From: Candidatus Krumholzibacteriia bacterium
GTDB taxonomy: Bacteria > Krumholzibacteriota > Krumholzibacteriia > WVZY01
Assembly (NCBI GenBank): GCA_036478295.1
Contig: JAZGDW010000233.1
Coordinates: 1-19,531, forward strand
Direction of reading: 5' to 3'
Length of the DNA stretch: 19,531 bases
Shown: piece after piece, positions 1-19,531 of the stretch
Layout: each line of letters opens with the position of its first letter
How positions within the stretch are numbered: the first letter of the stretch is position 1
Position numbers and translations under genes: made by a program
The notes under the pieces: generated by a model
Databases searched by the model: none
What the model was told of the DNA's origin: nothing
The model's input: the letters and a program-made list of their open reading frames with translations, nothing else

Positions 1-740
1 CGAATTTCATTTTCGGGCATGTACATACGGATAAGACGAGGGGTGGGGTCAACCAACTCGAACAGTTCGGTGCTGATGCTCAGGCTCTGACCGTGCTCGA
101 CGAGCCGCTTGGTGATAATACCGTCGAACGGAGCCCGAACCTTTGTATACTCGTATTTCAGGGCCGCCGCGGAAAACTTGTTCTCGGCCAGTTGGTACTG
201 GTACTGGCGATCGGCGAACTCGGTATCGCTGATCACTTTTTTTTCGTGCATCGTCTTGATCCGGTCGAACTCGCGCTTCTGCTGGTCCCGGTTGATCCGG
301 GCTTCGTCCAGCGCGATCTTGAGCTCGCTGTCCTCGACCTGGCAGAGCAACGCGCCCTTGGGAACCACCGCCCCCTCCTCCACGAAGAGCTCTGTCACCT
401 CACCGGCGATCTTGGCCAGGATCTTGACCCTTTTTTCGGGCTCGAGTGTCGCAGTCGTGTAGTAATACGACGATATCTGGCGTGGTTTGACCGTGGCGAC
501 TTCGACGGGGACCGGATCCGGTTCCTTTTTCTTGTCCTTATCGTCCTTTTTGTCCTTTTTGTCGCTTTTTTCATCCCCGCTCGCCGAGTCGCCCTTTGCC
601 ACGCCGGTGCTGTCAGCCGTGCTGTCCGGACCCTCGGCCGCGCCCCCCCTCAACGAGGTCGTAGCGAAGTAACCAACTGTCAATATTGTAATTATAATAA
701 ACCCGATGGCGCCCGCAATCGTTTTTCTTGAACGTGCCAT
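1..740 (-). CDS. Efflux RND transporter periplasmic adaptor (membrane fusion protein), 3' end outside window
   Basis: Absent from the ORF track because it runs off the edge. Manual translation from ATG at 740 (SD-like GGGAGA upstream) gives MARSRKTIAGAIGFIIITILTVGYF..., then PVPVEVATVKPRQI...VKILAKIAGEVTELFVEEGAVVPKGALLCQVED, a coiled-coil stretch, and YTKVRAPFDGIITKRLVEHGQ. This is the split lipoyl-like/hairpin pattern of MFPs. Confidence 0.88.
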   Translation of the reverse strand, partial: MARSRKTIAGAIGFIIITILTVGYFATTSLRGGAAEGPDSTADSTGVAKGDSASGDEKSDKKDKKDDKDKKKEPDPVPVEVATVKPRQISSYYYTTATLEPEKRVKILAKIAGEVTELFVEEGAVVPKGALLCQVEDSELKIALDEARINRDQQKREFDRIKTMHEKKVISDTEFADRQYQYQLAENKFSAAALKYEYTKVRAPFDGIITKRLVEHGQSLSISTELFELVDPTPRLIRMYMPENEI

Positions 741-959
741 GTGTTCTCCCTCTTGGACCGGAAATGTCGTTGGGTGTCGTAGTTAGTACGATGGTGGAGG
801 CGCAAAAGTTTCAGAGCCGTGGGGCTGATACCCAAATATAGGCGGCGGCGCGGCACGGGCAAGCGCATTATTTTCAAGAACATTGGGCCCGGCGTGGCCA
901 AGAAGTGATTGCGGTCCGCCGCTGGTACCGTGTATTTTAATGCACGGAGACGAACCCTT

Positions 960-1760
960 ATGCACTACTACTACCGACGCGACCGCCGGCCCTCCTGGGG
1001 CAACTACTTTTCCAAACGCATTGTCACCAAGCTCATTCTGGCCAATGTGGTCGTGTTTTTTCTCCAGTACCTGTTCGGTTTTCACAGCTTCGTCAAACTC
1101 TTTGGCCTCACGCCGCGGATGGTGGTGCAGCAGCTGTTTTTCTGGCAACCCGTAACCTACATGTTTTTGCACGCGGGTTTTATGCACCTCTTCTTCAACA
1201 TGCTCATGACCTTCTTTCTGGGCAGCGCCGTGGAGTCGGTGTGGGGCGGCCAGAGATTCCTGAAGTACTACATTACATGCGGTCTCGGCGGCGCCCTGTT
1301 CAGTATCGTACTGAGTTATGATGCCACGGTGATAGGCGCCAGCGGCGCGGTGTTCGGTCTTTACCTCGCGTACGCGGTGATGTTTCCCAACAGCTACGTG
1401 TACCTGTACTTTCTCTTCCCCATCAAGGCGAAGTATCTCGTCACGTTTCTCGCCATATTTCAGCTCGCACAGGGCATTGCGGGGCCTTCGGGCATCGCCT
1501 ACTTTGCACATCTCGGCGGCATGGCGGCGGGGCTGATCTATTTCCGACGTGAAATCATGAACACCCGTTTCTGGCTGAGGACTCGCCGCTGGTTCGGCGA
1601 CCGGCAGCAGGCCAAACGGGAGGAGTTTGTATCCCAGGAAGGCACCAAAATCGACTCCATTCTGGACAAGATTGCCACCAAGGGGTACGAGAACTTGAGC
1701 ACTACCGAGAAACGTATCCTCGAGAACTACAGCCGCAAGCAAAAGGAAGACTCCGAATAA
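960..1760 (+). CDS. Rhomboid family intramembrane serine protease with C-terminal DUF6576-like tail
   Basis: Motifs WQPVTYMFLH, HLFFNM, catalytic GASG and AHLGG; C-terminal IDSILDKIATKGYENLSTTEKRIL. ATG 960 chosen because GGAGA lies at 946-950. Confidence 0.92.
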   Translation: MHYYYRRDRRPSWGNYFSKRIVTKLILANVVVFFLQYLFGFHSFVKLFGLTPRMVVQQLFFWQPVTYMFLHAGFMHLFFNMLMTFFLGSAVESVWGGQRFLKYYITCGLGGALFSIVLSYDATVIGASGAVFGLYLAYAVMFPNSYVYLYFLFPIKAKYLVTFLAIFQLAQGIAGPSGIAYFAHLGGMAAGLIYFRREIMNTRFWLRTRRWFGDRQQAKREEFVSQEGTKIDSILDKIATKGYENLSTTEKRILENYSRKQKEDSE

Positions 1761-3160
1761 AAGACAAACCCACCTCAACGCCGTCGGCGGGGTCTTATCG
1801 GGAAGTATGGGATCTTGCCTACCCGGCCATCGTCACCATGGTCTCACAGACCATCATGTGGACCGTGGACTCCGCGATGGTTGGACATGTAGGCAAGACC
1901 GAGCTCGCCGCCGTCGGTCTCGGCGGGTTGATGGTGTTTACGCTCTACTCGTTTTTTATCGGACTGAGCTACAGCATCAACCCATACGTCTCGCAGAGCC
2001 TCGGCGCCAGAAATTATTCCAATTGCTCGCACTACATGTGGCACGGCCTGTACCTGGGAATCGCTTCCGGTGCCATCATTCTGGCCATACGCCATTTCAA
2101 CCCCTGGACCATCGACGTCCTGGGACCGCCCCCGGAAGTGCGCCCGCTGTGCTTGACCTACTCCAGCATCCGCATGCTGAGCGGGCCGTTCTTTATCCTG
2201 CACTATTACTATTCCAATTTCTTTCGCGGCATCGGCAACACGCGGACGCCGATGAAGGTGGCCATCGTCGCCAACCTCACCAACATTGTCATCGATTATT
2301 TCCTGATTTTTGGGAATGGCCCCTTTCCGGCATTGGGGGTGGCCGGCGCGGCGTGGGCGACCTTTATTTCAAACGTATTGTCGGCCTCGATTCTCTGTGT
2401 CATCTCCCTGTCGTCCGCCTACAGGCGACGTTTCGAGACCCACCGGCACTGGCAGCTGCGGCGTGGTAGCATCAGCAAGCTGCTCAAGGTAGGCACACCC
2501 ATCGGTCTCCACTACGTGCTTGACATCGGGAGCTTTCTGGTTTTCTCGGCGTACGTGGGCCGAATCGGCATCGAGGCATTGGCGACCAACCAGATCATTA
2601 TACAGATTCTCGCGCTTTCTTTCATGCCGTGCAACGGGATCGCCGTAGCGGCAACGACGCTCATGGGCCGGTACATCGGCGCCGGCGATCTGCACCTGGC
2701 CAAGAAATCAGGATACCGAGCATTGCACCTGGGGCTAATTCTAACCGGGCTCATCGCGTTGTGCTACCTGCTCTTTCCCGAGTCGCTCATCCGGCTGTTC
2801 AACGACGACCCGACCGTGGTGTACCTGGGGAAACGGATCATACTGCTCGCCGCGCTGTTCCAGCTCTTCGACGGCGTTCAGATCGTCACGAGCGGTTCCC
2901 TTCGCGGCGCCGGTGATACCAAGGTGCCGATGATGCTGGCGTTGGGGGGAGGCTGGTTTCTCTTTCTGCCGTTGGCGTATATCTTCGGCTCGCTGCTTCA
3001 CGGCGGCATCGTGGGCGCCTGGGTCGGCGCGACCATATACGTGGTTTTCCTGGGGGTGGGGATGTTTCTGCGGCTGAAGACCGACCACTGGAAACGGATC
3101 AAACTAGCGGGGATACACGGTCCCGCCCGGGCACCGGAATCCTCTAGCGAGCCTGGGTAA
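1757..3160 (+). CDS. MATE family efflux transporter (start uncertain: ATA 1757 or ATG 1838)
   Basis: Multi-TM protein with MATE motifs VDSAMVGHVG, RGIGNTRTPM, GVAGAAWAT and LRGAGDTKVPM. The frame stays open upstream of ATG 1838 and reads SYREVWDLAYPAIVTM, a typical MATE N-terminal segment. Confidence 0.9.
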   Translation: MKDKPTSTPSAGSYREVWDLAYPAIVTMVSQTIMWTVDSAMVGHVGKTELAAVGLGGLMVFTLYSFFIGLSYSINPYVSQSLGARNYSNCSHYMWHGLYLGIASGAIILAIRHFNPWTIDVLGPPPEVRPLCLTYSSIRMLSGPFFILHYYYSNFFRGIGNTRTPMKVAIVANLTNIVIDYFLIFGNGPFPALGVAGAAWATFISNVLSASILCVISLSSAYRRRFETHRHWQLRRGSISKLLKVGTPIGLHYVLDIGSFLVFSAYVGRIGIEALATNQIIIQILALSFMPCNGIAVAATTLMGRYIGAGDLHLAKKSGYRALHLGLILTGLIALCYLLFPESLIRLFNDDPTVVYLGKRIILLAALFQLFDGVQIVTSGSLRGAGDTKVPMMLALGGGWFLFLPLAYIFGSLLHGGIVGAWVGATIYVVFLGVGMFLRLKTDHWKRIKLAGIHGPARAPESSSEPG

Positions 3161-3662
3161 CCGGGGCTTCCGCCGACAGGGCGATTTCCATGGCCCGTCC
3201 TTCTTCATCACTGAGCTTACGGTGCGCCTCTCCGCCTTTGATCACTACCGCGTAGCTTCGCGTCGATGCCTTGGCGGTCAGGTAGGTCATCACGACGCCG
3301 TTCTTGTGGCTGTCGAGGAGACACATCGAGTAACTCTGCTGCCCGGCAATGTCCTCGAACGCGTCATAACGGACCAACCCCACGTACCTTACGAAGAAAT
3401 GACTTTCCTCGATGTGGGCGGCCATGTTCGTGGCGAGTTCCTCGATACGGGATTCATTCTGCTCGACGAGGCGGAGAACTGCCGGCAGAATCTGGGACGG
3501 GTCATCCGTTTCCGCCCGCAGCCGGCTCAACGGTCCGAGAGTGGACCGTGTTTTCGAGAGCAAAACGATCGAAACCACGACCGCGACCAGACCGAGCACA
3601 AGAGCGGCCAGAAGGAACTGCCCGCTGTGGGCTGCGAGATAGCGAAATACCTCCTGCAGCAT
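3144..3662 (-). CDS. DUF4446-like membrane-anchored protein
   Basis: N-terminal TM helix, coiled coil, then VGLVRYDAFEDIAGQQSYSMCLLDSHKNGVV...RSYA...LSDEE, recalled as the DUF4446 pattern. A G-rich SD precedes ATG 3662. Its 3' end overlaps the convergent MATE gene by 17 bp. Confidence 0.8.
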   Translation of the reverse strand: MLQEVFRYLAAHSGQFLLAALVLGLVAVVVSIVLLSKTRSTLGPLSRLRAETDDPSQILPAVLRLVEQNESRIEELATNMAAHIEESHFFVRYVGLVRYDAFEDIAGQQSYSMCLLDSHKNGVVMTYLTAKASTRSYAVVIKGGEAHRKLSDEEGRAMEIALSAEAPVTQAR

Positions 3663-3701
3663 GTGTTATGTCCCCCCTTTGATTAGTCCAGCGATTTTGG
3701 A

Positions 3702-3730
3702 ATCCTATCCCGCCCGGCGCGAAATTGCAA
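3702..3730 (-). promoter_or_regulatory. Candidate sigma70 promoter for the DUF4446-like gene
   Basis: TTGCAA-17 nt-TAGGAT on the minus strand, about 40 nt upstream of the start codon. Confidence 0.45.
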
Positions 3731-3748
3731 ACAAAAGAATGCCCCGCG

Positions 3749-5233
3749 CTAGTACTTGACGCGGACCGTATAGGTCAGCTCGGCTGTTCCCTTGCGGTCC
3801 ACCGGCACGTCGAAGCGAATGCGGTTGGAGGATTCCTTTTCGAAGTCGTGCGACTTTTCCACTACTTCCCAATCGCTGGGAATCACTTCGACCACCGAAA
3901 CGGTGATGGGTTCCTCTTTGTGATTGCGCAGTTCGACCTTGTACGAGGACTCGTAGAGGTGCCCGCTCTGCAGCACCTTGAAACGGGTCTGGACGCGCTC
4001 GCCGATGACGTCGAAGGCGTCACCCATCTTGACGCGTATGGTCTCGTCCTCCGGCGTGTGGTCAATCCGGTCTTCACCGATGAACTGCAGGTCCTCATCG
4101 TGATCGCGCTTGTAGACACGGACGATGCCCTTCGGCAGCGGCATACCCAGGTTGTTCTCCTTCGAGTTCTCGAACGCCAGAAACACTCCGACCTTGGTGT
4201 CCTTGTCAGGCCCCGACATGGCGGCGAACCAGTAGGGCACGCTGGCCTGGTATACGTACTTTTTCTCGACGGAGGCGTTTTCGGCGCTGAGCAGACTGAT
4301 CTGCTTGGTCTGGTTGTCCTTGATCGTGCTCTTGCGCTGCAGCGTGTAGAGATGGTATTCGAAAAACGCTTTCTCCACGAACTGCGCAGCCGACCGCTTG
4401 GCCGACACCTCGTAGGGCCGAGAGGCCGGATAGAGGCCTCGCTCGGGGCCCGCCCGGTGCACGTCGCCCGCCACCAATTTGATCGAAGCGTCTGGATAGG
4501 TCGCGCCGCTCTCGTTATTTATCGTCACCCATCCCGACAGATCGATTTGCTTGTCGTCCGTGGACAGCACCAGGACATAGTTGCATTTCCAACTGATACC
4601 GCCGGTAAGATAGCTTGCCTCCACCTTGTGCTCGCGGCGGTCGTTGTCCAGCATCCACACGAGGGTCGGCTTCGAGATCAACCCTTCGGGGAGCTCCGGC
4701 AGCAAGACGCGTGCGGACGGGTTGACGGCAATCTTGCCGTCCATCTCGTAGACGTACCCGCCCTGGTCGCCGATCAGGCGCGCGGGCACGACGACTTCCT
4801 TCTTGTTCTTCCACATGACGAGCTCCACGTCGCGGCCGAGGTATTTCTCCATGAGTTTTGCCGGGCTGATGAGGTCGAACTCGAAGTTCTGCTCGAGCAC
4901 GGCGATATGCCCCGGGTGGGTCAGCGATCGTATGTGGACGCTGGTAGGGTCGATCTTCGCGGCGACTCCCTGGAACTTCAGGTCCAGCACCCCCCGGGAC
5001 AGGCGGAGGTCTCGGATATCTTTGACCAGGCCGAGATTACTGTTGTAAATCGTAATGCTGATTGATTCCTGGTCGTCGAGCGTGCTCGTCTGCTCGGGAC
5101 CCTGCGGCGCGGCCCACGCCGGTCCGCCGGTAAGCATCCCCAGCACCAGGATTGCCGAGGTCACGAACACAGAAAAACGCAGCGGGCACAGGCTCACGCT
5201 GAACATCGGTAACAAGATTCTTCGGTCAAACAT
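3749..5233 (-). CDS. DUF4139/DUF4140-type exported protein
   Basis: Signal-peptide-like N-terminus ending AWA-APQ; family-like motifs ITIYNSNLGLVKD, EQNFEFDL, SYLTGGISWKCNY, FFEYHLYTL, LGMPLPKGIVRVY, FIGEDRIDHTP. Confidence 0.8.
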   Translation of the reverse strand: MFDRRILLPMFSVSLCPLRFSVFVTSAILVLGMLTGGPAWAAPQGPEQTSTLDDQESISITIYNSNLGLVKDIRDLRLSRGVLDLKFQGVAAKIDPTSVHIRSLTHPGHIAVLEQNFEFDLISPAKLMEKYLGRDVELVMWKNKKEVVVPARLIGDQGGYVYEMDGKIAVNPSARVLLPELPEGLISKPTLVWMLDNDRREHKVEASYLTGGISWKCNYVLVLSTDDKQIDLSGWVTINNESGATYPDASIKLVAGDVHRAGPERGLYPASRPYEVSAKRSAAQFVEKAFFEYHLYTLQRKSTIKDNQTKQISLLSAENASVEKKYVYQASVPYWFAAMSGPDKDTKVGVFLAFENSKENNLGMPLPKGIVRVYKRDHDEDLQFIGEDRIDHTPEDETIRVKMGDAFDVIGERVQTRFKVLQSGHLYESSYKVELRNHKEEPITVSVVEVIPSDWEVVEKSHDFEKESSNRIRFDVPVDRKGTAELTYTVRVKY

Positions 5234-5394
5234 GACTCACCACCTTGAGAAATCGAGACGGCCGCTTGAAAGGCCAGCGGCGATAGCTATGCATACAATG
5301 CTTTATACAGACAGGGAAAGCGTTAATTCCGCAGCAGCAGGGATCTTTGAGGCATCACAGGGAGGCATGCGACGGGCCCGGCGCGGCAAAGGAC

Positions 5395-5495
5395 GGCGGT
5401 GCGTTGTTGGGGTGGTGACGGAGCCGTTTCGGGTACAGGTGGCGGCGCGTTGTTGGGGTGGTGACGGAGCCGTTGCGGGTACAGGTGGCGGCGCG
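5395..5495. repeat. Tandem duplication, 46-bp unit, about 2.2 copies
   Basis: GCGTTGTTGGGGTGGTGACGGAGCCGTT(T/G)CGGGTACAGGTGGCGGC starts at 5401 and 5447 with one mismatch. Confidence 0.9.
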
Positions 5496-5647
5496 CGGGT
5501 GGGCTGTTGACGGACCCCCATGCGGGAGCGAGCGAGGATCACGCGCCGCAGGCGGGTAGCCGAGCGAAGCGGAGCGCGGGTCAGGAGACAGTCCACCCGC
5601 GCGCCGCCGACAACCGCAGGCGGGTAGCCGAGCGAAGCGAAGCACGG
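5487..5647. repeat. Interleaved inverted and direct repeats (REP/MITE-like)
   Basis: 21-bp inverted repeat at 5487-5507 and 5588-5608 (20/21, the mismatch is G.T). 34-bp direct repeat CCGCAGGCGGGTAGCCGAGCGAAGCG(G/A)AGC(G/A)CGG at 5546-5579 and 5614-5647 (32/34). Confidence 0.75.
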
Positions 5648-5698
5648 CGACGGAGGCAATTCAACAGTGGGCGTCGGGAAGTTTGATGAAATGGAGCC

Positions 5699-5785
5699 TG
5701 GTGCCGAGGGCGGGACTCGAACCCGCACAGACTTTCGTCTACTGCCCCCTCAAGACAGCGTGTCTACCAGTTTCACCACCTCGGC
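5699..5785 (-). tRNA. tRNA-Leu(GAG), CCA encoded
   Basis: Reverse complement folds as GCCGAGG/CCTCGGC acceptor stem, anticodon arm CTGTC-TTGAGGG-GGCAG, long variable arm AGAC-GAAA-GTCT, T-loop TTCGAGT, ending ACCA. The secG-tRNA-Leu(GAG) linkage is widely conserved. Confidence 0.97.
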
Positions 5786-5795
5786 AGGTCGATGA

Positions 5796-6170
5796 TCATT
5801 GCTGCTGCGTGGTATCCGCTGGAACGCTGTCCAGCACGGAGGTTCCCAGGATAGCGTCGATACTCTCGCCGGTCGGGATGATGTTCCCCTCTTGCTGTAT
5901 CGATTGCTGGATGACGCTCCTCGGCCGGCTGGTGGAGCGGTTCGACGTGAGCAACGCGAGCAGCAGCGAGAGCAGCATGAAGGCTACTGCGAGGTACGTC
6001 GTGGCCCTGGTCAGAAACGTGGCCGTCTCGTGTCCGCCGAAAACCGTCTGGTCCCCACCACCGCCGAACGCCCCCGCCAGCCCGCCGCCCTTGCTCGACT
6101 GCATGAGCACGACGATAATCAGCACGAAACAGACCGTAACGTGAATGACCAATACGAGAGTGTAAAGCAA
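5796..6170 (-). CDS. secG: Preprotein translocase subunit SecG
   Basis: Two TM helices flanking VLMQSSKGGGLAGAFGGGG and FLTRATTYLA. TTG start with AAAGGA SD; located after tpiA. Confidence 0.95.
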   Translation of the reverse strand: MLYTLVLVIHVTVCFVLIIVVLMQSSKGGGLAGAFGGGGDQTVFGGHETATFLTRATTYLAVAFMLLSLLLALLTSNRSTSRPRSVIQQSIQQEGNIIPTGESIDAILGTSVLDSVPADTTQQQ

Positions 6171-6196
6171 GTAAGGTGTCCTTTCTCTTTCGGGTC

Positions 6197-6225
6197 AGCC
6201 TAGCAGACCGCTCGTGGAAAGTCAA
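6197..6225 (-). promoter_or_regulatory. Candidate sigma70 promoter for secG-tRNA-Leu
   Basis: TTGACT-17 nt-TAGGCT with an extended -10 TG on the minus strand. Confidence 0.55.
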
Positions 6226-6289
6226 GGCGTCGATTACCCATAACGGCTTACGACATAATTGGTTAGTACGACATGTGGCCCAGCGATTC

Positions 6290-7048
6290 TTACCCCGCCG
6301 CGCGCGCGATGTCTACGAAAGAGTCGACGCTAAGGCTGGCCCCGCCGATCAAGGCGCCATCGATCTCGGCCCTCGCCAGCAGGTCGGCGGCGTTACCGGG
6401 CTTGACGCTGCCCCCATACAGGACGCGCAATCCGTCGGCGGCCTCCACACCGAAGCGCTCACCCACGACGCCACGGATGAAATGGTGCATCGATTCGGCG
6501 TCATTCGGGGTTGCCGTCTTGCCGGTGCCGATGGCCCACACCGGTTCATAGGCGACAACGATCGTGGACAACTGGGCTGCCGTCACGTCACGGAGCGCGA
6601 TATCCAGCTGCTCGCGTACGACCGACTCGGCGTCCCCCGCCTCGCGCTGCTCCAGCTGCTCTCCCACGCACAACACCGCCATCAGTCCGGCTTCGAGCGC
6701 CGCTTTGAGCTTGTTGCAAACCACCTCGTCGCCCTCGCCGATCACGTGCCGGCGCTCCGAATGGCCTACGATCACCCACGTCCCGCCTGCGTCGCGTATC
6801 ATATCGCCCGAAACCTCGCCGGTAAAGGCCCCCTTCTTTTCCCAAAAGACATCCTGGGCACCGAGAGCCACCCGCGTATCCCGCAGAACGGCGGCCAGCG
6901 CGGGCAAGGCGAAGAACGGCGGGAACACCACCATGTCGCACGAAGGCAGCGCGGGGAGCTTTGATTTCAGCTTCGTCCCAAAGGCTTCGGCCTCTGCGAT
7001 GCGCTTTTGCATCTTCCAGTTGGCTGCAATGAGTTTGTTCCGGCTCAT
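6290..7048 (-). CDS. tpiA: Triosephosphate isomerase
   Basis: Motifs AANWKM, GAFTGEVS, VGHSERR, AYEPVWAIGTG, LYGGSVKP, GALIGGASL. Start placed at MSRNKLIAANWK (ATG 7048), giving 252 aa. Confidence 0.97.
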   Translation of the reverse strand: MSRNKLIAANWKMQKRIAEAEAFGTKLKSKLPALPSCDMVVFPPFFALPALAAVLRDTRVALGAQDVFWEKKGAFTGEVSGDMIRDAGGTWVIVGHSERRHVIGEGDEVVCNKLKAALEAGLMAVLCVGEQLEQREAGDAESVVREQLDIALRDVTAAQLSTIVVAYEPVWAIGTGKTATPNDAESMHHFIRGVVGERFGVEAADGLRVLYGGSVKPGNAADLLARAEIDGALIGGASLSVDSFVDIARAAG

Positions 7049-7091
7049 CGGTTCGGGCCCTGAATGACGTGGTTCAGCGGAACGGGAGATA

Positions 7092-8303
7092 CTAACAGGA
7101 TGCTTCGGCGCGGTCGCAAAGCGCCTCGACGCCGGGCAGGTCTTTCCCCTCCATAAACTCCAGCGAAGCGCCGCCACCCGTCGAGATGTGGGTATACCGC
7201 CCACCCAGCCCCATCAGATTGATGGCAGCCACGCTGTCCCCGCCCCCGACAATCGTCGTGGCGTCCCGGGATCCCGCGTCGGCCACCGCTCTGGCTACTT
7301 CTTTCGTGCCGTCGGCGAAGCTCGGTTTTTCAAACACGCCCATGGGGCCGTTCCAGAAAATCGTGCCCGCTTCGGCCAACTCGCTCTTGAACAGAGCCAC
7401 CGACTTGGGTCCGATATCGACACCGATCCAGTCCTCCGGGATATCGGCGATCGAGACTTCGCGGGCCGGTGCAGCGTCGTCGATCGCGCGCGCGATGATG
7501 CAGTCCACCGGCAGGAGGAGGCGTGCTGCGCCGCTGTGGCGTCGGTCGAGCAGCTCTTTGCACATCGTGAGGTATGCATCGTCGACGATGCTCTCACCCG
7601 TCTCGAGACCCGTCGCTTTAAAAAAAGTGAACATCATCCCGCCACCGACCAGCACAACGTCCACCCGGTCCATCAGCGACTTGATGAGATTAATCTTGCC
7701 CTTTATCTTGGCGCCCCCGAGCACCGCCACGAACGGGCGCTTCGGATTCTCGAGAGCATTAGTCAAAGCGTCTATCTCTTTTTCCAGAAGGAATCCGGCC
7801 GAGCGTATGTCGAAATGGTCTGCCACGCCGACCGTGGAGGCGTGAGCGCGATGCGCCGTACCGAACGCATCGTTCACGTAGATGTCCCCCAGCGAGGCGA
7901 GCTCGCTAGCGAAATCCGGGTCATTCGCCTCCTCGCCGGCGTGAAAACGGAGGTTCTCGAGCAGGAGAACTTCCCCTTCCTGCAACGTGTCTACCTTGTG
8001 CTTGACCTCATCACCTGTGCAGTCCTTGACGAACTTGACCGGGTAATTCACGTGCTCCCCTAGTCGGAACGCCGTCGGCGCCAGGCTCAACCGTTCGTCT
8101 CTTCGGCCGCGCGGACGCCCGAGGTGGCTCATGAGAATCAGACGCCCACCGCGGTCCACGATGCTGTTTATCGTCGGCAGCGCAGCGACAATCCGCGTAT
8201 CGTCCGTAATGTTCTTGTTGCGGTCGATAGGAACATTAAAATCAACGCGGGTAAGGACTCTCTTCCCGGACACGTCGCAGTCTCGAATGCTCAGCTTTTT
8301 CAT
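7092..8303 (-). CDS. pgk: Phosphoglycerate kinase
   Basis: Motifs RVDFNVP, SHLGRP, LLENLRF, NDAFGTAHRAHAS, WNGPMGVFE, HISTGGGASLE. Confidence 0.98.
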   Translation of the reverse strand: MKKLSIRDCDVSGKRVLTRVDFNVPIDRNKNITDDTRIVAALPTINSIVDRGGRLILMSHLGRPRGRRDERLSLAPTAFRLGEHVNYPVKFVKDCTGDEVKHKVDTLQEGEVLLLENLRFHAGEEANDPDFASELASLGDIYVNDAFGTAHRAHASTVGVADHFDIRSAGFLLEKEIDALTNALENPKRPFVAVLGGAKIKGKINLIKSLMDRVDVVLVGGGMMFTFFKATGLETGESIVDDAYLTMCKELLDRRHSGAARLLLPVDCIIARAIDDAAPAREVSIADIPEDWIGVDIGPKSVALFKSELAEAGTIFWNGPMGVFEKPSFADGTKEVARAVADAGSRDATTIVGGGDSVAAINLMGLGGRYTHISTGGGASLEFMEGKDLPGVEALCDRAEASC

Positions 8304-8318
8304 ACCGTTCCGTCTTGG

Positions 8319-9314
8319 CTAAACCAGAAGTTTCAACATGTCGACCATACGTGCCGAATATCCGAACTCGTTGTCATACCACGACAGCACCTTGAAAAAA
8401 TCTCCGCCGACGGCCATCGTCGCCAACGCGTCGAAAATCGAAGAATGGGGGTTGCCGATGATGTCCACCGAGACAATCGGATCCTCCGTGTATTCTAGAT
8501 AGCCCTTCAGCGATCCATCCGCCGCGTTCTTCATGGCGGTATTTATCGCATCGACCGATGCGCTTTCCCGGAGCCTCACCGTGAGATCGACCAGTGAGCC
8601 GTTGGCCACCGGTACACGCACTGCCATCCCGTCCAGCCGCCCCTCCAACTCGGGCAGAACCTTGGCCACCGCTTTGGCCGCCCCCGTCGTTGTCGGGATC
8701 ATCGACACGGCGGCCGCGCGGGCCCTGCGCAAATCCTTGTGCGGCAGATCGAGAATCTTCTGGTCATTCGTGTACGCGTGGATCGTCGTCATGAGCCCTT
8801 GCTCGATACCGAAGTTGTCATTGAGTATCTTGGCCACCGGCGCCAGGCAATTGGTCGTGCACGACGCCGTGGACACGAGATGATGCGTCTCCCTGTCGTA
8901 TTTGTGGTGATTCACGCCCATAACAACCATGATGTCTGAATCCTTCGACGGCGCCGAAATCAACACTTTTCGAGCACCCGCCGCCAGATGTTTGGTGGCT
9001 TGCTCTCTGGCGGTAAAGCGACCGGTGGACTCTATGACGATGTCCGCACCCAACTCTTTCCATGGGAGTCTCGCAGGATCGGTCTCGGACAGTACTTCCA
9101 GCTTCGTGTCCCCGACCTTGATGGCGCTACCGGCAACAGAGACCTCGGCCGGGAACCGGCCGTGAACGGAATCGTATTTTAGCAGGTGCGCGAGAATCTC
9201 CGGTTCGGTCAGGTCGTTTACCGCGACGAACTCCAGGTCTGCGTCCCGGAAGCCGTGCCGGAAAACCAGCCTCCCAATCCGGCCAAAGCCGTTGATTGCC
9301 ACTTTGATTGCCAT
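8319..9314 (-). CDS. gap: Type I glyceraldehyde-3-phosphate dehydrogenase
   Basis: Motifs INGFGRIGR, ASCTTNCLAP, PTTTGAAKAV, WYDNEFGY. ATG 9314 is preceded by AGGAGG. Confidence 0.98.
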   Translation of the reverse strand: MAIKVAINGFGRIGRLVFRHGFRDADLEFVAVNDLTEPEILAHLLKYDSVHGRFPAEVSVAGSAIKVGDTKLEVLSETDPARLPWKELGADIVIESTGRFTAREQATKHLAAGARKVLISAPSKDSDIMVVMGVNHHKYDRETHHLVSTASCTTNCLAPVAKILNDNFGIEQGLMTTIHAYTNDQKILDLPHKDLRRARAAAVSMIPTTTGAAKAVAKVLPELEGRLDGMAVRVPVANGSLVDLTVRLRESASVDAINTAMKNAADGSLKGYLEYTEDPIVSVDIIGNPHSSIFDALATMAVGGDFFKVLSWYDNEFGYSARMVDMLKLLV

Positions 9315-9502
9315 CACTTCCTCCTGCACAGAGAACCGAACGCCCGGCTACTCAAAAAAGACGGCTCCCAACACTCGAGCTTTCAGGTCGATCGTTGTCC
9401 TTCCCGGAATTCACAAAATTCGGCCGCGGTCCGAGCCAAATCAGTCAAAAAAACCGTGGCCCGGCCGAGCCAACGCGAGGGGGTGCGCCGACCACCAACT
9501 CT

Positions 9503-9532
9503 ATGATAGCCGGGGTCCGTCAGGTGTGTCAA
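9503..9532 (-). promoter_or_regulatory. Candidate sigma70 promoter for gap-pgk-tpiA
   Basis: TTGACA-18 nt-TATCAT on the minus strand just after the comF stop codon. Confidence 0.55.
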
Positions 9533-9541
9533 GTCAAAGCG

Positions 9542-10012
9542 CTACAAAGCCCTAGCAAAGCAGAGCACTTCAAGAGAAATCGCCCCCGCCGCGAAAATAG
9601 CGCAGGCGCAGGCGGCCGCCGTCGCACCAGTGGTCACAAGATCGTCGACGAGGAGCACCCGCTTTCCGGCCAGACCTGACCCGGCGCAGGCAAAGGCCCC
9701 ACGGACGTTCGCCGCCCTCGCGGCGTGAGGCGTTCGAGATTGCCGCGCCGTTCGCTTTACCCTTTTTAGCACATTTCTAATCAAAGGGATATCGAGTTCG
9801 TGCTGGAGGTGCCTTGCGATATCCTCGGGTAGATTTATGCCGTGCCGTCCAACCCGCGTCACGGGCACGGGAACGAGCACCGTCGTCGAATCGGACCCGT
9901 GACCGAGGCGGCGGTACGCGTCCTCAAGTGTTTCCGCAACTGGCTGCGCCAGACCCCAGTACCGATCGAACTTGATCAAGTGGACTATTTTCAACGGGTT
10001 ATCACTGGTCAT
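9542..10012 (-). pseudogene. comF: ComF family protein, C-terminal (phosphoribosyltransferase-like) fragment
   Basis: Motifs LVPVP, RQSRTPHAARAANVRGAF and PRPP-binding VLLVDDLVTTGAT. Begins exactly at the target-site duplication of the IS. Confidence 0.9.
10005..10012. repeat. Left 8-bp target-site duplication CTGGTCAT
   Basis: Identical to 12741-12748; both directly flank the terminal inverted repeats. Confidence 0.93.
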
Positions 10013-10074
10013 CGGGACTGTGTACTTGTCGCAATCCCAATGAAATCAATGCAATAGGCGGGATTCTGGCGTAA

Positions 10075-10236
10075 TTACTTCTTACGCTTGGGCTTCCGCT
10101 TCTTTTGGGGCTTCTCTGGCCAGCCTTCCTTCGGACGCTCTTTCTTGAGAGCTTTGTCGACAGCGTCCTGCCAATCACCGTCAATATTGACGTGTTCCGG
10201 CTGTCTGCCACGCTTTTTGGGTTTTTCTTTGTTCAT
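10075..10236 (-). CDS. Small basic hypothetical protein (53 aa), IS passenger
   Basis: Below the ORF-track cutoff. Manual translation: MNKEKPKKRGRQPEHVNIDGDWQDAVDKALKKERPKEGWPEKPQKKRKPKRKK*. Alternative ATG at 10242. Confidence 0.6.
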   Translation of the reverse strand: MNKEKPKKRGRQPEHVNIDGDWQDAVDKALKKERPKEGWPEKPQKKRKPKRKK

Positions 10237-10247
10237 CAGCATACTTG

Positions 10248-10276
10248 TTGACAGAAGTGCTGAGATGATTTAGATT
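10248..10276 (+). promoter_or_regulatory. Candidate sigma70 promoter for the 163-aa ORF and tRNA
   Basis: TTGACA (10248-10253)-17 nt-TAGATT (10271-10276); SD AAGGAG at 10294-10299. Confidence 0.65.
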
Positions 10277-10309
10277 TCCTTACGTCGAAGCCCAAGGAGC
10301 GATAGAGAC

Positions 10310-10801
10310 ATGATTAAGCTACGAGTCCCCTGGAACCAATCGCATATCGAAGGCGAATTCGACAATGTTGTCGAAGCCGCTGAATTTATTCGTGCTCTTG
10401 CTAACGGTACCGCTGCACCGTCCAATTCTCAAATGGCATTCGACTTAGGAGAAATTGAAGGGTCCACAGTTGGATTATCGTGGTCAGACGACGATATGTC
10501 CAGGCAAATGTCTTTCTTGCAGGGAGTCGCGAAAGCCAAGAAGGGCATTCTCACTAGAGATTTGGCAAAAGCGTTAGGCATGTCAGACGCTAGGGGTATC
10601 GGTGGGATCATGGCTGGGCTTGGCCGCAGGTTGAATAAATTGGATCTCAAACCAACGTCTGTGGTTAGGAAAAGAAAAACCAAAGCGGGCTTGAAGTATT
10701 CCCCCGGCCCCGAGATTCTTAAGGCGATTAAGCTTTTGGAAATGGCAGAAATTCTGGAGGAAGTGGGCGAGGAACACGGAAAAAAAGGCAGCCCGCCGTA
10801 A
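10310..10801 (+). CDS. Hypothetical protein, putative winged helix-turn-helix DNA-binding domain, IS passenger
   Basis: Has promoter and SD. GILTRDLAKALGMSDARGIGGIMAGLGRRL followed by a basic beta-hairpin-like VVRKRKTKAGLKYS looks like a wHTH (inferred by eye). Confidence 0.7.
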   Translation: MIKLRVPWNQSHIEGEFDNVVEAAEFIRALANGTAAPSNSQMAFDLGEIEGSTVGLSWSDDDMSRQMSFLQGVAKAKKGILTRDLAKALGMSDARGIGGIMAGLGRRLNKLDLKPTSVVRKRKTKAGLKYSPGPEILKAIKLLEMAEILEEVGEEHGKKGSPP

Positions 10802-10823
10802 GCAAGCTGCCTTTCAGGAGATT

Positions 10824-10909
10824 GCGGGCGTGGCGAAAATGGCAAACGCACTCGCTTTGGAAGCGAGCGCGGATTTTTCCGCATCCGGGTTCGAGCCCCG
10901 GCGTCCGCA
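10824..10909 (+). tRNA. Non-canonical class II tRNA: tRNA-Leu-type body with UGG (Pro) anticodon, no encoded CCA
   Basis: Acceptor GCGGGCG/CGTCCGC; D-arm GCG-AAAATGGCAAA-CGC; anticodon arm CTCGC-TTTGGAA-GCGAG (TGG at 10858-10860); variable arm GCGGA-TTTT-TCCGC; T-arm CCGGG-TTCGAGC-CCCGG; discriminator A at 10909. Confidence 0.9.
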
Positions 10910-10974
10910 AAATATGTCCAACCCGAAAGGATGGTGGTTACCTTGAGAGTTTGACCAAGCCCTTCGAGGGTGAC

Positions 10975-10997
10975 GGGGCCGGAGGAAACCCGGCCCC
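10975..10997. terminator. Strong GC hairpin, possible terminator of the ORF-tRNA transcript
   Basis: GGGGCCGG-AGGAAAC-CCGGCCCC, an 8-bp perfect stem. It is followed by ATATACT rather than a clean U-tract. Confidence 0.4.
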
Positions 10998-11003
10998 ATA
11001 TAC

Positions 11004-11034
11004 TGCTTATAAGCGCTTATAAGCACTGTGTCAA
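11004..11034 (-). promoter_or_regulatory. Perfect 22-bp palindrome (operator-like) overlapping a candidate minus-strand promoter
   Basis: TGCTTATAAGCGCTTATAAGCA at 11004-11025. Minus strand reads TTGACA (11034-11029)-17 nt-TATAAG (11011-11006). Confidence 0.6.
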
Positions 11035-11126
11035 GAACTAATCTATTATCCTGCTTTGAGTTAAATCGCCCATGCTCTTGTAACCGTATCGGGTGAAACT
11101 ATTTGCCAACTATTTTAATTTTTTAC

Positions 11127-11155
11127 TTGACGCAAACATCCTATTGTGTTATAGT
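11127..11155 (+). promoter_or_regulatory. Sigma70 promoter of the transposase (predicted leaderless mRNA)
   Basis: TTGACG (11127-11132)-17 nt-TATAGT (11150-11155) with extended -10 TG and an AT-rich upstream tract. The ATG begins 7 nt after the -10 box. Confidence 0.7.
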
Positions 11156-11161
11156 TAAGAC

Positions 11162-12130
11162 ATGAAAAAGAAGAAAAATAGTAAGGTAGCGGGTGACAAA
11201 TGTAAGGTAATTGCAGAAATACCAATAGCTTGCCAAGATGAGCAGGCAGCCGTGGAGTTCCTGGAAAAGCACCGGTGGAGCGATGATCCATGCTGTCCCC
11301 GGTGTGGGAGCGTGTCGGTCTACCAGATGGTCAGTCGCACGACTGGCAGGCGAAACGCCCGGTATCTCTGGATGTGCCGAGACTGCAAACGCCAGTATAC
11401 GGTTAGAATCGGCACCGTCTTCGAGGATAGCCGTATCCCGCTCAAACACTGGTGCTATGCCTTTTGGGCCGCGTGTGCGTCTAAGAAGGGCGTGAGTGCC
11501 CTTCAGATTAAGCGTATGACGGGGCTCTCGTATAAGAGCGCCCTTTTCATGATGCACCGTATCCGCTACGCCATGGCAGACGATCCCAAGACACCACGCA
11601 AGCTAACCGGGGTCGTGGAATGCGATGAGACTTACGTTGGTGGTCGCCCGCGCTACCCCAAGAAAGGTATGGGCAAGTCTTTGGATTGGATGGACAGGAA
11701 AACGCCGGTGCTGGCCATGGTGGAGCGTGGTGGTAATGCCAGGGCCATGGCAATTCCGAACGTCAAAGGTGTAACACTGTGGACGCACCTAAGGCGCCAC
11801 ATAGATCAGGAAGCAACGCTAATGACCGATGAGCTGCACGCCTACAAGCGCATCGGGAAGCCATTCAAGAAGCACTACCGGATAAAACACGGTCTGGGCC
11901 AGTACGTCAAAGGGGACGTTCATACTAACACGGTTGAGGGATTTTTCAGCCTGCTAAAGCGCGGAATTATCGGCACGTTTCACAGTGTATCCAAGAAACA
12001 CTTACACCGATACGTTGCTGAGTTTGAATTCAGGTACAACACGCGCCGACAGGGAGATGGGGAAAGGCTGGCGAAAGCGATAAAAAGCGCCCAGGGGAAG
12101 CGTTTGAAATACAAAGATCAGGTGAGCTGA
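11162..12130 (+). CDS. IS1595 family DDE transposase
   Basis: N-terminal zinc ribbon CPRCG...CRDC; KGVSALQIKR HTH region; catalytic motifs ECDETY, MTDE, HTNTVEGFF; C-terminal RYVAEFEFRYN. Frame is intact, 322 aa. Confidence 0.96.
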   Translation: MKKKKNSKVAGDKCKVIAEIPIACQDEQAAVEFLEKHRWSDDPCCPRCGSVSVYQMVSRTTGRRNARYLWMCRDCKRQYTVRIGTVFEDSRIPLKHWCYAFWAACASKKGVSALQIKRMTGLSYKSALFMMHRIRYAMADDPKTPRKLTGVVECDETYVGGRPRYPKKGMGKSLDWMDRKTPVLAMVERGGNARAMAIPNVKGVTLWTHLRRHIDQEATLMTDELHAYKRIGKPFKKHYRIKHGLGQYVKGDVHTNTVEGFFSLLKRGIIGTFHSVSKKHLHRYVAEFEFRYNTRRQGDGERLAKAIKSAQGKRLKYKDQVS

Positions 12131-12150
12131 AAACTTGGGCCAGTACAAAA

Positions 12151-12699
12151 TTAGAAAACTCGTTTAGCTTCTGTTGGCGAAGAAGTGGAAAGCCGAAAAT
12201 TAAGGTCAGAATCAATAACAAAGCGATATTCCTTTTTGTCTACGTTGTTGCCATAAATCTCAATTCTTAACTCGTAATACTTCTCAGGCCGCTCAACCCA
12301 ATGAGGGCAAGTTGCACATACTGGTTCGAGTCCTCTGAAACCGCTACTATCTTCAACAGTTCGAAGAACGCTTACCAGAACTGTGTGCCGTGGTGAAATA
12401 TTGAATTCATAAGCATCTTCGTCCCTGCAAAATAGTGGTGATCGAAGACGCTCAGAAATAACTTCAACATCTGACCCGTTCGGGTTCACGAATTCAACCA
12501 AGTCAGCTCTTACGTTTTCTGCCAACCAATTTCTGCTTATGTTTTGTAGTGCTATTTCCCACACAGTCCCCCTTAACTCTGGCATGTGGTGTTTCCGCTC
12601 AATTCGAAAAGGGCGGCCCCACGATACCTTGATCCTCGGCTTCAACCTGAAAACCTTACTGTGAAGCCAAACAGCGCAATCAAAGAGATTCCACAACAT
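12151..12699 (-). CDS. Hypothetical protein, IS passenger convergent with the transposase
   Basis: 182-codon ORF in AT-rich sequence with alternating beta-strand-like patterns (VWEIALQN, VLVSV, YELRIEIYG, YRFVID). No family recognised; start uncertain. Confidence 0.65.
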   Translation of the reverse strand: MLWNLFDCAVWLHSKVFRLKPRIKVSWGRPFRIERKHHMPELRGTVWEIALQNISRNWLAENVRADLVEFVNPNGSDVEVISERLRSPLFCRDEDAYEFNISPRHTVLVSVLRTVEDSSGFRGLEPVCATCPHWVERPEKYYELRIEIYGNNVDKKEYRFVIDSDLNFRLSTSSPTEAKRVF

Positions 12700-12740
12700 C
12701 GCGTTATCGTATCACAATTTGCATCAAGTACATACTTCCC

Positions 12741-12748
12741 CTGGTCAT
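12741..12748. repeat. Right 8-bp target-site duplication CTGGTCAT
   Basis: Identical to 10005-10012. Confidence 0.93.
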
Positions 12749-13255
12749 GAAGGGCGCGACAATTGGGATCGACACCTGGCCCTGGGGCCCACCGATCTCC
12801 GGGCCCGGTTCCGTGTCCACCGCGGGTTCGTCCCCGGTGTTGGGCGGCTCGAACCGTTCGCCGGTAGTCGTCGTTACCGCGCGGCCAGCATCGGCCCATC
12901 CCAACAACCCCGCCGTCCGGCCCGGCTCGAACCCCCCCGCACAACGCTCGCAAACGGGGTGATTACGAAGCGAAATGATCCGTAAGAAGGAGCGGGTCAC
13001 CGGACGGAGGAAGTAACCACTGAGCCCAGCCGCTTCACACGCCGTGGGCCCGGGCACACGACCCGATCCGCAGAGCGCGCACAGGTCTTCGACGAGAAAG
13101 TCCAGCACAGCCTGCGCGCCCGCGCTCGCCAAATGCGAGAACGCGCTTCGTGCAAAAAGAAAAGCCGAACCAGCACGCTGCGCGCTTCCGGCCTCGCCTT
13201 CCTTGCCCGCCCGATCCCCTCGATCCACACCCTTCACCTCCGACGGGATTGTCAT
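12741..13255 (-). pseudogene. comF: ComF family protein, N-terminal (zinc-ribbon-like) fragment
   Basis: ATG 13255 overlaps the lgt TGA (ATGA). Contains LDFLVEDLCALCG and VCERC. Reads VAPFMT into the TSD, then runs into IS sequence and stops at 12704. Confidence 0.85.
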
Positions 13256-14070
13256 GATGTTGGCCCTGCGGATGCGACCTTTCGCGTCTTCAGCTCCGTC
13301 TTTCTCAAGAGCAAGAAGAGACCGATCGAGAACAGGCCCACGCTGAGCCACTGGTTCAGCGTAAGGTCCAGGAACATTCGCATGCTTTGTTCATAGTACC
13401 GAAAAAAGTCCAACGTGAAACGAAAGACACCGTAGAGAACGAGTAGCGCTCCGAACGCCGCCCCGCGTTTGACGAGCTTTTTTTCGGCCAGCATCAGGAT
13501 GGTAAATGTCACGAATCCAAAGAACGAGGCGTAGAGCTGCGTTGGATGTAGGTGCACGATTTCTCCGGCCTGGGCGGCCAGCCCGCGAGCGTACGCGCCC
13601 GCCGCCGATTCCGGTGGAAACACCACGCCCCACGCTTGTTCTGTCGGCTTGCCGAAGCAGCAGCCGCTCAGATAACACCCCACACGCGTCACCATGATAC
13701 CCAACGCGAGTGCGGGACTCAAGATGTCCCCCATCAGGAGAAAATCGATGTTTTTCTTCGCCGCATAAACGTAGGCGGCGAATATCGCGAGCAGGAAACC
13801 ACCGTACAACGTCGCGCCTCCCTGCCACAGGGCGAAGATATCCAGGAAGCTGTTGTACTCGTCCAGATGAAACACAACGTACAGGAGCCGGGAGCCGATC
13901 ACGCCGGTGAGAATCAAATAGACGCTCAGGTCGAGGACGTGCTGTGGATCCACGCCGTAACGTTTCGCGCGCCAGGACGACAGATAGATGCCGATCAGAA
14001 AACTCAACGCCAGCATGAATCCGAACGCGTAAACGTTGAACCAACCGAATTTCACCAAAACGGGGTGCAT
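13252..14070 (-). CDS. lgt: Prolipoprotein diacylglyceryl transferase
   Basis: MHPVL start, GSRLLYV, WQGGATLYGG, RVGCYLSGCCFG, HPTQLY, YGVFRFTLDFFR. Confidence 0.94.
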   Translation of the reverse strand: MHPVLVKFGWFNVYAFGFMLALSFLIGIYLSSWRAKRYGVDPQHVLDLSVYLILTGVIGSRLLYVVFHLDEYNSFLDIFALWQGGATLYGGFLLAIFAAYVYAAKKNIDFLLMGDILSPALALGIMVTRVGCYLSGCCFGKPTEQAWGVVFPPESAAGAYARGLAAQAGEIVHLHPTQLYASFFGFVTFTILMLAEKKLVKRGAAFGALLVLYGVFRFTLDFFRYYEQSMRMFLDLTLNQWLSVGLFSIGLFLLLRKTELKTRKVASAGPTS

Positions 14071-14177
14071 ACCTTGTCTCGATCCTTATCAACCTTCGAG
14101 ATCGAGCCCTGTCCAACCACCGAGAGGCCAGGGGCTCCGGTCACGAAGCGCTACACCGCTTTGAGGGCGGCGCAGCG

Positions 14178-15425
14178 TCAGTACTCGTACCATTTCACAC
14201 TACAATTTAGCAAGAATCCAACGAGGAAGCAACTCACGACCAGCGAGCTGCCACCGTAGCTAAGAAAAGGAACGGGGATTCCTGTGACCGGGGCCATGCC
14301 GGTTACCATCGCGATGTTGATAAACGTTTGAAAGAAAAAATACGCGGCGATGCCGATGCACACCGTACTCGCGAACTGGCCCTTGGCCTTTACGGCAATG
14401 GCGAGCGCGCGGGAGACGAGTACCGCGAACAGCACCAGCACGAGCAGCGCTCCGGCGAAGCCCATTTCTTCGCCGAGCACCGAAAAAACGAAATCCGTGT
14501 GCTTGGCAGGCAGAAACTCCAACGCTTTCTGCGTGCCCTCCAGAAAGCCCTTCCCGGAGAGTCCCCCGGAGCCAATGGCAATCTTGGACTGAAACACCTG
14601 CCAGCCGGCCCCCAGCCTTTCCGATTCGGGATTGAGAAAAGTGCTAATGCGAGACTGCTGGTAGGGTTTCAGGTGGTTCAAAATGATCGGGCCCACGAAA
14701 CCGACGCCCAAGTTGGCGACAACCAGCGTAATGCTCTCGCGCGGGTTCGAACGTCCCATATAGGCGACCACAAAAATCAGAACGATGTAGACGCCGAACG
14801 GCCACGAGTGCTTGAGGATCTGCCCGCAGTAGATGATCAAAACCCCTGCGACCACCGGGGAGATTATGAAGAATATCTGGCGGCCGCGGAGCCCTCTCCA
14901 GTACAAGACGGGAAGCAGCATGACGAGAAGGATAATCGCCGTGCCTAGATCCGGCTGCCGCAGAACGAGAAGGAACGGCACCAGCAATAGTCCGATCGAT
15001 GCGAACATCTTCTTTGCCCGGTCCATGCCGCCCATGTGTCCCGATAGCACACGTCCCCATACGAACAGCAGTGCAATCTTGGCTAACTCCGACGGCTGCA
15101 AACGCATGGGGCCGATAGAAATCCAGCGCTGTGCCGTGTCTCCGCTGCCGGCGAACAGGACGACAACCAGCAGCACCACACAAAAGAGATAGTACAAGTA
15201 GGCGAGGGCCTCGAAGTATCGAACGGGGACGGCAAACCCGATCAGCATGGCGACGATACCGAAACACACCCAAATCAGCTGGCGGTTGAAATACTGGTAG
15301 TCCACGTCCTGCGAGAATCCGCTCTGGGCAGGATGGAAAACTGAATAAATGAGACTGAGCCCGATAATGCACAGCAAGACCGATGTCGTCAGCACCAGCG
15401 AGTCGATGTCCCGGCTCACCCTCAT
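14178..15425 (-). CDS. rodA: Rod shape-determining protein RodA (SEDS glycosyltransferase)
   Basis: Motifs QRWI, QPSELAK, QPDLGTA, SKIAIGSGG, HTDFVF, PFLSYGGSS; follows mrdA. Confidence 0.96.
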   Translation of the reverse strand: MRVSRDIDSLVLTTSVLLCIIGLSLIYSVFHPAQSGFSQDVDYQYFNRQLIWVCFGIVAMLIGFAVPVRYFEALAYLYYLFCVVLLVVVLFAGSGDTAQRWISIGPMRLQPSELAKIALLFVWGRVLSGHMGGMDRAKKMFASIGLLLVPFLLVLRQPDLGTAIILLVMLLPVLYWRGLRGRQIFFIISPVVAGVLIIYCGQILKHSWPFGVYIVLIFVVAYMGRSNPRESITLVVANLGVGFVGPIILNHLKPYQQSRISTFLNPESERLGAGWQVFQSKIAIGSGGLSGKGFLEGTQKALEFLPAKHTDFVFSVLGEEMGFAGALLVLVLFAVLVSRALAIAVKAKGQFASTVCIGIAAYFFFQTFINIAMVTGMAPVTGIPVPFLSYGGSSLVVSCFLVGFLLNCSVKWYEY

Positions 15426-17260
15426 TGGTCTTCCCTCGCCACCGGTGTCGCAACCGCGGTGGCGGTCGGCCCCGCCGCCTCCACGCTCTCCGGCTCTTTG
15501 AAATATTCCTCGTAGAACTTACGGACAATGGGCCCGGCGACGCTGCCTCCGTGCCCGGCGTTCTCGACTATGATGGCAATGGCGATCTCCGGATCCTCCT
15601 CCGGGGCGTAGCCAATGAACCACGCGTGGTCGTCTCCGTGTGGATTCTGTGCCGTTCCCGTCTTACCGGCCGCTTTCAGTGCCGCGACCCTGCTCGACTT
15701 GGCGGTACCGTCCTGGCTTTGCACCACGTCCCGCATGGCGCGGCGGATTCGATTCTGAATGGGTCCGGTGAGCTTGCGAATTTTGCGGCGCGGGTACACC
15801 CCGTGAAACTCGCCGCCTATCTCACGCACGACGTGCGGTCGTACAAGGTAACCGCCGTTGGCGATCGCTGAAACGGCGCGGCACATCTGTAGCACACTCA
15901 CCAGAAACTCCCCCTGCCCGATGATGTTGTTCAGAACCAGTCCCTGGGTCCACTTGCCCTTGCCATAGCGGCGGTCGTAGTACTTGCGGTCCGGCACCAA
16001 CCCCTGTATTTCGTTGGGCAGGTCGATACCCGTTCGCGTACCCAATCCGAACTCCTCACACGCCGAAGCGAGCATATCGACGTCCATCCTCTCAGCTACC
16101 TTATAGAAGTACGAATCGCATGACTGCACGAGTCCGGAGTGAAGGTCCATGTAGCCGTGGCCCCATGCTTTCCAGCACTTGAAGATCCGGTTACCGAACC
16201 GGTGCGCTCCGGTGCAGTAGACCAGTGCCTCGCCGGGCGGTACCAGCCGATTGCTCAACACCGCGTACATGCTCACAATTTTCAGAGTCGATGCGGGGGG
16301 ATACGTCGCCGTGAGGAACCGGTTGAACAACGGCTTTTCCTCGGCCTGATTCAGCGCGTTCCATTCGGCCTGCTTGATGCCGATTGCAAAACTGTTGGGG
16401 TCGAATCCCGGCAGGCTCACCGCCGCGAGGATCGATCCGTCCTCAACGTTCATCACGACCGCCGCCCCGGAGCCCCGCGCGCGCACAAGGTCCTCGAGCA
16501 ATCGTTGAAGTTTTCCATCGATGGTGAGCGTGACGTCTTTGCCGGGGACGGGCGGCTCGAGCAGTTCGTTGAACTCGCCCAGTTTGGTGCCGGCGGCGTT
16601 CACCGCCACCACGCGCTGTCCGTCCTTTCCCCTGAGGAAACTCTCACAGACGCCTTCGATTCCCGTCTTCCCGACAAGGTCTCCCGAAACGTAGCCTCGG
16701 TGGGAACTCCGCAATAGAAATTCGTCGTTTACCTCGCCGACGTAGCCAAGCAGGTGGGCCGCCACCGCGCCTTCGCGGTAACGACGTCGGGCGTTCGTTT
16801 CCACCCGAAGTTTCGGAAACCGATCGTAGTTTTCACGCACAAAGGAAATCACCAGCTTGTCCGCGTTCCGAACCACTGGAAAGGGAATGCCCGTGTTTCT
16901 CTTCCGCCAGACTTTGAACCGCTCGTAGACATTCGTCGTATCGATCGGGAGAAAATGATTCAGGTGGTCGACGGTCCGGCGGATATCCTCTTCGCCCCTC
17001 CACGGCATCACGATGTCGAATCGCGGCACGTTGTCAACGAGCACGACGCCGTTCCTGTCTTTGATCAACCCCCTTGGCGCGATGATGCGCTCGCGCTGCA
17101 GCTGGTTTTCCTGCGCGTACTGGGCATAGTACTCGTAGCGGATGTGCTGCAGGTAAAGCAGTCGCCCGGCGAGGATCACGAACATGAGGACCACAAAGGA
17201 GAGTAACCACTGGTACTTGATTCTGCCCCGTCTCTCATCTCTAGGGTCGCGCTTTCCCAA
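15422..17260 (-). CDS. mrdA: Penicillin-binding protein 2
   Basis: PRGLIKDRNG, AHLLGYVGE, SxxK (PASTLK), SCD, KTGTAQ, HAWFIGYAP; lies in the mre operon. Confidence 0.96.
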   Translation of the reverse strand: MGKRDPRDERRGRIKYQWLLSFVVLMFVILAGRLLYLQHIRYEYYAQYAQENQLQRERIIAPRGLIKDRNGVVLVDNVPRFDIVMPWRGEEDIRRTVDHLNHFLPIDTTNVYERFKVWRKRNTGIPFPVVRNADKLVISFVRENYDRFPKLRVETNARRRYREGAVAAHLLGYVGEVNDEFLLRSSHRGYVSGDLVGKTGIEGVCESFLRGKDGQRVVAVNAAGTKLGEFNELLEPPVPGKDVTLTIDGKLQRLLEDLVRARGSGAAVVMNVEDGSILAAVSLPGFDPNSFAIGIKQAEWNALNQAEEKPLFNRFLTATYPPASTLKIVSMYAVLSNRLVPPGEALVYCTGAHRFGNRIFKCWKAWGHGYMDLHSGLVQSCDSYFYKVAERMDVDMLASACEEFGLGTRTGIDLPNEIQGLVPDRKYYDRRYGKGKWTQGLVLNNIIGQGEFLVSVLQMCRAVSAIANGGYLVRPHVVREIGGEFHGVYPRRKIRKLTGPIQNRIRRAMRDVVQSQDGTAKSSRVAALKAAGKTGTAQNPHGDDHAWFIGYAPEEDPEIAIAIIVENAGHGGSVAGPIVRKFYEEYFKEPESVEAAGPTATAVATPVAREDQ

Positions 17261-17744
17261 ACGTCCTCACCCCCTTCGTGCCCAGAACGACGGCGATTCT
17301 GTGTACGATTACTCCAACGACCGCGGTATAGATCGAGGAAGGTATCGAAACCGTGAGCAGCAACATGAAGAATTTTCCCGGGTCGAGCCCCGTAAAAATC
17401 AGCAAATAGACGAAATCATGGCCCAGCGCCGTGATGCTGAAGAGCGCCAGCAGGAACAGATCGTTGTCCGGGTCCGCTTTGGCACCGGTGACGCTGACCG
17501 CATATCCGGCCACTGATTTTGTTAGCGCGTTCAAACCCAGAAGCTGTGGGTTGAACAAATCCTGGATCAGGCCGACGACAAAACCGCTGATCGACCCCCG
17601 CACCGGGGTCTGGTGGATGGCAAAATAAGCGACGAGAAGCAGAGGAAAATCCGGCGATATCTCACCCAAGGCGATCCGCGGCGCCACAAGCATCTGCAGC
17701 ATCAGAAACACAAAAGACGCTATCAACACGTTCAACCGCTTCAC
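17241..17744 (-). CDS. mreD: Rod shape-determining protein MreD
   Basis: Hydrophobic 167-aa protein with PDFPLLLV and GFVVGLIQDL, between mreC and mrdA. Confidence 0.92.
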   Translation of the reverse strand: MKRLNVLIASFVFLMLQMLVAPRIALGEISPDFPLLLVAYFAIHQTPVRGSISGFVVGLIQDLFNPQLLGLNALTKSVAGYAVSVTGAKADPDNDLFLLALFSITALGHDFVYLLIFTGLDPGKFFMLLLTVSIPSSIYTAVVGVIVHRIAVVLGTKGVRTFGKARP

Positions 17745-18601
17745 AGTCGGTCTCCGATCGAATTGCGGATGATTGTCGAGTCCTGCCGGTCGTAAAAGAT
17801 CGCTCGATCCCAGGAGATCTCGTCAGTCACCACGAAGACTTCTTCCAGGGAGCGAAAATTGATGTGGCTCTTCGCGCCCACTTTGAGCTGCAACCCGTCG
17901 ATATCCGGCGTCACCTTGGTAACGACCGCGACGGGAAACCCCTTTGGCGCCACGCCACCGAAGCCGCTGGTAATCAGCGTGTCCCCCAACTGGACGTCGT
18001 CCACGACGCTGACGTTATTCAACTCGAAGTAAGAATGATTACGCCACTCGAGAATTCCTATCACGCGGCTGCGCTTGTCAAGGCAGCTGACCGGGTTGTT
18101 GCGGCTATTGATCAACTGCACCCAGGCAGAATTCTCGAACACATTGACAACGCGGCCTACGTAACCCTGGTAGGACAACACCGGCATACGGACCTTGAGG
18201 GAATCGGCACGGCCCTTGTCGACAATCAAGATTGTCTGAAATCGATCGAGGTTTCGGCCAACGACTTCGCAGGGAACAAGCTTGAGGAACTGTTCCTCCT
18301 TGAACGCCGCGAGTCGCCGCAGTCTCTCGCGCTCCGATCGAAACTGTGTGAGCCGCTCCCGCTCGAGCAGCAGGCTCGCGACCATCCGTTTCAGGCGCCG
18401 GTTGTCGGCACGCATTTGACCGAAATCATCAATGAAGTTGGTCACGCGCTCGACGGGGAGGAACATGGCGTTCAACACACCCTGAGCGAATTTTATTTTT
18501 GGATCCTTGGGAAAGAGCAGCAGGGTCAGCGATAGCAGGACGAGGATTATAAGAGTCGTTTTCTCCCGATGCCTTCGTAATACCAGATCGAGAATGGGCA
18601 T
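17741..18601 (-). CDS. mreC: Rod shape-determining protein MreC
   Basis: N-terminal TM, coiled coil, VDKGRADS, GYVGRV, GDTLITSGFGGVAPKGFPVAVV. Confidence 0.95.
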   Translation of the reverse strand: MPILDLVLRRHREKTTLIILVLLSLTLLLFPKDPKIKFAQGVLNAMFLPVERVTNFIDDFGQMRADNRRLKRMVASLLLERERLTQFRSERERLRRLAAFKEEQFLKLVPCEVVGRNLDRFQTILIVDKGRADSLKVRMPVLSYQGYVGRVVNVFENSAWVQLINSRNNPVSCLDKRSRVIGILEWRNHSYFELNNVSVVDDVQLGDTLITSGFGGVAPKGFPVAVVTKVTPDIDGLQLKVGAKSHINFRSLEEVFVVTDEISWDRAIFYDRQDSTIIRNSIGDRL

Positions 18602-18603
18602 GT

Positions 18604-19531
18604 TTAGTCATGGACGCTGTGCATCAGAATCCTGTCGTAGAGGGGCACGTTGTCGAGCACCTTACCGGCCCCCAGTACAACGCACGACAACGGATCGTCG
18701 ACGACATTTATGGGCAGATTGGTTTCTTCCTTGAACAGCGTATCCAGCCCGCGCAACAGCGAACCTCCACCGGTCATCACGATGCCGCGGTCGACGATGT
18801 CGGCGGCCAGTTCGGGAGGTGTTTCCTCCAGGGCCTGCTTCAACGCTTCGACGATCTGTCCGATCGGCTCGCTCAACGCCTCGCGAATCTCTTCGCTGGT
18901 CAGTTTGAGTGTTTTTGGAATGCCCGCCACCAGATCCCGACCCTTGACCTCCATCGACACTTCACGTTCGAGCCGCGCACCGGTCCCGATTTTCATCTTG
19001 ATATTCTCCGCGGTCTGATCGCCGATCAGCATATTATAGGTCTTTTTGACGTACTGCACGATCGCCTCGTCCATCTCGTCACCGGCGATGCGGATGGAGC
19101 AATCGGATACGATGCCGTCGAGCGCGATGACGGCAATCTCCGTCGTGCCGCCTCCGATGTCTATGATCATGTTGCCGGCAGGCTTGTCCACCGGCAGGCC
19201 GACACCGATTGCGGCGGCGATCGGTTCCGAGATGAGGAAAACCTCTCTGGCACCCGCGTGCTCGGCGCTGTCCCTGACCGCGCGTTTCTCGACCTCGGTG
19301 ATACCCGAGGGCACGGCGATAACGATCCGGGGACGAATAAAGAGTTTCTTCTTCTGAGACTTGCGGATGAACTCCCTCAACATCATCTCGGTGATCTCAA
19401 AATCGGCGATAACACCGTCCTTTAGCGGGCGGATGGCGTGGATGTGATCCGGAGTCTTGCCCAGCATGGCCTTGGCGTCCTTGCCGACCGCGTAGATCTT
19501 ACCGTTGGACCGGTCCACGGCGACTACGGAG
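18604..19531 (-). CDS. mreB: Rod shape-determining protein MreB (5' end outside window)
   Basis: Motifs IRPLKDGVIADF, VPSGITEVEKRAV, DIGGGTTE, GIVMTGGGSLL. The frame is open to the window edge. Confidence 0.97.
   Translation of the reverse strand, partial: SVVAVDRSNGKIYAVGKDAKAMLGKTPDHIHAIRPLKDGVIADFEITEMMLREFIRKSQKKKLFIRPRIVIAVPSGITEVEKRAVRDSAEHAGAREVFLISEPIAAAIGVGLPVDKPAGNMIIDIGGGTTEIAVIALDGIVSDCSIRIAGDEMDEAIVQYVKKTYNMLIGDQTAENIKMKIGTGARLEREVSMEVKGRDLVAGIPKTLKLTSEEIREALSEPIGQIVEALKQALEETPPELAADIVDRGIVMTGGGSLLRGLDTLFKEETNLPINVVDDPLSCVVLGAGKVLDNVPLYDRILMHSVHD

Follow-up and report, generated by a model that had tools for sequence, protein, structure and literature searches.

A tRNA with a leucine-type body and a proline anticodon, an apparent conserved passenger of IS1595-family transposons, and a matching CCA codon signature in the transposase

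The tRNA gene described here combines a leucine-type body with the proline anticodon UGG and lies inside a transposon of the IS1595 family; judged by comparison of related loci, it is a conserved passenger of that transposon clade. We give an even chance to the reading that the tRNA serves the element as a CCA decoder of its own and is coupled to the transposase gene, in which CCA is fixed at one or two positions. From its identity elements, the tRNA would probably be charged with leucine. The window analysed was a stretch of 19,531 nt, and all positions refer to it. The link to the transposase and the codon coupling were absent from the original prediction made for this DNA, and we think that they are the main points.

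The transposon and its insertion into comF

Positions 10013-12740 of the window are an IS1595-family 'transporter' insertion sequence, 2,728 bp in length, that has transposed into the host gene comF. The element was recognised by Pfam domains, inverted repeats and the target duplication. Its 322-aa transposase (11162..12130, + strand) is of the IS1595/ISXO2 DDE type, with Pfam matches to DDE_Tnp_IS1595 (PF12762, 1.6e-41) and, at the N-terminus, to Zn_ribbon_IS1595 (PF12760, 1.6e-10), and has 395 relatives among genome contigs. As in other members of the family, DDE domain and zinc ribbon are found in a unit that has inverted repeats at its ends and is flanked by directly duplicated target DNA. 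The left inverted repeat, CGGGACTGTGTACTTG (10013..10028, + strand), differs at three positions from the end motif GGAAGTATGTACTTG, which is found at the boundaries of related elements; the right one (12725..12740, - strand) reads CAAGTACATACTTCCC on the + strand. The target-site duplication (TSD) consists of the 8-bp sequence CTGGTCAT at 10005..10012 and its second copy at 12741..12748, and 8 bp is the usual duplication length of the IS1595 family. The same end motif and 8-bp duplications were present in all 15 elements checked.

The insertion separates the C-terminal, phosphoribosyltransferase half of comF (9542..10012, - strand) from the N-terminal, Cys-rich half (12713..13135, - strand). 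Both were defined by alignment to the uninterrupted 315-aa comF frame of a genome of the same genus (G001), the C-terminal half aligning to residues 161-315 and the N-terminal half to residues 42-173, the latter alignment also taking in a few codons of the transposon end. In this comparison the break falls exactly at the duplication, and both copies of the 8-bp sequence code for the duplicated Met-Thr of comF. The element has a lower GC content than its flanks, is single-copy within the assembly and was not found in the 40 relatives examined. What had been described as a self-contained module of promoter, ORF, tRNA and hairpins is instead cargo inside a TSD-bounded transposon of the IS1595 type.

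Structure and identity elements of the tRNA

The gene at 10824..10909 (+ strand) encodes a class II tRNA of 86 nt. It was recognised by Rfam (RF00005, 53.7 bits; gathering score, 29) and by ARAGORN, which called it Pro(tgg) with a length of 88 nt, the eighth acceptor pair of this call being the flanking T-A. According to the Rfam alignment and pair counts, the cloverleaf is 7/5, with seven acceptor and five T-stem pairs. The anticodon UGG (proline, codon CCA) stands in the 7-nt loop UUUGGAA, where a tRNA-Leu would have NAG or YAA. Leu-type features of the body are A73, A14, A15:U48, G18G19 followed by A in the D loop, U54:A58, a long variable arm and C2:G71; G1:C72 and A37 are also present. 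The tRNA-Pro elements G35, G36 and A73 were found, and C1:G72, G15:C48, G37 and a class I body were not. The 3' CCA is not encoded; it is encoded in 36 of the 40 tRNAs that ARAGORN called in the assembly, the tRNA of the window being counted among the 40. The original prediction had called the tRNA odd, and its Leu-type body, Pro anticodon and lack of an encoded CCA bear this out.

In the available text of PMC9976931, A73, A14, A15:U48, G18G19 with the A after them in the D loop, U54:A58 and the long variable arm are leucine determinants in E. coli, C2:G71 blocks SerRS, and the bacterial-type ProRS of E. coli needs G72. The ProRS of the host looks bacterial-type: its frame of 625 aa contains a tRNA_edit domain, and a search for a ProRS-C_1 domain was negative.

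Conservation was assessed in a 16-row alignment of 12 UGG copies, three Leu-like tRNAs with other anticodons and one host tRNA-Leu. In this alignment 99.1% of the stem cells pair and compensatory change is seen in 16 of the 20 pairs, a value reached by none of 500 shuffles; all four stems are maintained in this way. No row departs from A14, A15, G18, G19 or U48, and 15 of the 16 have A73. Among all copies, G1:C72 occurs in 18/19 of the genome set and in 52/64 of the metagenome set. C1:G72 was found in ten of the 64 metagenome copies, and one (L116) has an acceptor stem identical to that of the host tRNA-Pro, which suggests that some members, at least, are charged with proline. Some copies reach 100-114 nt through enlarged variable arms, and two (L005 and L013) look degenerate. 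In sister elements the same body carries Ala (UGC), Ser (AGA), Ile (UAU) or ochre (UUA) anticodons, a range that fits a synthetase blind to the anticodon. The sole canonical tRNA-Pro(UGG) locus of this assembly is a 5' fragment, the 3' half of which was found neither in the assembly nor within 20 kb downstream in G008.

Association of the tRNA with transposases

A Leu-like UGG tRNA is located beside the transposase in 19 of 80 genome loci seeded with related transposases, which come from many phyla, and in seven further loci of the 80 the UGG tRNA is of class I. Two unrelated tRNA bodies thus share the anticodon UGG. When metagenome loci were seeded with the tRNA, a transposase was present in 44/80 and a transposase or the small accessory gene ORF55 (see below) in 51/80, many of the contigs being shorter than 2 kb. 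Seventeen of the 26 members of the close transposase clade have such a tRNA, and in seven elements the tRNA was placed inside the TSD-bounded unit. The tRNA-bearing DDE transposons are 1.7-4.2 kb long, and according to record titles the clade is present in genomes labelled as at least nine phyla. Orientation and side of the tRNA relative to the transposase vary. Some UGG copies sit outside any detected transposase, and at three transposase-less loci UGG tRNAs are near genes with SocA/Panacea antitoxin domains.

CCA codons in the transposase

Codon 21 of the transposase in the window (11222..11224, + strand) is CCA, the codon matched by the tRNA of the element. The codon directly precedes the zinc ribbon; 22 of the 26 close-clade sequences have CCA there, and most relatives have a second CCA a few codons before the stop. 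Against a background of 21%, CCA accounts for 22/25 Pro codons at position 21 (p = 1.6e-12) and for 17/18 at the C-terminal proline (p = 4.7e-11), p-values that overstate the evidence because of the relatedness among the loci. Of 99 conserved four-fold columns, with a median share of 0.48 for the top codon, these two show the strongest codon bias. In a replicate set, codon 21 was CCA in 19 sequences, CCT in four and CCG or CCC in none, and the prolines of the zinc ribbon were mainly CCG/CCC. The C-terminal proline is CCA in all six members of the Verrucomicrobial class I group; in the transposase of the window this position is CAG, not CCA.

No tRNA was found in any of the four clade members in which codon 21 is not CCA (L009, L014, L023 and L027), and these are separate tree tips nested among relatives that have both tRNA and CCA. 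After tRNA loss the codon still specifies proline in three of the four (CCG, CCG and CCT) and in no case leucine; since it is proline, not a leucine codon, that persists, leucine is not required at this position. In five other members CCA is kept although no tRNA was found; the contigs of three of these are cut near the gene. As a share of all Pro codons, CCA makes up 32% in the element of the window versus 9-11% in the host, and 25% in the pooled elements versus 13% in their flanks, the GC content of the elements being the lower.

Three further ideas about the codons were rejected. Simple recoding, that is, leucine columns written with Pro codons, was discarded, as no column with a leucine majority and Pro codons in the tRNA-bearing elements was found. 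A kissing-loop model with extended anticodon-loop pairing around codon 21 was dropped because the bases flanking the codon vary freely by eye. For ochre suppression, the transposase of the copy with the UUA anticodon (L073) ends at about the usual place, and no homology was seen by eye in its read-through frame.

Accessory genes and regulatory-like sequences

ORF55 (10075..10242, - strand) encodes a small Lys/Arg-rich protein and points outward at the end of the element. By tblastn, 44 homologues with the motif GP.P..LK..GDW..AV..AL.KKRP..GWP were found in the loci; judged by these, ORF55 is a conserved accessory gene of the transposon clade. No Pfam family was found for it, and its Atlas matches are hypothetical proteins only. 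In the GP.P columns CCA is used in 17/37 and 13/30 cases, and efficient insertion of leucine would damage these conserved, often CCA-coded prolines.

ORF163 (163 aa, 10310..10801, + strand) has, as described originally, AAGGAG 9 nt ahead of its ATG and the promoter-like site TTGACA-17-TAGATT upstream (10248..10276, + strand). In a consensus scan this site had 10 of 12 matches, which taken alone is no better than chance because the region 9900-12800 contains four such sites compared with 2.7 ± 1.7 in shuffled sequences. Another of them, the TG-extended TTGACG-17-TATAGT (11127..11155, + strand), ends 6 nt before the ATG of the transposase. The AlphaFold2 model of ORF163 (mean pLDDT 85.5) begins with a beta-hairpin and a helix; a disordered linker joins these to a putative winged-helix domain at the C-terminus, with the topology H-H-H-wing, in line with the wHTH-like character ascribed to ORF163 originally. 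The top Foldseek matches in the PDB are all winged-helix regulators of the MarR/ArsR type (best E 3.3e-3, TM ~0.3-0.5), none of them at E <= 1e-3. No Pfam family was found and sequence-family matches were all sub-threshold; a word-indexed search returned ORF163 alone, and a full HMMER search returned 15 weak relatives at E <= 1e-3. ORF163 is an occasional accessory gene, probably of the winged-helix type, that may regulate the module.

The described gap of 22 nt between the ORF163 stop and the tRNA was found at 10802-10823. Genes of the ORF163 family also precede such a tRNA on the same strand in L003, L151 and L155, at distances of about 120-270 nt by eye, so only the copy in the window has a spacing below 100 bp. 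Because genes of the ORF163 family are present in only 4 of the ~170 tRNA- or transposase-bearing loci examined, ORF163 is not the general partner of the tRNA.

Hairpins had been noted after the tRNA, and the segment 10905-11040 folds at -47.9 kcal/mol (z = -3.17), with none of 200 shuffles as stable. It includes a G+C-rich hairpin with an 8-bp stem and no U tract (10975..10997, + strand, by folding) and a perfect palindrome of 20 bp, GCTTATAAGC twice (11005..11024). The palindrome contains the -10 of the antisense element, which has TTGACA at 11034-11029, a 17-nt spacer and TATAAG at 11011-11006 on the minus strand. The sequence of this element was present as described, but it is weak as a promoter: it was not listed by the promoter scan because its second hexamer ends in G, not T, and it is unconserved in L151, which alone shares the gene order of the window and in which no palindrome resembling that of the window was seen. 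The idea of an operator was rejected, as no extra GCTTATAAGC half-site lies near the ORF163 promoter; with up to two mismatches, four half-site matches were counted compared with 4.15 expected.

ORF182 (12151..12699, - strand) is an orphan passenger ORF for which only its own record was found; it had no homologue in the loci, and a weak partial Pfam match to DUF3841 was below the cut-off. A Pfam search assigned none of ORF55, ORF163 and ORF182 to a toxin, antitoxin or defence family.

Discussion

If the tRNA is the element's own CCA decoder, it would be expressed, in the window by co-transcription with ORF163 from the promoter at 10248, matured by RNase P and RNase Z and supplied with CCA by the host enzyme. 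LeuRS, blind to the anticodon, would then aminoacylate it, and leucine, or a mixture of leucine and proline, would be inserted at CCA; the output or make-up of the transposase would therefore depend on the element's own tRNA. In a more specific and more tentative version, which we hold to be possible but doubtful, the leucine-charged tRNA and the fixed CCA codons would form a private pair through which the element, and not the host code, sets the amount or sequence of its transposase. This would be a mobile, element-level sense-codon reassignment used for self-regulation, and sister elements would do likewise with other anticodons (Trp, Ala, Ile, stop). Mobile elements such as recoded phages use a private tRNA to control their own gene expression.

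The codon usage could also be explained by a proline-charged tRNA that, in the fashion of phage tRNAs, raises the supply of CCA readers for an AT-richer element in GC-rich hosts, with ProRS recognising G35, G36 and A73 and the Leu-like body being a relic of a captured tRNA-Leu(UAG). We consider this unlikely. It agrees with the GC content of the element, with the excess of CCA (25% versus 13% pooled, 32% versus 9% in the window), also at conserved ORF55 prolines, with the proline that remains at codon 21 after tRNA loss, with C1:G72 in 10/64 copies and a full tRNA-Pro acceptor stem in one, and with the truncation of the only canonical tRNA-Pro(UGG) locus of the assembly to a 5' fragment. However, the Leu determinants are invariant (A15:U48 not G15:C48, Leu-type D loop), G1:C72 is kept in 18/19 and 52/64 copies, the host ProRS appears to be of the type that in E. 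coli needs G72 (PMC9976931, available text), and the body is shared with Ala, Ser, Ile and ochre anticodons in sister elements. Codon supply also leaves unexplained why CCA is fixed in no more than two Pro columns when conserved prolines elsewhere are CCG/CCC.

Improbable, in our estimate, is a passenger that does not decode, be it a tRNA-shaped processing or terminator signal, a recombination site or a decaying neutral hitch-hiker. It is disfavoured because a processing signal needs neither anticodon, stems, tertiary positions nor codon match; here UGG is kept in two unrelated bodies, four stems are held by compensatory change, synthetase-relevant tertiary positions are invariant, and the matching transposase codon co-varies with the presence of the tRNA. 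The overgrown variable arms giving tRNAs of 100-114 nt, the degenerate-looking L005 and L013, the variable orientation and side, and the inactivity of some irregular tRNAs in E. coli (Mukai et al., PMC5389517, main text) are what such a passenger would lead one to expect. The original prediction saw a toxin-antitoxin-like or defence cassette, with a harmful mistranslating tRNA checked by the winged-helix protein and/or antisense RNA, and we now regard this as highly improbable. Most tRNA-bearing elements are without ORF163 (4/~170 loci have it), the antisense -10 has G at a key position, escaped the scan and is unconserved in L151, Pfam shows no toxin, antitoxin or defence family in the element, and in the strongest signals it is the transposase, and no partner protein, with which the tRNA is linked. 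Nevertheless, toxicity is conceivable for a Leu-type tRNA that reads Pro codons, and an engineered tRNA-Ser(UGG) mistranslates in yeast according to the text available; ORF163-family genes precede the tRNA in four loci, the 20-bp palindrome after it is a possible operator, UGG tRNAs occur near SocA/Panacea genes in three transposase-less loci, and allo-tRNAs have been observed near toxin-antitoxin loci (Mukai et al., PMC5389517, main text).

Like the tRNA described here, the allo- or 'irregular' tRNAs of soil bacteria are natural bacterial tRNAs in which body and anticodon disagree. As far as covered by the texts available, they have a Ser-identity body, a mismatched anticodon and an anticodon-blind synthetase, insert the amino acid of the body in E. 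coli and have been observed near toxin-antitoxin loci, one pseudogene overlapping a transposon-related ORF (Mukai et al. 2017, NAR, PMC5389517; review PMC7609411). They are 8/4 or 9/3 in acceptor and T stems (12-bp branch) with serine identity, whereas the tRNA of the window is 7/5 and leucine-type with A73; in the main text of Mukai et al. 2017 (PMC5389517), no defined transposon family, UGG group or codon coupling was found, and 'UGG' is absent as a word. The tRNA-ProX of Streptomyces/Kitasatospora is a dedicated chromosomal, mistranslating tRNA of dual identity with the reverse logic: the body is that of a proline tRNA, the anticodons are those for Asn, Thr or Ala, and Pro is brought to other codons. 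It is paired with a special ProRS isoform, and the text available contains neither 'transpos' nor 'mobile' (Schuntermann et al. 2023, JBC, PMC10404621). The element itself resembles the IS1595 transporter insertion sequences (Siguier, Gagnevin and Chandler 2009, as cited in PMC3129680) in DDE domain and zinc ribbon, inverted repeats and passenger genes that have no part in transposition. The 8-bp duplication, too, is usual for the family. In the literature searched we found no report of a tRNA passenger, an ORF55-like protein or a tRNA-codon coupling, and no description of IS-borne tRNAs of this kind was found elsewhere, although subscription journals or supplements may hold one. The mistranslating yeast tRNA-Ser(UGG) also combines a class II body with a proline anticodon; in the text available it is a laboratory construct, not transposon cargo. 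Phage-encoded tRNAs, including the suppressor tRNAs of recoded phages, match codons that the phage uses more than its host; here, in contrast, the carrier is a DDE transposon, body and anticodon disagree, and the apparent coupling is to one or two fixed sense codons. Nematode nev-tRNAs have a leucine-type body with a non-leucine anticodon and mistranslate, but they are eukaryotic nuclear genes, not transposon cargo.

tRNAs with mismatched body and anticodon have so far been treated as rare curiosities of few lineages; here one of them appears as a conserved passenger of a defined clade of DDE transposons with a matching codon signature in the transposase. If the tRNA is active, transposons can carry a fragment of altered genetic code from one bacterium to another, and regulated mistranslation would have a new source, transposase control possibly a new form. 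With tRNA, codons and transposase together on one 2.7-kb unit, the case is open to direct tests. The automatic annotation of such genes as 'tRNA-Pro' may hide transposon and mismatch alike.

The transposon and its insertion site

Over roughly positions 10000-12700 of the window the GC content drops from about 0.58-0.60 to 0.45-0.52. This low-GC stretch ends in imperfect inverted repeats flanked by the 8 bp direct repeat CTGGTCAT (10005-10012 and 12741-12748), and it contains a gene for an IS1595/ISXO2-type transposase (11162-12130, plus strand; DDE_Tnp_IS1595, 1.6e-41; Zn_ribbon_IS1595, 1.6e-10). The end motif GGAAGTATGTACTTG was also found at the termini of related elements, and in 15/15 elements examined, which range in size from 1.7 to 4.2 kb, it is flanked by an 8 bp duplication. 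From left to right the element comprises ORF55 (-), ORF163 (+), the tRNA (+), hairpins and a palindrome, the transposase (+) and the orphan ORF182 (-). The original prediction had described ORF163 and the tRNA as a self-contained module; judged from the sequence, they are instead cargo of a duplication-bounded IS1595-type transposon that splits comF.

In G001, a genome of the same genus, a ComF-like protein of 315 aa is encoded by an uninterrupted frame, and its counterpart in the window is broken exactly at the duplication. The two halves of the interrupted gene lie on the minus strand on either side of the transposon (9542-10012 and 12713-13135). Residues 42-173 of the G001 protein correspond to 13135-12713 (-) and residues 161-315 to 10012-9545 (-); both halves contain the Met-Thr that the duplication encodes. 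The insertion inactivates the host comF-like gene, and the intact duplication suggests that this happened fairly recently. The element is present in a single copy in the assembly (316 contigs, 90.9% complete), and a DNA search in 40 relatives yielded no match to it.

Genes and signals around the tRNA

Several predicted signals were recovered: a promoter-like TTGACA-17-TAGATT at 10248-10276 (+; 10/12 consensus matches), AAGGAG ahead of the 163 aa ORF163 (10310-10801), and a tRNA beginning at 10824, 22 nt past the ORF stop. The region holds four promoter-like sites versus 2.7 ± 1.7 in shuffled sequences, so there is no excess. The 136 nt 3' of the tRNA, in which hairpins had been noticed, fold better than 200/200 shuffles (z = -3.17) and include an 8 bp G+C stem (10975-10997). 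The minus-strand TTGACA-17-TATAAG was confirmed by reading the sequence; it is absent from the promoter-scan list because its -10 ends in G, and this -10 is enclosed by a perfect 20 bp palindrome (11005-11024).

ORF163 belongs to no Pfam family, and only 15 relatives, all weak, were found among 1.84 billion representatives. In the confident model built from the family alignment (pLDDT 85.5) the C-terminal half is predicted to form helix-helix-helix-wing, a topology in keeping with the description as winged-helix-like, but the best PDB matches, all MarR/ArsR-type regulators, include none at E <= 1e-3. Besides the window, loci L003, L151 and L155 have a same-strand ORF163-family gene upstream of a UGG tRNA; the expected pairing, as read from gene order, is recurrent, but limited to 4 of about 170 loci. 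Pfam detected no toxin, antitoxin or defence family in the element, which argues against the proposed toxin/antitoxin or defence cassette.

In three loci without a transposase relative, a UGG Leu-like tRNA was found about 0.3-1.3 kb from SocA/Panacea antitoxin-domain genes (L117, 1354-1920; L140, 1752-2126; L149, 2665-3207). This echoes a remark in Mukai et al. (PMC5389517) that allo-tRNAs adjoin toxin-antitoxin loci, and has no bearing on the window's element.

ORF55 (10075-10242, -), a basic protein of about 50 aa without known family, is located at one end of the elements and oriented outward. It has 44 homologues in the loci, with the conserved motif GP.P..LK..GDW..AV..AL.KKRP..GWP, and probably serves this IS clade as an accessory factor.

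Structure of the tRNA and its linkage to the transposase

The tRNA (10824-10909, +) scored 53.7 bits with Rfam (gathering score 29) and was called Pro(tgg) by ARAGORN. It has a 7/5 cloverleaf with a 3 bp D stem and a long variable arm, and its D arm (GUGGCGAAAAUGGCAAACGC) closely resembles those of the host's five tRNA-Leu genes. It carries A73, A14, A15 with U48, G18G19, U54/A58 and C2:G71, which is the leucine identity set of E. coli, where neither anticodon nor variable arm is used (available part of PMC9976931). The anticodon loop UUUGGAA gives the anticodon UGG and A37. The same source lists proline determinants, of which G35, G36 and A73 are present and G72, G15:C48 and G37 absent. The CCA end is not encoded in this gene; 36 of the 40 assembly tRNAs called by ARAGORN do encode it, the 40 including the present one. 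The host has a nucleotidyltransferase-family gene.

Relatives of the transposase numbered 395 in contigs of one genome per species. In the best 80 of these, ARAGORN and Rfam detected a Leu-like UGG tRNA in 19 loci (L002, L003, L006-L008, L010-L013, L016-L019, L021, L025, L026, L031, L032, L036) and a class I UGG tRNA in seven others, chiefly from Verrucomicrobia (L030, L033, L035, L038, L039, L042, L059; minus strand, about 4920-5500, in L033 6144-6220). The class I tRNA, a second body for the UGG anticodon among these relatives, has U73, a D loop without clear GG and the T loop UCCAAUC in the Verrucomicrobial elements. Within the closest clade (the window and 25 loci) the Leu-like UGG tRNA is present in 17/26. 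Most commonly it is convergent with the transposase gene, 13-60 nt past the stop, but it is same-strand and upstream in the window, L017 and L151. In seven cases (the window, L006, L012, L013, L016, L017 and L025) the tRNA falls within the duplication-bounded unit.

For the reciprocal test, metagenome contigs were scanned with a pattern of the D arm plus UUGGA, which gave at least 120 stretches; 80 loci were analysed. A transposase relative was present in 44/80 and transposase or ORF55 in 51/80, many of the contigs being shorter than 2 kb.

In an alignment of 16 tRNAs (12 with UGG, three Leu-like ones with another anticodon, and a tRNA-Leu of the host) 99.1% of the cells are paired and 16/20 pairs have compensatory changes, a pairing unmatched by any shuffle or slid register. 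Among 83 copies parsed by script, 70 have G:C at 1:72, 10 have C:G and 3 have G:U; 81 have A as the discriminator, 19 encode CCA, and the length to position 73 is 74-114 nt. UGG tRNAs of 100-114 nt with very long variable arms occur in L002, L006, L010, L016 and L026 (about 4986-5122, -); they were found by Rfam and missed by ARAGORN, and in three of them G37 replaces A37. The Leu-like body was also found with the anticodons UGC (Ala; L041, 2290-2374, within a duplication-bounded element), AGA (Ser; L024, 6396-6482), UUA (ochre; L073, 5724-5810, and L120, 513-598, the latter in tandem with a UGG copy) and UAU (Ile; L118, 5205-5291). Nine IMG/VR viral contigs contain the tRNA pattern. In two (L216, 1693-1777; L217, 2994-3078) the UGG tRNA is arrayed with tRNA-Lys, tRNA-Tyr and an ACU-anticodon tRNA, and two others have transposase relatives.

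The nearest published kinds, in the accessible parts of the sources, are allo-tRNAs (PMC5389517; review PMC7609411), tRNA-ProX (PMC10404621) and IS1595-family transporter ISs (Siguier 2009, cited in PMC3129680). Full-text searches turned up no description of a Leu-type UGG tRNA as IS1595 cargo or of a coupling between tRNA and transposase codons; relevant loci could appear in papers behind a paywall or in the supplementary figures to Mukai et al.

CCA codons in the transposase

At position 21 of the transposase (11222-11224 in the window), in the motif L/I/V-P-x-A-C-x-D-E directly ahead of the zinc ribbon, the clade alignment has the proline codons CCA 22, CCG 2 and CCT 1, and Arg in one sequence. 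The codons around position 21 show free synonymous variation; GC3 is 0.55-0.87. A second proline, a few codons upstream of the stop, is CCA in 17/18. Against the 21% share of CCA at other proline columns, binomial p values are 1.6e-12 and 4.7e-11, relatedness being ignored. Among 99 conserved four- and six-fold columns these two have the highest single-codon shares (0.94 and 0.88; median 0.48), and in no other column does a codon ending in A or T predominate. The metagenome set, which was sampled independently, has CCA at position 21 in 19 sequences, CCT in 4 and CCG/CCC in none, and its two zinc-ribbon prolines are chiefly CCG/CCC.

Codon 21 is CCA in 17/17 tRNA-bearing clade members. In the members without CCA (L009 and L023, CCG; L014, CGG; L027, CCT) no tRNA was found by ARAGORN or Rfam; three of these four loci hold an entire element bounded by duplications. 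In a maximum-likelihood tree that kept all clade rows and added L031, L036, L038 and L044 from outside, these four occupy separate tips within groups of relatives having both tRNA and CCA. In five members that keep CCA no tRNA was found; three of these (L004, L015, L022) lie on contigs cut near the gene. The Verrucomicrobial class I-UGG group has K-P(CCA)-L-K near the C terminus in 6/6. In alphaproteobacterial relatives without such a tRNA (L049-L079) the C-terminal proline is CCT in nine sequences, counted by eye, despite high GC3. The use of a rare proline codon close to the stop may go further back in this transposase group.

CCA is rare in the host, with 17/194 proline codons among the window's host genes and 11% for long ORFs across the genome; in the element it accounts for 11/34. 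Eleven other elements, pooled as a crude ORF set, differ in the same direction (25% versus 13%).

Predicted charging of the tRNA

Structure, linkage and codon co-variation point the same way: the tRNA is most likely under selection to decode CCA, and this decoding most likely matters for the transposase. As to the amino acid that the tRNA would deliver, we rank first, at roughly an even chance, a private decoder charged with leucine or with both leucine and proline. The leucine identity set is full and invariant, most copies have G1:C72, and reuse of the body with other anticodons is consistent with an anticodon-blind synthetase. The host ProRS appears to be of the bacterial type, with a tRNA_edit domain inside a 625 aa frame and no ProRS-C_1 domain found in the search. 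Moreover, CCA is fixed at only two proline columns and avoided by conserved prolines elsewhere. A tRNA that simply supplies proline ranks second and seems rather improbable; it would fit the persistence of proline at codon 21 after tRNA loss, the frequent CCA at conserved prolines of ORF55, and the C1:G72 pair in 10/64 copies, one of which has a host-type tRNA-Pro acceptor stem.

The only canonical tRNA-Pro(UGG) locus of the assembly (contig C224, about 14564-14610; L206, 2065-2111) consists of the first ~47 nt, with a promoter-like region upstream, followed by unrelated DNA. In the comparison genome G008 the gene breaks off at the same point, and the sequence after the break is homologous; the gene is intact in G001 and G007. 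The 3' half was not found in the assembly, nor within 20 kb in G008. Unless the break is an assembly artefact, the transposon tRNA could be the host's main CCA reader. Of two tRNA-Pro(GGG) copies, the one on C92 has an encoded CCA and its twin on a 3 kb contig (C42, 1783-1857) has none, and a 95 nt 'tRNA-Thr(ggt)' called by ARAGORN (C13, 2600-2694) is dubious.

Follow-up and report, generated by a model that had tools for sequence, protein, structure and literature searches.

A leucine-type tRNA with a proline anticodon is carried by IS1595-family transposons and seems to be paired with a CCA codon of their transposase

Natural tRNAs whose anticodon conflicts with their identity are rare and their roles mostly obscure. 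In Streptomyces, the bldA tRNA-Leu(UAA), which reads TTA, exemplifies a dedicated rare-codon tRNA that controls or helps chosen genes in a G+C-rich host, as phage tRNAs also do; the identity of these tRNAs is a normal one, and they do not make up one mobile unit with the genes that they target. The nev-tRNAs of nematodes bear Gly and Ile anticodons, not Pro. Regarding mobile elements, the IS1595 family in the ISfinder grouping is characterised by terminal inverted repeats, an 8-bp target duplication and a DDE transposase that bears a zinc ribbon at its N-terminus, some members carrying cargo. The closest described tRNAs are the allo-tRNAs of soil and sediment bacteria, with a long variable arm and an anticodon at odds with their identity (Mukai et al., NAR 2017, PMC5389517); they are found near toxin-antitoxin genes, one of them overlapping a transposon-related ORF, and some are active as missense or nonsense suppressors in E. 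coli (PMC5389517). Searches of the openly accessible literature found no description of an IS1595-borne tRNA(UGG) or of a pairing of a tRNA with a transposase codon, nor of a conserved tRNA cargo or the 53-aa protein in IS1595 elements.

Like the allo-tRNAs (PMC5389517), the tRNA considered here combines a long arm with a mismatch between anticodon and identity. It lies inside a 2728-bp transposon (10013-12740) of the window, i.e. the whole stretch of 19,531 nucleotides that was analysed, from a Candidatus Krumholzibacteriia bacterium (contig JAZGDW010000233.1). The parts of this element and its flanks are as follows.

10005-10012, no strand: target-site duplication, left copy, 8 bp, CTGGTCAT, present as a single copy in genome G001 (L003)
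10013-10033, + strand: left terminal inverted repeat, 17/21 bases matching the end motif common to relatives, core TGTACTTG
10075-10236, - strand: gene of a 53-aa Lys/Arg-rich protein, third conserved part of the element family
10248-10276, + strand: promoter-like site, TTGACA-17-TAGATT, 10/12 by consensus match only, 5' of the 163-aa ORF and the tRNA
10310-10801, + strand: cargo ORF of 163 aa, stopping 22 bases before the tRNA
10824-10909, + strand: tRNA with a Leu-type long-arm body, anticodon UGG at 10858-10860, A37, A73 and no encoded CCA
10974-10998, + strand: G+C-rich hairpin with a weak T-tail, possible terminator
11117-11134, + strand: internal copy of the end motif, 15/18 bases matching, overlapping the transposase promoter-like site
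11127-11155, + strand: transposase promoter-like site, TTGACG-17-TATAGT with TG before the second hexamer, 10/12
11162-12130, + strand: IS1595-family transposase, 322 aa, with Pfam and NCBIfam matches
11222-11224, + strand: transposase codon 21, CCA, cognate to the tRNA anticodon UGG
12151-12699, - strand: cargo ORF of 182 aa, G+C 0.44, with CCA for 5/10 Pro codons
12720-12740, - strand: right terminal inverted repeat, 19/20 bases matching the shared end motif
12741-12748, no strand: target-site duplication, right copy, 8 bp, CTGGTCAT, a perfect match to the left copy

The element is confirmed as an IS1595-family transposon, sharing with this family the transposase type, the 8-bp duplication and the inverted repeats, and the description of the tRNA as transposon-borne in an earlier note made from the sequence thus stands. 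The transposase matches DDE_Tnp_IS1595 (1.6e-41) and, at its N-terminus, Zn_ribbon_IS1595 (1.6e-10) in Pfam, and scores 198 bits against a cut-off of 75 with NCBIfam NF033547; the two ends pair as imperfect repeats; and in a genome of the same genus (G001, L003) the insertion site is uninterrupted and empty, with one CTGGTCAT. The internal copy of the end motif stands where simpler relatives have their left end, and a similar copy exists in L017. The hairpin 3' of the tRNA was read from the sequence and not called by a terminator scan; its arm at 10974-10987 is also the second arm of an inverted repeat (I2), the partner of which lies at 10699-10712. Neither the 163-aa nor the 182-aa ORF has a Pfam, PADLOC or PHROG match, and two other frames of 10002-10273 gave nothing in PADLOC or PHROGs. 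The 163-aa ORF has no relatives in the genome contig collection and one weak relative beside the L013 tRNA (29% over 89 aa, E 2e-05), and the 182-aa ORF occurs with another neighbour in contigs from public runs. Such public contigs cover the window only at 9541-9774 and 12153-12759, the runs listed being of DNA at a small share only (0.15 and 0.06), with none of RNA. One further alignment among them is a piece of 42 bases from a different tRNA.

The tRNA itself is well-formed and real. ARAGORN calls tRNA-Pro(tgg) at 10823-10910 (+), and the Rfam tRNA model RF00005 matches 10824-10909 at 53.7 bits (gathering score 29, E 3e-09). From the ARAGORN drawing and the sequence, the acceptor stem counts 7 bp with a single G.U, the D-arm has an 11-nt loop on a 3-bp stem, the anticodon arm a 5-bp stem and a 7-nt loop UUUGGAA placing A at position 37, the variable arm a 5-bp stem flanked by one unpaired base 5' and two 3', and the T-stem 5 bp, with the discriminator A73 followed by AAAUAU where CCA would stand. 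Among 11 host tRNA sequences for Leu, Ser and Pro, 10 have a terminal CCA, and the remaining one was cut at the discriminator. Every feature listed by the earlier note, among them stems that all pair, one G.U and UGG in a 7-nt loop, was seen, and the host tRNA-Leu(GAG) with which it compared this body, at 5699-5785 (-), is found by both ARAGORN and Rfam. Its assignment to a Leu-type body was likewise borne out: the nearest host tRNAs are Leu tRNAs, the best being Leu-UAG with 59/80 aligned bases (74% identity), and the long variable arm, A73, A14, A15:U48 and C2:G71 of tRNA-Leu are all present, the Leu anticodon (NAG or NAA) being replaced by UGG. Of the features of tRNA-Pro, G35, G36 and A73 are there. 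The body departs from that type, with G1:C72, A15:U48, A37 and a 5-bp variable arm in place of C1:G72, G15:C48, G37 and a short variable loop, as the same note had largely anticipated; in the host, the genes of tRNA-Pro(GGG) have C at position 1 and measure 75-78 nt. The 7-bp acceptor stem and 5-bp T-stem also set it apart from the 8/4 and 9/3 allo-tRNAs, in keeping with the standard fold claimed earlier and backed by covariation, pair 49:65 being GC, GU, AU and CG across the family.

This tRNA is one of a family. At least 395 relatives were detected and 80 retained. In 34 elements, drawn from many phyla, 35 Leu-type tRNAs adjoin related IS1595 transposases. The tabulation of anticodons across homologous IS1595 elements, which the earlier note had called for, gives UGG in 29/35, not UAG, and NGG in 31/35; beside UGG there are AGG, CGG, UGC, AGA, UUA and UGA, one each. 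The window tRNA reaches 87 bits with the family covariance model R1, and the bodies with UGC, AGA, UUA and UGA anticodons still reach 82-89 bits; such full scores despite non-Pro anticodons fit a charging that ignores the anticodon. In an alignment of 15 members, 99% of the cells are paired, 15/20 pairs show compensatory changes and none of 500 shuffles attains the observed covariation; A14, A15 and U48 are invariant, C2:G71 is kept in 13/15 and A73 in 14/15. Mobility is apparent from units bounded by inverted repeats with the tRNA inside (window, L016, L017, L021, L027, L035, L037, L051 and L083), from 8-bp duplications around the window element, L016, L017, L021, L027 and L051 (only 6 bp being legible for L035), and from one genome with two element copies identical over at least 4054 bp, tRNA included. 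Compact units exist, such as the 1.8-kb L016 type. These data show a real tRNA that is under selection and moves with the transposon. A plasmid collection gave only transposase relatives of at most 43% identity, and the 57 tRNAs with the D-arm pattern in viral contigs include none with UGG and none beside this transposase. Elements with the tRNA occur in many soil and sediment bacteria.

When the ORFs of at least 60 aa are clustered, the transposase alone recurs in most elements and the other cargo varies. The 53-aa gene, too short for the list of ORFs from 60 aa, was found later by tblastn, which detects relatives next to the transposase at other loci; an alignment comprises 33 non-redundant sequences, that of the window among them, and neither Pfam nor NCBIfam gave a match past cut-off (best Pfam E 0.02). 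The conserved core of the transposon lineage consists of the transposase, the tRNA and the 53-aa basic protein. Besides, Ser-type bodies with Leu or stop anticodons sit in the same kind of element, and a second tRNA type (class B), with anticodon UGG and without the Leu features, is found in 7 Verrucomicrobia elements.

A new result is the link between the anticodon of this family and a codon of the transposase. In 24/25 of the UGG-bearing elements that have the motif, the transposase has CCA as its codon 21, which is what would be seen on the codon side of a bldA-like rare-codon tRNA. In a set of 70 conserved columns with 4- or 6-fold degeneracy, taken from 24 transposases of 43-74% identity, codon 21 is the most biased and, unlike all the others, has an A-ending top codon. 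Seven relatives have no match to the class-A tRNA: codon 21 is other than CCA in four of them (CCG, CCG, CCG and CGG in L019, L033, L265 and L024) and CCA in three (L015, L030 and L032). In the element with an AGG tRNA (L037), CCT stands at all four columns (20, 169, 241 and 382) where the others use only CCA. Regarding class B, CCA is invariant (7/7) at another conserved proline of the transposase and is carried there by L041 and L046 as well, the six relatives without a UGG tRNA having CCC, CCT or CCG. The exceptions are L275 (UGG) and L271 (CGG), both with CCT at codon 21. Fisher tests give p 0.004 and 0.0002, values that overstate the case, the related sequences being non-independent. All in all, the tRNA and codon 21 seem to act as a pair. 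Anecdotal codon matches were also noted in elements with UGC, AGA or UUA tRNAs, namely TCT at column 382 in L034 and a transposase ending in TAA in L083.

The explanation preferred here, tentatively and with somewhat less than an even chance of being right, is that the transposon-encoded tRNA is a working CCA decoder, part of the conserved core of an IS1595 lineage and paired with CCA at codon 21 of its transposase, this codon being otherwise rare in the G+C-rich transposase genes. The tRNA would be transcribed, perhaps along with the 163-aa ORF, and its transcript trimmed, before CCA is added by the host enzyme; the host genome has a gene of the CCA-adding family. It would then be charged, most probably with Leu, since LeuRS ignores the anticodon and the body has the Leu identity set, and would compete with the host tRNA-Pro(UGG) wherever CCA occurs in mRNAs encoded by the element. 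On this proposal, how much transposase is made, or whether it has Pro or Leu at residue 21 and at a few further sites, would consequently depend on the element's tRNA, host CCA and CCG codons being affected as a side effect. The 53-aa protein is a point against this explanation, as CCA is equally frequent at its conserved prolines with the tRNA (10/18) and without it (6/12).

The amino acid carried is where readings of the decoder diverge. Leu charging is favoured by the identity rules; the codon-usage evidence does not show Leu. None of the conserved Leu columns of the transposase holds CCA, and the columns that do hold CCA are hydrophilic or Pro-containing in other sequences, with a mean BLOSUM of +0.27 for Pro and -1.70 for Leu; in relatives without the tRNA, residue 21 is Pro or Arg, never Leu. 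In favour of Leu, P21 lies on the hydrophobic face inside a predicted helix of the AF2 model; this helix is present around residue 21 whether the transposase is read normally (pLDDT 85.2) or with CCA as Leu (86.3), the second model being no clearer than the first. At its boldest, Leu charging would amount to a private genetic code, in which the Leu-charged tRNA(UGG) would read the transposase CCA (codon 21 and a few others) as Leu and thereby yield an active or inhibitory form of the enzyme only where the tRNA is present, low-level Pro-to-Leu ambiguity being spread to every host across at least 8 bacterial phyla; so specific a scheme is doubtful.

Pro charging is a serious rival, even if unlikely to be the right account. 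ProRS would charge this long-arm tRNA through G35, G36 and A73, and the resulting Pro-tRNA for a rare codon would boost or gate translation of the element's genes. NGG in 31/35 anticodons is also what recognition by ProRS would demand, and CCA is enriched in the transposases of the family, where it accounts for 69/218 Pro codons, A-ending codons in other boxes ranging from 7 to 21%. In addition to its class B position, CCA occupies conserved prolines in the small protein (35/108 sites) and the strictly conserved proline of the zinc ribbon in L282 and L283; relatives without the tRNA hold Pro at the same sites by other codons, the CCA columns are not Leu-like, and the second tRNA type has the same anticodon with no Leu features. 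Against this reading, the tRNA lacks G72 and G15:C48, which are determinants for bacterial-type ProRS according to the source that also provides the Leu identity rules (PMC9976931), and the ProRS of the host belongs to that type; the Leu identity set is retained in full across the family; and a plain tRNA-Pro would suffice, yet bodies of type II keep appearing, including some with Ser, Ala or stop anticodons. Besides, CCA is found in 0/49 cases at three conserved proline columns of 21 transposases, and a canonical tRNA-Pro(UGG) is already owned by 3 of the 5 host genomes checked, so that CCA is readable there without the element's tRNA, which counts against the preferred explanation as well.

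In line with the earlier note, a Leu-charged tRNA might instead be a general mistranslator aimed at the proteins of the host or of phages, whether it works as a toxin, as a device against phages or for stress, or as a way around Pro stalling; the match with the transposase codon would then be incidental. The Leu identity set would allow it, and the cargo of related elements resembles genes for defence or of toxin-antitoxin systems (PIN+HTH, Fic, NYN, a dCTP-deaminase-like protein and Kinase-PolyVal), a neighbourhood recalling that of the allo-tRNAs (PMC5389517). With about 4.8 CCA per 1000 codons in the host and CCG making up 49% of its Pro codons, the effect would be proteome-wide, and such Pro-to-Leu error would be costly to the host of a chromosomal transposon. 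The cargo is variable and hence offers no fixed partner toxin or defence gene, that of the window element has no PADLOC match, and both the fixation of CCA at codon 21 and the L037 codons tracking AGG would be left unexplained, all of which makes this alternative improbable.

Still less probable is a tRNA-shaped RNA devoid of decoding function, serving as a processing or termination signal, as a source of antisense transcription into the convergent transposase gene or as RNA partner to either the transposase or the small basic protein. In most relatives the tRNA indeed lies 20-300 bases past the transposase stop on the opposite strand; the second type deviates from ordinary tRNAs by C for the universal U55, U73 and, in 3/7, 8-nt anticodon loops; in several members the body measures 100 nt and its variable region is very long; and non-translational roles were proposed by Mukai et al. 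for inactive allo-tRNAs (PMC5389517). However, a processing or antisense role would neither keep the anticodon nor make transposase codons follow it, the tRNA retains its four stems, T-loop and A73 in the manner of working tRNAs, and CCA is encoded in several members. Finally, a recent A35-to-G mutant of tRNA-Leu(UAG) or a sequencing error, which the earlier note had kept as a live alternative, UAG being one substitution away from UGG, is to be dropped as a general explanation, along with a decaying pseudogene, as having practically no chance, given UGG in 29 of the 35 tRNAs from 34 elements of many phyla with compensatory stem changes, the mere 74% identity to the host's own tRNA-Leu(UAG), and a perfect 8-bp duplication marking a fresh insertion.

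Returning to the CCA decoder paired with its transposase, the mismatched tRNA is here no lone oddity; it belongs to a conserved family that travels with a transposon through many phyla, and its cognate codon, held fixed in the transposase of the element itself, is a sign, at the level of the sequence, of what the tRNA targets. If Leu is carried, this would be a mobile device that recodes a sense codon and controls transposition in a new way; if Pro is carried, it would break the rule that bacterial long-arm tRNAs serve only Leu, Ser, Tyr or Sec. In either case, such a lock between a tRNA and a codon could be of service to synthetic biology.

Compared with known systems, the allo-tRNAs have 8/4 or 9/3 folds and mostly a Ser identity (PMC5389517), whereas the IS1595 family has a 7/5 fold and a Leu-type body; UGG has no occurrence in that text, and its passages make no link to a transposase codon. 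The nematode nev-tRNAs likewise belong to class II, with a long arm and anticodons for amino acids that are neither Leu nor Ser, but are eukaryotic, nuclear and not mobile (Hamashima et al., NAR 2012, PMC3333845). Among soil bacteria, the tRNAProX of Streptomyces and Kitasatospora is also a tRNA of hybrid identity involving proline; it is the mirror image of the present case, as Ala, Asn or Thr anticodons on a Pro body bring Pro to other codons, and it is not presented there as transposon cargo (PMC11415595). Yeast tRNASer-UGG and Candida tRNASer-CAG share the type-II body, the anticodon-blind synthetase and a Pro or Leu anticodon, and they do mistranslate, but they are eukaryotic or of laboratory origin, have Ser rather than Leu identity and are not mobile (PMC9976931, PMC11415595, PMC6827378). 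As to the way the system may work, the nearest comparison for the element's tRNA and its CCA codons is offered by bldA and the phage tRNAs.

The tRNA with anticodon UGG is borne by a transposon, as the earlier note had proposed. The 8-bp sequence CTGGTCAT is present twice in the window (10005-10012 and 12741-12748) against once, in the junction alignment, in the same-genus genome G001, where the genes that flank the element at either end, one phosphoribosyltransferase-like and the other a 215-aa ORF upstream of lgt, sit adjacent with no insertion. Between the two copies, the element spans 2728 bp and ends in imperfect inverted repeats, which match 17/21 and 19/20 bases of an end motif common to its relatives; the G+C content is 0.44-0.54 across 10001-12500 and about 0.55-0.65 in the flanks.

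Components of the element, from left to right
10075-10236 (-), gene of a 53-aa basic protein
163-aa ORF
10824-10909 (+), UGG tRNA
end-motif copy inside the element, sharing bases with a strong promoter-like site
IS1595 transposase gene, with codon 21 at 11222-11224
12151-12699 (-), 182-aa cargo ORF

The host assembly holds one copy of this element. Within the host phylum, transposase relatives (E <= 1e-60) occur in 4/208 genomes, the host's own counted and one of the four being that of locus L018 (Candidatus Krumholzibacteriia, the host's class); at the same threshold none was found among 12 genomes of the host's family. The 182-aa ORF is also present at 95-99% identity on public marine-sediment contigs, which match window positions 12153-12759, with a different sequence replacing the transposase end, and thus occurs outside the arrangement of the window too.

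Two tRNAs are called in the window by ARAGORN, a tRNA-Pro(tgg) at 10823-10910 (+) and a tRNA-Leu(gag) at 5699-5785 (-), and the Rfam tRNA model scores 53.7 bits on 10824-10909 for a gathering score of 29. The ARAGORN drawing and the bases themselves bear out all the structural points of the earlier note.

Structural features of the UGG tRNA, (+) strand
acceptor stem: 7 bp with one G.U, G1:C72 and C2:G71
D-arm: 3-bp stem, 11-nt loop with A14, A15 and G18G19
anticodon loop: UUUGGAA, UGG at 10858-10860, A at position 37
variable arm: 5-bp stem, one unpaired base on the 5' side and two on the 3' side, the last being U48
T-arm and 3' end: 5-bp T-stem, A73, CCA not encoded

Of 11 host tRNAs for Leu, Ser and Pro whose sequences ARAGORN output, 10 have an encoded CCA end, and the host genome includes a member of the CCA-adding enzyme family.

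Regarding its distribution, the window transposase was scanned against one genome per species and 80 loci were kept of at least 395 relatives; in these, ARAGORN called 28 tRNAs in 26 loci, mostly long-arm tRNA-Pro(tgg) directly adjoining the transposase. In the alignment of 15 family tRNAs, 99% of cells are paired, compensatory changes affect 15 of the 20 pairs, and none of 500 shuffles reached this level of covariation. A covariance model made from these 15 gave further members, with bodies of 100 nt. Others were added by scans of the host's phylum and of the phylum to which genome G032 belongs (401 genomes, 58 of them with a transposase match at E <= 1e-40, one unpublished genome counted). 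Altogether, the family amounts to 35 tRNAs in 34 elements, the anticodon being UGG in 29 and AGG, CGG, UGC, AGA, UUA or UGA in one each. A recent point mutation or sequencing error, which the earlier note had kept as an alternative, is ruled out by this recurrence of UGG in a covarying family and by the distance from the nearest host tRNA: host Leu tRNAs are the closest, yet only 59/80 aligned bases are identical to the top one, Leu-UAG, which excludes an origin as a recent mutant of that gene. The record titles place the hosts in, among others, Gemmatimonadota, Eisenbacteria, Krumholzibacteriia, Acidobacteriota, Gammaproteobacteria, Phycisphaerae or Planctomycetota and Alphaproteobacteria, with one Deltaproteobacteria MAG. 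In a mostly alphaproteobacterial transposase clade at 38-45% identity, the tRNA is mostly absent, and plasmids gave distant transposase relatives only.

The tRNA carried inside this mobile IS1595-type unit is conserved, able to fold and has an anticodon of the Pro box. Units of 1.8-5.4 kb, bounded by inverted repeats with a shared core and for several with legible 8-bp duplications, were delimited at L016, L017, L021, L027, L035, L037, L051, L083 and four Verrucomicrobia loci; in all these bounded loci the tRNA lies within the unit, and one genome holds two element copies identical over at least 4054 bp, tRNA included. When ORFs of at least 60 aa from 21 elements were clustered, transposases alone joined and the remaining cargo was variable (PIN+HTH, M78+HTH, Fic, NYN, Bro-N, DUF3800, dCTP-deaminase-like and Kinase-PolyVal among related elements, most genes having no assigned function). 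Below this cut-off, relatives of the 53-aa protein are conserved in 33 non-redundant elements, as lysine/arginine-rich proteins of about 50 aa with the pattern G-P-x-P ... G-x-W ... K-K-R-P-x-E-G-W-P, matching no Pfam or NCBIfam family, e.g. L031:1433-1570 (-), L036:4855-4995 (+) and L020:4698-4835 (+). Their genes adjoin the element end, reading outward, or lie directly 3' of the tRNA. The transposon core has three conserved parts: the transposase, the tRNA and this small protein.

A second tRNA type occupies the same place in seven Verrucomicrobia elements (L040, L043, L045, L048, L049, L052 and L069), on the opposite strand and about 20-550 bases past the transposase stop, e.g. 5144-5220 (+) in L043; its variable loop is short, position 73 is U, C replaces the universal U55 and the anticodon is again UGG, with an 8-nt anticodon loop in 3/7. 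Besides, other IS1595-type elements hold mismatched long-arm tRNAs, either Leu-type bodies with UGA, UGC, AGA or UUA or Ser-type bodies with CAA, UUA or UAA, some of them in tandem with a UGG tRNA.

Mismatched long-arm tRNAs
L282: 5034-5117 (-) and 5133-5217 (-)
L275: 3678-3763 and 3771-3857 (+)
L265: 5070-5266 (-)
L051: 1290-1374 (-)
L034: 5396-5481 (+)
L083: 4727-4810 (-)

Codon use links the transposase gene to this tRNA. CCA accounts for 69/218 Pro codons in 21 transposases of tRNA-bearing elements, where the third-position G+C is 0.71 and the other four-codon boxes contain 7-21% A-ending codons, and for 42/266 in 29 transposases without tRNA. The excess sits in a few columns, chiefly codon 21 in the motif hydrophobic-P-x-A-C-x-D-E, which is CCA in 17/18 motif-bearing genes of the first set, in 6/8 such genes added later from elements with a family tRNA and in L282; among UGG-bearing elements with the motif, the count is 24/25. 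As a control, over 70 conserved columns with four- or sixfold degenerate residues in 24 of these genes (43-74% amino-acid identity), codon 21 shows the strongest single-codon dominance (23/24) and is the sole one with an A-ending top codon, the third base of the top codon being C in 41 other columns, G in 26 and T in 2. As for the seven relatives with no class-A (family) tRNA match, codon 21 is CCG, CCG, CCG and CGG in L019, L033, L265 and L024, respectively, and remains CCA in L015 and L030, which have weak tRNA-like remnants, and in L032, where the sequence is cut upstream. In L037, the tRNA anticodon is AGG and codon 21 is CCT; its other three CCT codons fall in alignment columns 169, 241 and 382, where Pro in other members is always CCA (5, 1 and 8 cases). 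Among the Verrucomicrobia elements, all 7 transposase genes encode the proline of R-Y-A-L-x-(H/Q)-P-x-F by CCA; in L041 and L046, whose UGG tRNAs are long-armed, the neighbouring E-P-L proline is CCA too, and six relatives without UGG tRNA have CCC, CCT, CCC, CCG, CCG and CCC. Fisher tests of the association give p = 0.004 and p = 0.0002, values that overstate the case because related sequences are not independent; the exceptions are CCT at codon 21 in L275 (UGG) and L271 (CGG). The transposase codon cognate to the element tRNA is under synonymous constraint, and the view that tRNA and codon form a pair is well supported.

As to mechanism, the tRNA would be made, CCA-tailed and charged, and would then compete with host tRNA for its cognate codons during translation, so that how much transposase is made, or with which sequence, could come to depend on the element tRNA. 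Elements that lack the tRNA can have either Pro or Arg at codon 21, and one of them, L024, has perfect ends and a target duplication; a strict requirement for one residue is therefore less likely than a kinetic or modulating role.

Which amino acid is carried is more delicate. The evidence leans towards Leu, with charging by Pro as a serious rival. The family keeps A73 (14/15), A14, A15:U48 and C2:G71 (13/15), without G72 or G15:C48. In a review of identity rules, A73 and A14 are given for Leu in E. coli, C2:G71 as blocking SerRS, and G72, G35, G36, A73 and G15:C48 for Pro (Giegé and Eriani, PMC9976931). Also in favour of Leu, the host ProRS is of the bacterial type with an editing insertion (NCBIfam PRK09194, 744 bits), no ProRS-C_1 domain being found in it, members with non-Pro anticodons retain full-scoring bodies, and elements of this kind also carry Ser-type bodies whose anticodons are for Leu or stop. 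LeuRS and SerRS are known as the two synthetases indifferent to the anticodon. AF2 modelling (pLDDT 85.2) further places P21 on the hydrophobic side of a predicted helix 15-25; with CCA taken as Leu the transposase model scores 86.3 vs. 85.2 and predicts the same helix, which favours neither reading. Charging with Pro is favoured by the CCA columns, which are hydrophilic or Pro-containing elsewhere (mean BLOSUM +0.27 for Pro vs. -1.70 for Leu), none being a conserved Leu column, and by residue 21 itself, which in relatives without tRNA is Pro or Arg, not Leu. Three conserved proline columns of the first set have CCA in 0/49 cases, but the zinc-ribbon proline is encoded by CCA in L282 and L283, which speaks for Pro or against Leu, as do the conserved prolines of the small protein, which use CCA with or without the tRNA, NGG in 31/35 anticodons, and the normal tRNA-Pro(UGG) in 3 of the 5 host genomes examined. 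The interpretation in the earlier note is supported in part: the hybrid identity, a Leu-type body with a Pro-box anticodon, stands together with mobility, the error alternative falls, and mistranslation is a candidate effect.

In the host assembly itself (316 contigs, 91% complete, estimated contamination 5%), ARAGORN reports 40 tRNAs, with all five Leu isoacceptors but, for Pro, two GGG genes and the transposon UGG gene only; canonical genes for Pro(UGG) and Pro(CGG) are both missing. As many other tRNAs are absent too, this is most likely an assembly gap, although binning may also play a part. The two GGG genes differ from one another (C42:1783-1857 and C92:3623-3700).

Beyond these genomes, metagenome contigs were scanned by the D-arm motif alone, blind to the anticodon, giving 80 loci of which 63 have a called tRNA: 36 with Leu anticodons and 27 with others, namely UGG 6 (3 adjoining an IS1595 transposase), CAC 5, GUU 4, CUC 3, CGC 2, UUA 2, AUC 2, GGG 1, GUC 1 and UCA 1. 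A second tight Leu-like long-arm family emerged there (L112, L114, L116, L129, L147, L149, L155, L159, L160, L188 and L190), with a near-constant body and variable anticodon loops (CAC, CUC, CGC or GUC, often with C33); it adjoins mutually clustering ORFs in at least five loci (L112, L116, L149, L159 and L188), and the neighbour ORFs of the four scanned (L112, L116, L149 and L159) match Pkinase at 1e-40 to 1e-50. In viral contigs, the motif gave 57 tRNAs, 39 with Leu anticodons, none with UGG and none adjoining this transposase; eight are long-arm tRNAs of 83-86 nt with a GUU (Asn) anticodon (L303, L310, L337, L339, L347, L348, L354 and L362).

In the openly accessible literature searched, neither an IS1595-borne tRNA(UGG) nor the 53-aa protein was found described, nor was any transposase codon tracking an element-borne tRNA, and tRNA-codon pairing in a transposon appears to be undescribed. 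Among the nearest known systems, allo-tRNAs share the hybrid identity and the occurrence in soil bacteria (Mukai et al., PMC5389517; review PMC7609411) and lie near toxin-antitoxin genes, one pseudogene overlapping a transposon-related ORF (PMC5389517, PMC7609411). They have 8/4 or 9/3 branches, in contrast to the 7-bp/5-bp UGG family, and UGG goes unmentioned in the text of PMC5389517. The nematode nev-tRNAs (PMC3333845) are likewise close, and the Streptomyces tRNAProX family is the mirror-image case (PMC11415595).
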